IMG/VR virus record: IMGVR_UViG_2595698371_000001
Reading direction: 5' to 3' (one strand)
Source of the DNA: Bongovirus bongo
Taxonomy: Duplodnaviria > Heunggongvirae > Uroviricota > Caudoviricetes > Vilmaviridae
Length of the DNA stretch: 64,000 nt
The position numbers and the translations under genes are program-made. Of this stretch, positions 1-64,000 are shown in pieces. Positions within the stretch are counted from its first letter, which is position 1. Every line of letters begins with the position of its first letter. The notes beneath the pieces were generated by a model that worked only from the letters and a program-made list of their open reading frames with translations, did no database searches and was not told where the DNA came from.

Positions 1-3000
1 GCAGGCGCAGTGGGCGCAGCAGGCCGAGCGTGGCAAGCCGAGTGGTTCGGTTGGTCCGACTGGCCCGATTAATCCTGCGCTGTATGGCCGTCTGGCTGAG
101 ATGCGCAACGCCAAGGCGCTGGAGGCGAAGTGGCGTGCTGATGCGCAGCGTGCCGGTATCGGCGGCTCGACCACTCCGCTGTGGCAGCGTCTGCGTAACG
201 CGGAGAACGTTGTTCGGATCCGCGACCGCTTCAACCAGCCGATGCCGTACGTCAGCCGTCGCTACGACGCGGCGATGCAGGGTGCGAACCTGCCCGGGTG
301 GCGTGGTGGTGCGCCTATTCAGCCGACGCAGCAGACCCGTGCCGGGTACTTCTGGCAGGGCCCTCTGCGCGATGTGCCTAAGGGCGAGACCATTCGCCGT
401 TACGGCAACGGCGAGTACAAGGCACCGGCCCTGGGGCCGATGCAGGGGCCAGCTCTGCCGCCGCACTTCACGAGCCGTGGGCCGACCGAGTTCAAGGCTC
501 CGAAGCTCGGCGCGATGCAGGGCCCGCAGCTCACCCCTGACTATGTCAACAAGCTGGCGCGCGAGTCGCGTGCTGCTGGCCCGCCTGTGTCGGCTCTGGG
601 TAAGCAGGCGATTGACGCTGGCACTGGCATCAAGCGTGCGGGTGACATCACCAAGGCTGCTTACCTGTCGACTGCGGATCTCAACCGTGAGGTCCGCACT
701 GCGAATCAGCGTTTCCCTGCGCTGACTCAGGCTGTTTCGGGTGTTACTCCTCCGCTGAACGGCATGGTCGACACTGCTCGTGCGTCGTCCACTCAGCTGG
801 CTGGCGTGAGCCGTGAGACTCGCACTCTGGCGAATAGTCGTTTCCCTGCGCTGCTTCAGGTTACGGACAAGGTTCCGCCTGCCCTGAACGGTGTGGTGTC
901 GACTGCTGGCACTGCTTCGTCGCAGATCAAGACGTTCGGCACCGAGGTGGGCGGTGCGGCCGACAAGGTTGGCAAGCCTGGCGGTGCGGGTATTGGCCTG
1001 CTGGGTCGCCTGGGTGCGCTGGGTGGTGCGCTGGCACCTGGTGCCCTGCTGATGGCTGGCCTGCTGCTGGTGACTTCGACGGTGAAGAAGCTGGGCGAGG
1101 CTCACGAGGCGGCGGCTACTGCGGCCGATAAGCAGGCGAACGCGCTGCGTGGTGTGGTCAGCGCGCTGGATCAGGTGACTGGTGCGGCGACGAACCAGGC
1201 CATCGACAAGACGGCTGAGAACTTCCAGGGCGTCAACGTTCCTGGCGTCTTTGATGATAAGCACGGCGGTCCTGCGAACTCGATTGCTGCGATGCAGCGT
1301 CTCGGAATCGACACTACTGCTGCGACTTTGGCGGCTACGGACGCTACGCAGGATGGTCTGCTGGAGCAGATCATGGCTCCGATCCGTAAGCAGGCGCAGG
1401 AGCAGATCGTCAACTCGGATGCGTTCAAGCGTGCCGAGAGCTACTTCAAGGGCACGGAGATCACTCCGGAGTTCCTGGTGCTGGCTGCCCTGGGTGACCA
1501 GGAGAAGGCTGAGACCTTCAAGAACGTCACCGAGCGGATCGAGCAGATCCAGGAGATGGCGGGCCAGCATGTGGATCTGCCTGACCTGGCCGAGATTTGG
1601 AACTCGGTCGGCAACAAGGATCCGCTGCTGGCGGGCTATGCGATCCAGACTCAGGCTGATGCGACCCGTCAGGGTGCTGCGGCGATTGCTGAGCGTGCGA
1701 AGGCTGCTCGTGGTTCGTTCACGCTGAATCCTGCCAACCCTGGCCCGTTTGCGGCGTTCTCGCCGGATGGTCAGATCGTTGCGGGTCAGACTGGTCAAGG
1801 CATCCTGACGCTGAACCAGATCCCCGACGCGGCCACGATTGATGCGTGGGTTGAGCAGGGTCTGATCGACGGTCCTGGCTGGGTGAAGCCGGATGGCCGC
1901 ACGTATCAGCTGGAGCTGACTCCTGAGGCGACTGCTAACCATCTGATCAAGGGGCTGCCTCAGTTCCGTGACGGTGGAATGGTTCGTGGCCCTGGTGGTC
2001 CGACTTCGGATTCGATCCTGGCTCGCGTGTCGAAGGGCGAGCACATTGCTCGTGCGGAGGCGGTGCGTTACTACGGCGAGGATCTGTTCAATGCGTTGAA
2101 CCGGAAGGCGCTGCCGCGCTTCTCGGTTGGCGGTTGGCCGATGCTGCCTCAGTCGCCGTTGACGCCTGCGATTCCGTCGCCTGCGCCTGCGCCTGGTCCT
2201 GCGAATGTCGGTGGCATCCCTGCACCGTCGTCGGTTGCGGCCTCTGTGCCGCCTCCTCCGGCCCCAATGGCCCCTCCGGCTGTCACTACCCCGGTGGAGA
2301 CGTTTAGCACGCCTACGACTGTCTCAGCGGCTCCTGCGACCGCTTCTAGCGCGTCGACGCCAAGCACGTCGAGCGCCACGAGCACGTCGAACCCTCTGAC
2401 GCACGGTCTGCGTGCCGGGTTCCTGCCGGGAACTGTTCAGGTTCCTACCCGCACTCCGTACGGGCTGAAGGCTGGGACCGCCATCGATTATGGCGCTGAC
2501 GGATTCCCGACGTGGGTGTACGCGCTGGCTGAGCGTTTTGGACTGCAGGCGTCGACCTACAAGGACCACCAGGAGAAGGACGGCCTCAACAAGGGCATCG
2601 ACTGGTCGGGCCCTGTGGCCAACATGCAGGCCTTCGCTGACTATGTGAAGTCGGTTCCTGGACTGGAGCAGGTCATCTGGGAGAACCCAGAGACCGGCGT
2701 GCGTGTCGGCGTGGATCCCGGTGACCGTGGCGAGAACCAGTCGATTGACGACTACTACCGCGACGACTGGGCGGATCATCGCAATCACGTCCACACGCGC
2801 CAGAGTGTGTCGATTCCTCTGCCTGAGGAGCTGGGCTTCCTGCTGGGCGGTGTTGATCCGTACGGGATCTCGTCGCTCATGCCGGGTGGCTCGAATGAGC
2901 CGAAGCTCACTCCGCTGGAGGCGATGAAGGCCAAGTGGGAGAAGCTGTTCGACTTCGAGGCCCGCTACGCCGAGGCGCTGGATCCGCAGAACGTCTTCAA

Positions 3001-4501
3001 CTTCCTGGGCGGTCAGGCGAGCGCTGTTGGTAGCTCGCTGCTGGGTATCGGTTCCGATTTCCTGTCGGGCATCACCGGCATCAACTTCGGTGCCATCATC
3101 AAGCCTGGCCAGGACATTGCGAACGAGTTCCTGAGCTTCGATCCAGATTCGGATGACGAGTCGGGCGGCAACGGTGCCGACGTGGCCGGTGTCGCACTGG
3201 AGCAGTGGGGCCAGGGCATCCCTGGTATCGGCTCGGATCTGCAGTCCGCTCTGGGTGGCTTCAACCCCGCGTTCAGCGCACCGGGCAAGAAGGGCGGCAA
3301 CACTTACCGTCCTCTGGTTCGTCAGGTGCTGCAGATGGTTGCCGCTAACTACGGCATCACTGAGCTGCAGAAGTGGGAAGACGCTCTCGTCAAGCAGATT
3401 GACACCGAGTCGGGTGGAGATCCGTTCTCCATCAACGCGAATGACTCGGATGGCAAGGGCGGCAAGCAGACCGTCAAGGGCCTGCTGAACTTCCTGCCTG
3501 CGACGTTCGATGCTCACAACATTCTGGGCGGCACGATCAATGATCCTGCGGCGCAGATCGCGGCGGCTATCGACTACCTGTGCACGAGCCCGAAGTACGA
3601 CGGCGGCATTGGCCCTGACGGTGGGCCGGTTCAGATTGGTCGCGGCCAGGGCTTCAAGTCGGGTGGTTACCCGCGTGGCCTGGCGTGGCTGTCGAACGGC
3701 GAGTTCCGCACCAACGCGGATGCGACTCGCTACTACGGTCCTGCGCTGTTTGATGCGCTGAATGCCAAGGCGATTCCGCGCGAGGCTATCCGTGGCTTCG
3801 CCGAGGGTGGCTGGCCTCTGCTGGATCCTCAGCAGCCTGGCCAGACTCCTGGCCCGCTCCCAATGCCTGGTCCGCTGACGCCTCCTGCGGCAGCTGGCCC
3901 ATCGACCGGAGGTGCACCAGGACCGGGGGCGACTGCTCCCGCTCCCGACCCTGGTGCCCTCCCCGGTGTTGCGGATGCGATGGCGGGCATCGGTGGCGGT
4001 CTGCCTCAGCCTGGCGCGAATGCGCCGCAGGCGGGTGATCCGCGTTCGGTGCTGGGCGCTGCGCCTGTGTCGAATGACCACAACAACCCTGCCCTGTCGG
4101 GTGCCATCTCGGGCGCGGCGAGCACGGTTGGCGGGCTGATCGGCTCGGCCATCGGTGCGGCTGGCGCGGCTGGTGGCGCGGTGGCCCCTGGCGCTGGGCA
4201 GGCCGCTGGCATGGCGGCGCAGGGTGCGCAGGCCGCTGCGGCTATCGGCGGTCAGGTCATCAACGGCGCTGTCAACATCCTGTCCTCGCTGGCGGTGGGG
4301 ACTGCAACCAATGGTTCGACGGCAAGCGCTTCGGGCGTTCCGATGCTGCCTCAGCGTCAGCCTCAGCAGACCGGGGTTCCTCCGGTCGTGCAGCGGGTCG
4401 ACAACCGGCAGTACCACATCACCAACCTGGATGAGTTCAAGCGTGTCCAGGCGGTCTCGGATGCCCAGGCGGCAATGCCATTCATCGGGAAGTACGGCTA
4501 A
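1..4501 (+). CDS. Tail tape measure protein, 5'-truncated by the window edge (reading frame is open from nt 2). The C-terminal third carries a lytic transglycosylase (SLT) motif (TESGG...NANDSDGKGG) and an internal duplicated RYYG..LF(N/D)ALN(R/A)KA(L/I)PR motif
   Basis: 1466-aa ORF with no stop upstream to nt 2; Gly/Ala-rich coiled segments typical of TMPs; SLT catalytic ES motif around nt 3400-3500; position upstream of minor tail genes. Confidence 0.85.
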   Translation, partial: QAQWAQQAERGKPSGSVGPTGPINPALYGRLAEMRNAKALEAKWRADAQRAGIGGSTTPLWQRLRNAENVVRIRDRFNQPMPYVSRRYDAAMQGANLPGWRGGAPIQPTQQTRAGYFWQGPLRDVPKGETIRRYGNGEYKAPALGPMQGPALPPHFTSRGPTEFKAPKLGAMQGPQLTPDYVNKLARESRAAGPPVSALGKQAIDAGTGIKRAGDITKAAYLSTADLNREVRTANQRFPALTQAVSGVTPPLNGMVDTARASSTQLAGVSRETRTLANSRFPALLQVTDKVPPALNGVVSTAGTASSQIKTFGTEVGGAADKVGKPGGAGIGLLGRLGALGGALAPGALLMAGLLLVTSTVKKLGEAHEAAATAADKQANALRGVVSALDQVTGAATNQAIDKTAENFQGVNVPGVFDDKHGGPANSIAAMQRLGIDTTAATLAATDATQDGLLEQIMAPIRKQAQEQIVNSDAFKRAESYFKGTEITPEFLVLAALGDQEKAETFKNVTERIEQIQEMAGQHVDLPDLAEIWNSVGNKDPLLAGYAIQTQADATRQGAAAIAERAKAARGSFTLNPANPGPFAAFSPDGQIVAGQTGQGILTLNQIPDAATIDAWVEQGLIDGPGWVKPDGRTYQLELTPEATANHLIKGLPQFRDGGMVRGPGGPTSDSILARVSKGEHIARAEAVRYYGEDLFNALNRKALPRFSVGGWPMLPQSPLTPAIPSPAPAPGPANVGGIPAPSSVAASVPPPPAPMAPPAVTTPVETFSTPTTVSAAPATASSASTPSTSSATSTSNPLTHGLRAGFLPGTVQVPTRTPYGLKAGTAIDYGADGFPTWVYALAERFGLQASTYKDHQEKDGLNKGIDWSGPVANMQAFADYVKSVPGLEQVIWENPETGVRVGVDPGDRGENQSIDDYYRDDWADHRNHVHTRQSVSIPLPEELGFLLGGVDPYGISSLMPGGSNEPKLTPLEAMKAKWEKLFDFEARYAEALDPQNVFNFLGGQASAVGSSLLGIGSDFLSGITGINFGAIIKPGQDIANEFLSFDPDSDDESGGNGADVAGVALEQWGQGIPGIGSDLQSALGGFNPAFSAPGKKGGNTYRPLVRQVLQMVAANYGITELQKWEDALVKQIDTESGGDPFSINANDSDGKGGKQTVKGLLNFLPATFDAHNILGGTINDPAAQIAAAIDYLCTSPKYDGGIGPDGGPVQIGRGQGFKSGGYPRGLAWLSNGEFRTNADATRYYGPALFDALNAKAIPREAIRGFAEGGWPLLDPQQPGQTPGPLPMPGPLTPPAAAGPSTGGAPGPGATAPAPDPGALPGVADAMAGIGGGLPQPGANAPQAGDPRSVLGAAPVSNDHNNPALSGAISGAASTVGGLIGSAIGAAGAAGGAVAPGAGQAAGMAAQGAQAAAAIGGQVINGAVNILSSLAVGTATNGSTASASGVPMLPQRQPQQTGVPPVVQRVDNRQYHITNLDEFKRVQAVSDAQAAMPFIGKYG

Positions 4502-5412
4502 TGGACAATCATGACTACACGGCGAAGATCGAGATCTTCGGCGTTCATGGTGAGTACTTCTGCATCTCGGGCCCCGGCAAGGGGCAGCAGGGCGTCGAGC
4601 TGATGCCCAAGCTCAAGGGAATGATCGACGCGCCTGTGAAGTCGCTCTGGCTTCCAGGCGCGTACGGTCAGACCTTTGTCGACTTCCGCTGGGAGCGACG
4701 AGATGTCGTGTTCACGGTGAACATCTTCGCCGACGACGGACATCCTGAGACTTGGCGCACCATCGATTCGCGGTGGCGGTTCGCGTTCGACTATGTGCAG
4801 GAAGCGACGATCCGTTTCACCACCACGGACGGCTACCGGGATCTGAAGGTTCGTCTGCTAGAGGAGCCGCAGGCCTACGACTCTGGCGACTGGGAGGGTA
4901 AGGATCCCGCCCTGTACGCGTGCAGCACTGTGGTGATGACGCTGGCGGCTGAGCTGCCGTTCTTCGTTGGCCCTTCGGACTTCTACGAGTGGTCTGGCGA
5001 GGGCATGACCGGCCGCAATTCGTTCAAGCTGAACGTCGATTGCGATGTGCCGGTGTGGCCGAAGTGGACGCTCACCGATCAGGCTCGCTGGCGTCTGCCT
5101 GACTTCTCGTGGGGCAACCAGGAATACGGGCGTGGCATCGCCGACGCGGGCCGCACCGTTGAGCTGCCTTACCTGCCGAAGGGTGCTGGGTGCGTGGCGG
5201 ATTCGGATCCCCGTGTGCAAACTCTGTTGGCAGCCAATCGGATCCACCTCCAGGGCCTCTGGAAGGGCAAGGATCTTCTCTACCCAATTGCGGGTGGCAC
5301 CTACAGCCGTATCCCGGTTCAGGTCCGGAGCGCGGCGAACGGTTTCGCGATGCGTCTGGAGGTGCCCAAGTGGTACACCCGGCCGTGGAGTCGGCCAGTA
5401 GGAGCAATCTGA
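4501..5412 (+). CDS. minor tail protein (distal tail-like)
   Basis: ATG overlaps TMP stop (TAATG); 303 aa; synteny immediately after TMP. Confidence 0.55.
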   Translation: MDNHDYTAKIEIFGVHGEYFCISGPGKGQQGVELMPKLKGMIDAPVKSLWLPGAYGQTFVDFRWERRDVVFTVNIFADDGHPETWRTIDSRWRFAFDYVQEATIRFTTTDGYRDLKVRLLEEPQAYDSGDWEGKDPALYACSTVVMTLAAELPFFVGPSDFYEWSGEGMTGRNSFKLNVDCDVPVWPKWTLTDQARWRLPDFSWGNQEYGRGIADAGRTVELPYLPKGAGCVADSDPRVQTLLAANRIHLQGLWKGKDLLYPIAGGTYSRIPVQVRSAANGFAMRLEVPKWYTRPWSRPVGAI

Positions 5413-7148
5413 TGACCGCACCGGTTTTGGACCGACTGTCTGAGCTGAACGACATCGACAAGGCCGTGTCCAGTTGGCGCGATGAGCTGACGTGGATGCG
5501 CATGGCGAAGCCGATGATCACGTTCTACCGCAACCCTTCTGAGGGTTCGGGTCTGGAGTATTACGGCCGCGTCGCGTACCAGGACACGATCCGTGCGTCG
5601 TTCCCGTTCAAGAAGAACGTGTCGGCGCAGGGTGTGCTGGAGCTGCGTTTCGATCACTACATCTCGGAGTGGATGCGTGCCATTCCGGAAGATCCGCATG
5701 AGAAGAAGAACGTCATCATCCGTGTTGACTTCTTCGGCGGGAAGCTGCGCTGGACTGGTCTGCTGCATCACGTTGCGAAGAAGCAGCGTGACGGCATGTA
5801 CTACATGGAGCTGACGTTCAACGACGATCTGCAGTTCCTGCAGTTCCTGCTCGGGCCTCCGAATCCTGCGCTTCCGATTCCGGCCTTCCAGTGGCCTCGA
5901 GTGCTGCCAATCCTGGGGCCTGCGAAGTGGGCATGCTCAATCATGGTGCTGCTCAACCTGATTCGCAAGGAAGGCAACCTGTGGCAACTGCCTGACGATC
6001 CCTTCGATCTTAGCCAGTGGCTGGCGCTATCGCCAACCGAGTGGAAGAACTGGCAGGTTCACATCAAGTGCAACCCGCTGCCACTGGACGACTCGTCGCT
6101 GTGGACAGTTCTCGGAACCCGCATGAACCCAATCGATTCGGTTCTGGCGGATGCCCTGGAGGATGCGCAGCTGACGATCCGCTGGCGTCGCGTCTTCACC
6201 GACGAGGGCGAGACGGAGACTGGCCTGCTGTTCGTGGATCGGCCTGCCAATGGTGCGCTGGTGTTCGAAATCGCTGACGACAGTGGCTACTACAACACTC
6301 TGCTGGGCGGCACGTTCCTGGGCGGCACCATCGTGGACGGCATGGTGCGCTCGGTTGTGCAGTACATCGGCGGGTTTATTGAGGACACCGGTCAGCTGCT
6401 GACCGACGATGAGTCCTACTCGCCTGACGAGTACTACAGCAAGGGCTGGCTAGGAACGCTAGCCCAGCAGCCGTGGTTGGTGATTCGGGATAGTAGTTGG
6501 TCACCAATCGACACGGCGGAAATGACGTGGAGTCCCGCCACGGCAGTCAGCGTGGTTGTGGGTGGAGACAATCCGGCCGCAGATGCAATTGCCCGACTCA
6601 TCATTGAGACCACCGGAAATATTCTCGGGTATTTCCTGCTCGGTGGATTCTCTTCGGCGGGAACTATTGCGGCAGATGTGATCATGCCGTTCCTGCAGGG
6701 CACCATCGCTGCGTGGCTGGAGTGGAAGAACACCGCTCGGGCCCGCAACCTGGGATGGGTTCACCTGTGGGAGCTGTACCAGCAGGGCGCGGAGAACAAC
6801 AGCTGGAGCCTGTCGGCGCTGGCCGCTCTGCGTGGTGGCTTCCTGGCGTCGAAGTCGGAGACCAGCCACACCCTGTCGCTGCACGGCAACTCGTGGATCA
6901 TCCCTGGTGCTCACTTCCAGATCGGTTCGCGCATCGGCTCCACGTCGCGTGGCTACAACGATCTGATCTTCGTCGCCCAGTGCGAGGAGATCATCCCGTC
7001 GTGGGACCACGGCAACGGATCACCGCTAAGTGTTCAGGTGAAAATCGGACAGAACAAGGCGGCGATGAGCGTTGGAGAACGCTTGGCCCGCTTGACGAAG
7101 AAGATTCGGGACATTCTGCAGAACATCGGCGTCCACCTCGTCAGCTAA
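5412..7148 (+). CDS. minor tail protein
   Basis: ATGA overlap with upstream gene; 578 aa; in tail-gene block. Confidence 0.55.
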   Translation: MTAPVLDRLSELNDIDKAVSSWRDELTWMRMAKPMITFYRNPSEGSGLEYYGRVAYQDTIRASFPFKKNVSAQGVLELRFDHYISEWMRAIPEDPHEKKNVIIRVDFFGGKLRWTGLLHHVAKKQRDGMYYMELTFNDDLQFLQFLLGPPNPALPIPAFQWPRVLPILGPAKWACSIMVLLNLIRKEGNLWQLPDDPFDLSQWLALSPTEWKNWQVHIKCNPLPLDDSSLWTVLGTRMNPIDSVLADALEDAQLTIRWRRVFTDEGETETGLLFVDRPANGALVFEIADDSGYYNTLLGGTFLGGTIVDGMVRSVVQYIGGFIEDTGQLLTDDESYSPDEYYSKGWLGTLAQQPWLVIRDSSWSPIDTAEMTWSPATAVSVVVGGDNPAADAIARLIIETTGNILGYFLLGGFSSAGTIAADVIMPFLQGTIAAWLEWKNTARARNLGWVHLWELYQQGAENNSWSLSALAALRGGFLASKSETSHTLSLHGNSWIIPGAHFQIGSRIGSTSRGYNDLIFVAQCEEIIPSWDHGNGSPLSVQVKIGQNKAAMSVGERLARLTKKIRDILQNIGVHLVS

Positions 7149-7201
7149 TTAGCTGACCTATGTTCTATGAGATAATGGAATGTAGTGGTTAAGGAGCAGA
7201 T

Positions 7202-7660
7202 ATGCCACCGTTGAATGTTCATCCGCCTGACCCGAATCATCCGAAGGGAATGGCGTGGGTGCTCGGCGTGGGGATGGTGGATCCCCGGCCGGGCAACAAC
7301 CCGAATCAGCCGATGGCCATCGTGCAGTCGTGGGAGCCGACCTCCGAATTGTGGTGGAAGCTCGGACTGCGTTGGCATCCAGAGCTTGCCGAGGTGTGGG
7401 CCGTGGGTGGCGGGCAGTTTGAGATCGCGCAGATCGTGAACGAGAAGCCCGAGGCGCAGGAGATGTCCCTCGAGGAGGGCGCGGCCGAGGTTCTCGAGTA
7501 CATCGGCAAGGAGCATCCCGAGTATGCGGAGATGCTGCAGCAGATCCACAACGCCGGATCGGACGTGGAGCGCATCAAGCTCGTAAAGCAGTTCGACGGC
7601 GAGATCAAGCGTCTGATGACGCTCATGAAGTACGTAAGCACCAAGCCAGCAGAGGAGTAA
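7202..7660 (+). CDS. hypothetical protein (tail-associated)
   Basis: ATG preceded by AAGGAG SD; 152 aa. Confidence 0.5.
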   Translation: MPPLNVHPPDPNHPKGMAWVLGVGMVDPRPGNNPNQPMAIVQSWEPTSELWWKLGLRWHPELAEVWAVGGGQFEIAQIVNEKPEAQEMSLEEGAAEVLEYIGKEHPEYAEMLQQIHNAGSDVERIKLVKQFDGEIKRLMTLMKYVSTKPAEE

Positions 7661-7665
7661 ACCTT

Positions 7666-10017
7666 ATGGGAGGCATCCCAACTGGGTCAGATCCTTCTGG
7701 CTACGACATCGAGGGTTGGGACGGCCCGGTAGTTGGTGCGGGGCTCGGCGCTCTGCAGGCCCGCACCGAAGGTGCGATCAAGGACATGCTTCAGCAGCGT
7801 GTGTCCAACAACACCACGCTGAAGGAGTTCTCGGATCGCGTATTCGAGGGCCTGGACGCGACTCTCGGCATTGTGGTTGCGCCGATCAAGGCGTTGGTCG
7901 AGAAGATGTTCCCGTTCATCGACTTTGACGGCGTGCTCACCATGGAGGAGCTGCTGGCGCTGGTCCAGCACATCCCTCTGATTGGCGACTTCGTTGAGCT
8001 GATCCTGGGCATTGAGGATGGCGACGAGGACGACCTGGGTACGTTCTTCCTGCATCTGCGCCAGTTCTTCGAGGGTGTCAACTTCCTCGATCCGGACTTT
8101 GACCCGCGCGATGCGGCTCAGGTTTTCGTGAATACCGTTGTCAATCCATTTGTTTCGACCATTCAGCGGATCAGTGCGGCGATCCTGGGCGTGATCCCTA
8201 TCGGTCTACTCTCGGCTGAGACGCCAACCCTTCTGCTGGAGGGCGAGTTTGACGATCCGGTGACCATCGTTGAGGGCTCGGGTTTTGTGCACGACGCCAC
8301 CGATGGTGCCACCACTCCGCTGGGCTGCGCGAAGGCCGAGGCTGACGGCACCCACATCGTGATGGCCACTGAGCTGATCAAGGTGGCCCCCGGCTGGAAG
8401 CTGGCCGTCGCATCCAAGGTCAAGTGGGAAGACCTGGAGACGGACGGCGATGACGCTATCCGGATCAACATCATCCCGTATGCGGACGAGGAGACTCCCG
8501 CGTCGGGCGGCTCGGTCATGGCCGCCAGTGTTCAGAGCGCGTCGGGTGACTCGACCGGCACGAACGGCTGGGGCACCACGATCAGTGGCACCTACACTGT
8601 GCCGTCGTCGGGTGTGGCCTATGTGTCCGTGGAGCTGCACGTCACGGACGATGCGACCGCTGGCAGTGTCAAGTACGACAACGTCACCCTGAAGTCGACC
8701 GAGAAGATCCCGCAGAGCTTCACGAAGGATCTGGTTGAGGATCTGACGACTTTGTGGAACGGGCTGGGCAGCCTGGTTGATCAGCTGCTCGACAGCCTTG
8801 GCATCACGCCGGTTGGCGATCTGCTGGCGCGCATCTTCGACCTGTCGGACGAGATTGCGTGGATCCAGGAGAAGGCCCGCGACGGTGCGGACGACGCTGC
8901 GCAGGCGTTGTCGTATCTTGCCGACTTGGCCGGTGACCTGTTGACCAACCCTGGCGCGGTACTCGGTACGATTCCGCAGTCGCTGGTCGGCGGTCTGGAG
9001 ACGACGCTGAACCAGATCCGTGACGTGTTCGACGGCCTGGTCGTGACGCCCGTGAACTCGGCGGTTTCGGCGATCAAGTCGTGGTTCGACCAGTGGTTTG
9101 GTGGTGGCTCCACGAACGCGATCCCGCTGTCACAGAAGGGTGCGGCGAGTGGTGTTGCGCCGCTGAATAGTTCGACCAAGCTGGCCACGTCGTACCTGGA
9201 GACGGACGTGGCCAACGGTGTGCCGAAGCTGAACAGTTCAGGGAAGATCCCGACCAGCTCGCTTGTAACGAACACTGCTGGCGGCGTGCCGGTTCTGGAT
9301 TCGGGCGGCAAGGTCGGTGGCGGTCAGATGCCTGACCTGTCGAGCACTTACTTGGCGACCGGGTCGCGCGGTGCGGCACTGGGTGTGGCCCCGCTGAACA
9401 ACGAGTCTGTTGTCCCCCTCAACCACCTGCCCGCCGAGGTGGGTGGCACTGGTGGTTCTGGCGATGGACGCCCGTACGTGATCCTCACTTTGGGTGAAAC
9501 GCAGGACATTCCGTCTGATACGGAGACTTTCCTGGAGGGCTGGGAGCAGGTCGGGTCGAGTTCGGTCACATTCAAGGATGGGACCAACAAGCAGTTCCGC
9601 TTCAATCAGCCTGGCTGGTGGTTGATCACCGGATGGGTCCGCTGGGAGCCCACGCTGGGATTCGGCGTGGGTTGGCAGTCGGCGCAGATTTACCGGGAGC
9701 TGGAGGGTTCGACAGACGAGGGAACTACCTGGATTCCCGCGACTTACGGATTCGGAACGTCGGCCCTTCCGGCCGATACCGGAGTCGGTGGTTTGGTCAT
9801 CAACCAGCTCAACACGATGCTGCCGGTGACCAACATGGAGTCAGCGGTGCTCGGTGGGGTGATCATTCTGCGGATGTCGCCGGATGACTATTTCGGCATC
9901 AAGGTTCATCACAAGGATCCCGCCCCTCTAGAGGTGTATGGCGGTACGCCTTACCCCGGTTACGACGGCCTGGCGGGGGGCTCCCATCTTCTGTGCACCT
10001 ATATGGGTGCAGCGTAA
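7666..10017 (+). CDS. minor tail protein (large, possible receptor-binding or central fibre)
   Basis: 783-aa ORF; repeated PLN(S/N)S(T/G)K motifs; position in tail block. Confidence 0.5.
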   Translation: MGGIPTGSDPSGYDIEGWDGPVVGAGLGALQARTEGAIKDMLQQRVSNNTTLKEFSDRVFEGLDATLGIVVAPIKALVEKMFPFIDFDGVLTMEELLALVQHIPLIGDFVELILGIEDGDEDDLGTFFLHLRQFFEGVNFLDPDFDPRDAAQVFVNTVVNPFVSTIQRISAAILGVIPIGLLSAETPTLLLEGEFDDPVTIVEGSGFVHDATDGATTPLGCAKAEADGTHIVMATELIKVAPGWKLAVASKVKWEDLETDGDDAIRINIIPYADEETPASGGSVMAASVQSASGDSTGTNGWGTTISGTYTVPSSGVAYVSVELHVTDDATAGSVKYDNVTLKSTEKIPQSFTKDLVEDLTTLWNGLGSLVDQLLDSLGITPVGDLLARIFDLSDEIAWIQEKARDGADDAAQALSYLADLAGDLLTNPGAVLGTIPQSLVGGLETTLNQIRDVFDGLVVTPVNSAVSAIKSWFDQWFGGGSTNAIPLSQKGAASGVAPLNSSTKLATSYLETDVANGVPKLNSSGKIPTSSLVTNTAGGVPVLDSGGKVGGGQMPDLSSTYLATGSRGAALGVAPLNNESVVPLNHLPAEVGGTGGSGDGRPYVILTLGETQDIPSDTETFLEGWEQVGSSSVTFKDGTNKQFRFNQPGWWLITGWVRWEPTLGFGVGWQSAQIYRELEGSTDEGTTWIPATYGFGTSALPADTGVGGLVINQLNTMLPVTNMESAVLGGVIILRMSPDDYFGIKVHHKDPAPLEVYGGTPYPGYDGLAGGSHLLCTYMGAA

Positions 10018-10035
10018 TCGGATTGGAGGCGACCT

Positions 10036-11091
10036 ATGCCATGGTCCCCTGCACCGGTTAGCCCGCTGCGTTCCCACCGTCCTGCATGGTTTCCCGAGGT
10101 TCCTGCCGTTGCGCAGGTCGAGCATCGCGCGGCGTGGTTCCCTCGCTGGAAGTTCGATGCCGAAGATGCTGGCGTAGGTAGCGACGAGGCGCTGCTGCTG
10201 CCTGACTTTGCGGTTGCGGATCGTGGTGTCGGCGCGGACAGCGCAGGCTTGCTGCTACCGGAGGGGCTGCTTGAGCATGAGGGCTTGGGATCCGACCTGG
10301 CGACGGTCGGGCTCTTCGGCGCGGATGGCGGTATCGGATCTGACGCCGTGCAACAGCTTGGCCTGTTTGGCTCGGGCGACGGTATCGGCAATGACGGCGT
10401 CCTGGTTAAGCCGCTCTATGTGACTGGCGATGCGGCATGCGGCGCGGATGTGGCGGCTCTCCTTGTCCCGTTGGGGACGCGGACTGACAGTGGTGTCGGT
10501 GCGGACATGGCCACATCGGCGGGGTTCGCTCCGCATGCGGCGTTGGCGGCGACGTTCAGCACGGCGGGCGCGTACACGTTCACGATCCCGGTGTGGTGCC
10601 GGTACATCGACGTGATCTTGCTCGGTGCCGGTGGTGGCGGTCGCGGCATGATGCTGATCGGCACGTGGGGCGAGGGCGGCTGGGGCGGCAACTGGTCGGT
10701 GACCACGCTTGAGCGTGGCGTCCACATCCCGTGGACCGCACGCACGATCACGGGCGCTGTCGGGGCCGGTGGCTCGGGCAGCTCGGCGGGACTTTCCCCG
10801 GCGCGTGGCGCAACTGGTGGTTCGACTACTGCCTCGACGGACGGCTGGTCTGGCACTGCAACTGGCGGCATTGGCGGGCAGAACGCGGTGTCGCCGAACG
10901 GCCGCGCGGTGAATCCACGGACGCAGACGGTTTCTGGCCAGACCTACACGGGCGGTGGCGAAGTGACTCCCGGTGCGCTGAGCGGAACCACGGGCGCAGC
11001 CCCTGGCGGTGGCGGCTCGGCGGCGATCACGACCGGCGTCTCGGGTGGTGCCGGGGCCCGTGGCCAGGCGTGGTTCTACTGCTACCAGTAG
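10036..11091 (+). CDS. minor tail protein, Gly-rich (collagen-like or fibre-like)
   Basis: GGAGG SD; 351 aa; repeated GxGSD/GGxG stretches. Confidence 0.45.
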   Translation: MPWSPAPVSPLRSHRPAWFPEVPAVAQVEHRAAWFPRWKFDAEDAGVGSDEALLLPDFAVADRGVGADSAGLLLPEGLLEHEGLGSDLATVGLFGADGGIGSDAVQQLGLFGSGDGIGNDGVLVKPLYVTGDAACGADVAALLVPLGTRTDSGVGADMATSAGFAPHAALAATFSTAGAYTFTIPVWCRYIDVILLGAGGGGRGMMLIGTWGEGGWGGNWSVTTLERGVHIPWTARTITGAVGAGGSGSSAGLSPARGATGGSTTASTDGWSGTATGGIGGQNAVSPNGRAVNPRTQTVSGQTYTGGGEVTPGALSGTTGAAPGGGGSAAITTGVSGGAGARGQAWFYCYQ

Positions 11092-11128
11092 TGCTGCAAC
11101 ACAACGTATTTCAACTGTAGGAGTATTG

Positions 11129-11491
11129 ATGTCTGAGTATCAGGCTGCGCATCGCCGGGCATGCGCTTCGGCTATCACGGCGCTTGGCAACCGAATTGGG
11201 CTGTACTCGGGGTCCACCCGCATCGGCACCGTGTATGCGGACACGACGTGGGGCACGGCAACTGACGTGTCCGAGGGCGGTGTCGCCAAGGCGCAGGTGA
11301 CCGGGTCGGCGGTCACGATCACGATTCCTGCAGGCACGGTGTCGAACGGCACCGAGATTGACCGGTACGGGATCCTCAACGGCTCAACGCTTCTGCGTAC
11401 CGAGGAGCTGCCAGTGTCGCTGGTGATCAATGACGGTTCTCAGGAGGCGCAGGTGCAGATCACGCCTCGATTCAAGTACCGGGGCGAGTGA
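11129..11491 (+). CDS. hypothetical protein
   Basis: ATG with GGAG SD; 120 aa; internal start within ORF-track ORF 11009..11491. Confidence 0.45.
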   Translation: MSEYQAAHRRACASAITALGNRIGLYSGSTRIGTVYADTTWGTATDVSEGGVAKAQVTGSAVTITIPAGTVSNGTEIDRYGILNGSTLLRTEELPVSLVINDGSQEAQVQITPRFKYRGE

Positions 11492-11492
11492 C

Positions 11493-11813
11493 GTGATCGA
11501 TGTAGGAATGATTGCCACCGCCATTGGTGCGCTGGCGACTGGTGGTGTACTCACCACGGTGTGGGGCTCGTTCTTCGCGCCCAAGCGGGACAAGACATCC
11601 GAGGCCGAGGCGATCCAGAAGCTCGGCGCTGAGATCCGCCAGGAGATCCGCGAGGAGAACGCGGCGCTACGGGAACGCATGGATGTCGTGGTGAACGCGG
11701 TGATCAGTCTGACCGACTTGCTCGATGACCTGTTCCCGAAGATCACCGGCCTGAGTGATGAAGAGCGAATTGCGCTGCGGCACAAGATCAATCTGGCCAA
11801 GCGTGCAACGTGA
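11493..11813 (+). CDS. hypothetical membrane-anchored protein
   Basis: GTG start at TGA overlap; N-terminal hydrophobic segment IATAIGALATGGVLTTVWG. Confidence 0.35.
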   Translation: MIDVGMIATAIGALATGGVLTTVWGSFFAPKRDKTSEAEAIQKLGAEIRQEIREENAALRERMDVVVNAVISLTDLLDDLFPKITGLSDEERIALRHKINLAKRAT

Positions 11814-11835
11814 CGTACAATTGAGAGAGGACTAG

Positions 11836-12834
11836 ATGGCTAGCTTTACGCCTATCGTCCCCGTTCGTAGCAACCGGCCCCTTGAGCTGCAGCGCGGCAA
11901 CACTCTGCGCTATCGCTACACCCTTTCCGGAAACAAGACGTTCCCTGCGGGCACGTCGGCCGTGCTGACCGTATCGAACACGTACGGGCAGGTTGTGGGT
12001 GCGTTCATTGGCACTGTTGCGGGCAAGACGATTGAGTTTGTTGAGGGCCCCGAAATTTCGGACACCCTGGCCCGCACCGATACCTGGACGCTGTCCGTGA
12101 CGTATCCCGGCGAAACGCATCCGACGATGCTGGAGCAGGGCCAGATCATCCGTGTCGAGGCTCCGTTCCCCGATCAGCCTGCGATGTCTCCGGAGTTCGA
12201 GGGCGTCCGCTACGAGTACCACTTCGGTACGCCTGGCTTCGTCAAGGATCCTTCGTGGCGGATCCTCAACGGGCACCCGCGCGTGTACGACAACTCGTTC
12301 CGCTCGCTGCCGAACGCGGTGTCGAGTGGGTCGCTGTTTGGTGGCGATCTCACGTTCTTCGATGACGTGTGCATGCTGTGGTTCGCGCCACTGGCGACTG
12401 ACATTGTTCGGTTGACCTACAACACGATTCGTCCCATCGACAACTCCAATGGTGAGGTGTGGACGATCATCTGCTCGAACTACGACGCGACGAACTGGGC
12501 CGGGTTCCACCACAAGCAGGTGTTCGGCATCGGGTCGTGGGACGACGACGAGATTTCTGTCGTAACTGGGACTGGTCCAACGACTTTCACGAAGCGTGAG
12601 ACCGAGTCGTACGACACCGTGAACAACCAGGCGTACACCGCCGAGTACAACCCCGTGAGCAACACCTACTCGCTGTATGTGGGCACGTCGCTCGAGCCGC
12701 TGATCTCGTGGACCGATGAGACGAACGCGGTCGACCACGGCGAGGGTGAGCGTTACGTCGGCTTCGGCTTCAAGTCGTCGCTGCTGTATGCGGGCGTGCA
12801 GGTCTCGGACTGGTACATCGCCAATACCCCGTAA
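11836..12834 (+). CDS. hypothetical structural protein
   Basis: ATG with GAGAGG SD; 332 aa. Confidence 0.45.
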   Translation: MASFTPIVPVRSNRPLELQRGNTLRYRYTLSGNKTFPAGTSAVLTVSNTYGQVVGAFIGTVAGKTIEFVEGPEISDTLARTDTWTLSVTYPGETHPTMLEQGQIIRVEAPFPDQPAMSPEFEGVRYEYHFGTPGFVKDPSWRILNGHPRVYDNSFRSLPNAVSSGSLFGGDLTFFDDVCMLWFAPLATDIVRLTYNTIRPIDNSNGEVWTIICSNYDATNWAGFHHKQVFGIGSWDDDEISVVTGTGPTTFTKRETESYDTVNNQAYTAEYNPVSNTYSLYVGTSLEPLISWTDETNAVDHGEGERYVGFGFKSSLLYAGVQVSDWYIANTP

Positions 12835-12842
12835 GGATTCTC

Positions 12843-14210
12843 ATGCCTCTACTCACCCCTGAGCAGATCGCGGCCACCATCATCAAGGTCGGCAACGAGA
12901 TGGGGGTCTCGCCGAAGGGCCAGAAGATGGCCATCGCCTGCGTCAAGGTCGAGTCGAACTTCCTCATGTGGGCGAACGCGAAGAGCAAGCTGTCCCAGCA
13001 GTTCCCGTACGACCGGATCGGCAACGACAGCCTGTCCGAGGGTTACTACCAGCAGCAGCCGCCGTGGTGGGGCGGGGCCGACTACGAGGGCACCCGCAAG
13101 CGGATGGACCTGGTCGAGTCGACCCGCATGTTCTTCGAGTCGCTGAAGAAGCAGCGGATCGGCACCCAGGACTACAACACTGACGCCACTACCCCTGGCC
13201 TGTGGGTGTACATGGTGCAGCGCTGCGCCCCTGAGTACAAGCACCGCTACGACCAGGAGTGGAACGCGGCAGTCGCCCTGTACAACAAGGTGAACGCGGG
13301 CGGCTCTCCGGATGCCCCTGCGCCGTTCTTCCCTGAGCACAACATCATTGACGGCAAGGGTGCGTCCAACCGCAACGGTCAGCGTCCGCGACTGTTTGTC
13401 CTCCACACGGAGGAGGGAAACATGGTCGGCGCGGATCTGGACCGCTGGATGGACGAGATGGGTGACCGCTCCTACCACTACGCCATCAGCAATGACGAGG
13501 CGTGGGATCTGGTGGACACCGACTATGCGTCGTGGTCGGTGCTGGACGCGAACCGGCAGACCATCAACTTGGTATTCACTCCGTCGTACGCCGCATGGAC
13601 CCGCAACGACTGGCTCGCGAAGATGGGCAACGGCATCAAGATCGCTGCTTATCTGGCTGCGCAGGACTGCCGCAAGTACGGCATCCCTCCCGTTGTGCGC
13701 GTCGGCAATTCGGCGACCGGCTACCCGAGCCTCAAGACCAACGACGGCATCACCGACCACTACGGGATCACTGTCGGCCTGAAGATCGGCAACCACACCG
13801 ATGTCGGCGGCGGCTTCCCGTGGGACGTATTCAACACCTACCTGCAGGCGTTCTATGCAGGCTCTTACGAAGAGGACGACATGTTCACTGATTCCGACCG
13901 TGCGCTGCTGCAGCGTGTCCACTTTGAGCTGACGAACCGTTGGGAGTCGCGCTCGATCTACCGGGAGCCGGGGGAGGGCCCTGTCGACACTCTGGTCGGC
14001 ATGCTGCTCAACGACGACGGCATGGAGCACGCGGAGCTGGTGGAGCGCCTGGCTGTGCTGGGCGACTTCGACTCGATCCGCCGCGTGCGTCGCACCGCTG
14101 CTGGCAAGGGCGCGGTGACCGACAAGGCGACTGTTGCCCGCGCCAAGAAGGTGATGTCGCAGATCCCCGAGGACGTACTCGAGGAGTACATGAAGGAGGC
14201 CGACAAGTGA
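12843..14210 (+). CDS. lysA: endolysin lysin A (peptidase plus PGRP/amidase-2-like domains)
   Basis: 455 aa; architecture and position typical of mycobacteriophage LysA; AAGGA SD; immediately upstream of holin-like genes and LysB. Confidence 0.8.
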   Translation: MPLLTPEQIAATIIKVGNEMGVSPKGQKMAIACVKVESNFLMWANAKSKLSQQFPYDRIGNDSLSEGYYQQQPPWWGGADYEGTRKRMDLVESTRMFFESLKKQRIGTQDYNTDATTPGLWVYMVQRCAPEYKHRYDQEWNAAVALYNKVNAGGSPDAPAPFFPEHNIIDGKGASNRNGQRPRLFVLHTEEGNMVGADLDRWMDEMGDRSYHYAISNDEAWDLVDTDYASWSVLDANRQTINLVFTPSYAAWTRNDWLAKMGNGIKIAAYLAAQDCRKYGIPPVVRVGNSATGYPSLKTNDGITDHYGITVGLKIGNHTDVGGGFPWDVFNTYLQAFYAGSYEEDDMFTDSDRALLQRVHFELTNRWESRSIYREPGEGPVDTLVGMLLNDDGMEHAELVERLAVLGDFDSIRRVRRTAAGKGAVTDKATVARAKKVMSQIPEDVLEEYMKEADK

Positions 14211-14443
14211 ACAAGCTGGTGAACATGATTGTGGCGGCGCTGTTTCCGCTGCTGTGGGCGAAGCTCGAGCCTCTGGTTCGGGAGGTGCTCGCGGAGAAGC
14301 TGGACGACCTGGTGCCGGATGAGATCGAGAAGTTCTTCTCGGCGCTGATTCCGGACGGTGTCGCGGAGCAGCTGCCCGGTGCGCTCAACGACGTGGTGAA
14401 CGGCGTGGGCGCGGTACTGGGAGGGATTTTCAAGCCACGATGA
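14207..14443 (+). CDS. small membrane protein (holin-like)
   Basis: GTGA overlap with lysA stop; 78 aa; hydrophobic N-terminus. Confidence 0.45.
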   Translation: MNKLVNMIVAALFPLLWAKLEPLVREVLAEKLDDLVPDEIEKFFSALIPDGVAEQLPGALNDVVNGVGAVLGGIFKPR

Positions 14444-14766
14444 AGGTACGTGAGGTAAAGAAGGCCATCGCGGCGGGGGCGACTGCCTTGGCCGGTATGG
14501 AGGGCCTGGCGGCGGCGCTGGAGGCCAGCGCGACCCATCCGTGGGTTCATGCCGTGGCTGTGGGGTTCTCGCTGCTGGTGACCGGCGCGACGTGGCTGGT
14601 GCGCAACAAGGCGACGGTGGATCAGGTGCTTGACGCGTTCGAGTCGGATCCGGTGGTCGCGGAGGCTGTGATCGAGCGGGCTACCGATGACCCGTACGCG
14701 GTCGAGAAGGCTGTTGAGAAGCATCCGACGCTGGCTGAGGTTCTGATCGCCAGCTACGAGGACTAA
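14440..14766 (+). CDS. holin-like membrane protein
   Basis: ATGA overlap; 108 aa with two predicted TM helices; sits between lysA and lysB. Confidence 0.5.
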   Translation: MKVREVKKAIAAGATALAGMEGLAAALEASATHPWVHAVAVGFSLLVTGATWLVRNKATVDQVLDAFESDPVVAEAVIERATDDPYAVEKAVEKHPTLAEVLIASYED

Positions 14767-14837
14767 CACTTTCGAAATAGGAACGGGCTCGCCAACTTTC
14801 GGGCGGGTCCGTTTCTTCTGCCCTGAGGAGGCATTGC

Positions 14838-15809
14838 ATGTGGATTGGGTGGCAGGAAGGCATGTCCGGACGGCCCGTGCTGGCGGCGAAGGGGGAGCTG
14901 CGGGCGAAGTTCTCGTACGGCAAGAACCTGGATCTGACTGAGCACTTCGGGCCCGACCTGACGGAGGCCCTGAAGACGTTCCAGCGGAACAAGGGTGGGC
15001 TGCGCACGGACGGCGTGCTGGACTACGCCACCCAGAAGGCGTTGGGCGTTCTGGAGGCGTTGAAGCCGTGGGTGTTCACGGTGGCCGGTACGGGTGCCGG
15101 TTGGGACGCGGGCTACCCGGCTGAGGTGGCGCGGGCTGTGCTGGATCTGTACCGCTGGCAGGGCGTGAACTATCCGGCGAAGCCGTTCCCGATGGGCTCG
15201 TCGGTGGACGCGGGTATTGCTGAACTGAAGAAGCTTCTGCGTGAGCGGATGGACCGGTATCCGGCCGCACGGTTCGTGCTGATCGGCTACTCGCAGGGCG
15301 CAATTGTGACCTCGATGGTGTGGCAGAACTTTATCAAGGGCTCGGACCTTGAGGCCCGCATCATCGGTTCGATCACATACGGCAACCCTTGCCGTGAACT
15401 CCACGTGGCGAATGGCAATGTGGCAGAGGGGATTCCGGTTCCCGAGGGGCGGGGGATCTCAGACTTCCGCCTGCGTTCGACTCCGTCGTGGTGGTACGAT
15501 TTTGCACACGGGGCGAACTCCCGTTTCGGCCGTGACATCTACACGGACACACCAGATGACGATGCTGGCGAGATGATGACCGCCATCTACCGCCTGGTCC
15601 AAGATCTGAAGAACATCATTGTCGGCACCGACTCGTTGATCGAGCAGGTGGGAGAGATGTTCCAGCGTCCGATCACCGAGGTCGGCGCAGCGATGTGGGC
15701 GATCTTCTTGGGCGGGCAGTTTGTTGCCACTCGCCCGTATCCGACTATGCCGCACATCAATTACGACATCAACCCAGCTGTGGCGATCCTGCGCCGGATC
15801 GCCGCGTGA
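14838..15809 (+). CDS. lysB: lysin B (cutinase-like mycolylarabinogalactan esterase)
   Basis: 323 aa; GYSQG serine-hydrolase motif; cutinase-like; follows lysA and the holin-like genes. Confidence 0.8.
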   Translation: MWIGWQEGMSGRPVLAAKGELRAKFSYGKNLDLTEHFGPDLTEALKTFQRNKGGLRTDGVLDYATQKALGVLEALKPWVFTVAGTGAGWDAGYPAEVARAVLDLYRWQGVNYPAKPFPMGSSVDAGIAELKKLLRERMDRYPAARFVLIGYSQGAIVTSMVWQNFIKGSDLEARIIGSITYGNPCRELHVANGNVAEGIPVPEGRGISDFRLRSTPSWWYDFAHGANSRFGRDIYTDTPDDDAGEMMTAIYRLVQDLKNIIVGTDSLIEQVGEMFQRPITEVGAAMWAIFLGGQFVATRPYPTMPHINYDINPAVAILRRIAA

Positions 15810-15811
15810 AC

Positions 15812-16084
15812 GAACGGAGTGCTTTGAACGTCACCGTCTATACCACCGGCCCCGCTTGCATCAAGTGCAAGCTGACCAAGGACGCCTTGGCGAAGAAGGG
15901 GATCGCGTACACGGAGGTCCGTCTGGATCAGGATTCGGAGCAGGCTGATCTGCTGCGGGCCCAGGGTTACAGTGTGGCTCCAGTGGTCGTCGTGCAGCAT
16001 GACGATGGGTCGCAGGAGAAGTGGGGCGACTTCCGCGTTGACTACATCAACGCTCTCGCGAAGCGGTCTGCCGCCGCCGCCTGA
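15812..16084 (+). CDS. nrdH: NrdH-like glutaredoxin
   Basis: CxxC motif (GPACIKC); about 90 aa; VYTTG..C..C..K thioredoxin-fold N-terminus. Confidence 0.7.
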   Translation, partial: ERSALNVTVYTTGPACIKCKLTKDALAKKGIAYTEVRLDQDSEQADLLRAQGYSVAPVVVVQHDDGSQEKWGDFRVDYINALAKRSAAAA

Positions 16085-16112
16085 TTGCCCCCAGGAACGA
16101 CGAAACCCTCAC

Positions 16113-16143
16113 TCCCGATGGGATGTGAGGGTCTTGTCTTTTC
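16113..16143. terminator. bidirectional rho-independent terminator between convergent gene blocks
   Basis: hairpin AAACCCTCAC-n12-GTGAGGGT followed by CTTGTCTTTT; sits between the + gene ending at 16084 and the - gene ending at 16150. Confidence 0.5.
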
Positions 16144-16149
16144 AGGGGC

Positions 16150-16485
16150 CTACGGGACTTCCAGGGGGACGAAGTCGATGCCAGAATCGAAGGCCCGACG
16201 CAGGTCCGCGAACGTTGGGTAAGCGCGGCCGGACATGTCGTGGAACAACGTGACCCAGCACGGCCCGCTGTAGTGCGCGCCGTAGTACTCCTGCAGATAG
16301 TCAGGAACATTGCGGAAGCGGATTGCGGCGAACGGAATCCAACTTCCCGTGGCCTTGACCACGGTGCCGATGGGGTACGGGTCTTCGTCCCGTTCCTTCA
16401 TCTCGGCCTTGATGCTGTCGATCTCTTCGACCGTCTTCGCGAGAACTTCCTCGGCGCATTCGAGCCGCTCTTCGAGTGTGGCCAT
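16150..16485 (-). CDS. hypothetical protein
   Basis: 111-aa ORF; first gene of the leftward block. Confidence 0.5.
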   Translation of the reverse strand: MATLEERLECAEEVLAKTVEEIDSIKAEMKERDEDPYPIGTVVKATGSWIPFAAIRFRNVPDYLQEYYGAHYSGPCWVTLFHDMSGRAYPTFADLRRAFDSGIDFVPLEVP

Positions 16486-16496
16486 ACGGTTCCCTT

Positions 16497-16841
16497 CTAG
16501 TCGCTCAGGTAGATCTCGGCGTAGTTCGATGACTTCGGGCGGATGGCGATGCTGGTGCCGCCCTGGATCTGGATGACGCCCTTGCGGAACGACACCCCGA
16601 TCTCCTCGTAGGTGTGTTCGGACGGCTTGCCCGTGGCCGAGAAGTACACCGTCTGGTAGCCGTAGTCGACCGGGATGTAGATCTTGTTCTCCCAGTCGCC
16701 GTACCAGATCGGAGACGGCTCCACGGTCTGGAGATGCTCCTTGAGCCGGTGCTCAGCCTTGTCGGCGCGGTAGCGCTCCTTGGCCAGCAGTGACTGGGCC
16801 CATTTCGGGAGGTTGCCCTCCCGGGGATCTTTCTCGCTCAC
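16497..16841 (-). CDS. hypothetical protein
   Basis: 114-aa ORF. Confidence 0.5.
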   Translation of the reverse strand: MSEKDPREGNLPKWAQSLLAKERYRADKAEHRLKEHLQTVEPSPIWYGDWENKIYIPVDYGYQTVYFSATGKPSEHTYEEIGVSFRKGVIQIQGGTSIAIRPKSSNYAEIYLSD

Positions 16842-16851
16842 AGCTTCTCCT

Positions 16852-17043
16852 TCAGGGGCGGGCGGTGATGGCCACCGAGTCGGGCCACGACTCGCGTGGG
16901 TCGCTGTAGCCCTTGGTGATCTTCAGGTCCAGCTTCTTGGTGGTATCGACGCCGATCTGCTTGGCCTGTGCGACGAACGACTCCATGTCGGCCAAGGTCA
17001 TCGGGCTGGACAGGGTGATCTCGTGACGTATGTTAACGCTCAT
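16852..17043 (-). CDS. hypothetical protein
   Basis: 63-aa ORF, tightly packed. Confidence 0.4.
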   Translation of the reverse strand: MSVNIRHEITLSSPMTLADMESFVAQAKQIGVDTTKKLDLKITKGYSDPRESWPDSVAITARP

Positions 17044-17270
17044 CCGACCGGCACCCCGAATCCGATTCCGCCCGTTGCCGGGTTGAGGTGCATGCCGCCG
17101 CCGAGATCGATCCCAACCGTGGGGCCCTTCGGGGTGACGAACACGCCCACCCCGCCTGGATCTCGGGTTGCCGGTGGCGTGTACGTGGTGCCGCCGTCAT
17201 CGACGGGATCGCAGGCCGTCAACGACAGCGCCGCAACGAGTGCCGCTCCAGCGGCCAGGAGCTTGATCAC
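17040..17270 (-). CDS. putative lipoprotein
   Basis: GTG start in a GTGA overlap; signal peptide plus lipobox (VIKLLAAGAALVAALSLTAC). Confidence 0.5.
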   Translation of the reverse strand: MIKLLAAGAALVAALSLTACDPVDDGGTTYTPPATRDPGGVGVFVTPKGPTVGIDLGGGMHLNPATGGIGFGVPVG

Positions 17271-17581
17271 TCGGGCACCTTCGTCAGACGGATGAAGCTC
17301 TTGATCGTGGTGAACCGGCCCAGGCACATAGCGCACTGGATCTGGCCGGTGTCCTCGACCTTGGCCCGCCACGTCGCGTACAGCTTGAGGGCGTACTCCC
17401 AGTGGTTCTTGCACATCCAGCCCTGGACGCAGGTGTGGTACTCCTGGAACCCGGCGATGGGCCCGCCGCAAGGGACCACACCCTTGCGCATGCTGCAGCA
17501 GTCCAGCTCCTCGAACGCGGAGTCGACCAGCGACTCGATGTCCGAGTCGATCTCCACGTCATTCAGCGTCGCTGTCGCCAT
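17267..17581 (-). CDS. Cys-rich hypothetical protein
   Basis: 104 aa with about 9 Cys (CC..C..C..C..C..C..C). Confidence 0.5.
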   Translation of the reverse strand: MATATLNDVEIDSDIESLVDSAFEELDCCSMRKGVVPCGGPIAGFQEYHTCVQGWMCKNHWEYALKLYATWRAKVEDTGQIQCAMCLGRFTTIKSFIRLTKVPE

Positions 17582-17855
17582 CGTCTTCCTTGTCCGCGTA
17601 GTGGTACTGGAACGACTCGTCGCTCATGACGAGCCAGCCGTCGACCGGGTCATCCACGATCCAGTCGCCTTCGTATGCCCGCAGGATGTTCGTGGTCCCC
17701 GGCCGCGAGATCTTGATGTACTGGAACTTGTGAGTTCCGTTGGTGTACACCGCATGCGCAAACGGAACAGCGTCCGCTACCCGTTTGAATGGGCGGGCCA
17801 CCTGGATGGCCCGCACCTCCGTGGGGTTGTGGGTGAACTTGGCGAGGCTGCTCAC
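17559..17855 (-). CDS. hypothetical protein
   Basis: GTG start overlapping upstream stop (GTGA); real start is internal to ORF-track ORF 17559..17933. Confidence 0.4.
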   Translation of the reverse strand: MSSLAKFTHNPTEVRAIQVARPFKRVADAVPFAHAVYTNGTHKFQYIKISRPGTTNILRAYEGDWIVDDPVDGWLVMSDESFQYHYADKEDDGDSDAE

Positions 17856-18178
17856 AGCTCGCGGAAGTGCTCTCGGTAGACCGACTCGGGCATGACGACT
17901 GCCTCTTCGACGTCGGGGTCGAGCACGACCCACGAGCCGGGAGCCAGGTGGTGGGTGTCCTTTCCGGGCTCGTTGACGGTGACGAACGCCAGCGACCCGT
18001 CCTCGTTGAACGAGGCACCGACCTGCATCGGGATGCCACGACGCTCGGCCTCCTGCGCGACGATGTAGGAGACGCCCGCGAAGTTGCGGCCGGTGACCTT
18101 CACCGCGAGTGCGTACGACGGGTCCAGAACCTGGACGCGTTTGATGCCAGTTCCCTTGAGTGCGTTGTTGTTGCTCAT
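17852..18178 (-). CDS. hypothetical protein
   Basis: ATG at 18178; 109 aa; internal start of ORF-track ORF 17852..18304. Confidence 0.5.
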   Translation of the reverse strand: MSNNNALKGTGIKRVQVLDPSYALAVKVTGRNFAGVSYIVAQEAERRGIPMQVGASFNEDGSLAFVTVNEPGKDTHHLAPGSWVVLDPDVEEAVVMPESVYREHFREL

Positions 18179-18972
18179 AGCATTCCCTTCGATTTCCAGT
18201 GTTGGTAGTGCATGCCGATCAGCCAGTTGTCCAGCTGTTCGTAGTCGGGGTGATCGGGGAGGTAGGAGTTCTCCATGGCCCCCCGCAGCATGTCGGTGCG
18301 CCACTCGAGGATGTTGAGTGTCTCCGCCAACGTGTAGCGGCCTTCGCGTACCGCGAGCAGGTAGTCGCGGTGGTGGTCCTGCATCGGCAGGTAGATGTGG
18401 CCTTCGGTCATCAGCTGGTGCCCTTGGATGGCCAGCCGCGTCGCGTGGTACATCATCTTCGTGTCGTAGCCGAACTTCTGCACAAGCTCGGGCCGGTTGG
18501 TGTGCTTGCGGCCGCGAAGCCCCTGCGCCCGGTCACGCTGCGCGACAAGGTATCCGACGAACCGCTCACCGGCCTGCTTTGACAGGAACAGGTGGCGGTT
18601 GTCGATCAGCTCTTCGCCCAGCTCGTTGCGGAAGTACACATGCTGCAGCGGCGCGAACAGCGGAACCAGCACAGTCGGATTGCCCTTGGCCGCAAGGCGT
18701 GCCCACTTCGCCAGGCTGTAGATCACCTGGTCAGTGTCGCCGGGGCCCGACCGCACACCCTCAGGGATGCGGGTGCCATCAGAATGCCAGCGGTCCTGGT
18801 ACTGCTCGAACTTCTGGGTGCCGATGACACACTCGGGCGGCGCGATGCACATGCCCATCTCGTCGTTGTCGTCGGCCCCAACGGACACGCCGTGCAGACG
18901 GGAACCGACCTCAGTCTTGTAGATCAGGTTCTCGTGGGCAATCTTCCGATGCCAGGGGCTGTGGTGGCTCAC
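18175..18972 (-). CDS. Pol-beta-superfamily nucleotidyltransferase
   Basis: N-terminal GS-x-hG-x-DD-D motif (GSRLHGVSVGADDNDEMGM) typical of minimal nucleotidyltransferases; 265 aa. Confidence 0.55.
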   Translation of the reverse strand: MSHHSPWHRKIAHENLIYKTEVGSRLHGVSVGADDNDEMGMCIAPPECVIGTQKFEQYQDRWHSDGTRIPEGVRSGPGDTDQVIYSLAKWARLAAKGNPTVLVPLFAPLQHVYFRNELGEELIDNRHLFLSKQAGERFVGYLVAQRDRAQGLRGRKHTNRPELVQKFGYDTKMMYHATRLAIQGHQLMTEGHIYLPMQDHHRDYLLAVREGRYTLAETLNILEWRTDMLRGAMENSYLPDHPDYEQLDNWLIGMHYQHWKSKGML

Positions 18973-19050
18973 TCTGCTCCTTGAAGGCTGCGGTCATCGC
19001 CACGGAGACGATGAGCAGGGCTATTGCTAGGACGACGAAGACTGTTTCGG

Positions 19051-19218
19051 TCACTTCAGCGCGGCGTAGAGGGTCGCGTAGGCCTGCGCCGCAAGGATGT
19101 TCGCGGTGACGCGGGCAATGGCACTCTCATTGCCGCCCGACTTCGCGAGCTTCCTCTCAGCCTCATCCAGGAGAGTGAGGCTCTTCTCGAGGAGGTCGTC
19201 AGGCTTGGGCTTGGTCAC
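19051..19218 (-). CDS. small hypothetical protein
   Basis: GTG start overlapping upstream stop; about 55 aa. Confidence 0.3.
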   Translation of the reverse strand: MTKPKPDDLLEKSLTLLDEAERKLAKSGGNESAIARVTANILAAQAYATLYAALK

Positions 19219-19739
19219 GGCTGGACTCCAGGGGTCGGGACGGCGGTGTAGGGGCCGTAGGTGTTGAGCAGGTGCTGCTCGTTGGGGGCGACCCGCACGA
19301 AGCTCACGGAGCCGACGTGTTCGGTCACCCACCACTGGCCGTCTACGTACTTGTAGACATCGCCGTCCACGTCGACCCACCAGCGGTCGGTACAGTTGTC
19401 GTCCAGCGCAGCCACCTGGTACGGCGTGTCGGCGGCGTCGATCACCTCGTCGGCCTCTTCGAGGGCATCCATGAGGTCGTCCCACCGCTGGGCCTTCTCG
19501 GCCAGCTCGGTGAGCACCTTGACCCACTGCGCGGCGTGCTGGCGGTCCAGCGCCTCGGCCTCTTCAGCGGACAGGTCGTCGAACGGCTCGGTCGGCTGGA
19601 AGGTGGCGTACAGGTTGACTTCCGGCAGGAAGACATTGATGCAGTAGGGCTTGTTGTCTTCCGCGAAGGCGCGATAAACGCTGACAACTGTCTTGCCGTC
19701 GATCACGCCTTGGAAGCGTTCCTGGAGGTCCGTGCTCAT
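19215..19739 (-). CDS. hypothetical protein; last (promoter-proximal) gene of the leftward block
   Basis: 174 aa; acidic; start faces the divergent regulatory region. Confidence 0.5.
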   Translation of the reverse strand: MSTDLQERFQGVIDGKTVVSVYRAFAEDNKPYCINVFLPEVNLYATFQPTEPFDDLSAEEAEALDRQHAAQWVKVLTELAEKAQRWDDLMDALEEADEVIDAADTPYQVAALDDNCTDRWWVDVDGDVYKYVDGQWWVTEHVGSVSFVRVAPNEQHLLNTYGPYTAVPTPGVQP

Positions 19740-19765
19740 GGGATTAGCTTCGCACCCGCGCGGAA

Positions 19766-19780
19766 GTGATTACAGGAGAG
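19766..19780 (-). promoter_or_regulatory. B-motif copy (CTCTCCTGTAATCAC on the coding strand of the downstream leftward gene)
   Basis: 26 bp upstream of the start of the 19739 gene. Confidence 0.5.
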
Positions 19781-20003
19781 AGTTTTCCGCGATCCAGTAA
19801 CTGTAGTTGGTACCAAATACGTTAGGTAGTACCTAATTTCAGAATGGGTATCTCTTTAGAGAAGGAAGTATCTAATAAAACCCTCAACGTCCCCCAGCAG
19901 GGGGACGTGCCTCACGTACCGTAGGGGGTAAGCGCAACACTCCGTGTTGCTTGTCGGCGCTCACTGCGTTCGCACTGTCCTTTTTAAGACACTAGCGAGG
20001 CCC

Positions 20004-20022
20004 TGACCTGCGATTACAGGAG
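20004..20022 (+). promoter_or_regulatory. composite AB motif TGACCTGCGATTACAGGAG
   Basis: exact consensus copy; followed at 20034..20050 by the A-like CGACCTGCGGTTTTGCAG. Confidence 0.5.
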
Positions 20023-20261
20023 ACCGGGCGCGCGACCTGCGGTTTTGCAGAGCTAGGCAATCGCAGATGAGTGAAACTCTCAGGAAACTCTTAGGGTCGA
20101 ACTGGCGCTTTGTGGGAATACAGAAAGCCGGTACTATCTGCGTGGGCTCGCGAGAGGTTGGTATTCCCTTCCCCCTCAGCGAGCGCGGCACCAGTGGCTC
20201 ACGACTGGTCGAGGTGCCCCTCCCCTGGGGGTCGTGTCCCAGGGGAGCCTCCCCCAGTCTT

Positions 20262-20276
20262 CTCCTGTAATCACCC
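20262..20276 (+). promoter_or_regulatory. B-motif copy CTCCTGTAATCACCC
   Basis: 25 bp upstream of the GTG at 20302. Confidence 0.5.
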
Positions 20277-20301
20277 AGAACCTCTTGCCACACTGTGTGG
20301 C

Positions 20302-20652
20302 GTGAAGAACGAGTTCGGGCAGGACATCACCATCGGTTCCGTTGTGGGACTTGGTATCCGATCCGGTAATGGCAGCGAGCAACGCGTCGGCATCGTGCTG
20401 GAGCTGTTCGAGTCGACGCCGCGCTACGGCAAGCACGAGTGGAAAGCCAAGTGCGCCTGGTTGATGCCACGCCACAAGTACGACCGTGAGCGCGGCACCT
20501 GGGTCGACAAGATCATGATCTCCACCCAGAAGTTCCGCTTCTTCCTCCTGGACGAAGCCAGCCTGGACCCGCAGATCCTCCAGCAGCTGGACGACGCCTA
20601 CACCACCTACATGCTCGACACGAAGCAGGCCAGTGAGTTCATCCCGAGCTGA
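20302..20652 (+). CDS. hypothetical protein
   Basis: GTG start 25 bp downstream of the CTCCTGTAATCACC motif; upstream part of ORF-track ORF 20110.. is judged non-coding. Confidence 0.45.
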   Translation: MKNEFGQDITIGSVVGLGIRSGNGSEQRVGIVLELFESTPRYGKHEWKAKCAWLMPRHKYDRERGTWVDKIMISTQKFRFFLLDEASLDPQILQQLDDAYTTYMLDTKQASEFIPS

Positions 20653-20896
20653 CCTCCTCACCGACCGCAATCGCATGCTGGAGATGCTGTGGGAGATGGA
20701 CAACGAGCTGAGAGCTTGGCATGCGAGTGGCGTGTGGAAGAGTTCGGTCGACGCCGACCAAACCGCTGCTATCTACAAGAAGATGGACGAGCGCCACATA
20801 CTTGCACAGGGGTTGAGGGAGATTGGGTGTGTCCCATGGGATTTCCACCCCCACCGCGACAATAGCTGGCTAGTCGGGCTCCGAAACATGGCCTGA
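20633..20896 (+). CDS. hypothetical protein
   Basis: 87-aa ORF; alternative ATG start at 20666. Confidence 0.4.
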   Translation: MSSSRADLLTDRNRMLEMLWEMDNELRAWHASGVWKSSVDADQTAAIYKKMDERHILAQGLREIGCVPWDFHPHRDNSWLVGLRNMA

Positions 20897-20913
20897 CCTG
20901 CGATTACAGAACC
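20894..20913 (+). promoter_or_regulatory. composite AB motif TGACCTGCGATTACAGAACC
   Basis: immediately upstream of the extended -10 TGATACAAC and the ATG at 20933. Confidence 0.5.
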
Positions 20914-20932
20914 GTTGTACCTTGATACAACG

Positions 20933-21259
20933 ATGGGTACAAACAAGCTCAAGCGTTTCGCACGCAAGCACAATGCGGTCCTGACCGACGATCCGGACGG
21001 ACTGCTCTCAACCCTGCAGATCACCAAACGCCTTGTAGCCGAGGCGAACAAGGACGGGCAGCCTCTCTCTGTGGCCTCTGCCCTTGATCAGGCGCTCGAT
21101 ATGTCAGCGCCCAAGGATCCCGTTCGGACCTGGTGGTCTGCCCTCCGCGTCATCGTGCGAAACAACGAGCCAGGCAAGTCGAACCTGGCCGTTCTCGCCG
21201 ATGCCATTAGCAACCAGGGCACTGTCAATGCCCGCATCAAGAAGGCGGTCGCCGCGTGA
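20933..21259 (+). CDS. hypothetical protein, possibly on a leaderless mRNA
   Basis: ATG 4 nt after the extended -10 TGATACAAC; alternative ATG at 20915. Confidence 0.45.
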   Translation: MGTNKLKRFARKHNAVLTDDPDGLLSTLQITKRLVAEANKDGQPLSVASALDQALDMSAPKDPVRTWWSALRVIVRNNEPGKSNLAVLADAISNQGTVNARIKKAVAA

Positions 21260-21429
21260 GCGGAATCTCGACGCTGCTCGTGGCAGCGTTCATCATCCTC
21301 AAGCTCGTCGGCGTCGACCCCATCGCCATGTGGTCGTGGTGGGCAGTGTTCTCGCCGTGGCTGATTGAGCTGGGTCTCGCCATCATCTTCGGTGTCATCT
21401 ACGGCATCGTCACCGTCATCACCGACTGA
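21256..21429 (+). CDS. small membrane protein
   Basis: GTGA overlap; 57 aa; two hydrophobic helices. Confidence 0.4.
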   Translation: MSGISTLLVAAFIILKLVGVDPIAMWSWWAVFSPWLIELGLAIIFGVIYGIVTVITD

Positions 21430-21511
21430 CGATTCTCACCTACCCGATTTCCCCAGGCTGGACGGTCACCTTGGCCGTCCTTGCCTACCTCTACATGCGA
21501 TTGGTTGACCA

Positions 21512-22258
21512 GTGAGCACCCTTCCCGATGAGCAGATCCTCTTCACCTCCGGCGAGCAGCCGTACGCGATGCGTATCCCCAACGGCATCGGGCCCGACCT
21601 CGCGGAGGCCCTCGTCGCCGCCCAAGCTGAGTTCGGTGCCGTCGCCAAGGACACGGCGAACCCGTTCTTCAAGAGCAAGTACGCCGACCTGCCTGCCGTC
21701 AAGGCCGAAGCCCAGCCGGTGCTGGCCAAGCATGGCCTCGCGGTCACCCAGCACCCCGGCTACGTGGTGATCGACGGCAAGGTCCACGACACCCTCACCA
21801 CCAAGGTGGTCCACAAGAGCGGCCAGGCCGACGAGTCGACCATGATCCTGCGGCCGGTCAAGGCTGACCCGCAGGCGCAGGGATCGGCCATCACTTACGC
21901 CAAGCGCTACGCGTTCATGGCAGTGCTGGGCCTGGTGGCCGACGAGGACGACGACGGCAACGCTGCGTCGGGTCGCGGCAAGGCCCCGGCGCGCAACAAG
22001 CCTGCCGCCAAGGGCAATCCGAATGCGGAGGGTCTCGGCAACCCTGAGGTCGCCAAGGCCATCAACCGGGTGAAGTCCGCCATCAAGAAGGCGGGCAAGA
22101 CCCCGAAGGATGCGCAGGCCTACTTCGGTGAGCAGTACCCGAACGGCGGCTCGCTGATCGCCTCCACTGATGTCGCCGCGCTGACGGCCGTCGCGGAGCA
22201 CTTCGAGGGACTGGCCAACGCCACCAGCGAACTCGGCGGCACTGAGGTCTCCGAATGA
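21512..22258 (+). CDS. ERF-family-like single-strand annealing protein (recombinase)
   Basis: 248 aa; FFKSKYADLPAVKAEAQPVLAKHGL resembles the ERF motif KxxYAsLxxV; basic G/P/A-rich C-terminal tail. Confidence 0.55.
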   Translation: MSTLPDEQILFTSGEQPYAMRIPNGIGPDLAEALVAAQAEFGAVAKDTANPFFKSKYADLPAVKAEAQPVLAKHGLAVTQHPGYVVIDGKVHDTLTTKVVHKSGQADESTMILRPVKADPQAQGSAITYAKRYAFMAVLGLVADEDDDGNAASGRGKAPARNKPAAKGNPNAEGLGNPEVAKAINRVKSAIKKAGKTPKDAQAYFGEQYPNGGSLIASTDVAALTAVAEHFEGLANATSELGGTEVSE

Positions 22259-22413
22259 GGATCCTCGCGGGCTTCTTTGCCCTGTCTGCTGGGGTGCTGT
22301 CCCTGATGGGGATTCAGACGCTCGACACGGGCAAGCCCCCGCCCGAGGCGGTGCCGTATGTCATCTGCGCCCTGCTGGCCGCAGCTGGCATCGCCCACGC
22401 TTTCGCTGACTAG
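22255..22413 (+). CDS. small membrane protein
   Basis: ATGA overlap; 52 aa, hydrophobic. Confidence 0.35.
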   Translation: MRILAGFFALSAGVLSLMGIQTLDTGKPPPEAVPYVICALLAAAGIAHAFAD

Positions 22414-22535
22414 TGGGAGCCATCGCCGTCGTCATCGGGATCGTTCTCCTGGAGAACGTTCTCACCGTCATCTACCGACCCTAGAGGTGTCTCATTACCG
22501 ACTGGAACATCCCGCGCGACAAGTATGAGCGGCCC

Positions 22536-23396
22536 ATGCTGTTCCCTCCCGAGGGAGGCAACCGGGTCGCCTACTCGCGGTGCTCCACGCTGGCCAAGGA
22601 CATCGACAAGCCTGGCGACGGACTGTTCAAGTACTACCAGGCCAATGCCATGGCCGGTCTCGCCGTCAACCCGGCGCTGCTCAACCGCGTCAAGGCGATC
22701 CTCGCCAAGGGCGGCAACTGGGACACCAACAAGGGCGAGTTCAAGGAGATCGCGAAGAACGCCGAGATTGTCGGCGGCGCACAGAACAAGGCTGACCGGG
22801 GCACCTCGATCCACGACTTCTGTGAGGCCATCGAAACCGACACTCTTGATTGGGATCTCGTCCCTGAGGAGCTGAAGGGCCCGCTCGACGGCTACCACAA
22901 GGACATTGTGTCGAGCCCGCACATCAAGTTCATTGCCCGCGAGGTGTTCCTGTCGGTCAACGTGCCGATGAAGGTGCCGACCGGCAACGCGTTCGTGCTC
23001 CGTGCAGCCGGTTCGGCCGACCGCATCCTGGAACTGGATGGTGTCCGCAAGATGGCCGACATCAAGACCGGCAAGGACGACGAGTACCGGATGGGCGTGT
23101 CGGGCCAGCTGGCGCTGTACACCGAGGGGCAGCTGTACCAGGACTCGGTGGTCCGACAGGACATCGATTGGGCCGACTTCTACCCGAACGCCGATGGCAA
23201 GGCCGAGTTCGCTTCGCATGAGTGCGATTACGACGAGGCGATCATGCTGCACTGTCCGCAGCAGCCCGACGACTGGGGCCGCTGGGAGTGGAAGGTGCTG
23301 CGGGTTCCGTTGGAGCGCGGCCGTCAGATCATCCGCTGTGGGCAGTGGGCCCGCAAGCTTCGTTACGTTCCCGAGTTCAAGAGGGTGATGGTATGA
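22536..23396 (+). CDS. PD-(D/E)XK exonuclease (Cas4/RecB/YqaJ-like), partner of the annealase
   Basis: motifs GTSIHDFCE and D-x-ELDGVRKMADIKTGK (D..E.K); adjacent to the SSAP gene. Confidence 0.65.
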   Translation: MLFPPEGGNRVAYSRCSTLAKDIDKPGDGLFKYYQANAMAGLAVNPALLNRVKAILAKGGNWDTNKGEFKEIAKNAEIVGGAQNKADRGTSIHDFCEAIETDTLDWDLVPEELKGPLDGYHKDIVSSPHIKFIAREVFLSVNVPMKVPTGNAFVLRAAGSADRILELDGVRKMADIKTGKDDEYRMGVSGQLALYTEGQLYQDSVVRQDIDWADFYPNADGKAEFASHECDYDEAIMLHCPQQPDDWGRWEWKVLRVPLERGRQIIRCGQWARKLRYVPEFKRVMV

Positions 23397-23713
23397 GCGA
23401 GAAGACGATTGAGCAGCAGCTCACGGACATCCTCGAGGCCGAGGAGGGCGACGACCTGTACTGCCTGCGGGCAGAGCCTGACGTTGAGATCGGCGGCTTC
23501 CGGCACGTCGATGTCGAAGAGGGCGACAACCGGCGCTGGGCGCGGGGCGACATGGTCATCGTGCAGCACGTCGAGTCGGGCAAGTACTACGCGTTCGACT
23601 ACGACACCGGTCTGACGGAGTACCAGGAAGACGAGGTCTACCCCGACTCGGTGCGCGAGGTCGAAAAGACCACCAAGACCGTCGAAGTGACCATCTGGAA
23701 GAAGGTCAAGTGA
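23393..23713 (+). CDS. hypothetical protein
   Basis: ATGA overlap; 106 aa; acidic. Confidence 0.45.
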   Translation: MSEKTIEQQLTDILEAEEGDDLYCLRAEPDVEIGGFRHVDVEEGDNRRWARGDMVIVQHVESGKYYAFDYDTGLTEYQEDEVYPDSVREVEKTTKTVEVTIWKKVK

Positions 23714-24297
23714 GCGAGGACTGCGACGAGTTCACCTCGCAGGAATCCACTTACGTGGTGGTGAAGGATGGCGGCACCACCACCATCAAGTACTACTTCC
23801 GTGGCTACATCGACCAGGAGAAGGTCTCCCCGTTCATCGAGACGATGTTCTTCTGGGACGCCGAGTATCCAGACTCCAACTGGGACATCACCATCAACTC
23901 CGAGGGCGGCGAGATCTTCCCGTCCATCGCCGCGTACGGGGCCCTCAGCGGCTACAGCGCACGCAAGGAGGGTGGGCATCTCATAACGACCCGTGTCGCC
24001 GGTCTGGCCGCATCCGGTGGGGAGCTGCTGTTCCAGGCGGGCGACATTCGCGTCGGCGGGCTGATGGACATGCTGATGATCCACCAGCCGCTGTGCTCCT
24101 ACGAGGACACGTCGGTGTCGCAGATCCGCGCGGACTTGGATCGCGCCGACCAGTGGACCCACCGTCTCGCCCTGATCCACGCGGAGCGGTCCCACCTGTC
24201 GGTGGAGGAGTTCCTGGACAAGGTGAAGCAGGGGGACTGGTGGATGTTCGCCGACGAGGCGGTGGAGCTTGGGTTCGCTGACGAGGTTCTTTCGTGA
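23710..24297 (+). CDS. ClpP-like serine protease
   Basis: 195 aa; GGEIFPSIAAYGAL...AASGGELLFQAG...MIHQP matches ClpP active-site regions. Confidence 0.55.
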   Translation: MSEDCDEFTSQESTYVVVKDGGTTTIKYYFRGYIDQEKVSPFIETMFFWDAEYPDSNWDITINSEGGEIFPSIAAYGALSGYSARKEGGHLITTRVAGLAASGGELLFQAGDIRVGGLMDMLMIHQPLCSYEDTSVSQIRADLDRADQWTHRLALIHAERSHLSVEEFLDKVKQGDWWMFADEAVELGFADEVLS

Positions 24298-24680
24298 GCT
24301 GGGAAGACGATCAGGACTGGGTGCCAACGGATCTCACTCCGATGGCGCTGGACCGCCTGCTGGACCGCAACTCCTATCTGATGGACAAGTGGGACCGCAT
24401 GATGTCCTGGCATATGGCGCAACGGAAGTGGCGTCACGACGAGTTCGTGAAGGCCGAAGCCGAGGCGGTTATGCGATACACCGGTCCTGCTACGAAAGCA
24501 AAGTACGCGGCGGCTGAGGATCCGAAGGTCGTCATGGCGCGGACGTATCTGTCCATCGCTGAGGCGCAGCTGGGCATCTGCGAGCGTCGACTGCACTCCC
24601 TGGAGCGCGAGGCGTTCAACCTGGGGATGCGAAACAAGGTGCTGGACAAGGTCTACAACAACGGAGGCGGGAGCTACTAG
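24294..24680 (+). CDS. hypothetical protein
   Basis: GTGA overlap; 128 aa. Confidence 0.45.
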   Translation: MSWEDDQDWVPTDLTPMALDRLLDRNSYLMDKWDRMMSWHMAQRKWRHDEFVKAEAEAVMRYTGPATKAKYAAAEDPKVVMARTYLSIAEAQLGICERRLHSLEREAFNLGMRNKVLDKVYNNGGGSY

Positions 24681-25021
24681 TGAACGAAGAACAGCTTGTG
24701 AACGAGATCGGGTACAAGTTCCCGCTGCCGTTCATCCTGGCCGAGCAGCCCCGCATGATGTTGAACTTCATTGCGCTGCACAGCCATATCCCTGAGGCGT
24801 ACCGCAACATGATCGCGATCTGGCTGCAGGAGTACAACGCGGCGCTGACCGAGTTCATGCTGGAGCACTACGGCGAAGACGGTGCCCACGAGGCGAACCT
24901 GTACGCCGAGGCGATGGCCGAGTGCTTCCTCGACGCGGTTGCCGCTGAGCGGGAGGCTGCCGACAAGCGCATGTTCGACGGCCTCGACAAGGAAATCTTC
25001 GGCGATGGCGTACCCGAGTAA
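24680..25021 (+). CDS. hypothetical protein
   Basis: 113-aa ORF. Confidence 0.45.
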   Translation: MNEEQLVNEIGYKFPLPFILAEQPRMMLNFIALHSHIPEAYRNMIAIWLQEYNAALTEFMLEHYGEDGAHEANLYAEAMAECFLDAVAAEREAADKRMFDGLDKEIFGDGVPE

Positions 25022-25340
25022 CTCGCCATCCATCCCGGCGAAGGTCGCTGAGCTGGTGTACGCGGCGTTGGGCCACACCCTCAACCAGATCGACCAGCAC
25101 GGCACCATCCCGATGGATATGCGCCGGAACATGCGGAAGGTGTTGCAGGCGTACGACCGTGACCGTACGGCGGCATTGAACCGGCGCGGTGTGCCGACTG
25201 CAGTGGTGCAGGAGTACAAGGCCGCTGCGGCGGCGAAGTTGGCCGAGTGGCTCGCGAAGCAGGCCGACAAGGTCGAGGTCGATGAGTCCGATTTCGAGCA
25301 GTGGGCAAAGGAGTTGAGCGGTGGCGACATCGATTCTTAA
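25005..25340 (+). CDS. hypothetical protein
   Basis: internal ATG of ORF-track ORF 24882..25340. Confidence 0.4.
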   Translation: MAYPSNSPSIPAKVAELVYAALGHTLNQIDQHGTIPMDMRRNMRKVLQAYDRDRTAALNRRGVPTAVVQEYKAAAAAKLAEWLAKQADKVEVDESDFEQWAKELSGGDIDS

Positions 25341-25794
25341 GATCCGTGGCCCCTACGGGCCCGATGGTTCGCAGGGCGACGACGGTGTCGAGCTGTACAA
25401 CGACGAGGTCGTCACGCCCTACGGCGTGCTGGGAACACTGCGATTGCGCCGCGAGGATGGCAAGCGGTTCATCACCCAGGCTGATGGTCTGATCCTGATC
25501 CGGCGCGGCTATCCCGCCGCGTGGACCGAAGAGTCGCTGGCTGGTGTTGAGATGCACGAGACGCCGTTCGGTGTGCAGCTGTTCAAGCTCACGGCCGAGA
25601 ACGGCTTCGTCACCTACCGGCTGCTGGACGACGATCTGCGCTGGGAAGACGAGTTCGACGGAATCGTCAGTACCGCAGCGGAGTACCAGCTGGCCATGCT
25701 GATCAAGTCCCAGTGGTTCGAGGTGTTCCCGCCGCCCGAGAAGTACCGGCATGAAGTCATCACCCGAGACCTGAAGTTGGTGGACCCGCAGTGA
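25321..25794 (+). CDS. hypothetical protein
   Basis: 157-aa ORF. Confidence 0.45.
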   Translation: MATSILKIRGPYGPDGSQGDDGVELYNDEVVTPYGVLGTLRLRREDGKRFITQADGLILIRRGYPAAWTEESLAGVEMHETPFGVQLFKLTAENGFVTYRLLDDDLRWEDEFDGIVSTAAEYQLAMLIKSQWFEVFPPPEKYRHEVITRDLKLVDPQ

Positions 25795-26012
25795 TCATCT
25801 ACTTCGCGCACGCTAAGAGCGAGTCGGGTGACGACTACTACTTCGTCGGTAAGTCCGAGGCCGAGGTCAACATGCAGATCCTCGACATGGCGCGGATGGT
25901 GTGGGGTGACGACAATCCCGAGTTCGTGCCGGATCCGGAGTACGGCATCCACACCTACGACGACTGGCTGATGGATGGCTTCGGCGTTCACATGGAGAAG
26001 TTCGAGCTGTGA
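25791..26012 (+). CDS. hypothetical protein
   Basis: GTGA overlap; 73 aa. Confidence 0.45.
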   Translation: MIIYFAHAKSESGDDYYFVGKSEAEVNMQILDMARMVWGDDNPEFVPDPEYGIHTYDDWLMDGFGVHMEKFEL

Positions 26013-26239
26013 CGCTAAAGTGGTTGCGGCCGTGGATGTATCGCGGCAAGCATCGCGGGACGTTCCCGTACCACTGCCCCGATGACGTGTGCGTCCGGAT
26101 CAAGTTCTGGCTCCACGGTTCACACGTGGTGATGGGTCGCGGCGTGAGCCACCGACCGGGAGCAGCGGCCTGGCGGCGCAGCTACGAGGCTTTGCTGCGG
26201 ACTGATCCGAATGCGCCTTGGTGCCTCTACCGTGAATGA
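26009..26239 (+). CDS. hypothetical protein
   Basis: GTGA overlap; 76 aa. Confidence 0.4.
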   Translation: MTLKWLRPWMYRGKHRGTFPYHCPDDVCVRIKFWLHGSHVVMGRGVSHRPGAAAWRRSYEALLRTDPNAPWCLYRE

Positions 26240-26630
26240 AAAACAATGCAGGGCAGAAGTTCTCGAGCGATGCGGAGGGTTGTGTGAGCGGTGCGGACGC
26301 GGTGGGCCAGTCACCATGCACCACCGGAAGAAGCGCGGCCAAGGCGGGCCCTGGGAACCCTGGAACATCGTCGCGCTATGCGGCCATGGAACAACTGGCT
26401 GCCACGGCTGGGTTGAAGCTAACCCCCTGGCAGCTCACGCTACTGGTTGGCATGTCCGACCCTGGGAAGACCCGCGCAGTGTGCGCCCCACCCCAATATG
26501 GGAGACGGGGCTTCGAGACGGACCTGATGATCCTGGACGAGCTTCTGACCAGCAGAAACGCTTCCTGTATTCACCCTCCGAGCCACCTTATTCTGAGTAC
26601 GTCGAGCCGGAAGATTGGTTCGACATCTGA
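26211..26630 (+). CDS. HNH endonuclease
   Basis: CERCG...HHRKKRGQGG...N..ALC..CH HNH core. Confidence 0.65.
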   Translation: MRLGASTVNEKQCRAEVLERCGGLCERCGRGGPVTMHHRKKRGQGGPWEPWNIVALCGHGTTGCHGWVEANPLAAHATGWHVRPWEDPRSVRPTPIWETGLRDGPDDPGRASDQQKRFLYSPSEPPYSEYVEPEDWFDI

Positions 26631-26650
26631 CCCCGAATGAAACGAGAGAC

Positions 26651-27097
26651 ATGGCCCTGACACTTCCTGTCGTCACCATCGAAGGCACCCTGACGGCCGA
26701 CCCGACCCTGAACTTCACGCAGGGTGGCACTGCGGTGTCGAACATCACCATCGCGTGCAACACTCGCCGCAAGAACCCGCAGACCGATCAGTGGGAAGAC
26801 GGCGACACCACGTTCATGCGTGGCACCATCTGGAAGCAGTTGGCGGAGAACGTCTCTGATTCCCTCCGCAAGGGTGACCGTGTCCTCGCGCACGGCGTCC
26901 TGAAGCAGAAGGACTACGAGAAGGACGGCGTCAAGCGCACCGCCTACGAGCTGGACATCGAGGGCATCGGCCCGTCGCTGCGGTTCGCAACGGCGTCGGT
27001 GACCAAGAGTTCCGGTGGCTCCGGTGGAGGGGCCCGCCAGCAGCCCAAGGAAGATCCGTGGGGCGGCAGCTCCGATGACTGGGGCGGCGACTTCTGA
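26651..27097 (+). CDS. ssb: single-stranded DNA-binding protein
   Basis: OB-fold N-terminus; Gly-rich tail ending in the acidic tip DDWGGDF. Confidence 0.8.
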   Translation: MALTLPVVTIEGTLTADPTLNFTQGGTAVSNITIACNTRRKNPQTDQWEDGDTTFMRGTIWKQLAENVSDSLRKGDRVLAHGVLKQKDYEKDGVKRTAYELDIEGIGPSLRFATASVTKSSGGSGGGARQQPKEDPWGGSSDDWGGDF

Positions 27098-27177
27098 TCT
27101 AGCTGGTGTGAAGGGCCGGTGCCGACCTGAGAACGGCACCGGCCCTTTGTGTCTCATGATCACGACGAGGAGGAGCC

Positions 27178-27735
27178 ATGGCACGACTTACTGCTGCGCA
27201 GTTGCGCAAGAAACACCAGGACACCTTCGAGAAGTTCTGGGCGGCGTACCCGCGCCACACGCACATCACCGAAGCCCAAAAGGCGTGGGCCGACCTCATG
27301 GAGGAGGGCCGCGACGCCAACCAGATCGTCAGCGCTGCAAGGCGTTACGCCGCCAGCGTGGCCAACACGGACATGAAGTACGTGCCAGGTCCCCACAACT
27401 GGCTGCGGGCAGGCCAATACGACGACGCGGACCTGTTCCAGGACGAGCGTCAGGCCCAGATCAACTGGCTCAAGCAGATGTGGAAGACCGCCAACGTCAA
27501 GGCCGTTGAAGACCGGTTCCACGTCACGATGCCGAAGAAGTACCCGCCCGAGGACATAACCGAACCGGACGCCGTGGCGTTCTGGTACCGGACTCAGGCG
27601 CAAGCATGGATCTTCGAGATGTACAAGGAGAAGTACGAGAAGTGCCCGACGGCAACCAGCCAGCCTACGACGAGCGAGCCGAGCAGTCCGTCCTTGGAGC
27701 CATCCTCCACAACCCAGATGTCTTTGGCGATCTGA
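27178..27735 (+). CDS. hypothetical protein (possible replication accessory); 3' end uncertain, may overlap the helicase start
   Basis: GAGGAGG SD; 185-aa ORF. Confidence 0.4.
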   Translation: MARLTAAQLRKKHQDTFEKFWAAYPRHTHITEAQKAWADLMEEGRDANQIVSAARRYAASVANTDMKYVPGPHNWLRAGQYDDADLFQDERQAQINWLKQMWKTANVKAVEDRFHVTMPKKYPPEDITEPDAVAFWYRTQAQAWIFEMYKEKYEKCPTATSQPTTSEPSSPSLEPSSTTQMSLAI

Positions 27736-28928
27736 AGAAGCTGAAGGCCGAGCACTTCTTCCTCCCGGCCCATGAGGTCATCTTTGCGACCCTGAGCCAG
27801 ATGTACGTCGATGACCAGAAGATCGACTCGATCACGGTCTTCGCGAAGCTGTCTGAGAACCAGGATCTTCGCCGGGTCGGCGGGGCCCCTTACCTGGCAG
27901 ATCTGTTGCAGGCGTTCAAGTCTGCGCAGAACGTCAGCGCCTACGCTGACATCGTCATCGACAAGTGGCGGATCCGGCAGATCAACTCGCTGGGGCAGCG
28001 GTTCCAGACCATCTCGGCCAGCACCAACGACGTTGACTCCGCACTCGACGCGGCCCGCCGCTTCCTGGACGAGGTCGATGAGCAGCAGGACATGGATGCG
28101 GTCAACTTCCGCGACCTGTTCCAGATCTGGACCGAGGCCCAAGAGGACGACCGACCGGCCATCGAGACGCCGTTCATCGGTCTCAATGACCGTCTGGCAG
28201 GCGGATTCCACCGTCAGCGCCTCTACGTCATCGGTGCCCGTCCTGGCTGCGGTAAGACGATCCTGGGGGCCCAGTGCGCCCTGTACGCCGCGCAGATGCA
28301 CCACAAGGCGCTGATCTTCTCCCTGGAGCTGTCCAAGGAGGATCTGATGGGCCGCATCCTGGCGTGTGGTGCCCGTGCCGACTATGGGCAGATCACCGCG
28401 AAGCGCATGTCGACGGAGACGCTGGCGAAGGTGACGCGGTGGGCGAGTGCCGCCGCGAACCTGACTCTCGAGGTGGACGACCGGCCGGATCACACCATCG
28501 AGTCCATCGCGCAGGCGTGCCGGATCAAGAAGCAGCGCGAGGGTCTGGACTTCGTCTTCATCGACTACCTGCAGTTGGTGGAGCAGTCGAAGGGGCAGAA
28601 CCGTGTGGAGGCGGTTGACCACATGGCGGCGCGTGCCCGTCAGATCGCCCGAAAGCTGGACTGCGTGGTGGTCGTGGCCGCGCAGCTCAACCGCAAGATC
28701 GAGGACAACGGTGGCAAGCCGCGCCTGCCGACCAAGTCCGATTTCCGTGAGTCCGGTGGCATCGAGCAGACCGCTGATGCCGCACTCGTCCTGTCACGAC
28801 CGGTGGACGAGAACGGGGAGGAGGCCGACAAGATGCCCATGATGAACTTGACGCTTGTCAAGAACCGCACTGGCGTGGAGGGAACCATGCAGCTGCGGGA
28901 GCGTTTCGACATGGCGATGTTCCAGTGA
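27606..28928 (+). CDS. dnaB: DnaB-like replicative helicase
   Basis: 440 aa; N-terminal ERAEQSVLGAIL; Walker A GARPGCGKT; RecA-like core. Confidence 0.85.
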   Translation: MDLRDVQGEVREVPDGNQPAYDERAEQSVLGAILHNPDVFGDLKKLKAEHFFLPAHEVIFATLSQMYVDDQKIDSITVFAKLSENQDLRRVGGAPYLADLLQAFKSAQNVSAYADIVIDKWRIRQINSLGQRFQTISASTNDVDSALDAARRFLDEVDEQQDMDAVNFRDLFQIWTEAQEDDRPAIETPFIGLNDRLAGGFHRQRLYVIGARPGCGKTILGAQCALYAAQMHHKALIFSLELSKEDLMGRILACGARADYGQITAKRMSTETLAKVTRWASAAANLTLEVDDRPDHTIESIAQACRIKKQREGLDFVFIDYLQLVEQSKGQNRVEAVDHMAARARQIARKLDCVVVVAAQLNRKIEDNGGKPRLPTKSDFRESGGIEQTADAALVLSRPVDENGEEADKMPMMNLTLVKNRTGVEGTMQLRERFDMAMFQ

Positions 28929-29269
28929 GCAAGCTGTGGCATCGAGCAGACGAATGGACCAATCACGCCCCTTGCGTGGGGAAGATCGACTTCATCATCG
29001 ACCCCGACACACTGGGGCCGGATCGCACCGAGGTCGTCAAGGCCACCTGCGCGGCCTGTCCCGTGCGCCCCGAATGCATCGAGACGAACACGAAGCCCGT
29101 CTCGGACTTCTGGAGGAAGGCGCTGCGGCCTTCGAACGGTATATGGGTCGCAGGGGAGTGGCTTCCGGAGCGTCAGAAGGTGTCGGAGGCGGTGCTGGAG
29201 ACGACGCGGCAGATGCTGCTGGCCCGCCTTCCGGAGGAGCGCCGCAACCGGCCGGACCACATCCTGTGA
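28925..29269 (+). CDS. whiB: WhiB-family transcription factor
   Basis: four-Cys cluster C..C..C..C followed by the G(V/I)WGG-like segment. Confidence 0.75.
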   Translation: MSKLWHRADEWTNHAPCVGKIDFIIDPDTLGPDRTEVVKATCAACPVRPECIETNTKPVSDFWRKALRPSNGIWVAGEWLPERQKVSEAVLETTRQMLLARLPEERRNRPDHIL

Positions 29270-29455
29270 CCGACACAACAGTCCCAGATTTGGGAATTAG
29301 GTAGTGCGCGTGGTAAATGGCCTCATATTTGCCCCTTCTGCAACGAGGCTTGTCGGTACCCGTCGGTACAGTCCTGACTCGCTGGTGACGGCCCGCCGCT
29401 ACCCAATGTGACCCCAGATGTAAACCTCCTCCCAGTCGGGAGCTGACCGAGAAAG

Positions 29456-29884
29456 TTGCTAAAAGTGGGCCGAAGCCGCAAGTCCGCAAAGGCGGCTGGC
29501 GCATCGTTCGAGCGCCTGATCGCAGATGGGCTACGAGATGCATTGGGTGACAAGAATATTCAGCGTGCTCCGCGCTGGGGAAGCGTCGACAAGGGCGACA
29601 TCATCAACGTCCGCATCGACGGTCAAGATTTGGTTATACAGACTAAAGACGTTACTCGTTTGGACCTTCCCAAGGGTGTCGGAGACGCTAAACTTCAAGC
29701 CGTGAATGCAGGGGCCCTCGCAGGCCTGTTCATCCATAAGCGCAAGGGAACCACTGACCCGATGAAGCAATGGGTTAGCTGTACCGTTGCGGAGCTAGTT
29801 GCACTGATCACCAAGGTTCCGGTACACGCCGGGGCTGTGGAAGGGAATGAAGGGAGGGCGGATGACCGCCACTCTGGAGAATGA
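29456..29884 (+). CDS. Hjc-like PD-(D/E)XK Holliday-junction resolvase (putative)
   Basis: GASFERLIADGLRD...GDIINVRIDGQDLVIQTKD matches Hjc motifs G.aFEREL and PDvvA..EvK; preceded by a low-GC promoter-like region. Confidence 0.45.
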   Translation: MLKVGRSRKSAKAAGASFERLIADGLRDALGDKNIQRAPRWGSVDKGDIINVRIDGQDLVIQTKDVTRLDLPKGVGDAKLQAVNAGALAGLFIHKRKGTTDPMKQWVSCTVAELVALITKVPVHAGAVEGNEGRADDRHSGE

Positions 29885-30488
29885 CACCGACTTCGACTGG
29901 CGCACCCGTTCGGTGTGCGAGGCAGAAGACTTCGACATGACATTCGTGGATGTGGACGACCTGATCGAGCAGGGCGTCGAGCGTGACATGGCCAAGGACA
30001 TCATCAAGCAGCACGATGATGCCGCCAAGGCTGTGTGTGATCGCTGCCCCGTCGTCGCCCAGTGCCTGAACCAGGCCATGGAGGACAACGAGGAGTACGG
30101 CGTGTGGGGCGGCAAGAACCCCGCCGAACGCAACCGCGAGCGTCACATCTGGCTGCAGATCCGTGGCATCCCGTCGCTGCCCGCCGATCTCGGTGAGGTC
30201 AAGGATCCCGATGCTCTCAGCTCAAACGCTGCGGCCAATGCGAAGTTGACCCGCCGCAACGAGCGGGCCCGCATCGCGCGGGATCTGCTGCTGATGCAGC
30301 CCGCCGACTGGACCAACACCACGCGGTCCTCCGGTACCCACACCCGCGAGCAGTACCTGGCGGTGATGGACATGATCCTGGCGAACCCGGCCTCGACGGC
30401 TGAGGTGATCGCGAACCGGATCGGTCGCCGGGGTGAGTACATCAACTCGATGCTCCGCGAGGTCTGCAAGGCCCTCGAGGTCAACTAG
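29862..30488 (+). CDS. second WhiB-like protein
   Basis: Cys cluster C..C..C..C plus GVWGG; AAGGGAGGG SD before the second ATG. Confidence 0.6.
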   Translation: MTATLENDTDFDWRTRSVCEAEDFDMTFVDVDDLIEQGVERDMAKDIIKQHDDAAKAVCDRCPVVAQCLNQAMEDNEEYGVWGGKNPAERNRERHIWLQIRGIPSLPADLGEVKDPDALSSNAAANAKLTRRNERARIARDLLLMQPADWTNTTRSSGTHTREQYLAVMDMILANPASTAEVIANRIGRRGEYINSMLREVCKALEVN

Positions 30489-30687
30489 CTCTGCCACCAA
30501 AGGGCGGGATGTAGGTCTTCGGATCTGCCTCCCGCCCTTGGTGTTTCATCGCCACGGACGTATGTGCGTTTGTATTGATACAATGAGGTTGCCAGGAGTT
30601 GAGCCTCGCTCCTCCGGTACCCCCGTGGATGATTCTGTGACGCCGTCCGACGCGCCTGCCCACGGGGGTTCTACTTTTTCTAGGCTC

Positions 30688-30718
30688 TGACCTGGGAAAA
30701 GCTTCCTGTAATCACCCC
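30688..30718 (+). promoter_or_regulatory. A-like (TGACCTGGG) plus B motif (CTTCCTGTAATCACCCC)
   Basis: 27 bp upstream of the ATG at 30746. Confidence 0.45.
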
Positions 30719-30745
30719 TTTTGAAGCCGTACCGTATTACTCGGT

Positions 30746-30994
30746 ATGAGCGAACAATGTTGGGGCGGCACCCTTTCAAGCGACGGCCGAATCCAAGTTC
30801 TCGAAAATGAGCTGGCTGAAGCGCGTGCGCGTGCGAACAATGCGGAGCGCAAGCTGGCTGCGGTCATCGACCTGGTGGACCGGTGGATGCGGGACTACGG
30901 GCCCGGTACTCGCACCGAGGAAATTCTTGGGCCGCAGAAAGTTTCGGTTGCATTCGTTCACCGCTCGATCAAGGAGACGGCCAACGATGCGTGA
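30746..30994 (+). CDS. hypothetical coiled-coil protein
   Basis: 82 aa; start 27 bp downstream of the CTTCCTGTAATCACC motif. Confidence 0.45.
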   Translation: MSEQCWGGTLSSDGRIQVLENELAEARARANNAERKLAAVIDLVDRWMRDYGPGTRTEEILGPQKVSVAFVHRSIKETANDA

Positions 30995-31460
30995 TCCCGA
31001 TGTGATCCTCACAAACCGAGACGGCGATGTGTACCTCAAGCGCTGGCACATCATTCCGCGCAACCGGTTCTTCAACATCTACCTGCACCAGTTCCTGTCC
31101 AGCGATGACGACAGGGCCCTGCATGATCACCCGTGGTGGTTCGCCAGCCTGGTGTTGAAGGGCGGCTACTGGGAGCACCGCAAGACCGGCTGGGCGACAT
31201 GGCGTGGCCCTGGATCTTTCGCGATCCGCAGGCCGAAGACCGCTCACCGTGTCGAGTTGGCCACCGAATTGGCCCACGTTGAGACGATCTTCGACTCCCG
31301 CACCCTGAAGCCGGTGCGACGGAAGTACAAGACCGTCGCCAAGCCCGCTTGGACACTGATTTTCACCGGCCCCCGATTCCGCTCCTGGGGATTCCACTGC
31401 CCACAGGGCTGGACCCACTGGAAGCGATTCACCGACCGCAACGGATGTGGAGAACGATGA
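30987..31460 (+). CDS. hypothetical protein
   Basis: ATG/TGA overlap; 157 aa. Confidence 0.45.
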   Translation: MRDPDVILTNRDGDVYLKRWHIIPRNRFFNIYLHQFLSSDDDRALHDHPWWFASLVLKGGYWEHRKTGWATWRGPGSFAIRRPKTAHRVELATELAHVETIFDSRTLKPVRRKYKTVAKPAWTLIFTGPRFRSWGFHCPQGWTHWKRFTDRNGCGER

Positions 31461-31720
31461 GCGACCTGATCAACGTCCAGGACGTGGACGACGCCAGCTT
31501 CCCAGTGGGCACCATTCTGGTGGAGCAGTACCACTACTTGCCGACCACGATGCTGCGAACTCACATGTCGCGCACCCCCGATGGCCGGGTTGAGCCTGGG
31601 CGAGGTGACGTATGGATGGCGATCCATAACGACGCCTCCTTCCAGTGCTACAGCTCCCTCAAAGCATTCGTCCATAGCCAGGGTGGCCATGGACTGTTCC
31701 AGGAGGTTTTCCGCCCGTGA
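31457..31720 (+). CDS. hypothetical protein
   Basis: ATGA overlap; 87 aa. Confidence 0.4.
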   Translation: MSDLINVQDVDDASFPVGTILVEQYHYLPTTMLRTHMSRTPDGRVEPGRGDVWMAIHNDASFQCYSSLKAFVHSQGGHGLFQEVFRP

Positions 31721-31962
31721 CCGAAGATCACGAAACCCACACCAGCGTTGGCGATGAGGTCAAGGACCGAATCAACGAGCAGCTCGACCCCGAGATCACC
31801 GTGGAGACCGCCGAAGAAGCGGCCCGCAAGGACAAGTTCCACCGCAAGCCGAACCGCCAGATGCGCCGAGACATGCTGCGCCTCGTCGGCGAAGTCAAGT
31901 CCAACCGGCCCCGCATCCGCCGCCGCGTCTACCGCGTCCGCAAGTACTACGAGGCCAAGTGA
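31717..31962 (+). CDS. small basic protein (possible nucleic-acid binder)
   Basis: 81 aa; Arg/Lys-rich C-terminus. Confidence 0.4.
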   Translation: MTEDHETHTSVGDEVKDRINEQLDPEITVETAEEAARKDKFHRKPNRQMRRDMLRLVGEVKSNRPRIRRRVYRVRKYYEAK

Positions 31963-32379
31963 TTGTGCCCCAATCACCCTGACAGGCCGGTCAAAAGCCG
32001 GGGGCTCTGTGGCAGCTGCTACGACCGAGAGCTAAAGCGTGAGAATCCCGAGTACGCAGAGCGACAGCGTCAGAATCGGCGCGAGTGGGGCGAGCGACCC
32101 GAATCCCAGCAAAAGATGCGGGACAACGAGGCACGCTACCGACGTAAGTACGGTAGCAGGGCGCACCGCGAATATGGCATCACCCGCGAGGAATACGACG
32201 CCTACATGGCCAAGCCATGTGGAATCTGCGGGGAGCCGTCAAAACATCTGGACCACAACCACACTACCGGCGAGATACGCGGAGGCTTGTGCCACCGATG
32301 CAATCTCGGACTCGGCTATTACGAGGGCTGGTTCCTCGAACATCGTCACGCAGCACTGAAATGGATCGGAGCGGAATGA
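31963..32379 (+). CDS. recombination endonuclease VII-like HNH nuclease
   Basis: C..C zinc knuckles and the LDHNHTTGEIRGGLCHRCN signature of EndoVII. Confidence 0.7.
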   Translation: MCPNHPDRPVKSRGLCGSCYDRELKRENPEYAERQRQNRREWGERPESQQKMRDNEARYRRKYGSRAHREYGITREEYDAYMAKPCGICGEPSKHLDHNHTTGEIRGGLCHRCNLGLGYYEGWFLEHRHAALKWIGAE

Positions 32380-32978
32380 GCACAGGAGAAGTTGTCCACA
32401 CATCAGCCACAGGTGGACAAAAGGCGGGTAACCGTGTGCGGATGAGCCTGGTGCCAGGCCGGGAGCTGCTCGATGTGGCAGAGCTGTACGGCAAGGGTGC
32501 TGAGAAGTATTCGGCGTGGAACTGGGCCAAGGGATATGACTGGTCGCTCTCCTTTGACGCCCTCAACCGCCATCTGTGGGCCTGGTGGGACGGCGAGGAG
32601 TTCGACAACGGCGAGGGCGGCACTGGCCTGGAGCACCTCACAGCGGTCGTGTTCCACGCTCTGGCGCTGATGTACTTCCGCAAGCACTTCCCCGAGCTGG
32701 ATGACCGGCCGAACACAGTGCTGGCTCGCAACGCGGAAGCCGAAAAGCCTGAGATGGCCAACGAAGTCAGCTTCCCACTGAGGATGGAGCGCCTCACCCC
32801 AGAGTGGACCCGCGCGTTCACCTGGTACTGGGCGGGCACACAGTACAAGTGGCTGGACGGCGACAGGGGACCGGGCTGGTACTTCCACAGCGGCAGCCAG
32901 TGGGTCTGGTCCAGTGAGAACTTGGAATCCGGCCAGGGGCTCGGGTCCAACGTGATCTACAGCCGGGTCCGCGACTAA
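32376..32978 (+). CDS. hypothetical protein (possible all-alpha NTP pyrophosphohydrolase-like domain)
   Basis: ATGA overlap; 200 aa; LEHLTAVVFHALALMYF resembles MazG/dNTP-PPase helices. Confidence 0.4.
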   Translation: MSTGEVVHTSATGGQKAGNRVRMSLVPGRELLDVAELYGKGAEKYSAWNWAKGYDWSLSFDALNRHLWAWWDGEEFDNGEGGTGLEHLTAVVFHALALMYFRKHFPELDDRPNTVLARNAEAEKPEMANEVSFPLRMERLTPEWTRAFTWYWAGTQYKWLDGDRGPGWYFHSGSQWVWSSENLESGQGLGSNVIYSRVRD

Positions 32979-32997
32979 CCCTCCTGTAATCACCCTC
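32979..32997 (+). promoter_or_regulatory. B-motif copy CCTCCTGTAATCACCCTC
   Basis: 34 bp upstream of the ATG at 33032. Confidence 0.45.
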
Positions 32998-33031
32998 AGG
33001 AGCCAGATAAGTTGAGAGACATGGAGAACCG

Positions 33032-33832
33032 ATGAGCGCCAAGATTCTGGTACTCGACATCGAGCGACAGAGTGCGCTTGTCGACGGCGTGTGGGAAGGC
33101 AAGCAGTACAGCACCTGGGTTGATCCGTCACGCGTGATCGAACCAGCCCGCACCATCTGCTTCGCCTACCGGTGGCTGCACGAGGACAAGACCAAGTTCG
33201 TCGCCGAATGGGACGGCGGTCTGCCGCAGGACAACACGGCCCACACACCGGGCGGTGGCCACAAGCGGATGGTCGAGAAGGCCCGCGAACTCTTCGATGA
33301 GGCCGACTACATCGTCGGCTTCAACTCGAAGAACTTCGACGTGAAGTACCTGCGCGCCGACATGTGGCTCTACGACCTCTCCCAGCCCGCGCCTCACGTC
33401 GACATCGACCTGATGCAGCAGGCCACCAAGAACTTCAAGCTCTACGCCAAGTCCATGAAGTACCTCGCCAAGGCGAAGGCCATGGAAGGCAAGGAGCAGA
33501 CCGAACTGGGCCTGTGGCGCAAGCTGCGGTTCGCAGACGGCGACGTTCTGCGTCGGGCCCAGCGGGCAATGAAGAAGTACAACATTCGCGACGTGGACCA
33601 GACGCTGGAGCTGTTCTACGACATGCGGGGATGGCTGTCGGGCATGAACCTCGCCCTCTACGAGGACGACATCGGCCCGTTCTGCCCGAACTGCGCAAGC
33701 GCCAACCTGCAGTACCGGGGTTGGGCCGGTAACCGGACCTACAAGTACCGCCGCTTCCAGTGCACCGACTGCGGCAAGTGGGGCCGGGACGCCAAGTCGT
33801 TCGCGTCCGTCCAATCCATCGGCATTCCATAG
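33032..33832 (+). CDS. RNase H-like / DnaQ-like 3'-5' exonuclease
   Basis: N-terminal ILVLDIE (Exo I motif); C-terminal C..C...C..C zinc ribbon; 266 aa. Confidence 0.5.
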   Translation: MSAKILVLDIERQSALVDGVWEGKQYSTWVDPSRVIEPARTICFAYRWLHEDKTKFVAEWDGGLPQDNTAHTPGGGHKRMVEKARELFDEADYIVGFNSKNFDVKYLRADMWLYDLSQPAPHVDIDLMQQATKNFKLYAKSMKYLAKAKAMEGKEQTELGLWRKLRFADGDVLRRAQRAMKKYNIRDVDQTLELFYDMRGWLSGMNLALYEDDIGPFCPNCASANLQYRGWAGNRTYKYRRFQCTDCGKWGRDAKSFASVQSIGIP

Positions 33833-33840
33833 GAGAACCA

Positions 33841-34101
33841 ATGTCCCTGAACACCAGCGTCTTTGACGACGTACACATCAGCCTCGCCCAAGGCGAGCAG
33901 GTAGGCACGCTGGACTGGACGTTCCGCAACGTCCCCGCGAACCTGAACCCGCAGTTCTTCGAGTTCATCGGCAGCGATGACGGTGCGAAGATCCTCGCCA
34001 ACGTCGCGGCCCTCTTCCTGTTCGAGCAGGGCGTCCTCAGCGCCGACGACTACATGGCAGTGGTCCAGGACGTTCCGGCGCGAGACATGGAGACCGAGTG
34101 A
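33841..34101 (+). CDS. hypothetical protein
   Basis: GGAGAACC SD; 87 aa. Confidence 0.45.
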   Translation: MSLNTSVFDDVHISLAQGEQVGTLDWTFRNVPANLNPQFFEFIGSDDGAKILANVAALFLFEQGVLSADDYMAVVQDVPARDMETE

Positions 34102-34313
34102 GCCTTCGCGCCGAGGACATCCCGCTGATCAAGATACTTGAGGACGCGCTGGTGGCCGAACTGGACCGCCAGCACCTCAACGGCGAGATCGAGCCGGATT
34201 CCACAGGCTCCGAACACTTCGACGCTGTCGACGGCGAACTCGCGGGCCGACCGGACTGGTTCAAGGTCGCACGTGCTGTCGCAGAGGCCCTTTGGGCCGA
34301 GGAGGGACGGTAG
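34098..34313 (+). CDS. hypothetical protein
   Basis: GTGA overlap; 71 aa. Confidence 0.4.
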   Translation: MSLRAEDIPLIKILEDALVAELDRQHLNGEIEPDSTGSEHFDAVDGELAGRPDWFKVARAVAEALWAEEGR

Positions 34314-34380
34314 TGGCTATCGTCGCCACCGGCATCCTCATCTTCTTCTTCTTCCTCGCAATCATCATTCAGGAGTGGTA

Positions 34381-34923
34381 GTGGACACCATCTGGAAGCC
34401 CATCCCGCAGGATCCCACCGGGTTATACCTCGCCAGCCAAGACGGACAGATCCTCCGCAAGGAGTACGTCATCGAGAAGCTGCAGAGCCACGGTCACCTG
34501 TACCGGCGCGTCATGCCCGAGAAGATCGTCAAGCAGTGCATCAAGGATCGGGCCCCGTCGCACGGCGTGCACCCGATCATCCAGATGCGTAGCAGCACCC
34601 AGTACGCCAGCACCGTTGAGCGCCGCGTCTCCAGCCTGATCGCCGCCGCATGGCACGGGCTGCCGTACGAGGCGGGAGACCGCACCGCGCAGAACGATTG
34701 GCGCATCGGCTTCATCGACGGAGACCCGTCGAACGTCCACGCCGACAACCTCGAGTGGGTGTCCAACCAAGGCGTCAACACCCACCACTCCCACGACTTC
34801 TACTACGAAAACCTGAAGGCGTACCGCGCCCAGGCCGCAGTTGAGACCGCCGAGTCCTTCCTGGCCCGCTACTACTCGCCGGATGAGATCGACTGGTCCA
34901 CCGCAGAAAGGATCGCCGCGTGA
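34381..34923 (+). CDS. hypothetical protein
   Basis: GTG start; 180 aa; internal start of ORF-track ORF 34138.. Confidence 0.45.
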   Translation: MDTIWKPIPQDPTGLYLASQDGQILRKEYVIEKLQSHGHLYRRVMPEKIVKQCIKDRAPSHGVHPIIQMRSSTQYASTVERRVSSLIAAAWHGLPYEAGDRTAQNDWRIGFIDGDPSNVHADNLEWVSNQGVNTHHSHDFYYENLKAYRAQAAVETAESFLARYYSPDEIDWSTAERIAA

Positions 34924-35426
34924 CCGATCTCGGCATCGACCCCACCGCCTTCGACTTCGACACCGACCCGCTGCAGTCGCGGTTCCACGGCTGGACCGCT
35001 CACGGCGGCATCGAGTTCGACGTGCCGTTCATCTCGGAGGTGGCCGACAACCTGTACCAGGGTGGCTGCCGACGCGGCCTGGTGCTGCTGACGTTCATCA
35101 AGCACCTCGTGTCGCTGTACCCGTGGGAGAAGTACACGGTCGAGCATGAGCTGCTGTCGGAGAAGTCGATCAAGATGTACGACTCGGTGGACCAGAGCCT
35201 CGACCAGGTGGACGAGATCGCCGAGTGGGTCAACGAGTGCCGCAAGACGGGGCCCGTGCTGGTGCACTGCCAGGCCGGGTTGAACCGTTCGGCGCTGATC
35301 GCGGCCCGCGCCATCTGGCTGGACACCCGCCAGAGCGGCTTTTCGATCATGAACCACCTGCGCCGCACCCGTTCGGACGCGGTGCTGTGCAACCCGGCGT
35401 TCGCCCGCGAGGTCGCTAGCTGGTGA
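34920..35426 (+). CDS. protein tyrosine / dual-specificity phosphatase
   Basis: CX5R P-loop VHCQAGLNRS. Confidence 0.65.
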   Translation: MTDLGIDPTAFDFDTDPLQSRFHGWTAHGGIEFDVPFISEVADNLYQGGCRRGLVLLTFIKHLVSLYPWEKYTVEHELLSEKSIKMYDSVDQSLDQVDEIAEWVNECRKTGPVLVHCQAGLNRSALIAARAIWLDTRQSGFSIMNHLRRTRSDAVLCNPAFAREVASW

Positions 35427-35659
35427 GCGACGTTGATGTGATGGCCGCGCTGATCGAGCAGCATGCGAGGGCCAACGACCCGGTGGCCCGCCACATGAGC
35501 TACCGGGTCACCGCATCGAGTGCCCGTAAGGCCGCAGAAGCCCTCCACGCCGCAGGATTCCGCCAGGGGGCAGGGACGGTCGACCGAGAGCAGAACGACC
35601 GGCTGAAGGCCATTGAGAGCCGTTTGGACCGCATCGAGGGATACATGGTGATCACGTGA
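35423..35659 (+). CDS. hypothetical protein
   Basis: GTGA overlap; 78 aa. Confidence 0.4.
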   Translation: MSDVDVMAALIEQHARANDPVARHMSYRVTASSARKAAEALHAAGFRQGAGTVDREQNDRLKAIESRLDRIEGYMVIT

Positions 35660-35964
35660 GCGACCATCTGTTGATCTATGGCGCATCCGATGACCTGGTC
35701 GAGTTCGAGGGCCGGTTCAACGAGGAGTTCAACGCGTACGGGCGTGCCAAGTTCATGGTTCGGATCGTGGACGGCGACAAGCGTTCCGTGTTTCTGGTGA
35801 CCGCCGAGTTCGGCAACGGCTGGGAGCTGTTCGTTGGATCCAACACCGACTCTGTCGAGTTCCCCGTCGAGTTCACGTTCACGCAGCGCCCCGACTATGA
35901 GGGCGATCCGGCGATCCTGTTCACGCTGCGGCCAACTGACGACCTACATGTGGAGCAGCTATGA
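35656..35964 (+). CDS. hypothetical protein
   Basis: GTGA overlap; 102 aa. Confidence 0.45.
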   Translation: MSDHLLIYGASDDLVEFEGRFNEEFNAYGRAKFMVRIVDGDKRSVFLVTAEFGNGWELFVGSNTDSVEFPVEFTFTQRPDYEGDPAILFTLRPTDDLHVEQL

Positions 35965-36206
35965 GCCTGAGTATGCCGATCATGATCAACGACACCACCA
36001 TCGGCGCGTTGACCATCCACCGCACCCAGAGGCTCCGCAACAACCGCAAGGACGACGTTCACACCTACGAGTGGGAACTGTTCATGAAGGGCGGCAAGAC
36101 CCTTCGCGGCGAGCGGGACGCAGAAAGCTACGCGGGCACAGTGGAGCACTCCTACAGCGCAGGTGCTGTGGAACTCATCAAGAAGGTCATGGCCCAGATC
36201 CCATGA
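35961..36206 (+). CDS. hypothetical protein
   Basis: ATGA overlap; 81 aa. Confidence 0.45.
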   Translation: MSLSMPIMINDTTIGALTIHRTQRLRNNRKDDVHTYEWELFMKGGKTLRGERDAESYAGTVEHSYSAGAVELIKKVMAQIP

Positions 36207-36340
36207 CCGACATCCAGATCCGGTACGAGATTCCCGACAACGCGCCCGACTGGCTGTTTCAGTGCATCGCTGACGGCGACTGGAACGGCATCCTCGAATA
36301 CACCTGCGGGCGTTCACCGTCCAACATCGAGGTGGTATGA
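36203..36340 (+). CDS. small hypothetical protein (45 aa)
   Basis: ATGA overlaps on both sides; below the ORF-track length cutoff. Confidence 0.3.
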   Translation: MTDIQIRYEIPDNAPDWLFQCIADGDWNGILEYTCGRSPSNIEVV

Positions 36341-36498
36341 CCCAGCCGTCAACACAAGCGCAGCGGGATGCCTATCTCGCTGGAATGTGTAAGTGGTGCA
36401 TGGAGAAACGGCACCGCGCGGGCAGTCCAGAATGTGATGACTGCTGGAAGTTGAGAGGAACCGGCGCGACCATGCGCCCCGCACGAGAGGTGTTCTGA
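36337..36498 (+). CDS. small Cys-rich protein (53 aa)
   Basis: ATGA overlap; CxxC...CxxC. Confidence 0.3.
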   Translation: MTQPSTQAQRDAYLAGMCKWCMEKRHRAGSPECDDCWKLRGTGATMRPAREVF

Positions 36499-36689
36499 TG
36501 GCCACCAAGAAGCAACGAGCACGGCAGAAGTACCGCGACCGCTACGGCCGCGACCCGCAGAGCGACGCCCAGCTCGCCACGTTCATGGCGACGCTGCCGA
36601 CATCGGCCTTCATCGGCTGTTCGGACTTCAGCAGCTCCAGCAGCTTCGACTCGGGCAGCTCGTTCGACGGCGGAAGCTGCAGCTTCTGA
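36498..36689 (+). CDS. hypothetical protein
   Basis: 63 aa; Ser/Phe-rich tail. Confidence 0.35.
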   Translation: MATKKQRARQKYRDRYGRDPQSDAQLATFMATLPTSAFIGCSDFSSSSSFDSGSSFDGGSCSF

Positions 36690-36716
36690 GCCGCCTACTC
36701 CAGGTGAGGAACCCAA

Positions 36717-37043
36717 TTGCCCACGAACTCAAAGAACGGCCCACGCTCTCGCGGCCGAACGGGCGGCAAGTTTGAACGGGCGAAGTGGCGCGTTCTCAAG
36801 GCAAACCAGATCTGCGCCCACCCAGACTGCCGTCAACTCATCGACCTGGACCTCAAGTGGCCGGATCCGATGAGCCCCACCGTGAACCACATCATCCCCG
36901 TCAAGGACTTGGCCTGGGATGACCCTCTGACGTACTCGGTGGAGAACCTCGAGCCCATGCACCTGGTGTGCAACCAGCGTCTCGGCGCTGGGCCCCGCAA
37001 GAAAAAGCCGAAGCATCCGCAGTCGCGGAACTGGCGCGAATGA
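36717..37043 (+). CDS. HNH endonuclease
   Basis: CAHPDC...NHIIPV...N..CN HNH motif; TTG start. Confidence 0.6.
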   Translation: MPTNSKNGPRSRGRTGGKFERAKWRVLKANQICAHPDCRQLIDLDLKWPDPMSPTVNHIIPVKDLAWDDPLTYSVENLEPMHLVCNQRLGAGPRKKKPKHPQSRNWRE

Positions 37044-37131
37044 CCTCGTCAGCAAACTCGTGCTAAACTGGAAGCAGATGGCAGCGCCCCTTCGGGTAGC
37101 GCGCAGCAAATTTCGATCCTAAGGACTTCAC

Positions 37132-37341
37132 ATGGCTTCTCCTCAGAACCCTTTCGTGCCGCTCGACCCAGCGGACTACAACCTGTCCGGCTCGCAGGCG
37201 GCCGAGGATGCCCTGGCGGGGATCATGAAGCCGCTCGTCGGCGCTGGCCCGCATGACGACCTGACGGTGGAAGAGCTGAATCAGCGATTCGACGGCACCG
37301 GCTCGCCGCGTCCACATACGTTCCCGACTCCGCAGAACTGA
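37132..37341 (+). CDS. hypothetical protein
   Basis: 69 aa; last CDS before the tRNA array. Confidence 0.4.
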   Translation: MASPQNPFVPLDPADYNLSGSQAAEDALAGIMKPLVGAGPHDDLTVEELNQRFDGTGSPRPHTFPTPQN

Positions 37342-37410
37342 GGTTCTGAGGTGTAGGCCCTCGAAGAGGCCCCCGGTCAGCGTATGTGCTGGTCGGGGGC
37401 CTTTTTGGTT

Positions 37411-37428
37411 CTTCCTGTAATCACCTCC
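37411..37428 (+). promoter_or_regulatory. B-motif copy CTTCCTGTAATCACCTCC at the entrance of the tRNA array
   Basis: 140 bp upstream of the first tRNA. Confidence 0.45.
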
Positions 37429-37566
37429 GCGCGGCCTCTAATCTATTTCATGTCCGGTTCAAGAGGGACCGGATAAGCGATACACCGGAGGGGCCAAGTA
37501 CCCACACCTTTCAAGCCTGGTTCCTCCACTGGGGCTCAACAGAGTTGAGGCTGAAGAGTCCCACCT

Positions 37567-37637
37567 ATGGGCGTAGCTGACTGGGAAGCAACGGTCTCCA
37601 AAGCCGTGATATGCAGGTTCGAATCCTGCCGCCCGTG
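37567..37637 (+). tRNA. tRNA-Trp (anticodon CCA)
   Basis: acceptor ATGGGCG/CGCCCGT; anticodon stem ACGGT/GCCGT with loop CTCCAAA; T-arm GCAGG-TTCGAAT-CCTGC; 3-bp D stem. Confidence 0.55.
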
Positions 37638-37718
37638 CAAGGTTCGATGTTCGGTCATTACCGAACGCCGAGCATGTTGGTTGAGAACTCAATAGTGGAA
37701 GTACAAGTAAGTTTCAAT

Positions 37719-38121
37719 GGGGCTGTACTGGTTTCGATTGCGAACCGAGTCCATGGAAGCGTGCCGGGAAGATACGCCCGTAACAGTTCAACCCTTATAA
37801 GCGCCGCATTTGTTGACGCTGATTACGCCGTAGCTGCGTGATCCGGTGGGGCACAACGGTTCACCCGTTCCCGTGTGCAATCCCGCCGTCGCCAAAACGG
37901 GGAACCTGCATACCGACTCAGCATGCAGTGAGCCAGCAATGGTCATAATGCAGATGTCCTCCCGCCGTGAGGAGCGTAGATCGGCTTTGTACCCACACGG
38001 TGACCCTTCGAGGGTTAAGCCCTGTGAGCCAATGGGATACGAGATGAGTTACAGGCTACGCACGTAGAAGAATGAGTACAGAGAACGTAAGACGCGGGTT
38101 CGATTCCCGCCAGCTCCACCA
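37719..38121 (+). ncRNA. ssrA: tmRNA (ssrA), about 403 nt
   Basis: 5' GGGGCTG pairs with 3' CAGCTCC including the G3-U70 wobble; canonical 3' tRNA-like end GCGGGTTCGATTCCCGC-CAGCTCCACCA; internal tag-like frame ...ADYAVAA followed by TGA at about 37826-37850; no credible CDS across the interval. Confidence 0.8.
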
Positions 38122-38486
38122 AGGCCTTGGTCTGGGTTCGAATCCCAGTGTGATTGAAGTGGATTCACGGATGTGCACCCGTGTCTACGCTCCGGTGGGT
38201 AGCTCCCAGCCGCGTTCACATGGTGTAAATGGCAAGCACAGGGCCTGTAAACCGGTTTCCCATCTCCGACCAAAGGATGGGTGGTGGAAACGAACTGGGT
38301 CTTAGGCAACCCCGTTCAGTCCTCGGCGTCCCAGTCCGTCGTCACCCAGACTGGGTAAGCCTAAGTGCCTGCCACAGAGCTAACCCGTGAGGTCGGGAGA
38401 ATCTGGGCACGCTTGACAGCGGAGCGGGAGACTGCGAAAGGTGTCCGTCCTAGCCCTGGTATCGACGTTAAATATCCAGGGACTCT

Positions 38487-38557
38487 TGGCCTGTCGGTTA
38501 ACGGCAAACCAGCGCCCTGTTAAGGCGTGACTCCTGGTTCGAATCCAGGTAGGCCAG
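38487..38557 (+). tRNA. tRNA-Asn (anticodon GUU)
   Basis: U1-A72 acceptor TGGCCTG/TAGGCCA (as in E. coli tRNA-Asn); D stem GGTT/AACC; anticodon arm GCGCC-CTGTTAA-GGCGT; T-arm CCTGG-TTCGAAT-CCAGG. Confidence 0.6.
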
Positions 38558-39316
38558 CATTTGGGGCATGGCCCATAAGCTGAGGTGACTCAGTGAAAGG
38601 TGAGGGTGACTCCTCGCCGCCCGCAAGGGTCCCCATGCAATCCAAACCTTGAGCAGTCCCCTGTGGGGCTGCCAGGATGCGAGTTCATCGTGTGACCAAC
38701 GCCAAGTGGTGAGGTCGGGTTCGGTACCGTGCCGAAGAGCCAGCGAGTAACGGATGAGCAGCCTGTGGGGCGGAAGGAACTTGAGTCGGAGGCCTGGCAG
38801 CCAACGGCGGGTTCCATGACCGATCTCGCGTGGACGACGGTTCACAATGCGGTTGAGGGAGAGAGTGAGTAGCCCGCCAGGCAAAAGCTCGAGAGGCGTG
38901 AAGCATTCTGTAGCTCAAAAGGTTACGGAACTTCATGGGGAAGCACGTCTCTAGTCACAACTACCACGCTATTGGTTAGCAAACTGTCCTGAACACAGTT
39001 GTAGAGGTTCGACTCCTCACAAAGCAAAAGCCTTTCCCTGCCGGTAAGCGAAAGCGCCACTAATCCCCGACTGGGAGCAGAATCGGGGCAGGACGAGCCC
39101 GCAAGGCGGATCCTGTTTGTAGACGAGTAGTGCAGCCATGGGACGGCCATCCTAACGGCGAAGCCAAAGTCGCAGAGTAGCTTTCGGCATTACGAGTGGT
39201 CAGCGTTACTGACCGGGCGTTGCACGTACACAGGGGACTGTGTGGACAAGCCGGGAATCCATAATCCGGCGAAAGCGTGTGAAGGAAGGTTTAGTCTCTA
39301 GCCCTTTCAACAACGG

Positions 39317-39386
39317 GACATAGCTCAAATGGCAGAGTGGGGCAATTGGTGCCCTGGATTCAGGTTCGACTCCTGGTGGCCCGACG
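39317..39386 (+). other. tRNA-like element, either a pseudo-tRNA or an atypical tRNA-Gln(UUG); the anticodon region is 2 nt short or has A33
   Basis: good acceptor (CGGGACA/TGGCCCG), U8, D-arm GCTC-AAATGGCA-GAGT and T-arm TCAGG-TTCGACT-CCTGG, but the anticodon arm cannot be folded canonically. Confidence 0.3.
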
Positions 39387-39388
39387 TT

Positions 39389-39766
39389 ATGGCACTGGCA
39401 GGTGAAGCGAAGCGTGAGTACCAGCGACAGTGGCGAGCGAATCGCCGCGCGGCCTGGTTTGCCGGTAAGGCGTGTGTTCGGTGTGGATCTGATGAGGATC
39501 TAGAACTCGACCACGTAGACCCGACGTTGAAGGTGACGAATGCGGTCTGGTCATGGTCGCAGGAGCGCCGCGACGTGGAGCTTGCGAAGTGTCAAGTGCT
39601 CTGCAACGCTTGCCATAAGGCTAAGACCATATCCCAGACCGTCATCACTATCGGTCTGAAGGCGTACCGCCATGGCACGTGCAGCATGTACGAGCATCAC
39701 CGATGCAGGTGCGGACTGTGTAGGTTGTGGGCGCGAAACAAGAAGCGGCGTCAACGCGCCGCGTGA
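39389..39766 (+). CDS. HNH endonuclease, paralog 1 of the tRNA-array pair
   Basis: ATG immediately after the tRNA-like element; CVRCGS...LELDHVDPT...CNACH; about 60% identical to the 44049 gene over the N-terminus (REYQRQWRANRRAAWFAGKAC versus REYMRRWVANRRSAFFASKQC). Confidence 0.65.
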   Translation: MALAGEAKREYQRQWRANRRAAWFAGKACVRCGSDEDLELDHVDPTLKVTNAVWSWSQERRDVELAKCQVLCNACHKAKTISQTVITIGLKAYRHGTCSMYEHHRCRCGLCRLWARNKKRRQRAA

Positions 39767-39769
39767 TAT

Positions 39770-39851
39770 GCGGTCTCTCCCCTATTGGCGAAGGGCCCCT
39801 GGCTGTAACCCAGGGCTTTCGAGTGTGGTGGTTCGAATCCATCAGGCCGCA
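39770..39851 (+). tRNA. tRNA-Tyr (anticodon GUA), type II
   Basis: acceptor GCGGTCT/AGGCCGC; anticodon arm CCTGG-CTGTAAC-CCAGG; long variable arm; T-loop TTCGAAT; begins 3 nt after the HNH stop codon. Confidence 0.5.
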
Positions 39852-40020
39852 CGTTATGGACTGACGAGGCATTGCGCTCACGGGCTTGCGGCCGTGAGAT
39901 AGAGCCTTCGCCCGCAAGGCCAGTCCAATGGGTGGCGATTAGAGGGAGGGCCTCGTGCCCGAATCGAAAGTGCCCAGCGGCTAGTGGAGAGGTGAGCCGA
40001 CTGAATTGCCTTTCCATCAT

Positions 40021-40092
40021 TGCTCTCTCGTCTAACTGGCAGGACACCAGAATCTGACTCTGGCAGTTGAGGTTCGAATCCTTGGGGAGCAA
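40021..40092 (+). tRNA. tRNA-Gln (anticodon CUG)
   Basis: U1-A72 acceptor TGCTCTC/GGGAGCA; D stem GTC/GAC; anticodon arm CCAGA-ATCTGAC-TCTGG; T-arm TGAGG-TTCGAAT-CCTTG. Confidence 0.5.
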
Positions 40093-40096
40093 CAAT

Positions 40097-40169
40097 CTGG
40101 GTGAGGTGTAAGTGGTTGCATGGCCGGTTTGGATCCGGGCGGTTCGAGGTTCGAGTCCTCGCACCCAGA
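40097..40169 (+). tRNA. tRNA-Pro (anticodon UGG)
   Basis: acceptor CTGGGTG/CACCCAG; anticodon loop TTTGGAT; T-arm CGAGG-TTCGAGT-CCTCG; one mismatch in the anticodon stem. Confidence 0.45.
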
Positions 40170-40210
40170 CGACGAGTTTGCTGGTTTCCTTGGCTACAAA
40201 ACCAGCGTTC

Positions 40211-40293
40211 GGAGAGTTCCGCTGAATGGTCGGCAACCGGCGTCGAATACCGGGGCAGGGTGACACCTGGGGGTTCGAGTCCTCAACTCTCCG
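40211..40293 (+). tRNA. tRNA-Ser (anticodon CGA), type II
   Basis: acceptor GGAGAGT/ACTCTCC; loop GTCGAAT; long variable arm; T-loop TTCGAGT; 83 nt. Confidence 0.4.
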
Positions 40294-40462
40294 CAACGGC
40301 CGACCGGTAGGGGTCTCCCGGTCATTTAGTCAGGTCGCTGCCCAGGCGGGATGCATACCAATCGGGCGGAATTGGGGCCTCAGGACTTAGCGTGGCACCG
40401 TCGCGAAGAGAAAGCCCACTCTGCATGGTCGTCAGGTGGGATACGGCCCTTTACGGTGCGCT

Positions 40463-40548
40463 GGAGAGTGGAACCATCTAGGTGGATGGCCGCGATTGCT
40501 AATCGTGGGGCAGCGTAACGCTGTGTGGATCGTGCCCACTCCTCTCCG
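40463..40548 (+). tRNA. tRNA-Ser-like (anticodon GCU), type II with a non-canonical T-loop
   Basis: anticodon arm CGCGA-TTGCTAA-TCGTG; variable-arm hairpin CAGCG-TAA-CGCTG; acceptor GGAGAG...CTCTCC; the T-loop lacks the TTC. Confidence 0.3.
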
Positions 40549-40656
40549 CAATGAAGAACTAGCTGGCCAGCCATCAGGGTGCCGGTTCAATTCCGGCAGG
40601 GAAAACCTGTGTTCTTCAGGGGGTTTGGTTGGAGTCATGACCGCCACTCCCCACAA

Positions 40657-40731
40657 CGGGTTGTAGCTCAGATTGGTGAGAGCGCTCGGTTGAAACCCGA
40701 GAGGCCCCTGGTTCGAATCCAGGCATCCCGG
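40657..40731 (+). tRNA. tRNA-Phe (anticodon GAA)
   Basis: D-arm GCTC-AGATTGGTGA-GAGC; anticodon arm CTCGG-TTGAAAC-CCGAG; T-arm CCTGG-TTCGAAT-CCAGG; acceptor CGGGTTG/CATCCCG with one U-U mismatch. Confidence 0.55.
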
Positions 40732-40853
40732 CGCACAAGGGAAACCAGACTCGCCCGCTACTGGTGAAAAGCGGGACAGACGGCAGGGGAGGACAAGCCG
40801 CAGCGAAAACCTCCACAACTCTGACTCATGATGTTTGCTGATACAATGAACTT

Positions 40854-41303
40854 ATGAGAAAGCGCTGCCCCCGCTGCGGGGTTGAGAAGGATTGCTCCGA
40901 GTTCTATAAGAACGCGCGCCGGAAGGACGGCCTGCAGCCGTACTGCAAGCGTTGCCACAAGGACACAAACAACGAGTGGTACGCCAACTCGGAGAAGCGA
41001 CGTACTGACATCAAGCGTCGCCGCAAGGCCCATATTGAGATGTTGCAGGAGCACTTGCGGCAGCACCTGATTGACAACCCGTGCGTGGATTGCGGGGAGT
41101 CCGATCTCGTTGTCCTGGACCTGGACCACCGGGATGGCGAGAGTAAGGTCAAAGAGGTCGCAAAGCTGATCCGCGATCAGGTCAGCCTTGAGAAGTTTCA
41201 GGCCGAGATCGCAAAGTGCGACACCCGTTGCGCTAACTGCCATAGGCGCATGACGGCTCGCCGTCATGGCGCGTGGTGGAGGTCCAAAGACATTGCGGTG
41301 TAG
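40854..41303 (+). CDS. HNH endonuclease of a different family from the 39389 and 44049 pair
   Basis: CPRCG...C..C zinc knuckles; DLDHRDGE...CANCH; preceded by an extended -10 TGATACAAT. Confidence 0.6.
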   Translation: MRKRCPRCGVEKDCSEFYKNARRKDGLQPYCKRCHKDTNNEWYANSEKRRTDIKRRRKAHIEMLQEHLRQHLIDNPCVDCGESDLVVLDLDHRDGESKVKEVAKLIRDQVSLEKFQAEIAKCDTRCANCHRRMTARRHGAWWRSKDIAV

Positions 41304-41368
41304 AGCAGTTCGGAGTGCTCGCTTGGCTCATAACCAAGAGGCCGTCGGTTCAAATCCGACCACCGCAA
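41294..41368 (+). tRNA. tRNA-Met (anticodon CAU), elongator type; a lysidine tRNA-Ile2 cannot be excluded
   Basis: perfect cloverleaf: TGCGGTG/CACCGCA, TA, GAGC-AGTTCGGAGT-GCTC, CTTGG-CTCATAA-CCAAG, GTCGG-TTCAAAT-CCGAC; overlaps the HNH stop codon by 10 nt. Confidence 0.65.
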
Positions 41369-41450
41369 CGACGCACACAGGTTCTGCAAGGGGTAGGTAA
41401 AACGGGTCGACGCCCCAGTGGCCCAAACCTGGTGCATTGAAAGGAAATAC

Positions 41451-41612
41451 ATGGCTGAGAAGCTGAAGTCCGGTGTCGCCGCTGCTCCCATCGTGAAGGC
41501 GGTCAACGATCTGATCGAGCAGACCGGCGTGATCGACGTGACGGCGCTGGCCCAGACTGTCGCGGAACTCTCGGGCCGCGTCGAGGAGCTGGAAGGGGCA
41601 GCCGAGGAGTGA
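41451..41612 (+). CDS. small hypothetical protein (53 aa) inside the tRNA array
   Basis: ATG with GAAAGGAAA SD; coiled-coil-like. Confidence 0.4.
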   Translation: MAEKLKSGVAAAPIVKAVNDLIEQTGVIDVTALAQTVAELSGRVEELEGAAEE

Positions 41613-41648
41613 CCTTGCCGTCCTGGCCATGACGTGAAACTGGCCGAT

Positions 41649-41723
41649 CCCGCCGCAGCACGACGGACGTGCACCTCGCTACGAACGAGAAGGCTGCTGG
41701 TTCGAATCCAGTCGGTGGGTCCA
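41649..41723 (+). tRNA. tRNA-Arg (anticodon ACG) with encoded CCA
   Basis: acceptor CCCGCCG/CGGTGGG; D-arm GCAC-GACGGAC-GTGC; loop CTACGAA; T-arm GCTGG-TTCGAAT-CCAGT; 3' TCCA. Confidence 0.45.
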
Positions 41724-41725
41724 TA

Positions 41726-41797
41726 CCTCTTGTAGCTCAATGGTGAGAGCGCCGGTTTGTGAGACCGGTGACCTGCGTTCGATTCGCAGCAGGGGGA
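41726..41797 (+). tRNA. tRNA-His (anticodon GUG)
   Basis: D-arm GCTC-AATGGTGA-GAGC; anticodon arm CCGGT-TTGTGAG-ACCGG; T-arm CTGCG-TTCGATT-CGCAG; no encoded G-1/C73 pair. Confidence 0.5.
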
Positions 41798-41811
41798 CAG
41801 AAGGAGACGAC

Positions 41812-42069
41812 ATGGGCGTAATGCTCTCTCAGGCCGCTCTGGAGCGCGTTGAGGAGGCTTCGGCATGGTTGCGTCAGCGGCCCGAAGTTGAGGCACGAGA
41901 GAGGCAGCTAGCCGCCATTCTCGAGCACGAGATGCGACTGGCCGGATGGGATGGCACCGGAGATCTGCGGCCGTGGTTCACCCGGTGCATGGAGATCAAC
42001 ATTGCCTTGGATCAAGCTCAGGGTCGACCACCGTCGATTCAGGACTGGCCGGGGTATATGGCTCGCTAG
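41812..42069 (+). CDS. hypothetical protein (85 aa) inside the tRNA array
   Basis: GAAGGAGACGAC SD plus ATG. Confidence 0.45.
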   Translation: MGVMLSQAALERVEEASAWLRQRPEVEARERQLAAILEHEMRLAGWDGTGDLRPWFTRCMEINIALDQAQGRPPSIQDWPGYMAR

Positions 42070-42133
42070 GCAAACTGGCAAAGCCGCCTGATTCAGAATC
42101 AGGTGCTTCCGAGTTCGACTCTCGGGCGAGCTA
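42060..42133 (+). tRNA. tRNA with anticodon CAG (Leu-decoding) on a short-variable-arm (type I) scaffold with A73
   Basis: acceptor GGCTCGC/GCGAGCT; D GGC-n11-GCC; anticodon arm CCTGA-TTCAGAA-TCAGG; 4-5 nt variable arm; T-arm CCGAG-TTCGACT-CTCGG; overlaps the upstream CDS stop codon. Confidence 0.4.
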
Positions 42134-42134
42134 C

Positions 42135-43249
<1,115 letters not shown>

Positions 43250-43256
43250 TCCCATC

Positions 43257-43329
43257 GGGACGTTGGTGAAACGGCTATCACCGCACGCTCTTAACGTGTC
43301 AGTTCTGGGTTCGAATCCCAGGCGTCCCA
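43257..43329 (+). tRNA. tRNA-Lys (anticodon CUU)
   Basis: GGGACGT/GCGTCCC; GTGA-AACGGCTA-TCAC; GCACG-CTCTTAA-CGTGT; CTGGG-TTCGAAT-CCCAG. Confidence 0.6.
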
Positions 43330-43330
43330 C

Positions 43331-43402
43331 TTGGCTATGGTGAAGTAGTGATCACGTCGACCTGATAAGTCGGAGTTCTGGGGGCAGTACCCGGTAGCCA
43401 TA
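43331..43402 (+). tRNA. tRNA-Ile-like (anticodon GAU) with a non-canonical T-loop; possible pseudo-tRNA
   Basis: D GTGA-n8-TCAC; anticodon arm TCGAC-CTGATAA-GTCGG; the T-loop GGCAGTA lacks TTC. Confidence 0.3.
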
Positions 43403-43486
43403 CCAACTTGTGTCACCGCAGCAATGCGCCAGCGTTCCAACCTTGTCGGAGAGGCAGCTGAGCGAAGTCCGACGTGACACAATCCA

Positions 43487-43562
43487 ATGCGTGTGTGATG
43501 TTTAACGGCTAGCATTCCTGTCTTCCAAACAGGCTGTGCGGGTTCGAATCCCGCCACGCGTT
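43487..43562 (+). tRNA. tRNA-Gly (anticodon UCC)
   Basis: anticodon arm CCTGT-CTTCCAA-ACAGG; T-arm GCGGG-TTCGAAT-CCCGC; acceptor ATGCGTG/CACGCGT; atypical D-arm. Confidence 0.45.
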
Positions 43563-43563
43563 C

Positions 43564-43583
43564 CACCTGCGATTACAGGACAG
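43564..43583 (+). promoter_or_regulatory. composite AB motif CACCTGCGATTACAGGACAG inside the tRNA array
   Basis: directly after tRNA-Gly. Confidence 0.45.
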
Positions 43584-43617
43584 TGGGAAACTGTATGCCC
43601 AATGCCTTGTACCAAAG

Positions 43618-43688
43618 GCCCCGCTCGTCTAATGGGAAGGCCGCTGCGTTACAAGCAGCAGACGGGAGTTCGATTCTCTCGCGGGGTA
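43618..43688 (+). tRNA. tRNA-Val (anticodon UAC)
   Basis: GCCCCGC/GCGGGGT; anticodon arm GCTGC-GTTACAA-GCAGC; T-arm GGGAG-TTCGATT-CTCTC. Confidence 0.5.
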
Positions 43689-43750
43689 CGTCGACCTGAC
43701 GAGGTCACCGGGGACGGATCACCCGGCTTAGCGGCGAACGATCCTCCAAT

Positions 43751-43822
43751 GCCGGTATAGCTCAGTGGCTAGAGCACCTGTCTAGTAAACAGGAGACCAG
43801 GGTTCGATTCCCTGTTCCGGCT
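43751..43822 (+). tRNA. tRNA-Thr (anticodon AGU)
   Basis: GCTC-AGTGGCTA-GAGC; CCTGT-CTAGTAA-ACAGG; CAGGG-TTCGATT-CCCTG. Confidence 0.55.
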
Positions 43823-43826
43823 CTCT

Positions 43827-43899
43827 GGGGGTGCATGTTCCTTGGGGGCGACGGATCCTTGCAAGATCTGTGCGGTGGGTTCGATTCCCATCATCTCCA
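43827..43899 (+). tRNA. tRNA-Ala (anticodon UGC)
   Basis: G3-U70 wobble in the acceptor GGGGGTG/CATCTCC; anticodon arm GGATC-CTTGCAA-GATCT; T-arm GTGGG-TTCGATT-CCCAT; weak D-arm. Confidence 0.4.
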
Positions 43900-43937
43900 C
43901 AATCACAATAGGTCTCTCATCGGACCTATTGTGTCAA

Positions 43938-44010
43938 TCCCGATGTCATCTAGTGGACCAGGATGCCGCCCTGTCGAGGCGGTCACGCGAGTTCGAATCT
44001 CGTCGTCGGG
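43938..44010 (+). tRNA. tRNA-Asp (anticodon GUC)
   Basis: CCCGATG/CGTCGGG; D ATCT-n9-GGAT; anticodon arm CCGCC-CTGTCGA-GGCGG; T-arm GCGAG-TTCGAAT-CTCGT. Confidence 0.55.
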
Positions 44011-44048
44011 ACGTGGCATACAAGGATCCTTCCGTGCAGCGCGAGTAT

Positions 44049-44414
44049 ATGCGGAGGTGGGTGGCCAATCGCCGCTCAGCGTTTTTCGCAAGTAAGCAGT
44101 GCGCAATGTGCGGGGCAGGTGAGGAACTGGAGTTGGATCATATTGATCCAACGAAGAAGGTTGATCATCGCATCTGGAGCTGGACAGATGCGCGCCGGTC
44201 TGAGGAGTTGGCCAAGTGCCAAGTCCTGTGCGCCTCCTGTCACAAGAAGAAGACGGGAGAGCAGTGGTACGCGAACCGCTCCGTGTCTGAGAATGCCCAC
44301 CACGGCACTAGCCGTAGGTATCGGAAGATGAAGTGCCGTTGCGGGCTGTGCAGGCTCGGCAACACCAACCGCAGTCGCGCATTGCGTCAGCGGCACCGCG
44401 TTCCCGTGGAGTAA
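44049..44414 (+). CDS. HNH endonuclease, paralog 2 of the tRNA-array pair
   Basis: ATG 44049 (alternative GTG 44013) just after tRNA-Asp; CAMCGAGEELELDHIDPT...CASCH; the ORF-track ORF began inside the tRNA. Confidence 0.65.
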   Translation: MRRWVANRRSAFFASKQCAMCGAGEELELDHIDPTKKVDHRIWSWTDARRSEELAKCQVLCASCHKKKTGEQWYANRSVSENAHHGTSRRYRKMKCRCGLCRLGNTNRSRALRQRHRVPVE

Positions 44415-44473
44415 TTGGTTATCTCGCCTGACTCTCAATCAGGAGATTGCGCGTTCAAGTCGCGTCGGGAATA
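44400..44473 (+). tRNA. tRNA-Glu (anticodon CUC)
   Basis: acceptor GTTCCCG/CGGGAAT; anticodon arm CCTGA-CTCTCAA-TCAGG; T-arm GCGCG-TTCAAGT-CGCGT; overlaps the last five codons of the HNH gene. Confidence 0.5.
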
Positions 44474-44479
44474 CGTTGA

Positions 44480-44516
44480 CCCTCAACAGGTTTCGACCTG
44501 TTGGGGGTCTTTTTTA
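44480..44516 (+). terminator. rho-independent terminator closing the tRNA array
   Basis: GACCCTCAACAGGT-ttcg-ACCTGTTGGGGGTC followed by TTTTTT. Confidence 0.8.
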
Positions 44517-44530
44517 TGCGAAAACACCTT

Positions 44531-44551
44531 CTGACCTGCGATTACAGAACC
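44531..44551 (+). promoter_or_regulatory. composite AB motif CTGACCTGCGATTACAGAACC
   Basis: between the array terminator and rtcB. Confidence 0.5.
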
Positions 44552-44647
44552 GGGCCATACTTCTTGCCGTGAGTGTGATTGCCCTCCTGATCAGCCTCCT
44601 GCTGTTCGGCCTGGCGCTCCTAATCCTCTGTCACTGAAGGGATTCCA

Positions 44648-45886
44648 TTGACCCCGACTACTTTAGCTCCGAAGATTGTCAACTTCGCTTCGGAGATCGA
44701 CCAAGCGACGATTGACCAAGCCAAGCAGATCGCGGAGATGCCGTTCATCTACCCGCACCTGGCGCTGATGCCGGATGCCCACTCGGGCAAGGGATCTGCG
44801 GTCGGCACCGTCATCCCCACCAAGGGCGCTGTCATTCCGGCCGCTGTTGGGGTGGACATCGGCTGCGGCATGATTGCCGTCAAGACGCGGTTCCAGTGGG
44901 ACGCACTGCACACCGCGAAGGCTGGCGCTCCGGATCTGGCTGCGCTGCGCCGTCAGATTGAGGCGGCGATTCCGCTGTCTCCCGGCAACTACAACACGAC
45001 GCTGTCGAAGTTCAACTTCACACGCAAGAAGCACGAAGAGCTGATCCAGTTGCAGCAGGAGCTGGACGTGGACCTGTCTCACTCGCCGAAGTGGATGGAG
45101 CAGCTGGGATCTCTCGGCGGCGGCAACCACTTCATCGAGTTGTGTGTCGACGCCGAGGACAACGTGTGGCTGTTCCTGCACTCCGGTTCTCGCGGAGTCG
45201 GCAACAAGATCGCGCAGCGCCACATCAAGGCGGCTGTGGAGTACTGCGCAGAGGGTGCGCGGCTGGCTGGCTCCGATTCGGTTCGCGCCCGCTACCGACT
45301 CCCTCACCGAGATCTCGCGTTCCTGGACGAGGGAACGTGGATGTTCGACACGTACATCAAGGAGCTGGAGTGGGCCCAGCGGTTCGCGTACCTGAACCGT
45401 GCGGAGATGATGGACCGCTTCGTCCAGGTGTTCGCGTGGTGGATGGGCGTCGAGGCTCAGCGTGTCGAGGTGGAGCGCATCAACTGCCACCACAACTACA
45501 CGGTCCCCACCGTGATCGACGGGGAGCGAGTGTGGTTGACCCGCAAGGGGGCAATCGACGCGACCGAGGGCAAGCTGGGCGTGATCCCGGGCTCGATGGG
45601 CACCCGGTCGTACGTGGTGCGGGGGAAGGGCTGCAGCGCTTCTTTGCATTCTGCGCCCCATGGAGCCGGTCGCCGGTTCTCCCGCACGAAGGCCAAGGAA
45701 CTGTTCACCAGGGATGACCTGGCCGAGCAGATGCAGGGCATCGAGTGGCGCGAGGACATCGCCGAGAAGCTGGTCGATGAGATCCCGTCCTGCTACAAGG
45801 ACATCGACCAGGTCATGGCCGATGCCGAACCGCTGGTGGACGTGGTGACAACCCTGCGCCAGGTTCTCAACGTCAAGGGCACCTAG
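44648..45886 (+). CDS. rtcB: RtcB-family RNA ligase (3'-phosphate/5'-hydroxyl)
   Basis: 412 aa; metal-ligand motifs (HSGKGS..., GGGNHFIE, HSGSRG, NCHHN, HGAGR); TTG start with GAAGGGA SD. Confidence 0.85.
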   Translation: MTPTTLAPKIVNFASEIDQATIDQAKQIAEMPFIYPHLALMPDAHSGKGSAVGTVIPTKGAVIPAAVGVDIGCGMIAVKTRFQWDALHTAKAGAPDLAALRRQIEAAIPLSPGNYNTTLSKFNFTRKKHEELIQLQQELDVDLSHSPKWMEQLGSLGGGNHFIELCVDAEDNVWLFLHSGSRGVGNKIAQRHIKAAVEYCAEGARLAGSDSVRARYRLPHRDLAFLDEGTWMFDTYIKELEWAQRFAYLNRAEMMDRFVQVFAWWMGVEAQRVEVERINCHHNYTVPTVIDGERVWLTRKGAIDATEGKLGVIPGSMGTRSYVVRGKGCSASLHSAPHGAGRRFSRTKAKELFTRDDLAEQMQGIEWREDIAEKLVDEIPSCYKDIDQVMADAEPLVDVVTTLRQVLNVKGT

Positions 45887-45919
45887 CCCGAATCATCCAC
45901 TACTGCAAAGGAGTTGCCT

Positions 45920-46819
45920 ATGAGCTGGCAAATGTGGGCATTCATCGTCATCGGCATCATCGGTGTGCTGATCACGGCGGGCGGGTTTCTGGGTTCGCGT
46001 GTGGCGACCAAGCAGGCCGACAAGGACGGCATGAAGATGATCGGCGGCTTCGGCACGCTGGTCATCGCTCTCGGGGCCATCATTTTGGCCACCGGCTGCT
46101 TCACCATCGTCGGCACCCGGCAGGTGGGCATCGAGACGGCGTTCAACCGGCCGACCGGTAAGACGTTCGAGAACGGCCTGAACTTCAAGGCCCCGTGGGC
46201 CAGCGTGGTCGAAATGGACGGCGCGATCCAGATCAACAAGTACGAGGGCCCGAGCGCCATCCGTGTGCGTCTGGGGAACAACTCGACGGCCGGTGCTGAC
46301 ACGTCGATCCGGTGGCGTATCAAGCAGGATGCGGCTGATGAGCTGTTCGTTGACTACAAGACGTTCGACAACGTGCGGGTCAACTTGATCGAGCGCAATC
46401 TGCAGGTCGCGGAGAACGAGATTTTCCAGTCGTTCGATCCGCTGGACGCCGAGTGGGCCGAGGGTGTGCCGCTGCAGCAGTTCGCCGACAAGGCGGCGGC
46501 GAAGCTCAAGGATCTGGTCGGTCAGCAGGTGGAGATCATCGACGTGTCGGTGTCGCGCCTGGACTACGACGAGCAGACCGAGGGCAAGATCAACCAGCTG
46601 AACGCGGAGCGGGCCAACACCGCTGTGGCGAAGCAGGCCAAGGACACTGCCACTGCGCAGGCCGAGGCGAACCGTGAGCTGGCGTCGTCGGTGTCGAACG
46701 ATCCGAACGTCATCGTGGCGAACTGCATCACCAAGGCGCTGGACAAGGGCGTGTCCCCGTTCGGTTGCTGGCCGACTGGCGGCGAGATGCTGCTGACCGT
46801 CCCAGCACCCGTCAAGTAA
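45920..46819 (+). CDS. SPFH/band-7 (stomatin/prohibitin-like) membrane protein
   Basis: N-terminal TM helices then a band-7 core (TRQVGIETAF...KAPWASVVEMD...); AAGGAG SD. Confidence 0.55.
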   Translation: MSWQMWAFIVIGIIGVLITAGGFLGSRVATKQADKDGMKMIGGFGTLVIALGAIILATGCFTIVGTRQVGIETAFNRPTGKTFENGLNFKAPWASVVEMDGAIQINKYEGPSAIRVRLGNNSTAGADTSIRWRIKQDAADELFVDYKTFDNVRVNLIERNLQVAENEIFQSFDPLDAEWAEGVPLQQFADKAAAKLKDLVGQQVEIIDVSVSRLDYDEQTEGKINQLNAERANTAVAKQAKDTATAQAEANRELASSVSNDPNVIVANCITKALDKGVSPFGCWPTGGEMLLTVPAPVK

Positions 46820-46883
46820 CACCACCACTGCGCCGGTCCCTCAAAACTGTTGGGGGACCGGCGCTTTCCTCTGAAAGGCAACA

Positions 46884-47231
46884 ATGAGCACCTTCTCCTC
46901 TTACCAGACGGCCACCGGCACCACCGCGATCTACCCTGGCGCGGCCGATCCCGAGTCGATCATGGGATTGTCGTATGCAGCAATGGGTCTCGCGAACGAG
47001 GCGGGCGAGGTTCTGGGCAAGGTCAAGAAGATCATCCGCGACAACGACGGCGTGATCACCGCCGAGCATCGGGAGAACATCGCCAAGGAGCTGGGCGACA
47101 CGCTGTGGTACCTGGCGCAGGTGGCGACGCAGATCGATTACCCGCTGTCGCTGATCGCTCAGGAGAACCTGGACAAGCTGGCCGACCGGGCGGAGCGTGG
47201 CGTCCTGCAGGGATCGGGGGACAACCGATGA
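46884..47231 (+). CDS. mazG: MazG-like nucleotide pyrophosphohydrolase
   Basis: E..E....E..D motif (LANEAGEVLGKV...ELGDTLWYL). Confidence 0.7.
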   Translation: MSTFSSYQTATGTTAIYPGAADPESIMGLSYAAMGLANEAGEVLGKVKKIIRDNDGVITAEHRENIAKELGDTLWYLAQVATQIDYPLSLIAQENLDKLADRAERGVLQGSGDNR

Positions 47232-47494
47232 GCGTCAGGCAGAGCGCTGTCCTCGACCACACCGCGACCGGTGAGGGTTGGGATCTCATCCACTCGATCC
47301 GGCATCGCGGCGGCAGTGTCACGAGCATCTACACACACAAGTATCGGGGCGCGGCGCACGTCCGGACCCGCGACGGCCAGGTGATCGGCTTCTCCTGGCT
47401 CAATGAGCACAACGAGAACCCCGCCACGATCATGGCGTCGAGCGACATGTTTGAGTCGGCGCTGGAGGTTCTGATGGGGGAGCGCACCAGGTGA
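47228..47494 (+). CDS. hypothetical protein
   Basis: ATGA overlap; 88 aa. Confidence 0.4.
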   Translation: MSVRQSAVLDHTATGEGWDLIHSIRHRGGSVTSIYTHKYRGAAHVRTRDGQVIGFSWLNEHNENPATIMASSDMFESALEVLMGERTR

Positions 47495-47640
47495 CCCTCA
47501 CGGTGAAGCTGCTGGGCTTTGAGGTGGTGACGTTGGAGCTTGACATCACTGAGATGTCCTCCGACGCACCGCGTCTCACGCCCGTCGACAAGAGCGTCAA
47601 GGGTCTGTCCAATTGGTGGGTACGGAGGATGAACAAGTGA
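47491..47640 (+). CDS. small hypothetical protein (49 aa)
   Basis: GTGA overlap. Confidence 0.3.
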   Translation: MTLTVKLLGFEVVTLELDITEMSSDAPRLTPVDKSVKGLSNWWVRRMNK

Positions 47641-48041
47641 CCGTCACGAACGTCATTGCGCCCGAGTTGAATCCGCGTCGTCTGACGATCATGGGTGACC
47701 GCCAGTCAGGCAAGACGCACCACCTGTTGGACATCGCGGTAGACAACGCGGAGCGTGGTAAGGCTGTGTTGTTTGACTGCGCAACAGTTCCGCTGATGGC
47801 CAACACCTATGACCGCTGCGTCCGTGAGCATGCTCGGTTCGGATGGCCCGAGAGCACGGTCGTGAAGTGTCTCGACGGTCTGCGCGAGATCTACTTCGAG
47901 TCGGGCGGCAAGATCGTCTTCAACGCCGGTACTGCCTACGTGAAGCGGTACACCGGCCTGGTGGATGTCCATCTGATCGATGACACCGATGTCGATGCCC
48001 GTGCCGGTGCGGAGCTGGTCATCCGCGCCGTGAAGCGCTGA
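47637..48041 (+). CDS. P-loop NTPase
   Basis: Walker A GDRQSGKT; GTGA overlap start; the stop codon is embedded in the TGACCTGCG motif. Confidence 0.5.
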   Translation: MTVTNVIAPELNPRRLTIMGDRQSGKTHHLLDIAVDNAERGKAVLFDCATVPLMANTYDRCVREHARFGWPESTVVKCLDGLREIYFESGGKIVFNAGTAYVKRYTGLVDVHLIDDTDVDARAGAELVIRAVKR

Positions 48042-48058
48042 CCTGCGATTACAGAACG
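48037..48058 (+). promoter_or_regulatory. composite AB motif GCTGACCTGCGATTACAGAACG
   Basis: overlaps the stop codon of the 47637 gene; 17 bp upstream of the ATG at 48075. Confidence 0.5.
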
Positions 48059-48074
48059 ATGGGAAGCTTCCGCC

Positions 48075-48770
48075 ATGAGCTACTACTGGTTCAATAGCAA
48101 CCCCGTGGAGCTGGGGCCCTGCGTCGACCTGACCACTGATCAGCGCAAGCTGATTGAGGCGACGCCGAACCTGCGCCGCGCCTCGCTTGGCAACGCCATC
48201 CTGTATGGCGGGCCGCTGCTGCGGATCCTGTTGGCCCAGGCCCCGATCACCGGCACACACAAGAACGTGTTCGTGGACACGAAGGTGTCGATGCTGATGC
48301 CAGGCTGGTGGCCCGCGATCCCCGGCTGGCATACCGATGGGGTGCCCCGATACCGGGAGGTGGCCGGTGGCCGTGTGCTGGATCTGGCCGGGAAGCCCTC
48401 GCTGCCGATGCAGGTGACGAGTCATCATGATGGCTACCGGCCGATCTACCACACGATCCATGTCGGCAATGACTGCGCCACCGAGTTCCTCGACGGCCTG
48501 CTGCGGATGCCCATCGATCACGATGAGGACGAGCAGATGTACGCCGAGATGACCCGCAAGGTCAACGAGTGCTCGACCCTGAGGAAGCTGAGGGCCCAAG
48601 AGGGCCAGTGGCATTCGTGGGACTGGTGGAACATTCACCAGGCAACTCAGGCTACGGAGCGTGGGTGGCGGTTGCTGATCCGTGTCACCGAGTCCGATCA
48701 GGCTCCAGATCCTCACGATTTCGTTCGTCCTCAGAATCAGGTGTACGTGCCGAAGGAGTTCGGTTGGTGA
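48075..48770 (+). CDS. hypothetical protein
   Basis: 231-aa ORF; 17 bp downstream of the composite motif. Confidence 0.5.
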   Translation: MSYYWFNSNPVELGPCVDLTTDQRKLIEATPNLRRASLGNAILYGGPLLRILLAQAPITGTHKNVFVDTKVSMLMPGWWPAIPGWHTDGVPRYREVAGGRVLDLAGKPSLPMQVTSHHDGYRPIYHTIHVGNDCATEFLDGLLRMPIDHDEDEQMYAEMTRKVNECSTLRKLRAQEGQWHSWDWWNIHQATQATERGWRLLIRVTESDQAPDPHDFVRPQNQVYVPKEFGW

Positions 48771-49015
48771 CGATCACCGAGACGCAGTCCAGCGTTAATC
48801 CGCTCAAGGATCGCATCGACGCCGAATTTGGCGGTGCCACAACGTATGACACGGACGACCTGTACGGGCGGCATAGCATGCGGGTGTACGGGGAGTACGC
48901 GGCTGGCGAGCGGGAACTGGTGGTGTACGCCCCCGGCGAGGTTCCCAGCGTGGGGGCCCATAAGAGGGTTCGGTTTCAACGCATGAACAAGCACGGAAGT
49001 GAGGGCCTCTGGTGA
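48767..49015 (+). CDS. hypothetical protein
   Basis: GTGA overlap; 82 aa. Confidence 0.4.
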   Translation: MTITETQSSVNPLKDRIDAEFGGATTYDTDDLYGRHSMRVYGEYAAGERELVVYAPGEVPSVGAHKRVRFQRMNKHGSEGLW

Positions 49016-49242
49016 GCGGTTTACTGTTTCCGCTGGGGATCTTCATCGGCGCGCTATCCGGCAGCCTGTCAACGTCATTCCTCACAGCTCGCCGCAACCG
49101 GAACCGCGCCCCCCGGCATGAGCACGTGTGGGGTGAGTGGGAGGACTGTCGGATCACGCCCCACAATTCTCAGCCGGAATCGGGGCAGCGCCGCAGGTGC
49201 GTTACCTGCAACTACAAGGAAGTTCGGAAGGTGTTCTCTTGA
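49012..49242 (+). CDS. small membrane/Cys protein
   Basis: GTGA overlap; N-terminal TM helix; C..C pairs. Confidence 0.4.
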   Translation: MSGLLFPLGIFIGALSGSLSTSFLTARRNRNRAPRHEHVWGEWEDCRITPHNSQPESGQRRRCVTCNYKEVRKVFS

Positions 49243-49736
49243 GCCGTCGAGTGCTCATCACAGGCAGCCGCGACTGGGCTGACCGTCAAGCCGTGTGGCT
49301 GGCGCTGAATCACGAGATGGGCCACGAGGAGGCTCGCCATGATGGCCTGCTGGTCATCCATGGCGACTGCCCCACCGGTGCTGACCGGTTCGCTCACGAG
49401 TGGTACCTAATGCAGGCGTCGAAGTGGGTGCGGGAGAAGGCGATGCCCGCCGACTGGAACCGCGACTGCACCGGCCAGTGCCACCACAAGCCACGGTTCA
49501 AGAATGGCAAGCAGTATTGTCCAGTTGCAGGACACCTGCGGAACCAGGCGATGGTCGACTTCGGAGCTGACGTGTGTCTGGCGTTCCCCCTTGAGGATTC
49601 GCGCGGCACACAGGATTGCATGAAGCGGGCCAAGCGAGCCCAGATCCCCGTCCGCAACCTGGGATGGGGTGGGGAGCGTTGCCTGCCCAACATCGGTTAC
49701 CACAGCGAGCCTCACAGGGGGTGCATTCTCAGGTGA
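49239..49736 (+). CDS. SLOG/DUF2493-like Rossmann-fold protein (LOG/DprA-related nucleotide-binding domain), putative
   Basis: VLITGSRDW and HGDCPTGADR motifs characteristic of DUF2493/SLOG. Confidence 0.4.
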   Translation: MSRRVLITGSRDWADRQAVWLALNHEMGHEEARHDGLLVIHGDCPTGADRFAHEWYLMQASKWVREKAMPADWNRDCTGQCHHKPRFKNGKQYCPVAGHLRNQAMVDFGADVCLAFPLEDSRGTQDCMKRAKRAQIPVRNLGWGGERCLPNIGYHSEPHRGCILR

Positions 49737-49915
49737 GAGTCCGACTGGAAGTTGAGACCGACTCGGGCCGCATCATTGGCGCATCCGTCCCCGTTGCGTC
49801 ATTCCTGCCGAGCTACCGGGATCCCAGCGTCCATGAGCTGGAGATGCAGCGAAACATCCTGCGGGGGGCTATGAGGCAGATCCAGGCCGACATTGAAAGG
49901 GAGCTATACGGGTGA
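49733..49915 (+). CDS. small hypothetical protein
   Basis: GTGA overlap; 60 aa. Confidence 0.35.
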   Translation: MRVRLEVETDSGRIIGASVPVASFLPSYRDPSVHELEMQRNILRGAMRQIQADIERELYG

Positions 49916-50571
49916 GCACCGTGTTCTTCACGTCCGATCTGCACATCGGACACAAGAAGGTCATCGCCTCACGCACCTTGGTCGACGGCAAGCCCGCGTT
50001 CCCTGACCTGGACAATCTGCCAGAGTGGTTCGGGGACTACGAGATTGAGTCCTTCAACCGAATCCTCGCGGACAAGTGGGACACCACGGTCGGCAAGGAT
50101 GACGTGGTGTGGGTGCTGGGCGACATCTCATCCGGCACCAAAAGCGGCCAGGAGATGGCGCTGGAGTGGTTGTCGCGCCGCCCCGGCCGCAAGCGCCTCA
50201 TCAAGGGCAACCACGACGGTGTCCATCCTATGCATCGCGATAAGGGTAAGTGGGCCAAGGCGTATGGCGAAGTGTTCGAGGACATGGACACCGCCGCCCG
50301 CATCCGCGTCGCGCTGAGTGGGGGTGGGCATGTGGATGCCCTGCTGTCGCACTTCCCGTACATGGGGGATCACACGAGCGTGGACCGGCACACGCAGTGG
50401 CGTCTGCCGAACAACGGCACGATCCTGCTGCACGGGCACACGCACAGCAGTCGCAGGATGTCGAGTTGCGGTGGCTCCCTGCAGGTTCACGTCGGGGTGG
50501 ATGCATGGAACGGCTACCCGGTGTCGATGGATGAGATCCGTTCCTATGTTGAGATCTGGGAGGATGTATGA
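49912..50571 (+). CDS. calcineurin-like metallophosphoesterase
   Basis: motifs DLHIGH, GDISSG, GNHD, ...HGHTH (MPE motifs I-VI). Confidence 0.65.
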   Translation: MSTVFFTSDLHIGHKKVIASRTLVDGKPAFPDLDNLPEWFGDYEIESFNRILADKWDTTVGKDDVVWVLGDISSGTKSGQEMALEWLSRRPGRKRLIKGNHDGVHPMHRDKGKWAKAYGEVFEDMDTAARIRVALSGGGHVDALLSHFPYMGDHTSVDRHTQWRLPNNGTILLHGHTHSSRRMSSCGGSLQVHVGVDAWNGYPVSMDEIRSYVEIWEDV

Positions 50572-50801
50572 CCGAGTTCTTCACTGTGATTGCCGTGGTG
50601 AACGGCAGGGCCACATCGGACACTGACGCGTCCACGAACTCCCACCGGAGTGTTCGGTCCTACAAGACCGAGAAGATCGCTCAGAAGGCCATTCGGACGG
50701 CAGTACAGGAGCCTGGTGTGACGTACCGGATCCTGCACACCGTGATCGAGGACGGCTGGGAGCCGGTGTCGACCTGGACCGACTTCGTCTGGCGCGCGTG
50801 A
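50568..50801 (+). CDS. hypothetical protein
   Basis: ATGA overlap; 77 aa. Confidence 0.4.
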   Translation: MTEFFTVIAVVNGRATSDTDASTNSHRSVRSYKTEKIAQKAIRTAVQEPGVTYRILHTVIEDGWEPVSTWTDFVWRA

Positions 50802-51052
50802 CCGACCGTACGCGCCTGGAGCAGCGACTGGCGTGGGCCCTGCACGGCATCCGGCAGTCGTGGGGCTACGGGGACTCTGCGCGGCAGGTGCTTGACCAGC
50901 TGGCCGACGCGTTCCCCGGCGAGGTCGAAGCGGCGGCAAGGATCTCCCACCTCGAGGGTGAGCTGAGATCCATGGAGTTTCAACGAGATACAGCGAGGGC
51001 CCAACTGCGGGCCCACATCGCAAGAGCAGAGCGAAAGGCAGAGCGACAGTGA
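50798..51052 (+). CDS. hypothetical protein
   Basis: GTGA overlap; 84 aa. Confidence 0.4.
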   Translation: MTDRTRLEQRLAWALHGIRQSWGYGDSARQVLDQLADAFPGEVEAAARISHLEGELRSMEFQRDTARAQLRAHIARAERKAERQ

Positions 51053-51387
51053 GCGATACACCACCAGCCCCAGTGTCGGCCAGCGGCCGATGGGTCAAGA
51101 TCGGCAGCGCCTCAGTGGATTCCGGCACCCTGGCCGTGATCGACCCGTGCTACGTGATCGGCAAGGGTGAAGAGATCTACGGCTGGAACGACTACGACTC
51201 CCTGCATGAGCCGTACTGCGACAATCTCGGCGTCCAGTTCTCGTCCGGTTTCGGCGACGGCGCATACGAGGTGTGGGCCTGGATCGTGGACATGGGTGAC
51301 GGCTTCATGGGCGGCGAGCGTGTGGCTGAGGTGCGTGTCTGTCTCATCAGCGCGTGTGAGGACGGGGACGACGATGGCGATCACTGA
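51049..51387 (+). CDS. hypothetical protein
   Basis: GTGA overlap; 112 aa; acidic tail. Confidence 0.4.
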   Translation: MSDTPPAPVSASGRWVKIGSASVDSGTLAVIDPCYVIGKGEEIYGWNDYDSLHEPYCDNLGVQFSSGFGDGAYEVWAWIVDMGDGFMGGERVAEVRVCLISACEDGDDDGDH

Positions 51388-51474
51388 GGCCCCGTTCGTC
51401 GGCGAGGTCGTGGTCCAGGACGAGATGGGGTTCGTGCATTACTGCTGGCCGAACCTGAAGATGGAGGAGATCTG

Positions 51475-51681
51475 ATGGCCAGTCTCGGTCTGACAGAAGA
51501 AGAGTGGGCTGCCATACGTCGCGAGAACGCTGACAGCCCACCCTTGACTGACGCTCAGGTCAACCGGATCTCAGTCATCGCTGGGCTTATGCCAGTAGAT
51601 GTCGATGTTGTGGCCAAGCGGCAGCTTGGCGGCAGCACGGCCGGTGATCTCGACATGCCGTATCACGATCTTGTCGCATAG
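51475..51681 (+). CDS. possible small protein; doubtful because it overlaps the integrase 3' end convergently
   Basis: 68-aa ORF; 110-nt antisense overlap with the integrase C-terminus. Confidence 0.25.
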   Translation: MASLGLTEEEWAAIRRENADSPPLTDAQVNRISVIAGLMPVDVDVVAKRQLGGSTAGDLDMPYHDLVA

Positions 51682-53041
51682 CTGCTCGATGATGGCCCGC
51701 TTGCGGTCCAGCGGCAGCCCCACCCAGACGGCCTCCAGGTCGTCGTGACCCAGCAGCCCGTCATACACCCGAGACTTGGTGAGGCGGGCTAGCTGGCGTT
51801 CAATCTCCTCCAGCTTCGCGTCGACCTTGTCGCTGGCCTCCTTCACCTGTGCGGGTGTCAGGGTGCCATCGACCAGGGCGTCGGTGAACGAAGCCTTGCG
51901 GGCCCGCAGCGTCTCGGCCTCTGTGTGCAGGGCCTTGGCTTGGTCCGCGTCGGACTTGGTGCCGACAACCCACTTGCGCTCTTCGAGCTTGGCCACGATC
52001 CGCGCCTCGACGTACTTGTCGACCTTCTTGCGTACTCGCGTAACACCGTGGTTGCAGACCTCGTAGCGCTTGCACTTGTAGATCGGCTCGCCGTTGCTGT
52101 TCTTGCTGGCCGACATCCGGTTGCCGCAGTGTCCGCACCGCACGATGCCCGATAGCAGCGTTGTGCGCACCCTGGGGCCCTTTGGGCCGGTGTTCTTGCC
52201 GTCGAGGACCGCTGTGGCCATCGCCCACGTCTCAACGGCCACGATGGGCTCCCAGTCGCCCTCACCGATGATCTCGCCCCTGAAGCGGTACAGGCCCGCA
52301 TAGCGGGGGTTCCTGAGGATGCGGCCGACGACGGTGGCGACGAACGCGTTGCCACGTGGCGTCTTCAGTCCACGGTCGTTCCACTTCTTCGCAATCGAGT
52401 ACAACGTGCATCCGGCGAGCACATCGTCGTAACCCTCGCGGATGGCGGCGGCTTCTTCCGGCACGATCTCACGCACACGGGCCTTGGGGTCATTGGTGTA
52501 GCCGAACGCTGGGGCCCCCAGTGACCGGCCGCTCTCTGCGATCTGCTCGTATGCACGCATCTGCCTGGCTGTCCTGACCTCGCCCTCGTTCTCCGCTACG
52601 GCTGCCAGGATCTTAGCCGTCATGCGGCCTGCGTCGGTGGTGAGATCGATGAGCCCTGTCTGGCACGTCTCGATGGGGATCCGCTTGCCGTTCTTGTTGA
52701 CGCCCTGGATCAGGTCGATGAGCGGCAGCAGGGACTTCATCTTGCGGTAGAGCCGGTCGGAGCGCCACGTGATGATGGCGTCGATGCGGCCGTCGCGGAT
52801 GTCCTCGCACATCTGCTCGTACGCTTCGCGGCGCACGTTCTCTTTGACGGCGCTGCGGTCGTTGTCGACGTAGAGCACGGGATCCCAGCCGAGGCGCTCG
52901 CACAGGGCGACGCAGTCCTCGCGTTGGCGGTCGATGCCCAGCTCTTTGTCGGTGGACATGCGGAGGTAGACCGCAGCCCTCAGCCGGGGCGGCGCGACGA
53001 CCTGTGGTGGGGTCTCAAGGGTTGCTGTCATGGGTGCCATC
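51571..53041 (-). CDS. int: large serine recombinase (serine integrase)
   Basis: N-terminal resolvase catalytic domain (AAVYLRMSTD...R..Q); recombinase domain; zinc ribbon (CGHCG...C..C); coiled-coil region; start ATG 53041 or 53032. Confidence 0.85.
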
Positions 53042-53076
53042 TTACTGCATTGATGCAGGTAGATAAAGGGCACCCA
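53033..53076. promoter_or_regulatory. candidate attP core or integrase operator: imperfect inverted repeat around a non-palindromic central TG
   Basis: GGGTGCCATCTTACTGCAT-TG-ATGCAGGTAGATAAAGGGCACCC; arms CTGCAT/ATGCAG are exact and GGGTGCC/GGGCACCC match at the outer ends; overlaps the int start codon. Confidence 0.35.
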
Positions 53077-53111
53077 AACATGTTAGGTAGGAAAACTATG
53101 TAATTTGAGAC

Positions 53112-53142
53112 AAAAAAGGGGTGGCCGGATGCACCCCCTCGA
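53112..53142 (-). terminator. rho-independent terminator (leftward) ending the small-gene operon before int
   Basis: on the minus strand, GGGGTGCATCCGGCCACCCC followed by TTTTTT. Confidence 0.5.
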
Positions 53143-53165
53143 GTGCACCCGGCCTGGTCCCTCTT

Positions 53166-53417
53166 CTAGCCGCCGAGAGCGACGACACGGCGAGCGTCAG
53201 ACAGGTGGAATCCACCGCACCGGCACTCGTACACCCCCTGGGGGATGCGGTTCTTCTTGGTGTGTTTGTTGCGGGTCAGGATGTCGGTCACCACGCGGTG
53301 CGCCTCAGCAGCGGTGGTGTATCGGTCCTTCCACGGGTTCGGGCAGGCCCTGCGGTGCACCCGGTAGACGTGGGCGGGCATGGGGATATTGGGGGCCTTG
53401 AGCAGTGCGAGCGCCAT
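53166..53417 (-). CDS. hypothetical protein with a C-terminal CxC zinc knuckle
   Basis: 83-aa ORF. Confidence 0.45.
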   Translation of the reverse strand: MALALLKAPNIPMPAHVYRVHRRACPNPWKDRYTTAAEAHRVVTDILTRNKHTKKNRIPQGVYECRCGGFHLSDARRVVALGG

Positions 53418-53941
53418 CAGGCTGCCACCTCGCCCTTGATGGCCTTCACCTGCGCCTTGGGCTTTGCCGGGGCCCGCTTGCGTGCGGGGCGTACAGCTGC
53501 CGCTGCCTCACGGCGTGCACGCTTGCCGATGGTCAACGCCAGCAGCGCAATCGTGGAGAACGCGACGGACAGGTCCACCACGAGGGGCCACAGCCAGGCC
53601 ACCCAGGCGTTCATGCCGCCCTGCTGCACCGCCAGCTCGAACAGTGCGACGAACGAAAGCACCAGGGCAACAACGGCAATCGCTGCGGTGAGGCCGAGCG
53701 CCACCCTGAAGAACATGCCCTCGATCTGGGTGCGAACCATCAGGCTGAGCCCGTGTGTGGCCAGGGCCAGGACGACGGGCGGCACCAGCGCCATGCAGGC
53801 TGCGACCCACGCGTTGTTGTTGTGGCTGTTGAACAGTGCGTGAGTCACGTTGCCGACGATGGAGACGACGCTGGATCCGATGAGCCAGCGCCAGTAGAAC
53901 GTGACTGCCTCTTTCTTGTATGCCGCGAGTGTGGTTGTCAA
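53417..53941 (-). CDS. multi-pass membrane protein
   Basis: 174 aa; 4 hydrophobic helices; basic C-terminal tail; TTG start after ACAGAAGGGAAA. Confidence 0.5.
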   Translation of the reverse strand: MTTTLAAYKKEAVTFYWRWLIGSSVVSIVGNVTHALFNSHNNNAWVAACMALVPPVVLALATHGLSLMVRTQIEGMFFRVALGLTAAIAVVALVLSFVALFELAVQQGGMNAWVAWLWPLVVDLSVAFSTIALLALTIGKRARREAAAAVRPARKRAPAKPKAQVKAIKGEVAA

Positions 53942-53972
53942 TTCTTGTGTTTCCCTTCTGTCGTGTCGTGTT

Positions 53973-54203
53973 TCAGATGGTCAGGAACTTCTCGACGTTC
54001 GGGGTGGCGTAAGCCCACGCAGTCGCGCTGGCCATGTCGCCAGCAAGCATCGAGCTGATTGACTTGGCGAGCCCGTCGAGCGTCTTCTCCAGGTTGTGGA
54101 TGTGATCGATGGCCTCGATGTGTGACGAAACCAGTTGCTGCTCAATGACTGTCAGCAGCGGAGCGTGGTCCTGGATGGTGAGCAGTTCCCGTTTGGTGAT
54201 CAC
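53973..54203 (-). CDS. hypothetical protein
   Basis: GTGA overlap; 76 aa. Confidence 0.45.
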   Translation of the reverse strand: MITKRELLTIQDHAPLLTVIEQQLVSSHIEAIDHIHNLEKTLDGLAKSISSMLAGDMASATAWAYATPNVEKFLTI

Positions 54204-54308
54204 AGGTTGATTCCCTTCTTGGAGGGCCGGAAGGCCACGTAGAAGATGTAGACCAGGTAGATGCCCAGGATGGCCAGCGCCAGGAACTGGCCGAGTGTGA
54301 GCTGCATG
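54204..54308 (-). CDS. tiny membrane protein (34 aa)
   Basis: ATG after GAGAAGGGAACAC; hydrophobic; below the ORF-track cutoff. Confidence 0.3.
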
Positions 54309-54344
54309 TGTTCCCTTCTCGTGTATGTGACGTGAATGTAGGCG

Positions 54345-54368
54345 TCTCCTGTAATCGCAGGTCAGCCC
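54345..54368 (-). promoter_or_regulatory. composite AB motif (minus strand: GGGCTGACCTGCGATTACAGGAGA)
   Basis: about 35 bp upstream of the leftward gene start at 54308; orientation follows transcription. Confidence 0.5.
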
Positions 54369-54436
54369 ATGCTTTTGGCCCAGAAAGCCAGAAAGCCCCC
54401 CGACCGAAGTCGAGGGGCTCTCCTACCTGCTGGGAA

Positions 54437-54961
54437 CTAGATGGGGTTCTTCAGGTAATCAATCCACTTGTCGCAGTTGCGGATCACCTTCTGCCTGTGC
54501 TGCACCTTGGTGCGCTTCGCGCAGTGACTGCACACCCGGTAGCCGCGTGCCTGCACCTCGTCAATGGTGAGGCCGGTGAGATGGGGGAGCGGGTCAATCG
54601 GCGTCCGCAGCGTGATCGTGCGGCAGAACGTGCTGGTATGCACCGCGCCTGATGGAACTTGCACGTGGCAGTCGAACTCTCCATGGCGCAGCCACGTGCG
54701 CCTGGCATTGCTGAGCATGTCGGCCAGGCGTTCCCCCCGTGGCCGCATGGCAGCTGCCATCTCGCATGCTCCCTGCCGCGTGAATCGTTCGAACTGTTTG
54801 CGGAACGACCGCATCTCATCGAAAAGTGCAGTTATTTCAGATACTACTTCTATCAACTCCTCTTTGCTCATCGCTTGTTGTACTCGTACATGTGGCAACC
54901 ACCCTCCCGTTGTGGCAATCGTTGATGCTTTCGCGAGTGGTAATTTTACTAGAGCCCTCAT
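54437..54961 (-). CDS. hypothetical protein with a C-terminal Cys motif
   Basis: 174 aa; GCGAAGGGAATC immediately before the ATG. Confidence 0.5.
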   Translation of the reverse strand: MRALVKLPLAKASTIATTGGWLPHVRVQQAMSKEELIEVVSEITALFDEMRSFRKQFERFTRQGACEMAAAMRPRGERLADMLSNARRTWLRHGEFDCHVQVPSGAVHTSTFCRTITLRTPIDPLPHLTGLTIDEVQARGYRVCSHCAKRTKVQHRQKVIRNCDKWIDYLKNPI

Positions 54962-55070
54962 GATTCCCTTCGCCTACCAGCGGGTTCGTGACGCCCGCCG
55001 TGACCGATAAACGTTGCTGAACACAGCAGAAGGGCACCGGATCGGCTGACCCGGTGCCCTTCCTCCCTAC

Positions 55071-55274
55071 TCAGTGAACGTCGACGCTCTGGTCGTGGTA
55101 GCCCATGCGGTGCAACAGTTCATCGAGTGCGCCCGCCAGATTGTTACGGGCGAACGACTCGAAGTCGGCGCGGATCTTGTCCGGCCCGCCGTCGATGCCG
55201 TAGTCGATGGCCCACGCGTCGAGGTCCATGTCCTTGACGGTGACGGTGAATGTGAAGTCGCCGCGCCCGGTCAT
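55071..55274 (-). CDS. hypothetical protein
   Basis: ATGA overlap; 67 aa. Confidence 0.4.
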   Translation of the reverse strand: MTGRGDFTFTVTVKDMDLDAWAIDYGIDGGPDKIRADFESFARNNLAGALDELLHRMGYHDQSVDVH

Positions 55275-55510
55275 CGCTGCGCCCTCCCGGCCCGCATGGA
55301 GCTGGCGACGATGTCGAGCACGTCGTCCCGGCTGAGGCCGAGATCCTGGTTGAGTGCGTCGGCAGCCGCCTTGGCTCGCTCAGCGCTGCCGTACACGGTG
55401 CTGAGGGTGTTGTAGCCCGCCTCGTCCTCGGTGACCACAGCGACGACGTAGTCGCCCTTGGCGTGGTCGTAGAACGACTCGTTTGCGTAGTAGCAGATCC
55501 TGCTGCTCAT
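55271..55510 (-). CDS. hypothetical protein
   Basis: conserved leader CAGAAGGGAAATCA before the ATG; 79 aa. Confidence 0.45.
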   Translation of the reverse strand: MSSRICYYANESFYDHAKGDYVVAVVTEDEAGYNTLSTVYGSAERAKAAADALNQDLGLSRDDVLDIVASSMRAGRAQR

Positions 55511-55799
55511 TGATTTCCCTTCTGTCGTGGTTGTGTGATACTGGACAAGGAGACCAGCCCTGGATGCGCGAACACCCAGGACTGGCCCTCACGGGTTACC
55601 TCCGGTAGCGGCCGATCAGGTCAATGATCGCCCACACTGCCGGTGGTACCGCGAGGAGCAGGGCGATGGTTTGTAGCGCGTACATCGTCCTGCCCTCCTT
55701 CCTCCCCGCCCCACGGGCTCTCCGTGGTGGCGAAGCTTGGCTCTGAACAGAGCAGAGGGGCTACGGATCGTCCTCCAACCCGTAGCCCCTCCTCCCGGT

Positions 55800-56090
55800 T
55801 CACAGTGCCTTGTTGGCGTTCCAGATGTTGCACACCGCCTGTGCATAACTCGCACCGGCATCTGTGGCCGCGTCGACCTCGTCGCGCTGCGCCTCCGTCA
55901 TCTGTGAGTTGAGCGCTGCCCGCAGCAGCTCGTTCTCACGCTCCAGTTGACGCGTGCGGTCGTACTTCTCCTGGTCCCAGACCAGGTGCATGACCTCCAT
56001 CTCGTCAGGGTCGTGCGGGTCGAAGTCGACGCCAGGGATCCATCCCTCGTTGCGGGGGGCCTCGTTGTCGCCCAGGTACGGCATTGCCAT
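55800..56090 (-). CDS. hypothetical protein
   Basis: GAGAGAAGGGAACAACAGA before the ATG; 96 aa. Confidence 0.45.
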   Translation of the reverse strand: MAMPYLGDNEAPRNEGWIPGVDFDPHDPDEMEVMHLVWDQEKYDRTRQLERENELLRAALNSQMTEAQRDEVDAATDAGASYAQAVCNIWNANKAL

Positions 56091-56173
56091 TCTGTTGTTC
56101 CCTTCTCTCGTGTATCGCTCTGAATTGAGCAGGGGTGCAACGGATCCTGCGACCCGTTGTACCCCCTCCCGAT

Positions 56174-56365
56174 TCAGCGCATTCTACTCACACATTCCGG
56201 TGGGTAGCCCATGCGTTTGAACTCTGCCCGAGCGGCCTCGAGGACAACTGTCTTGATGTCGTCCCGTGCCGACCGGGGCCCTGCCAGGTTGTAGCTGTCT
56301 GCGTACTCCCACAGGTCGATGTCGACAGCCAGGTTGACCACCGTCCTGTCACTGGCGGGACTCAC
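56174..56365 (-). CDS. hypothetical protein (64 aa)
   Basis: GTG after GAGGAGGAGGG; the upstream part of ORF-track ORF 56174..56515 is in a non-coding Arg-rich frame. Confidence 0.35.
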   Translation of the reverse strand: MSPASDRTVVNLAVDIDLWEYADSYNLAGPRSARDDIKTVVLEAARAEFKRMGYPPECVSRMR

Positions 56366-56418
56366 CCCTCCTCCTCGGGGCGTACGTCGCACTTGGCGCA
56401 CTTCCGGTCGTATGCCAT

Positions 56419-56530
56419 CAGACGAACGCCCCCAACTCGTAGTCGAACGTGGTGCCGTACGAAGGGCAGTCCTCCGAATGGTCACCGTGGTACCCGCACT
56501 GATTGCAGGTGTCATCCGTATACCTAGCCA
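56419..56530 (-). CDS. tiny Cys-rich protein (37 aa)
   Basis: CxxC...C; TGATG coupling to the downstream mini-ORF. Confidence 0.3.
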
Positions 56531-56683
56531 TGTCTCTTCCCTTCTCGTGTTGTGGCGGTGCTGAGCACACCAAAGGGGGCACCAGCCGAAGCTGATGCCC
56601 CCGAGTCGCGCTCAGAACTTAGAGCTGTTTGAACAAGAGGATGGTGGTCGCCAGCACTGCTGCGACCGACCAATACACTGCCG

Positions 56684-57033
56684 TCATACCGCCCTCCTCC
56701 GTTCCCATTCTGTCCGTGCCCACTGTGCCGGGGTCCACCGGTTGCGCATGATGGCTGCTGCCATGCGCTGCAACTGATGTGGGTTCGCATAGTACTCGTG
56801 CGAGTCGAGCGCATCAGCGATGCCCTCGTGGTAGCCACGGTTGTGGTCGACCACGTCGAACCCGGTCTCGTCTTCAAGGAACTGCAGGCCCTCCCAGCCT
56901 GCAGGCCAGAGGATTGCGGTCTCCCAGAGGTCGAACGATCCGCCCATGTACACGGTGGACACCTGGACCACGCCGACTCCATCGATGATGAAGCCCTGCA
57001 TGATCTGTCGCTGCGGCCTGAACATGGTGCTCA
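56684..57033 (-). CDS. hypothetical protein
   Basis: ATGA overlap with the 57030..57192 gene; 116 aa. Confidence 0.4.
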
Positions 57034-57192
57034 TCGGTTCACCGCCCATGCTGCAGGCAGGAACCCGCCTGCGGACAGCCAGCCATCGAGACCGTCGACC
57101 ACGACCACCAGCTCGCCGAGCGGCACCTGCCCACCACCCAGGTGGGCCTCGACCATCTCGCGAATGAGCTTGAGTGCCTCGTCTGGATCCAT
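57030..57192 (-). CDS. small hypothetical protein (54 aa)
   Basis: conserved leader GAGAAGGGAAGAGACACA before the ATG. Confidence 0.35.
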
Positions 57193-57288
57193 TGTGTCTC
57201 TTCCCTTCTCGTGTGGGTGTCCGTCTGGCCACCAAGGAAAGGCACCACAGGTTGCCCTGTGATGCCCTCCCCAAGCTGCCAGCCAGCT

Positions 57289-58363
57289 CTACGCCGGGAT
57301 GAGTTCCGGCATGTCGAGCACCTTGGCCAGGGCCCCCAGCGTGGCCCCATCGCTCGCCGCGATGTCGCCACGGATGGCCCGGTCGTAGACCCGCTCCAGG
57401 CGCGACGTACCGCGCACGGAGCGACCGTGATGCTCGTAGGTGTTGACCGCCTGCACGACACCAAAAGCGGTGCCCGCGAACGGTGCTGACATGGGATCCA
57501 CCGTGTAGTAGTGGTCGAGCGCCTCGCGGCGGTTCTCAGCCTTGGTGATCTTGGCCTTGCTGCTGTCCGCAGGGGCAGGGGGCTCGATGATGTCGAGCAC
57601 CTTCAGCCACTCCTTGCGGGTGACCTCGATCTGGGCCAGCTCGCGAGTGAAGTCCTGCATCTCATGCGCGGACTTGTCCAGGATGGACAGTGCCTCACGG
57701 ACACCGGCCACCACCTGGGCACTCATGCTGTTCACGGTGTGCTTGACCTTGTACTGACGGCCCGACTTGCGGGCATCCGCACGGATCCCTTGGAACATGT
57801 TGTCGCAGATCAGCATCCGGTTGAATGCCGAGTACGTGGTCGCGATGGACCCGTCCAAGGAGGTCTGCGCGAGGAGGAACGGCCAGAACTCGAGGCCGGT
57901 CTTCTCGTCGTGCATGGTCTCGTCCAGGCCGATCTCGACAGCCGCCTGTGCGCCGTTCTTCAGCGTCAGTGCGGACAGGATCGAGAGACGGTCCTGCAGG
58001 ATGTTGCTCACGTTCCGGATCAGCCACTCCTTGTAGTCGTGGATCCGGTAGGACTTGGTGTGCCGTCCCAGCTCCGTGCAGTCATCGGAGCGCACAATTC
58101 CCTGTGCGCCCTCGGTGATGACCACCTTGGCCGGTCGCCCGTCGGGCAGGACGATCACCCCCGGCTCGCCGAGCTGGTCGACACCGACCGGGATGAAGTT
58201 GCCTGTGGGCACGCTGAGCGCCTCCCAGTTGAACAGGCGGCGCTCCACCTCACCCACGGGGATGGGGCCCTCGTAGGTCGGCAGGGTGCCGTCCGTTTGG
58301 CCAATCCACCGGTCGCGCTTGGCGGTGTTGCCGATCAGTGCGTGAGCGATTTTGCTTCCCATA
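57289..58363 (-). CDS. hypothetical protein (358 aa), largest gene of the right-arm block
   Basis: ATG after GAAGAAGGGAAGAGAACT; the N-terminal extension of ORF-track ORF 57289..58539 is non-coding leader. Confidence 0.5.
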
Positions 58364-58427
58364 GTTCTCTTCCCTTCTTCGTGTGTTACCCGTTTGTGTA
58401 ACGGGCATCTGTACCGTCTGAGTACAG

Positions 58428-58468
58428 CAGAGCGCACAGGGTGATTACAGGAGACCAACCTGTGCGCT
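58428..58468 (-). promoter_or_regulatory. B-motif copy displayed in the loop of a 9-bp perfect hairpin (GCGCACAGG-GTGATTACAGGAGACCAA-CCTGTGCGC)
   Basis: between the stop at 58478 and the leader of the 58363 gene. Confidence 0.45.
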
Positions 58469-58477
58469 CCTCCCCAC

Positions 58478-58885
58478 TCAGATGTAGGCCTTGCCGTCCG
58501 GTGCGAGATCCACCAGCGGCGCGTCATACACCGGGGCACCCGTGTAGCCGAGCGTGAACGTGCCTGCCTGGTAAGGGTTGTAACGCGCCTGAGTGTTCGG
58601 CAGTATGCCGGTCACCCGTGGATCGTTGATGTCCACCAGGGTGCCAATGACACCCGCGTGGACACTCTTACGCCGCGTGCGGATGACCTTCTGTCGACCG
58701 CTTTCGCGCACCACAAACCGAGCATCCAGGATCACCGCGCCGGTAGCGTGAGCGACCACTCTGCCCTTGTTTTCACCAGTGCGGGCAACCAGAGACCACT
58801 TGTCGCGGTGCAGGTTTCGGTATGCGAATACCTCTGCTCCTGGCTCGACTCCACGGCCCTGGTATGCCTCGATGACATAAGACAT
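58478..58885 (-). CDS. hypothetical protein
   Basis: GAGAAGGGAATAGAGCA before the ATG; 135 aa. Confidence 0.45.
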   Translation of the reverse strand: MSYVIEAYQGRGVEPGAEVFAYRNLHRDKWSLVARTGENKGRVVAHATGAVILDARFVVRESGRQKVIRTRRKSVHAGVIGTLVDINDPRVTGILPNTQARYNPYQAGTFTLGYTGAPVYDAPLVDLAPDGKAYI

Positions 58886-58966
58886 TGCTCTATTCCCTTC
58901 TCGTGTGATGGTGCTGAGAACACCAGCAGGACAACAGGTCTCACGAACTGTTGCCCTGAGTCGCTC

Positions 58967-59242
58967 TCAGTACTGACGTGCGTAGCGGTCGGCTAGACCT
59001 CGCTCGAGGTCGGCCTGGTCGAGGCATTCGCCAGCCTCACCGAACAGCTCCCAGACCAGCGCCGGATCGAACGCGGGATACACGACGCGGATGAGTGACT
59101 TGACCATCAGCGCCGCGTAGTCGTACGGCGATTCCGGTGCGCTCTCATAGTCGTATGACTGGCTACTGATTCGCCGGTCGTCATGCGTCGCAATGGCGTA
59201 GTAGACATCCCACGCTTGCTGCAGCAGGTTTGCGTTGCTCAT
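58967..59242 (-). CDS. hypothetical protein
   Basis: ATGA overlap; 91 aa. Confidence 0.4.
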   Translation of the reverse strand: MSNANLLQQAWDVYYAIATHDDRRISSQSYDYESAPESPYDYAALMVKSLIRVVYPAFDPALVWELFGEAGECLDQADLERGLADRYARQY

Positions 59243-59370
59243 CAGAGCTCACCGCCCTTGCGGAGCTGCTGACGCACCGCGCGGCGGTCGGAGCGCTTGA
59301 GCTGCTTACGCGAGCCCAGGCGACGCTCGCCATGGGTGCCGAGCATGCGGCCATGATTGGAAACGTACAT
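59242..59370 (-). CDS. small basic protein (42 aa)
   Basis: full conserved repeat unit upstream; N-terminus HGRMLGTHGERRLGS is paralogous to the 59796 gene. Confidence 0.35.
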   Translation of the reverse strand: MYVSNHGRMLGTHGERRLGSRKQLKRSDRRAVRQQLRKGGEL

Positions 59371-59468
59371 ATCTGTAATCCCTTCTCCGTGTGTGTAATT
59401 CACTGCCCATCTACAGACAGCAGAGAGCCCACAGACATTGCTGCCTGTGGGCTCTCCTCCGTGTGTAG

Positions 59469-59696
59469 CTAGCTGAGCTTGAAGTACAAGCTCTGCAGCT
59501 TTGTTGTGCGACTCAGGTAGACCAGCCGGGGAGTCTTGGTGTGGCCATGCCACTCCCAGAACTCGACTTCGACCGTGTCCCCGTGGACCTGGGTGTCTTC
59601 AATCTCGACAGCCCTGCCGTCCACAATGGCCCACTGGCCATGGCTGAACTCATGCGCATAGATCTCGATGCCGTTGACAATCTTGATCTCAGCCAT
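59469..59696 (-). CDS. hypothetical protein
   Basis: 75-aa ORF. Confidence 0.4.
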   Translation of the reverse strand: MAEIKIVNGIEIYAHEFSHGQWAIVDGRAVEIEDTQVHGDTVEVEFWEWHGHTKTPRLVYLSRTTKLQSLYFKLS

Positions 59697-59795
59697 TGTT
59701 GTTCTGTCCCTTCAGGATTGCGGTTACAAGTGCTCGCCGTGCGGCTCGCGCGGTCTGATGCGTCTGACGCTGGTAGCGCCTGTGGTAGTGCCGCA

Positions 59796-59999
59796 TCAGA
59801 TTTCATCCAGTGCCAGCACGAGCACGACATCCGTGCGCCAGTCGACGGTACGGTGCCATGTCGGCTCACCTTCTGGATCGTCGTCCCACTTCACCAACAC
59901 GTTGGTGATGCGTCGACCTGGCATGCCGCCTTCTTCGATGCGCTGGTACTGGCCCAACCGGCCGGTGCCAAGCATGCGGACAAGCTTGCTGCGTTCCAT
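59796..59999 (-). CDS. small protein (67 aa)
   Basis: full repeat unit upstream; N-terminus RMLGTGRLGQ. Confidence 0.4.
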   Translation of the reverse strand: MERSKLVRMLGTGRLGQYQRIEEGGMPGRRITNVLVKWDDDPEGEPTWHRTVDWRTDVVLVLALDEI

Positions 60000-60096
60000 T
60001 GGTCCTATCCCTTCTCCGTGTGTTGTTACTGCCTGCCTGCAGACAGCAGAGAGCGCACAGAGTTGCCCCTGTGCGCCCTCCTCCATGTGCAGACGA

Positions 60097-60337
60097 TCAC
60101 TCGCCCGGGGCATTGATCCACCCGCGTGCGCGGATGAGTCGCTCACGCGGATGCGCCGGTATCCGCCCGTGCGAACCATCGATACTGATGGCCGCATACA
60201 GGCACGTCTGATACTTGCGATCCAGGTTGCCCCAGTGGATCCACACACGCGTGCCCCTGCGTTCAAGCACCCACTCGTGCGGGCGCTCCTCAGTGACAGT
60301 CCACCCATTGGCTTGGGCTTCTTCGCGAATCAACGTC
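60097..60337 (-). CDS. small protein (80 aa)
   Basis: full repeat unit upstream. Confidence 0.4.
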
Positions 60338-60435
60338 ATGTTGTCCGGACGCGTCATGTTTCTTGTCCCTTCTCCGTGTGTGCTGCCTGAGTGCAGCAGA
60401 GAATACATAGGCTAGCTATGTACCCTCCTCCGTGC

Positions 60436-60687
60436 TCAGACCGTGGGTCGGGGCCCGAAAATCCAGTCACCCGTAGGAGCGCCGACGCCGACGGGCACAA
60501 AGTAGCCCGACTCGACACCGTTAGCGCTCGCACGCGAGTACTCGATCCGGTAACCCCGGCGGTGGGCAAAATCAGAGATTGCCCCCGCTGCGTCCCACGC
60601 AGATCCATACGCACCCTCCAGTCGACGCCCATTCAAGTTGGCAATGACCAGGACAGAATTTGCCTCGACAGTCATGGAATCATGCAT
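60436..60687 (-). CDS. small protein (83 aa)
   Basis: full repeat unit upstream. Confidence 0.4.
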   Translation of the reverse strand: MHDSMTVEANSVLVIANLNGRRLEGAYGSAWDAAGAISDFAHRRGYRIEYSRASANGVESGYFVPVGVGAPTGDWIFGPRPTV

Positions 60688-60769
60688 GATGGTTTCCCTT
60701 CTCCGTGTGTGTGTGCTGCCTAGGTGCAGCAGAGAGCACACCTGTCACCAGGCGTGCCCTCCTCCGTGC

Positions 60770-60991
60770 CTAGACGGTCTTGTGTGTGGATGCCCAATGA
60801 TCGGCACCCATGGCCTCAGCCGCGTGCTCTGCCGCGTAGGTGGCGGATTGCCAGCCACACGAGCATTCCGCCCGGAACGGGTACCCGTGATTGTTGGGCA
60901 CCCACACGACCGTAAAAAAGTGATCCACGGTCGTCGTATCGCCATTGCCAGCCGCCAACAACGGTGCAGCAATGTCATGGATAAACGGCAT
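60770..60991 (-). CDS. small protein (73 aa)
   Basis: repeat unit upstream. Confidence 0.4.
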   Translation of the reverse strand: MPFIHDIAAPLLAAGNGDTTTVDHFFTVVWVPNNHGYPFRAECSCGWQSATYAAEHAAEAMGADHWASTHKTV

Positions 60992-61069
60992 GAGAAATTC
61001 CCTTCTCCGTGTGTGTGGTCTGAGTTGACCAGCGGCAGCACTGCAATGCAGTGCTACCTACCTACCGAC

Positions 61070-61291
61070 TCAGTCCTCCGTGACCAATCTGTAGGTCACC
61101 TTGACGTGGCCATACGCCAGCGTTGCAGTGAATGCGCGGTCAGACTCGTGCCATTCCACGAGCCACCCACCATCCGTGTACATGCGGGCAATCCGCGCCA
61201 AATTGCGCAGCGCGGTCGGAAGAGTCTGGATCCAATTGCCCACCTCGTTACGGTCAGGCGTAGGCCCTTCTCTATCAATCCGATATGCCAT
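61070..61291 (-). CDS. small protein (74 aa)
   Basis: repeat unit upstream; the upstream hairpin is an 11-bp perfect stem. Confidence 0.4.
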   Translation of the reverse strand: MAYRIDREGPTPDRNEVGNWIQTLPTALRNLARIARMYTDGGWLVEWHESDRAFTATLAYGHVKVTYRLVTED

Positions 61292-61377
61292 GTTCTCTAT
61301 CCCTTCCGTGTGTTTGCTGCCTAAGCAGACAAGCGGCAGCACTGGACACGGATGCCCAGTGCTGCCTTCCAATCGGC

Positions 61378-62106
61378 TTAGACGACGGCCAGGGGCAGGA
61401 AATTCTTGGCCCCTACGCCGTGCACCTCAATCGAGATCGATGCCTTACGGCCGTTCCCGTTGCCCCCACACTGCATGCACGTGATGCACTGCACTGTGTT
61501 GTCTTTACCCGCAGTAGCGGGGCACTGGACAAGTCCCTTAGGCTTTTCTGCACCCAACGGACGGACGACAAACCCGCGCCAACCAGCACGGCGCGCGGCA
61601 ACGTAGTCATCAATCGTGTCGCATGACGCCATGCAGAACTCTGCAAGGCTGGCGTCGCAGTCGCGCCATTGGTGCGTGTAGCCGGTGACGCCATCGGCGA
61701 CGCTGGCAATGGTTGCCCACACATGTGTGGGAACCGCGCCAGGATCGCCGTAGGCACCGAGCCTCACCTTGCGACCAGCGAACGCGGCCGGATCGAACGG
61801 ACGGACGTTGCCACGCACATACGCCCCGTACACAGAGTTCGGGGTACGCATGTTCACGTAGCAAGTCCGCTTGCGACGTTCCGCCGAGTTGCCCCGATGG
61901 ACACAACCGCCACACACGGCAGCGTCGCTACCGTCTGCAATGGCCTCACTCGGCTTGACATCAGCACGCAGGATCCACGTTTGGACCATGTCACCTGTCT
62001 TGACATTGCTGGACTTGAACGACGCCAGCACCACAATGGGAGTGACGTTGTCAAGTGCCGAGATGCCCTCCCAGACGACCATGGTCTGATGCTTGCGATT
62101 CGACAT
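61378..62106 (-). CDS. hypothetical Cys-motif protein (242 aa); first gene of the leftward operon
   Basis: CGGAAGGGAATAGAGCA before the ATG; CGGC.H and ITCMQCGG motifs. Confidence 0.45.
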   Translation of the reverse strand: MSNRKHQTMVVWEGISALDNVTPIVVLASFKSSNVKTGDMVQTWILRADVKPSEAIADGSDAAVCGGCVHRGNSAERRKRTCYVNMRTPNSVYGAYVRGNVRPFDPAAFAGRKVRLGAYGDPGAVPTHVWATIASVADGVTGYTHQWRDCDASLAEFCMASCDTIDDYVAARRAGWRGFVVRPLGAEKPKGLVQCPATAGKDNTVQCITCMQCGGNGNGRKASISIEVHGVGAKNFLPLAVV

Positions 62107-62819
62107 TGCTCTATTCCCTTCCGTGTGGTACGGGGCACCAATTGGCACACCCAATAGGGCACACGGATGAGAAGTGACTCCTCACCCGTGTGCCCGATGA
62201 GTGCCCCTAAGTGACATTGATCGAGATCAATGCCCACTAAGGGCACCGTAAGTTCACACTTGGAAGATTAGGAAAAGAGAGACGAGTCCGACTGACCTAG
62301 CACACGTGCCGCACGCCCCATAGCCTCTCGTAGGCGTAGCTAATGCGGGAATCTGCTAGGTGTCCCTTGCCACAATTGCCCTGGTAGACGGCCATATCGC
62401 ATGCCGACGTTCCCACTTCTACGACTCTCACGTAGGGGTACGACCAGGGAATGTGAGTCGTCGGCCGTTTGCAGTGCGCAAAAAACATGCACCGCCGGTA
62501 CCGACTCCCATTGTGGGGACTCACGACGCGCCCACTTCCGGACCTCTGGGCAGACTTCACCCACCAGGCCATACCTCGCGCGTCACACTATGGAGTTCTC
62601 AAACAACGTTTAAGGACACGTCGCAGCCGACGCCAGTCCCGCACGCCCGTAGGCCATGCGATTTGCGGGTACTACTCCTTTCTGAAGGCAATGTTGTAGA
62701 AGGCGCTCCCGGTCCCCCCCTTGCGGGGGGGGCGGTGCGTCGAACAAGGAGAACGTTACGGCCAGGGTGGTCAGCAAACAAGTAGGGGGGGCATTGTTTC
62801 GGGCACCAAAACGGCTAGT

Positions 62820-63915
62820 TGCGAGGCTGTGACCTGCAGGAATATGAGTTTCTGTGACGTACATCACACAGTGGATTTTGGGCCTACAGCAAACAAGCCT
62901 CTGACCTGGGGTTTTAGGTAAAAGCGCAGGTCAAAGCACATACATAGAAAAACCTATATATTAGCTAGGCTTGCAAACACCAAAATGCCCTGTGACCTGC
63001 AGAAACTTTTTTCTAGCAACGTAGTTAACTATGTGCGTTTTGGGCCCGAAATCAGCGTCAAGCGTACCCCGTTTGACCTGCGGTTTCTCCACATATGCCC
63101 TGGTAGCGAGTTTGTCAGGACAAACACCCAAAAATGGCCAAAAATTTGCTAGCAAATCCGAAAATCACTCATATTCGTTCATGTCGATATACGCATATCT
63201 GCTGGTAGACGCGGTTTCAAGGGTCGAAAGTCGGTCTACAGCTGCAGTTGGCAGCCCAGAATTTTGGGTGGTTTCGACGGGTACAGCTAACCCTGTTTAT
63301 GCAGGTGGGAGGCCATAGCAAACACTGTGTTTCGGGGCATGCCAGAACGGCCGATATGCGCGGATGCGGGTAGGTGAGGTTAGGCAACCCTTAGTGCTAC
63401 CTGGTCAACCTGGTCTGCGGACACGCGTATGTGGGACGGTGCGACGCAACGGGGCATTGCGGGCCCCTAGCGTCCACACAGACGGCCGAACGGGGCACGG
63501 TGCGATGGATCGCTTGGGTGAGTCCATCTCGATCGCTTAGAACGGCTCTGAGAGCTTCGAGGACGACCGGGCCGCGCAAATACACCCTTCCAACCCTGCC
63601 TGTCAAGCGTCTGTGACCATTGCCTCAACAGGGTTGACAGCAGTGCGTGACATGTGGTATCAGGAGGCCAGCTAACAGTGGTTAGCAGTGCTAACGCTGA
63701 CTGGAGTCAGTAGAGCTACCAGGAACGATGATTCACATGATCTGCAAAAGCCCAGGACAACGGTGCATATGCGAGATCTGCAGCGTGTGACCTGCATCGA
63801 TGCGACACACAAACCAACACGTTGCGACGTGCACACAGACCAGCTAACACGTCACGTGAGTTAGCTGCAGCAAACCCAAGATCCAGCAAAAACCTGCTTT
63901 GACCTGCGGAAACGT
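62820..63915. repeat. right-end cluster of at least 7 A-motif sites (TGACCTGCR, often TTTGACCTGCGG) in an otherwise ORF-free, lower-GC region
   Basis: copies at 62830 (TGACCTGCAGG), 62903 (TGACCTGGGG), 62925 (reverse complement, GCGCAGGTCAAAG), 62994 (TGACCTGCAG), 63072 (TTTGACCTGCGG), 63786 (TGACCTGCATCGATGCG) and 63898 (TTTGACCTGCGGAAAC). Confidence 0.6.
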
Positions 63916-64000
63916 CGAGGCCGGCGAGCGAAATAGCTAAGTCGGGAGGTTTGCCTGGGGGGCACCCCCACCGGCCGGAACGGCCGGACACCTCCTGCAA

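Follow-up and report, generated by a model that had tools for sequence, protein, structure and literature searches.

The window analysed here, a stretch of 64,000 nucleotides, is that of Mycobacterium phage PegLeg (cluster M1), with the region showing 100% identity to NC_021299, and the locus under study corresponds to the leftward operon at the right end of PegLeg, genes 159 to 136 (Table 1). Repeated units composed of a leader and a hairpin do lie between the small leftward genes of this operon, and all 15 leader copies listed in an earlier note on this DNA are present within a few bases of the positions given there. PegLeg belongs to the three phages on which cluster M was founded, and PMC7953290 cites Pope et al. 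(2014, J Virol 88:2461) for the cluster M repeats CR3 and CR4 with their upstream stem-loops. As the element is described in this literature, it was known already: the PegLeg units are the conserved repeats and stem-loops published earlier for cluster M mycobacteriophages, and in the features that this source describes no difference between the two is evident.

Table 1. Leader and hairpin features of the PegLeg leftward operon, in window coordinates
Feature	Position	Strand	Details
Pre-start box (CR3-type), gene 159	62115..62126	-	ACACGGAAGGGA, 8 nt, then ATG at 62106
Hairpin after gene 159	61316..61386	-	29 bp, encloses stop 61378-61380
Pre-start box, gene 158	61300..61311	-	
Hairpin after gene 158	61017..61076	-	24 bp, encloses stop; boxes degenerate
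Pre-start box, gene 157	60999..61012	-	ACACGGAGAAGGGA
Hairpin after gene 157	60718..60775	-	24 bp, GGAGGAGGG pairs with CTCTCTGCT, encloses stop
Pre-start box, gene 156	60695..60708	-	Implies start ATG 60687; RefSeq record has GTG 60741
Hairpin after gene 156	60385..60441	-	23 bp, encloses stop
Pre-start box, gene 155	60366..60379	-	
Hairpin after gene 155	60035..60094	-	26 bp in one fold; 14-bp apical stem (60049-60080) in the other
Pre-start box, gene 154	60008..60021	-	
Core-only SD (GAAGGGA), gene 153	59707..59713	-	Gap without hairpin, holds unannotated 35-codon ORF
Hairpin after gene 153	59405..59473	-	28 bp, encloses stop; compensatory changes in orthologues
Pre-start box, gene 152	59379..59392	-	
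Hairpin after gene 151	58914..58970	-	24 bp, encloses stop
Pre-start box, gene 150	58894..58906	-	ACACGAGAAGGGA
Hairpin after gene 150	58412..58486	-	29 bp, encloses stop; 5 pairs with compensatory changes
Second small hairpin (8 bp)	58387..58407	-	Between main hairpin and gene 149 box; conserved across cluster M
Pre-start box, gene 149	58371..58384	-	Implies start ATG 58362; RefSeq record has TTG 58458
Hairpin after gene 149	57225..57282	-	25 bp
Pre-start box, gene 148	57202..57214	-	
Hairpin after gene 146	56558..56618	-	25 bp
Pre-start box, gene 145	56538..56550	-	
Hairpin after gene 144	56117..56180	-	26 bp, encloses stop
Pre-start box, gene 143	56099..56113	-	ACACGAGAGAAGGGA
Hairpin after gene 143	55741..55805	-	27 bp, encloses stop
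Hairpin after gene 142	55551..55588	-	17 bp
Pre-start box, gene 141	55516..55529	-	CACGACAGAAGGGA
Hairpin after gene 140	55017..55074	-	25 bp, encloses stop
Core-only SD	54965..54971	-	Precedes ATG 54961
Hairpin after gene 139	54379..54434	-	24 bp
Pre-start box, gene 138	54312..54324	-	
Core-only SD, gene 137	54212..54218	-	Within end of gene 138
Pre-start box, gene 136	53952..53966	-	ACACGACAGAAGGGA, TTG start
Canonical intrinsic terminator	53123..53154	-	14-bp GC-rich stem, then T-tract; after gene 135

The repeat family stands up to statistical testing. The pattern ACACG-N0-3-GAAGGGA has 14 matches, all on the minus strand between 53952 and 62126, against 0.09 expected from shuffles. Its core, GAAGGGA, has 18 minus-strand matches in the operon, each lying 4-11 nt 5′ of a start codon (16 ATG, 1 GTG, 1 TTG), and 8 matches in the rest of the window with both strands counted. 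The core precedes 18 of the 25 operon starts vs. 3 of the 76 genes in PegLeg 1-50 kb when sought at positions -25 to -1, and ATG is the start codon of 16/18 box genes vs. 42/76 genes elsewhere. Two variants of the box occur, ACACGGAGAAGGGA at genes 157-152 and ACACGAGAAGGGA at genes 150-138. Gene 142, downstream of the gene 143 hairpin, has a GGAGG-type Shine-Dalgarno (SD) sequence instead of the box, and for gene 139 ATG 54961 is probably the true start, where the record has TTG 54856.

The predicted pairing of the box SD to the 16S rRNA tail, for which a sequence known from general knowledge was used, is uniform (-9.0 to -10.7 kcal/mol, 8 contiguous pairs) and stronger than that of other PegLeg genes (mean -7.9, p=0.001). 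Yet this energy is only moderate, as operon genes lacking the box attain -11 to -16 kcal/mol, and SD strength therefore fails to account for the conservation of exactly AGAAGGGA. The conserved ACACG, which sits 5′ of the stretch able to pair with the 16S rRNA 3′ end and out of its reach, is likewise unexplained by SD strength. Besides the ribosome, another reader of the box sequence may exist.

Hairpins of 14-29 bp were found in 15 gaps (23-29 bp in 13 of them), and their base usually takes in the stop codon of the preceding gene, most stems beginning at or within the stop. The 8-11 bp attributed to them before is an underestimate that disappears once the lower-stem strands are included. The flanks are conserved across copies, while the tops are unique to each; what had been described as a post-stop box and a TCTCTGCTG box are the two strands of one lower stem, and the reported small hairpin partly reflects another way for the long stem's 3′ strand to pair. 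Hairpin architecture, with variant boxes, is carried by 15 of the 16 operon gaps of at least 60 nt, and the pattern GGAGRDG-N18-44-CTSTGCT gives 6 on-target matches vs. 0.31 expected. Among six units previously regarded as complete, both boxes are present in four (59371-59468, 60000-60096, 60358-60435, and 60688-60769) but degenerate in 60992-61069 and 61292-61377; two further gaps (55686-55799 and 58363-58477) also hold both. Folding z-scores of the 15 hairpins range from -2.4 to -7.0 against dinucleotide shuffles, and in 16 of 17 gaps the sense RNA folds more stably than the antisense (by -7.4 kcal/mol on average; Wilcoxon p=0.003).

These units have been likened to mycobacterial interspersed repetitive units (MIRU), which are direct repeats whose sequence is conserved over the whole unit and which often stand in tandem. 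Both are 50-100 bp long, intergenic in operons, and of mycobacterial setting. The PegLeg units differ in that there are no tandem copies, only the short boxes are shared, hairpin tops are unrelated, and the hairpin is the defining feature. The name thus does not fit, but the broader description does, namely an interspersed repeat family between the cistrons of one polycistron, with a ribosome-binding site and hairpins.

The architecture recurs across the cluster. In six cluster M right arms we counted 101 box-start sites; at 76 of these the upstream stop is directly followed by a helix that spans 12 bp or more, in most cases 22-32 bp, and in 52 the stop codon lies within the stem base. Orthologues of the hairpins from five other cluster M phages showed compensatory changes, with double changes at 5 pairs in the hairpin after gene 150 and at 3 pairs in that after gene 153, among only 5 distinct sequences per hairpin; slid controls gave 0-1 compensatory pairs. 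In these two alignments 94% and 100% of cells, respectively, were paired, and G-U pairs were conserved. The sense-strand folding bias, conserved G-U pairs, and compensatory changes together indicate that the hairpins act in RNA. The conserved sequence of the lower stem, beyond its pairing, is unexplained by a pure stability role.

With moderate confidence, and judging from sequence, we consider a uniform SD leader coupled to intercistronic hairpins for mRNA stability or processing to be the best explanation. The modular element separating most non-overlapping cistrons would work in the leftward mRNA and consists of four parts. The first is the usually stop-enclosing hairpin, in which a 5′ strand rich in purines (GGGAGGAGGG-like) pairs with a pyrimidine-rich 3′ strand (CYCUCUGCUG-like), both lower strands being conserved and the upper stem and loop unique per copy. 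It is followed by a short, single-stranded A/C-rich linker (ACACAC), by the fixed SD, AGAAGGGA, predicted to base-pair with the final 8 nt of 16S rRNA, and by a spacer of 4-11 nt leading almost always to ATG. With this leader, each small cistron would have a ribosome-loading site to itself, unstructured and equally strong throughout. In the earlier note this SD was taken for a re-initiation signal; stable helices in gaps of 60-115 nt argue instead for independent initiation rather than coupling.

The hairpins would punctuate the polycistronic transcript, and RNase processing or stabilization, among the roles suggested before, is the function we favor for them. Most likely they block 3′-to-5′ exonucleases, serve RNase III as substrates, or do both, and the C-rich linker is a candidate site for the cytidine-preferring mycobacterial RNase E; stable mRNAs per gene or per block would result. 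Comparable hairpins are known from phage T7 early mRNA, where they are intercistronic RNase III processing sites, and from E. coli operons, where REP stem-loops act as 3′ stabilizers. These and the PegLeg hairpins share long imperfect helices of ~20-30 bp with small internal loops, placed between cistrons of a phage polycistronic mRNA without terminator tails. Unlike them, each PegLeg hairpin comes with a fixed SD leader and in most cases overlaps the stop codon, and its cleavage is putative; PegLeg's host is an actinobacterium, where RNase E and RNase J dominate mRNA decay.

A possible, though less probable, explanation is that a dedicated phage or host factor, protein or RNA, binds the pre-start box as a translational operator, switching ~18 genes on or off together. 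The closest parallel, aptly drawn before, is with the start-associated sequences (SAS) and extended SAS (ESAS) of Cluster K (Pope et al., 2011; PMC3203893). Like the PegLeg box, the SAS is a short asymmetric SD-containing motif a few bases 5′ of starts, in one orientation, found only at non-structural genes, associated with gaps >50 bp, and strongly biased to ATG; its conserved bases also extend beyond 16S rRNA reach, and inverted repeats lie upstream of a subset (PMC3203893). The Cluster K motif GGGATAGGAGCCC itself is absent from PegLeg (1 match with 2 mismatches vs. 1.8 expected). ESAS inverted repeats have a conserved sequence, and such variation as they show gives no support to pairing in RNA (PMC3203893), whereas the PegLeg stems vary freely with compensatory pairing. 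For the SAS a translational operator, argued for on the same reasoning (PMC3203893), has remained a proposal. In PegLeg, ACACG lies outside the 16S-pairing part, a single SD variant with a G-U pair is used throughout rather than the stronger GGAGG, and the box is limited to one operon. However, a rigid binding site sits uneasily with the 0-3 nt variation between ACACG and GAAGGGA, no factor emerged as a candidate, and the anti-box sequence carried by the PegLeg leader lacks conservation elsewhere in cluster M.

We think it unlikely that the hairpins serve as non-canonical intrinsic terminators or attenuators, lacking U-tracts and grading expression along the operon. The stable GC-rich stems stand directly after stop codons, and mycobacteria have been suggested to possess terminators lacking a U-tract (background in PMC3993855), but in vitro their RNA polymerase depends on a U-tract for termination (PMC3993855) and none follows the intergenic hairpins, the tails of most units holding 0-1 T. 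A terminator scan accepts a single intergenic hairpin, and that one weakly, while the operon is closed by its sole canonical, textbook terminator; moreover, 15 terminators in series would silence the distal genes.

We also regard as improbable that the boxes serve mainly as short DNA homologies for cassette exchange among cluster M phages. In SlimJimmy a block of three genes (158-156) is replaced with both junctions at pre-start boxes, and Reindeer lacks genes 143-142, two PegLeg boxes being collapsed there to one; PMC7953290, which places stem-loops 5′ of the repeats and describes inserted genes as carrying a copy of the repeat with them, reports insertions with associated CR3 copies for Aziz and Estes. 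The recombination scaffold put forward earlier draws weak support from alignment breakpoints, which are enriched in the box zone relative to a uniform null (14/57 vs. 5.5%, p=2e-6), but not significantly so relative to other gene-boundary or intergenic positions (14/39 vs. 24.5%, p=0.07), with endpoints that are not mutually independent and a conserved box that prolongs any alignment up to itself. A 758-bp indel at 56366 has GG microhomology only, and strand-asymmetric folding with compensatory changes shows selection on RNA, not on DNA identity. Integron attC sites resemble the PegLeg hairpins in being imperfect, conserved at the base, and variable at the top. They, too, stand behind each of a series of small ORFs without promoters, all in one orientation and adjacent to an integrase gene. 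The integrase encoded near the PegLeg array, however, belongs to the large serine recombinases (Resolvase, Recombinase, and Zn-ribbon domains) and not to the IntI tyrosine recombinases, which excludes an integron-type mechanism; the folding asymmetry points to RNA, and the attC core GTTRRRY is absent from the PegLeg units.

Very improbable are DNA operators at which a phage repressor on the asymmetric box blocks operon elongation in lysogens: many one-orientation intergenic sites in a temperate phage do resemble the Cluster A stoperators mentioned in PMC3203893, but the box contains an SD at a tight 4-11 nt from start codons, its internal spacing varies, and it has no known link to a repressor.

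The element had been published beforehand for cluster M, a fact outside the sequence-only view of the earlier note. The units most likely serve cluster M phage PegLeg as RNA signals, which would equip every small gene with a ribosome-binding site of its own and with a hairpin for protection or processing.

The studied region aligned to the genome of PegLeg (NC_021299/KC900379, cluster M1) with 100% identity over 8219 bp, and approximately 25 other cluster M phages aligned to it at 67-99.7%. A PegLeg record coordinate minus 16955 gives the window coordinate, and from this offset it follows that the end of the window is the right end of the PegLeg genome. The region is filled by the leftward genes 159 to 135. 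The integrase gene 134 comes next, and its product was recognized as a serine integrase because it carries Resolvase, Recombinase and Zn-ribbon (Zn_ribbon_recom) domains. Within the operon, family matches were obtained for genes 149 (DUF932), 150 (L5 gp82-like) and 136 (DUF2637); the remaining genes encode small proteins without a family match. The median same-strand gap elsewhere in the PegLeg genome is -1 nt, and the operon gaps that carry a repeat unit measure 78-129 nt.

The pre-start box, ACACG-N0-3-GAAGGGA, was found 14 times, on the minus strand only, against an expectation of 0.09. The repeats are thus a non-random family, as the earlier note had proposed, and every leader copy listed there is present. 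The core of the box, GAAGGGA, occurs 18 times in the operon on the minus strand, each time 4-11 nt 5′ of a start codon, which is ATG in 16 of the 18 genes. Among 76 control genes at 1-50 kb of PegLeg, the core was present at positions -25 to -1 in three and ACACG upstream of none, while 42 start with ATG. As the control genes mostly lack the core, the box is a feature of a single operon and not the general PegLeg ribosome-binding site. An IMG/VR scan showed box arrays confined to cluster M genomes. In bacterial genomes at least 120 stretches matched, with just single box matches among the 80 loci listed. GAAGGGA is also the Shine-Dalgarno (SD) sequence of record genes 40 and 46 in the other leftward block, where it has neither the ACACG extension nor hairpins.

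Coordinates of the features discussed in the text (window positions)
Feature	Position	Strand	Remark
Pre-start boxes	53952-62126	minus	14 copies
GAAGGGA of record genes 40 and 46	16491-16497 and 18184-18190	minus
Intrinsic terminator	53123-53154		after gene 135, followed by T-tract
Hairpin weakly passing the terminator criterion	56575-56602
Gap without hairpin	59697-59795
Unannotated 35-codon ORF	59689-59796	minus
Gene 159 leader	62114-62262	minus
Adjoining hairpins of gene 159 leader	62154-62198 and 62201-62246		22-nt arms
Upstream anti-box	near 62250-62262
Second anti-box	62160-62173		cuucucauccgugug
Gene 149, RefSeq start / box-associated ATG	58458 / 58362		RefSeq start TTG
Gene 156, RefSeq start / box-associated ATG	60741 / 60687		RefSeq start GTG
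Gene 139, RefSeq start / box-associated ATG	54856 / 54961		RefSeq start TTG
5′ part of long-form gene 139	54857-54961		AT-rich
Indel junction	56366		GG microhomology
Right-end repeat family	62828-63907		GCAGGTCA[ACG]A

Folding the coding strand of all operon gaps of at least 60 nt revealed a common design in 15 out of 16. The hairpin is an imperfect helix of 14-29 bp, and 13 of the 15 measure 23-29 bp. Its 5′ foot is located at the upstream stop codon or inside it, with (C)TGA(G) pairing to (C)TCA(G). What the earlier note had described as a post-stop box, a GGGAGGAGGG-like sequence, makes up the 5′ strand of the lower stem, and the 3′ partner strand is the TCTCTGCTG of that description; the upper stem and loop have a different sequence in each copy. 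On the 3′ side of the helix come a short linker consisting mainly of A and C, the box, a spacer and the start codon. A strict two-box pattern gave six on-target matches vs. 0.31 expected. It drops two of the gaps previously regarded as complete and adds two unlisted ones, the rest being recovered. The sole gap without a hairpin is probably no true gap, since an unannotated 35-codon ORF spans it and overlaps both neighbouring genes. The ATG of this ORF overlaps the gene 154 stop codon (TGATG), its stop overlaps the gene 153 start (ATGGCTGA), and its product is a very basic peptide. Of the two strands of this gap, the antisense one gives the better fold.

Relative to dinucleotide shuffles, the operon gaps gave folding z-scores from -2.4 to -7.0. 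Sense RNA was more stable than antisense in 16 of 17 gaps, by a mean of -7.4 kcal/mol (p=0.003), because G-U pairs of the stems turn into C-A mismatches on the opposite strand. In Bricole, SlimJimmy, Reindeer, Rey, Nanosmite and MrMagoo we counted 14-20 cores per right arm, all of which lie on the minus strand. In a survey of 101 box-start sites from PegLeg and five of these six phages, the upstream stop was followed directly by a helix of 12 bp or more (22-32 bp as a rule) at 76 sites, and the stop codon fell within the stem base at 52. Alignment of two orthologous hairpins from six phages showed 94% and 100% of cells paired, several invariant G-U pairs, and compensatory double changes at five and three pairs, respectively, compared with 0-1 in slid-partner controls; with five distinct sequences per hairpin these statistics are modest. 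Stronger evidence than the covariation comes from the 15 paralogous copies, which have unrelated tops and all form clean helices. Together these results are evidence for selection on the hairpin structure at the level of the sense RNA.

For the 3′ tail of mycobacterial 16S rRNA we assumed the sequence ...GAUCACCUCCUUUCU. AGAAGGGA is predicted to pair with the last 8 nt of this tail over eight contiguous positions, including one G-U pair. The predicted SD pairing energies of all 18 box genes lie between -9.0 and -10.7 kcal/mol; this is stronger than in other PegLeg genes (mean -7.9, p=0.001) and weaker than in the non-box genes of the same operon. As modelled, pairing strength would explain neither ACACG, located 5′ of the part that the rRNA can reach, nor the exclusive use of a single SD variant. 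A like argument on bases beyond pairing strength was already made for the Cluster K start-associated sequences, SAS (PMC3203893). The variable spacing of 0-3 nt between ACACG and GAAGGGA favours a flexible single-stranded RNA element over a rigid DNA site for a protein.

The leader of gene 159 is strongly structured (z = -7.6) and contains two adjoining hairpins. Its predicted minimum-energy structure has the pre-start box paired to an anti-box upstream of it, and a second anti-box is the arm of one of the two hairpins. Such a fold might occlude the operon's first SD. A trans-acting anti-box RNA in this leader was rejected, both anti-boxes being missing in Reindeer, Rey, Nanosmite and MrMagoo.

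Among known elements, the closest are the conserved repeats CR3 and CR4 of cluster M mycobacteriophages. The 2021 announcement of Estes and Aziz (cluster M2) credits Pope et al. (2014) with the description of several cluster M features, among them short repeats found between numerous genes in the rightmost leftward region (PMC7953290). PegLeg belongs to cluster M1, its right arm likewise carries interspersed short repeats (14-18 copies), and its 15 hairpins lie, as do the stem-loops of CR3/CR4, upstream of the repeats. As the 2014 paper dealt with three phages, PegLeg among them, the element has already been described. We suspect that CR3 and CR4 match two box variants in PegLeg, given the phrase “CR3 and/or CR4” in the announcement and the two variants observed.

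The analogy to Cluster K SAS drawn in the earlier note is good. SAS lie 3-8 bp upstream of starts (4-11 nt for the PegLeg box), and both elements share a single orientation (minus only in PegLeg), an ATG bias (16/18) and large gaps (78-129 nt). The consensus itself is absent from the operon: the 13-bp GGGATAGGAGCCC gave one match with two mismatches, located outside it, vs. 1.78 expected. Extended SAS (ESAS) comprise 17-bp inverted repeats that are conserved in sequence and whose variation lends no support to RNA pairing, whereas PegLeg stems differ in each copy and retain pairing through compensatory changes.

Mycobacterial interspersed repetitive units (MIRU) are direct repeats, often in tandem, conserved over the whole length; PegLeg units share only the boxes, their apical stems are unrelated, and tandem arrays with a period above 12 were absent, so the label “MIRU-like” finds no support. 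Rfam covariance models gave nothing at gathering score and three sub-threshold chance matches. A terminator scan of the operon detected a single clear site, after gene 135, where it closes the operon; one further hairpin passed the criterion weakly, and the tails of most others contain 0-1 T. As a U-tract is required for termination by mycobacterial RNA polymerase (PMC3993855), the hairpins are ruled out as canonical intrinsic terminators. An integron-like cassette array (attC plus IntI) is ruled out as well, since it needs an adjacent tyrosine recombinase and gene 134 encodes a serine integrase, also according to the Bricole annotation.

The proposal that the units act as a recombination scaffold is weakly supported. 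Two cases would fit an exchange from box to box: in SlimJimmy genes 158-156 are swapped for three different genes with both junctions at boxes, and in Reindeer genes 143-142 are absent and one box corresponds, in the alignment, to the two PegLeg boxes. The announcement's account of Aziz and Estes likewise notes insertions accompanied by a CR3 copy (PMC7953290). Junctions fall on both sides of the hairpin, so that it is not tied to a single neighbouring gene. Alignment ends lay in the box zone in 14 of 57 cases vs. 5.5% under a uniform null (p=2e-6), although the ends are not mutually independent and a conserved box alone attracts them; against other gene-boundary or intergenic positions the enrichment was not significant (14/39 vs. 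24.5%, p=0.07). Cassette exchange at boxes is plausibly a side effect rather than the function. At one indel junction, 758 bp of Bricole and SlimJimmy (parts of the four annotated Bricole genes 143-146) are missing in PegLeg, where a remnant ORF of 19 codons follows gene 145; gene 144, annotated with a GTG start, may have arisen by fusion. A box-mediated origin of this indel was rejected, as the GGAGGAGGG located there is coding and the junction shows GG microhomology only.

We favour a role of the helices in processing and stabilisation of the transcript into per-gene or per-block mRNAs, since their size would suit RNase III and they would block 3′ exonucleases; each nuclease step we infer. 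Helices of 22-32 bp and a C-rich single-stranded linker match known substrate preferences of RNase III and RNase E (PMC10641625). The helix would thereby punctuate the polycistronic mRNA, and the module would provide the downstream cistron with an unstructured SD leader of uniform strength. A broader reading, which we regard as unlikely, combines boxes and hairpins into a phage-specific post-transcriptional control system with boxes doubling as cassette joints. A dedicated factor would read ACACG-AGAAGGGA, with its 5′ part beyond the reach of the ribosome, and would co-regulate approximately 18 small early or lysogeny-adjacent genes. Its processing or docking sites would be the stop-anchored hairpins, whose lower stems are conserved in sequence, and the conserved ends would also serve cassette exchange among cluster M phages.

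Three PegLeg RefSeq starts appear misplaced, those of genes 149, 156 and 139, and the first two fall within intergenic hairpins. The box-associated ATGs are more likely the better starts; for genes 149 and 156 they fit the gene lengths in the later Bricole and SlimJimmy records. Misplacement thus concerns at least two genes and probably the third. The 5′ part of the long-form gene 139 is markedly AT-rich vs. its surroundings, and this composition suggests a recently acquired segment. A second repeat family, GCAGGTCA[ACG]A, lies in the 1.9-kb non-coding right end, with six exact copies (five minus, one plus), one copy with a single mismatch, and extended copies of the form CTGTGACCTGCAGGAA; the remaining 62 kb of the window hold a single exact copy. 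It is probably CR1 or CR2, the other published cluster M repeats.

The observed repeats are real and their pattern is far from random, and the element is already known. As it was published in 2014, by the announcement's account, our results confirm and refine earlier work and are no discovery. What is added here is the recognition of the post-stop boxes as the lower stem of a stop-anchored helix, usually of 23-29 bp, the evidence for selection on the sense RNA, and the contrast with the single canonical terminator of the operon. The box is a reliable marker of start codons and can be used to correct annotation. The repeats are a textbook-clean natural case of operon punctuation: about 15 hairpins, unrelated in sequence and alike in design, lie along a single phage transcript, each with an identical ribosome-binding leader. 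PegLeg would be a suitable system for studying the treatment of polycistronic mRNA by mycobacterial RNases and ribosomes.

Follow-up and report, generated by a model that had tools for sequence, protein, structure and literature searches.

The site that gp71 of mycobacteriophage L5 uses as operator/stoperator (GGTGGMTGTCAAG) is asymmetric, and the -35 hexamer TTGACA can be read in its reverse complement; such sites occur both away from promoters and at Pleft, an early promoter close to the right end of the genome. Another use of phage-specific boxes is seen in the middle promoters of T4, in which a MotA box at -30 is combined with a normal -10 element and sigma is appropriated by MotA/AsiA. 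The operator of KorB (OB) in plasmid RK2 occurs at promoters, about 100-200 bp away from them and more than 1 kb from any promoter, while in iteron origins (lambda ori, P1 oriR, P4 ori/crr) repeated boxes stand beside an AT-rich stretch in non-coding DNA. For the cluster M mycobacteriophages, conserved repeats named CR1-CR4 have reportedly been published by Pope et al. (2014, J Virol 88:2461). According to the published note on the phages Estes and Aziz, the number and placement of CR1-CR4 are similar across all genomes of cluster M, and CR3/CR4 lie between the rightmost genes, with stem-loops upstream.

We analysed a window of 64,000 nucleotides (the whole stretch of DNA, to which the coordinates below refer), which represents positions 16956-80955 of Mycobacterium phage PegLeg (cluster M1) and ends with the last base of the PegLeg record. 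Near this end lies a cluster of the sequence TGACCTGCR, hereafter the A box, with the invariant core TGACCWG. With moderate confidence we read this cluster as an array of operator-type sites at which a phage-specific transcription regulator would bind, the closest analogue being the L5 operators/stoperators. Both are short asymmetric sites with a -35-type hexamer (reverse complement CTTGACAKCCACC in L5, yTGACCTGCR in cluster M); both lie over the -35 of lytic promoters (predicted ones in cluster M) as well as at non-promoter positions; in both, the sites in gene blocks point along transcription, and the leftward early operon starts, in cluster M by prediction, in a non-coding region beside the right cohesive end. 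However, there is no sequence similarity between the L5 site and the cluster M box, nor a recognisable repressor homologue in the cluster M annotations and scans; L5 has about 30 sites, whereas cluster M has five or six promoter-linked copies and the right-end array, whose boxes are situated upstream of, and not on, the predicted promoter and in non-uniform orientation. With the T4 middle promoters, the class Y and class X boxes described below share a layout in which a phage box takes the place of the host -35, with constant spacing to an ordinary -10, but cluster M is devoid of MotA/AsiA homologues, its boxes partly resemble the -35 hexamer, and T4 has no array of promoter-less boxes. The distribution of KorB sites is that of the A boxes; nevertheless, KorB is a ParB-family protein binding 13-bp palindromes, whereas PegLeg encodes no ParB-like protein and the A box is asymmetric, except for the TGACCTGGTCA palindromes of M2. 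The array is a new instance of phage operator/promoter-box logic and not a new kind of biology, related repeats having already been published.

The non-coding right end of PegLeg (62107-64000) follows PEGLEG_159 (61378-62106), the last leftward gene. The initial annotation saw no credible ORFs beyond this gene, and these 1.9 kb are indeed unannotated in PegLeg as well as in six relatives (Estes, MrMagoo, Nanosmite, Aziz, GenevaB15 and Izel), the sole annotated exception being one 40-aa ORF in Reindeer. No PHROG family matched any ORF of at least 66 aa in this region, and indels between relatives break the reading frames. The lower GC content that had been noted was also found (0.55-0.56 vs about 0.62 elsewhere). 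The TTGCAAAC stretch, previously described as promoter-like, contains no sigma-70-type match; a sigma-70 consensus scan of the right end gave no promoter and only weak terminator-like sites, and scans of 62000-64000 with Rfam (permissive threshold) and for tRNA/tmRNA and tandem repeats returned nothing relevant. The right cohesive end given in Table 1 is a putative one, placed by analogy with the M2 phages, for which the 3' overhang ACCCCATGCAA has been described (published note on Estes and Aziz).

Table 1 Positions of boxes, predicted promoters and accompanying elements in the window
Feature	Coordinates	Strand	Remarks
16-mer TGACCTGCGATTACAG and second box CGACCTGCGGTTTT	20004..20041	+	Divergent 49|50 intergenic region, central control region
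Class Y box, gene 52	20894..20909	+	TGACCT, 18 nt, TACCTT, 9 nt, ATG
A box TGACCTGGG	30688..30696	+	7 nt upstream of class X promoter box, gene 72
Class Y box after tRNA cluster	44532..44547	+	-10 CATACT; Reindeer orthologue keeps box and CATACT
Class Y box, gene 125	48039..48054	+	-10 GAAGCT, 6 nt, ATG
Class Y box, gene 138	54349..54364	-	-10 TACATT
RBS-containing conserved repeat CACACGGAAGGGAATAGAGCA	62107..62127	-	Directly upstream of gene 159 start codon; CR3/CR4 type
Two adjacent stem-loops	Arms 62154-62198, 62201-62246		Between leader and gene 159; inverted repeats
Pyrimidine-rich block, TCTCTCTTTTCCTAATCTTCCAAGTGTG on - strand	62255..62282	-	Largely conserved in all cluster M subclusters examined
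Structured leader RNA core, conserved	62585..62694	-	RNAalifold, 48 pairs
5' leader hairpin, GC-rich	62702..62741	-	Sequence differs between M1, M3 and M2, hairpin kept; two pairs changed on both sides
Predicted P_left	62754..62782	-	-35 TTGTTT (62777-62782), 17-nt spacer, -10 TAACGT (62754-62759), start about 62746
A box 1, TGACCTGCA	62830..62838	+	Centre about -87 from predicted P_left start
CRP-type palindrome TGTGACGTACATCACA, perfect	62853..62868		Among A boxes
A box 2, degenerate, TGACCTGGG (one mismatch)	62902..62910	+	About -159; inverted pair with box 3
A box 3, TGACCTGCG on - strand	62925..62933	-	About -184
A box 4, TGACCTGCA	62993..63001	+	About -250
A box 5, TTTGACCTGCGG	63074..63082	+	About -331
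Weak A-like box, CACCTGCA	63300..63307	-	Adjoins conserved TAGCAAAC block
Iron-box-like element GGTTAGGCAACCCTTAG	63376..63396
A box 6, TGTGACCTGCA	63788..63796	+	205-213 bp from right end
A box 7, TTTGACCTGCGG	63900..63908	+	93-101 bp from right end
Putative right cohesive end ACCTCCTGCAA	63990..64000	+	Putative 11-nt 3' overhang, by analogy with M2 phages

At least seven A boxes had been counted at the right end. The cluster is real, but only six of its copies are exact (boxes 1 and 3-7), the seventh having one mismatch. These six exact boxes within 1.1 kb (62830-63908) stand against 0.04 expected and a maximum of 1 in 1000 local Markov simulations; in the whole window, TGACCTGCR occurs 12 times vs 1.8 expected. 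Among the 7-mers and 8-mers of the PegLeg right end, TGACCTG and TGACCTGC, respectively, rank first; TGACCTG also shares the first rank among 7-mers at the right end of Estes, even though the latter cannot be aligned to PegLeg by megablast past the leader. An extended form had been attributed to at least three copies, but the exact TTTGACCTGCGG(A/T)(A/T) is present only at 63072 and 63898; the copy at 62925 is inverted, as was observed before, and reads TTTGACCTGCGC. The proposed resemblance of the site at 63786 to the palindrome at the integrase start did not hold up: 63792-63805 contains 3 mismatches in 14 positions, and this likeness is not meaningful because about 6.5 such matches are expected by chance. 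Spacing among boxes 1-5 is irregular (72, 25, 66 and 81 bp) and their orientation is mixed. Two two-box modules, 62820-62990 and 62983-63160, are paralogous (score 88 vs 35 +/- 9 for shuffles) and go back to an old duplication; they are now 54% identical overall, with the boxes matching at 13/13 and 12/13 positions.

The initial annotation made its proposal dependent on conservation of the sites in related genomes, and we found 6-13 right-end boxes in each of the eight cluster M genomes compared (PegLeg, Reindeer, Nanosmite, Estes, MrMagoo, Aziz, GenevaB15 and Rey). The flanking sequence has diverged between subclusters, and the boxes form islands of identity in the multiple alignment. Counted from the conserved promoter, boxes are located at -87, -159, -184 and -250 in PegLeg and at -86, -158/-162, -178/-182 and -257 in M2, i.e. 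the first four or five positions are kept between M1 and M2; the Reindeer boxes 2-5 have a uniform offset of 10 bp from those of PegLeg. Beyond about -260, the positions in M1 and M2 are non-homologous, and a box at -658 seemingly shared by the two was dropped, as the alignment shows the two copies to be non-homologous. Orientation varies too, PegLeg boxes being mostly on the + strand and M2 boxes + in the proximal and - in the distal part. The counterpart of box 1 is the M2 box at -86, and Reindeer and Nanosmite carry TGAGCTGCG there; the inverted pair of Reindeer consists of TGACCTGCG as box 2 and TGACCTGGG as its partner, and in M2 two TGACCTGGTCA palindromes replace the box 2/3 pair. The weak box at 63300 aligns with CTGACCAGCAC in M2 and GCTGACCTGCTA in Nanosmite, box 6 corresponds to TGACCAGCA in Reindeer, and at the box 7 site Reindeer has a one-mismatch copy, TGACCAGCG. 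Among seven M1 genomes, 2 columns vary in 63 box positions vs about 3 expected, a level of variation too low to test constraint. Distant BLAST searches with the array gave matches only in cluster M, and a 16-mer scan of IMG/VR recovered cluster M genomes and scattered single matches, which we took as chance. As a separate observation in this part of the right end, the Estes sequence aligned with the iron-box-like element (GTAGGTAAGGCTTACCTAA) matches the IdeR consensus at 16/19 positions, with 0 expected.

The same box recurs at other places of the window. It had been suggested that the A box is one half of a bipartite site, and outside the right end this is how it is found: five of the six exact boxes there belong to a 16-mer, TGACCTGCGATTACAG, in which the box is fused to GATTACAG. 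The 16-mer is present in five exact copies and one variant (0.37 expected), and a second repeat class has GATTACAG on its own; CR1 and CR2 very probably correspond to the 16-mer and the GGTGATTACAGGAG repeat. The box constitutes the half at the -35 position and combines a -35-like hexamer, TTGACC or CTGACC, with a conserved 3' extension. In the class Y layout, TGACCTGCGATTACAG is followed by 8 nt, an nAnnnT -10 hexamer and, in five, a start codon after 6-9 nt. The hexamer stands exactly 18 nt after TGACCT in 9 of the 10 16-mer copies of PegLeg and Estes (background frequency 0.035), and the five start codons, which likewise come from these two phages, imply leaderless mRNAs; class Y 16-mers therefore look like leaderless promoters, as predicted from their layout. 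Three Reindeer copies fit the same layout, with the box kept and the GATTACAG part drifting. Boxes within gene blocks are found in short gaps and point along transcription, those at 20894, 44532 and 48039 rightward and the one at 54349 leftward. In the 49|50 region, the isolated A-like site placed by the initial annotation at about 20034 was recovered (CGACCTGCG at 20033), along with an exact box at 20004, 29 nt before it, which had been missed; Estes has GATTACAGGAG and then CTGACCTGCGGTTTTAGG at the equivalent position. At gene 72, the A box lies 7-10 nt upstream of the class X promoter in M1, M2 and M3, and reads TGACCAGGC in Estes and TGACCTGGG in Reindeer. Taken as a promoter grammar, the two box classes at a fixed distance from nAnnnT, mostly leaderless, offer predicted starts for about 15 transcription units.

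The promoter to which the right-end boxes would be related, P_left, is kept in all eight cluster M genomes, as TTGTTT-17-TAACGT also in Nanosmite, TTGCGT-17-TAATGT in Reindeer and TTGCGT-17-TAACTT in Estes, MrMagoo, Aziz, GenevaB15 and Rey. Its resemblance to the E. coli consensus is weak, and the sigma-70 consensus scan missed it; no other TANNNT that follows a TTG at a distance of 17 nt is conserved in both PegLeg and Reindeer. P_left is a predicted SigA-type leftward promoter. AGCAAAC repeats were considered as the -35 of further leftward promoters and rejected, a conserved -10 being present only for the copy at 62777-62782. No A box overlaps P_left (62754-62782); five right-end boxes lie 87-331 bp upstream, the nearest about 50 bp upstream of the predicted -35. 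The earlier suggestion that the array controls the leftward operon is plausible: the boxes are placed directly upstream of P_left, an element conserved in 8/8 genomes, and the first four or five keep their positions relative to it between M1 and M2.

By this prediction, P_left would transcribe a structured leader of 640 nt and a block of 25 genes, 159-135. The conserved core of the leader comprises a closing helix, an SD-like GAAAGGAG paired with GAACUCC, a 9-bp hairpin and a GGAC/GUCC hairpin. One hairpin loop reads UACG in M1/M3, GGUC in Estes and GCGA in Aziz and Rey on an unchanged stem, and these swaps to UNCG and GNRA tetraloops are seen on the - strand only, in favour of leftward transcription of the leader; with indels of 2 and 5 nt, the core cannot hold a conserved ORF. 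The leader matched no Rfam family. The pyrimidine-rich block is present in the leaders of PegLeg, Reindeer, Estes, MrMagoo, Aziz, Rey and Nanosmite; at the position of the two stem-loops, Reindeer and Estes have hairpins of other sequence, and SlimJimmy has an insertion of about 150 bp. In genes 135-159, the published CR3/CR4 and stem-loop pattern was recovered in PegLeg, an ACACG(G)AGAAGGGA block with a stem-loop before it preceding most of these genes.

Given the class Y layout, the right-end boxes could themselves be promoters, each serving as the -35 for a rightward non-coding transcript or small RNA directed toward the cohesive end. Five of the six exact PegLeg boxes point rightward, as would be expected if, like class Y boxes, they point along transcription; box 4 has CAACGT (63017-63022) at class Y spacing with an ATG 8 nt later and CAACAT in Reindeer, and conservation between PegLeg and Reindeer extends 3' of boxes 4 and 5. 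Yet box 4 is the only one of the seven with a -10-like hexamer: the other six have no nAnnnT 17-20 nt downstream, and neither does the M2 counterpart of box 4. The ORF that follows box 4 has 95 aa in PegLeg, but a stop ends it at 21 codons in Reindeer and at 8 in Estes; the boxes in the distal part of M2 are oppositely oriented, and no Rfam match or rightward terminator-like site was found, so that we regard this possibility as unlikely. It is also quite improbable that the boxes are iterons of a replication origin, as the initial annotation had proposed, where an initiator would bind them and melt the neighbouring stretch 62935-63060. The boxes do flank this stretch, which is AT-rich by eye in a 55% GC region of a 62% GC genome, the region is non-coding with a conserved architecture, and the phage encodes a DnaB-like helicase, gp68, with gp67 next to it, matching the C-terminal part of PHROG 'replication initiation protein' families. 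However, an AT-rich stretch beside boxes is not specific to origins, and the core of the A box measures 7-9 bp, whereas iterons typically have 17-22 bp. A search for tandem arrays found none, the boxes are irregularly spaced, and they point in both directions, in a pattern that differs between subclusters. Furthermore, gp67, the only replication-initiator-like gene found in PegLeg, is located with gp68 at 27178-28928, about 35 kb from the array and with no box cluster near it, and the GC skew follows the direction of transcription, without a switch at the right end. Since five or six predicted promoters across the genome have the box at their -35, a use foreign to lambda ori, P1 oriR and P4 ori/crr, a transcription factor fits better than iterons, and the right-end array is most likely a docking array for a regulator and not a replication origin. 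The partition-like array likewise considered earlier finds no counterpart in the gene content, neither the PegLeg annotation nor scans of genes 135-159 and 1-11 revealing ParA/ParB or ParM-type genes; moreover, the phage integrates by means of a serine integrase.

A role of the boxes at the cohesive end itself, either as sites for the terminase small subunit or another end-binding protein (cosB/cosQ-like) or in protecting the first-injected DNA, would account for the box that PegLeg, Nanosmite and all M2 phages have 74-100 bp from the end, represented in Reindeer by the one-mismatch copy, for the second PegLeg box at about 210 bp, and for the confinement of the array to 1.2 kb. This is nonetheless very unlikely: five of the seven boxes lie 920-1170 bp from the end, far past known terminase recognition regions, the terminase genes are on the other side of cos, at 4-6 kb in the left arm, no conserved boxes occur at the left end, and elsewhere the box is a promoter component. 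Two 'boxes' at the PegLeg left end were discarded as arms of the gene 1 terminator hairpin, which are absent in Estes, and Chi-like end protection was rejected, with the distal M2 boxes on the wrong strand and the box being promoter-associated as well. Finally, the paralogy of the two-box modules means that some copies are not independent, and the cluster might be a functionless leftover of this internal duplication combined with chance; but the modules have decayed to 54% identity with their boxes intact, the boxes persist at matching positions where the flanks of the subclusters no longer align by BLAST, and the enrichment exceeds expectation more than 100-fold, which leaves this explanation extremely improbable.

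Returning to the operator-type array, protein binding at the A boxes and the sign of regulation, as we infer them, would take the following form. A regulator would load on the right-end array, probably cooperatively or by looping, and this loading would couple P_left to the class Y promoters, which the regulator would occupy directly. Repression is the more likely sign, with a function in immunity or shut-off, because the site design matches the operator of the mycobacteriophage L5 repressor. The cluster M phages are reported by Pope et al. (2014) to be homoimmune, which requires operators shared by M1 and M2, as the A boxes are. It should also be noted that a nearest box about 50 bp upstream of the -35 is unusual for a simple repressor, and that boxes 6 and 7, about 210 and 100 bp from the cohesive end and more than 1 kb from P_left, are unexplained by the operator model.

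A repressor, ParB or initiator encoded nearby was sought among genes 135-159, of whose 25 products 20 were scanned, and was not found. Pfam and PHROGs gave no HTH, RHH, ParB or repressor match in gp1-11 (except gp3), gp48-53, gp67, gp70, gp72 and these 20 products, and no DNA-binding domain was detected in the 50 proteins scanned. The annotations of PegLeg, Estes, Reindeer, MrMagoo and Izel contain no recognisable repressor, Cro or other DNA-binding regulator, nor is a repressor named even in an annotation of a close relative from 2025. Cluster M phages are temperate without a recognisable repressor in these five annotations, and the A box is an obvious bait for the regulator. Encoded beside a class Y promoter, gp139 was considered and rejected as a candidate (44% identity between M1 and M2, no HTH match), and none of the conserved small proteins stood out as a candidate when PegLeg proteins were ranked by how well they are conserved in Estes. 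Homologues of gp159 are widespread outside cluster M. PegLeg gp71 has only five homologues, all in cluster M; it is a WhiB-like protein with a C-terminal helical domain conserved as well as or better than the WhiB domain. Its AlphaFold model is poor (pLDDT 53; 65-80 in the C-terminal domain, with a three-helix end), no Foldseek match in the PDB fell below E = 0.3, a sequence search of the PDB was negative, and an HTH fold in gp71 would be a guess from this model.

WhiB-like proteins dock on SigA region 4. One may speculate, though we consider the whole scheme improbable, that the lytic programme of cluster M phages runs on two '-35 replacement' boxes, the A box TGACCTGCR and the B box CCTGTAATCACC, through which phage factors, gp71 being the natural candidate, would hijack host SigA in a manner akin to sigma appropriation, and that the promoter-less array together with the CRP/IdeR-type sites at the first-injected end would form a loading or decision hub adjusting the early leftward operon to the physiology of the host. 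An input of the host state into phage development in mycobacteria is suggested by the CRP-type and iron-box-like elements. The palindrome among the A boxes conforms to TGTGA-N6-TCACA, the CRP consensus, and is the only such sequence in the window vs 0.07 expected; absent from Reindeer and Nanosmite, it reads TGTGACGTGCATCACA in all five M2 genomes, and in M1 and M2 it is situated 110-111 nt from the promoter anchor.

By megablast, the region 62100-64000 is a 100% match to the final 1901 bases of Mycobacterium phage PegLeg (NC_021299.1, 80,955 bp, cluster M1), and because of this match genome coordinates are obtained by adding 16,955 to those of the window, whose end is the right cohesive end. 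PEGLEG_159, the last annotated gene, heads 25 leftward genes reaching the serine integrase. The region is at least 97% identical among sixteen M1 genomes, with Reindeer and the M2 phages matching only part of it (megablast). As the initial annotation had it, credible ORFs are missing here (no PHROG hits for ORFs of at least 66 aa; indels in the relatives that are not multiples of three) and the GC content is lower, falling to 0.55-0.56. Scans of 62000-64000 for tRNAs, Rfam families and tandem arrays were all without hit.

Judged by sequence comparison, the A boxes (TGACCTGCR) are functional, sequence-specific and linked to transcription. The motif occurs 12 times in the window (1.8 expected), and six exact copies lie in the right end, where 1000 first-order Markov runs on the region itself gave a mean of 0.04 and a maximum of 1. 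The earlier count of at least seven copies came down to these six, a further one having a mismatch, and two exact copies of the extended form were counted where at least three had been claimed; one box is indeed inverted. The supposed resemblance of one site to the palindrome beside the integrase was at chance level, and the TTGCAAAC stretch, previously taken for promoter-like, is not a consensus promoter in a sigma-70 scan. Relative to the predicted start (~62746), the PegLeg box centres are found at -87, -159, -184 (inverted), -250 and -331. Around -557 and -658 there are weak copies, and the two distal boxes, at -1045 and -1157, are ~210 and 100 bp short of the right end.

Positions of the features discussed (window coordinates unless stated otherwise)
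Feature	Position	Strand or direction	Remark
Exact A boxes, right end	62830, 62993, 63074, 63788, 63900	+	TGACCTGCR match
Exact A box, right end, inverted	62925	-	TGACCTGCR match
One-mismatch A box TGACCTGGG	62902		
Repeated two-box unit	62820-62990, 62983-63160		
(C)AGCAAAC motif	62776-62782, 62888-62894, 62970-62975, 63319-63325, 63871-63877		
Predicted leftward promoter	-35 TTGTTT 62777-62782, 17-nt spacer, -10 TAACGT 62754-62759	leftward	conservation
Leader core, ~110 nt	62585-62694	-	conserved in M1, M2, M3
Weak terminator-like site	62489-62501		with T-run
PEGLEG_159	61378-62106	leftward	
Perfect CRP-type palindrome TGTGACGTACATCACA	62853-62868		between boxes 1 and 2; single copy in window, 0.07 expected
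Iron-box-like element	63376-63396; Estes sequence (L002) 43192-43210		
Divergent TTGACA pair (63600-63660)	63602-63607; 63635-63640	-; +	
Class X copies	20262-20275, 19763-19777, 30706-30717, 32984-32995, 37415-37426; PegLeg genome 3974-3985		
gp71	29862-30488	+	
gp67	27178-27735	+	
Left-end hairpin	PegLeg genome left end (L004) 176-232	-	T-run follows

The behaviour of the box elsewhere in the genome bears directly on its function. One 16-mer, TGACCTGCGATTACAG (class Y), takes in 5 of the 6 A boxes outside the right end and is present in 5 exact copies and 1 variant (0.37 expected), which upholds the proposal that the A box is one half of a bipartite site. In PegLeg and Estes together, 9 of 10 copies of the 16-mer carry an nAnnnT-type hexamer (second base A, sixth base T) exactly 18 nt after TGACCT, hexamers of this type having a genome-wide frequency of 0.035. 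Past five of these hexamers, the start codon of the next gene comes 6-9 nt later (PegLeg genes 52 and 125; Estes genes 60, 129 and 138). At the orthologous places in Reindeer the box and the -10 hexamer are kept, and the GATTACAG part has drifted to AATACAG. We interpret class Y sites as predicted promoters in which the A box stands at -35; several of them would yield leaderless mRNAs. A second repeat (class X), GGTGATTACAGGAG or, on the other strand, CCTGTAATCACC, the latter being the reverse of GGTGATTACAGG, carries nAnnnT 17 nt after TGTAAT in 6 of 7 PegLeg and 7 of 8 Estes copies, mostly with a start codon 6-10 nt later (genes 11, 49, 50, 72 and 78); at the copy before the tRNA cluster, the hexamer is present but a start codon is not. 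Class X looks like a second predicted promoter class, mostly for leaderless mRNAs and also serving the tRNA cluster. An A box is situated 7-10 nt upstream of the gene 72 class X box in M1, M2 and M3, and another adjoins the GATTACAG element in the central divergent region between genes 49 and 50. Altogether, 7 of the 8 A boxes located outside the right end sit at or beside predicted promoters, the eighth (49/50 region) coming after a 16-mer without a -10 partner. The boxes of the two classes probably represent CR1 and CR2 in the set of Pope et al. (2014), whose CR3 and CR4, already published, correspond to the RBS-type repeats between leftward genes, ACACG(G)AGAAGGGA behind stem-loops.

Within the right end itself, a class Y-spaced -10-like hexamer exists only at box 4 (62993; CAACGT, and CAACAT in Reindeer), and none was found at the other PegLeg right-end boxes or at any M2 box checked; the right-end copies do not represent class Y promoters. 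Conservation in relatives had been named as a check on the array, and in a seven-genome alignment the boxes are islands of identity in diverged sequence. M2 boxes are placed at -86, -158/-162, -178/-182 and -257, with others as far as -688 and, 74-84 bp short of the end, a further pair; past about -260, M1 and M2 boxes have no positional homology. PegLeg boxes 2-5 are all displaced by 10 bp in Reindeer, the Nanosmite boxes form a set of their own whose core is TGACC(A/T)G, and TGACCTG is the top right-end 7-mer in PegLeg and tied for top count in Estes. The unit 'TGTGACCTGCA, then 72-81 nt, then yTGACCTGsGGTTT' occurs twice, and the two modules represent an ancient tandem duplication of ~165-175 bp with two boxes each (alignment score 88 versus 35 +/- 9 for shuffles). 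They are 54% identical overall and their boxes agree at 13/13 and 12/13 positions, and boxes left intact in decayed duplicates are a signature of selection on the boxes. In every subcluster a second motif, (C)AGCAAAC, recurs near the boxes at distances that vary. The -35 of the predicted leftward promoter is one of its copies; at the remaining copies no -10 is conserved.

This leftward promoter is predicted only, backed by conservation, not strength: corresponding elements are TTGCGT-17-TAATGT in Reindeer, TTGTTT-17-TAACGT in Nanosmite and TTGCGT-17-TAACTT in Estes, MrMagoo, Aziz, GenevaB15 and Rey, and the consensus scan did not list it because it matches the E. coli consensus weakly. Downstream runs a leader of 530-650 nt, which opens with a GC-rich hairpin varying in sequence by subcluster, with compensatory changes. 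The conserved leader core contains a 9-bp hairpin whose stem is kept and whose loop is UACG (M1, M3), GGUC (Estes) or GCGA (Aziz, Rey); UNCG and GNRA loops arise on the minus strand only, which argues for a leftward transcript. An SD-like GAAAGGAG pairs with GAACUCC in the leader core and is sequestered in a helix. The structured leader (62585-62741, minus strand) matched no Rfam family and might act as a regulatory leader or as a small RNA. Ahead of gene 159 come a block rich in pyrimidines, which every subcluster examined largely retains, then two stem-loops and a CR3-type RBS. A weak terminator-like site was also noted in the region, and the SlimJimmy entry (L141) differs from the other M1 genomes by a ~150-bp insertion at 62171, inside the stem-loop region upstream of gene 159.

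We give about an even chance to the reading that the right-end boxes are an operator-type regulator array. On the simplest account, one factor acting on class Y -35 regions would also bind the right-end boxes, which are stacked ahead of the promoter serving the leftward block, repression being somewhat more likely than activation. The closest known design is the L5 repressor system, whose 13 bp, asymmetric operator includes, in its complementary strand, the -35 hexamer of Pleft and recurs as 'stoperators' oriented with transcription, Pleft itself firing leftward from the non-coding right end. Cluster M phages are reportedly homoimmune, which fits boxes identical in M1 and M2, and an operator-type array is therefore favoured. 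Against it speak the scans of 50 proteins, which yielded no box-binding protein, and a leftward promoter that is predicted only and overlapped by no box; moreover, box orientation varies by subcluster and the two end-proximal boxes are not accounted for by the model.

Were the boxes rightward promoters instead, their orientation in PegLeg and the hexamer at box 4 would fit, but the other -10 hexamers are missing and the M2 orientation is contrary, so that we consider this unlikely. Slightly less probable still is the iteron origin proposed in the initial annotation: its AT-rich neighbour and the fact that the phage origin has not been located so far speak in its favour, yet the core is short, the spacing irregular and the orientation mixed, the same box is used in predicted promoters, and the initiator-like gp67 is encoded 35 kb away. 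A box 74-100 bp from the end in 7 of 8 genomes, with a one-mismatch copy there in Reindeer, might point to cos or packaging sites; most boxes, however, are ~1 kb from the end, the terminase genes are found beyond cos and no conserved boxes occur at the left end, which leaves this reading improbable, below the origin. That the boxes are a mere relic of duplication is contradicted by the conservation pattern and hardly credible. A partition site, likewise suggested before, is excluded: no par genes were found, and the phage integrates.

A search for a nearby ParB, repressor or initiator gene had been proposed, and Pfam and PHROGs scans of 20 of the 25 products of genes 135-159 revealed none; no DNA-binding domain was detected by these scans in 50 proteins of the right arm, central divergent region and left arm, and four other cluster M annotations (one from 2025) name no DNA-binding factor. 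Only a candidate regulator is gp71, in which a WhiB domain (Pfam E = 2e-17) is followed by a C-terminal part of ~115 residues, conserved as well as or better than the WhiB domain across M1, M2, M3 and Nanosmite and restricted to cluster M. Full-length relatives outside cluster M were not found, the sole other match, P0006, covering the WhiB part. Its structure model is poor overall (pLDDT 53; C-terminal helices 65-80 with a helix-turn-helix-like ending), Foldseek gave no significant match, and no fold is assigned because of the quality of the model. The hypothetical protein gp67, encoded beside the DnaB-like helicase, resembles PHROG 'replication initiation / primosomal protein' families in their C-terminal part (E = 2e-10 to 3e-6) and is probably a helicase-loading or initiator protein.

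The feature is of a familiar kind, in which phage promoters carry regulator boxes and a control region near the genome end holds a further, promoter-less array of them; related repeats of cluster M phages have already been published (Pope et al. 2014). Four points were not found in the accessible literature: that the right-end half-site array is conserved between subclusters, that it stands in a fixed relation to a promoter-like leftward element which is itself conserved, the grammar by which both classes of box make up leaderless promoters, and the CRP-type site of the right end. The array offers direct access to the regulator in a group of phages without a recognisable repressor.

The CRP-type site is a TGTGA-N6-TCACA palindrome, the CRP consensus. 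In 5 of 5 M2 genomes it recurs at the same distance, 110-111 nt, from the promoter anchor, and Reindeer and Nanosmite lack it; this suggests cAMP/CRP input into phage early expression. Further along, an iron-box-like element was compared with the IdeR consensus: in Estes the palindrome GTAGGTAAGGCTTACCTAA agrees with it at 16 of 19 positions (0 expected), and the PegLeg and Reindeer sequences aligned to this palindrome agree at 15-16 of 19 by manual count. A divergent TTGACA pair, kept in Reindeer and Nanosmite, has TATTTG or TATCAG 18 nt after each member, and promoter function is doubtful because these -10-like hexamers are without the final T. At the PegLeg left end, a two-tier hairpin followed by a T-run is likely to be the intrinsic terminator of leftward genes 11-1, and its arms happen to include CGACCTGGGG and CGACCTGCAG.
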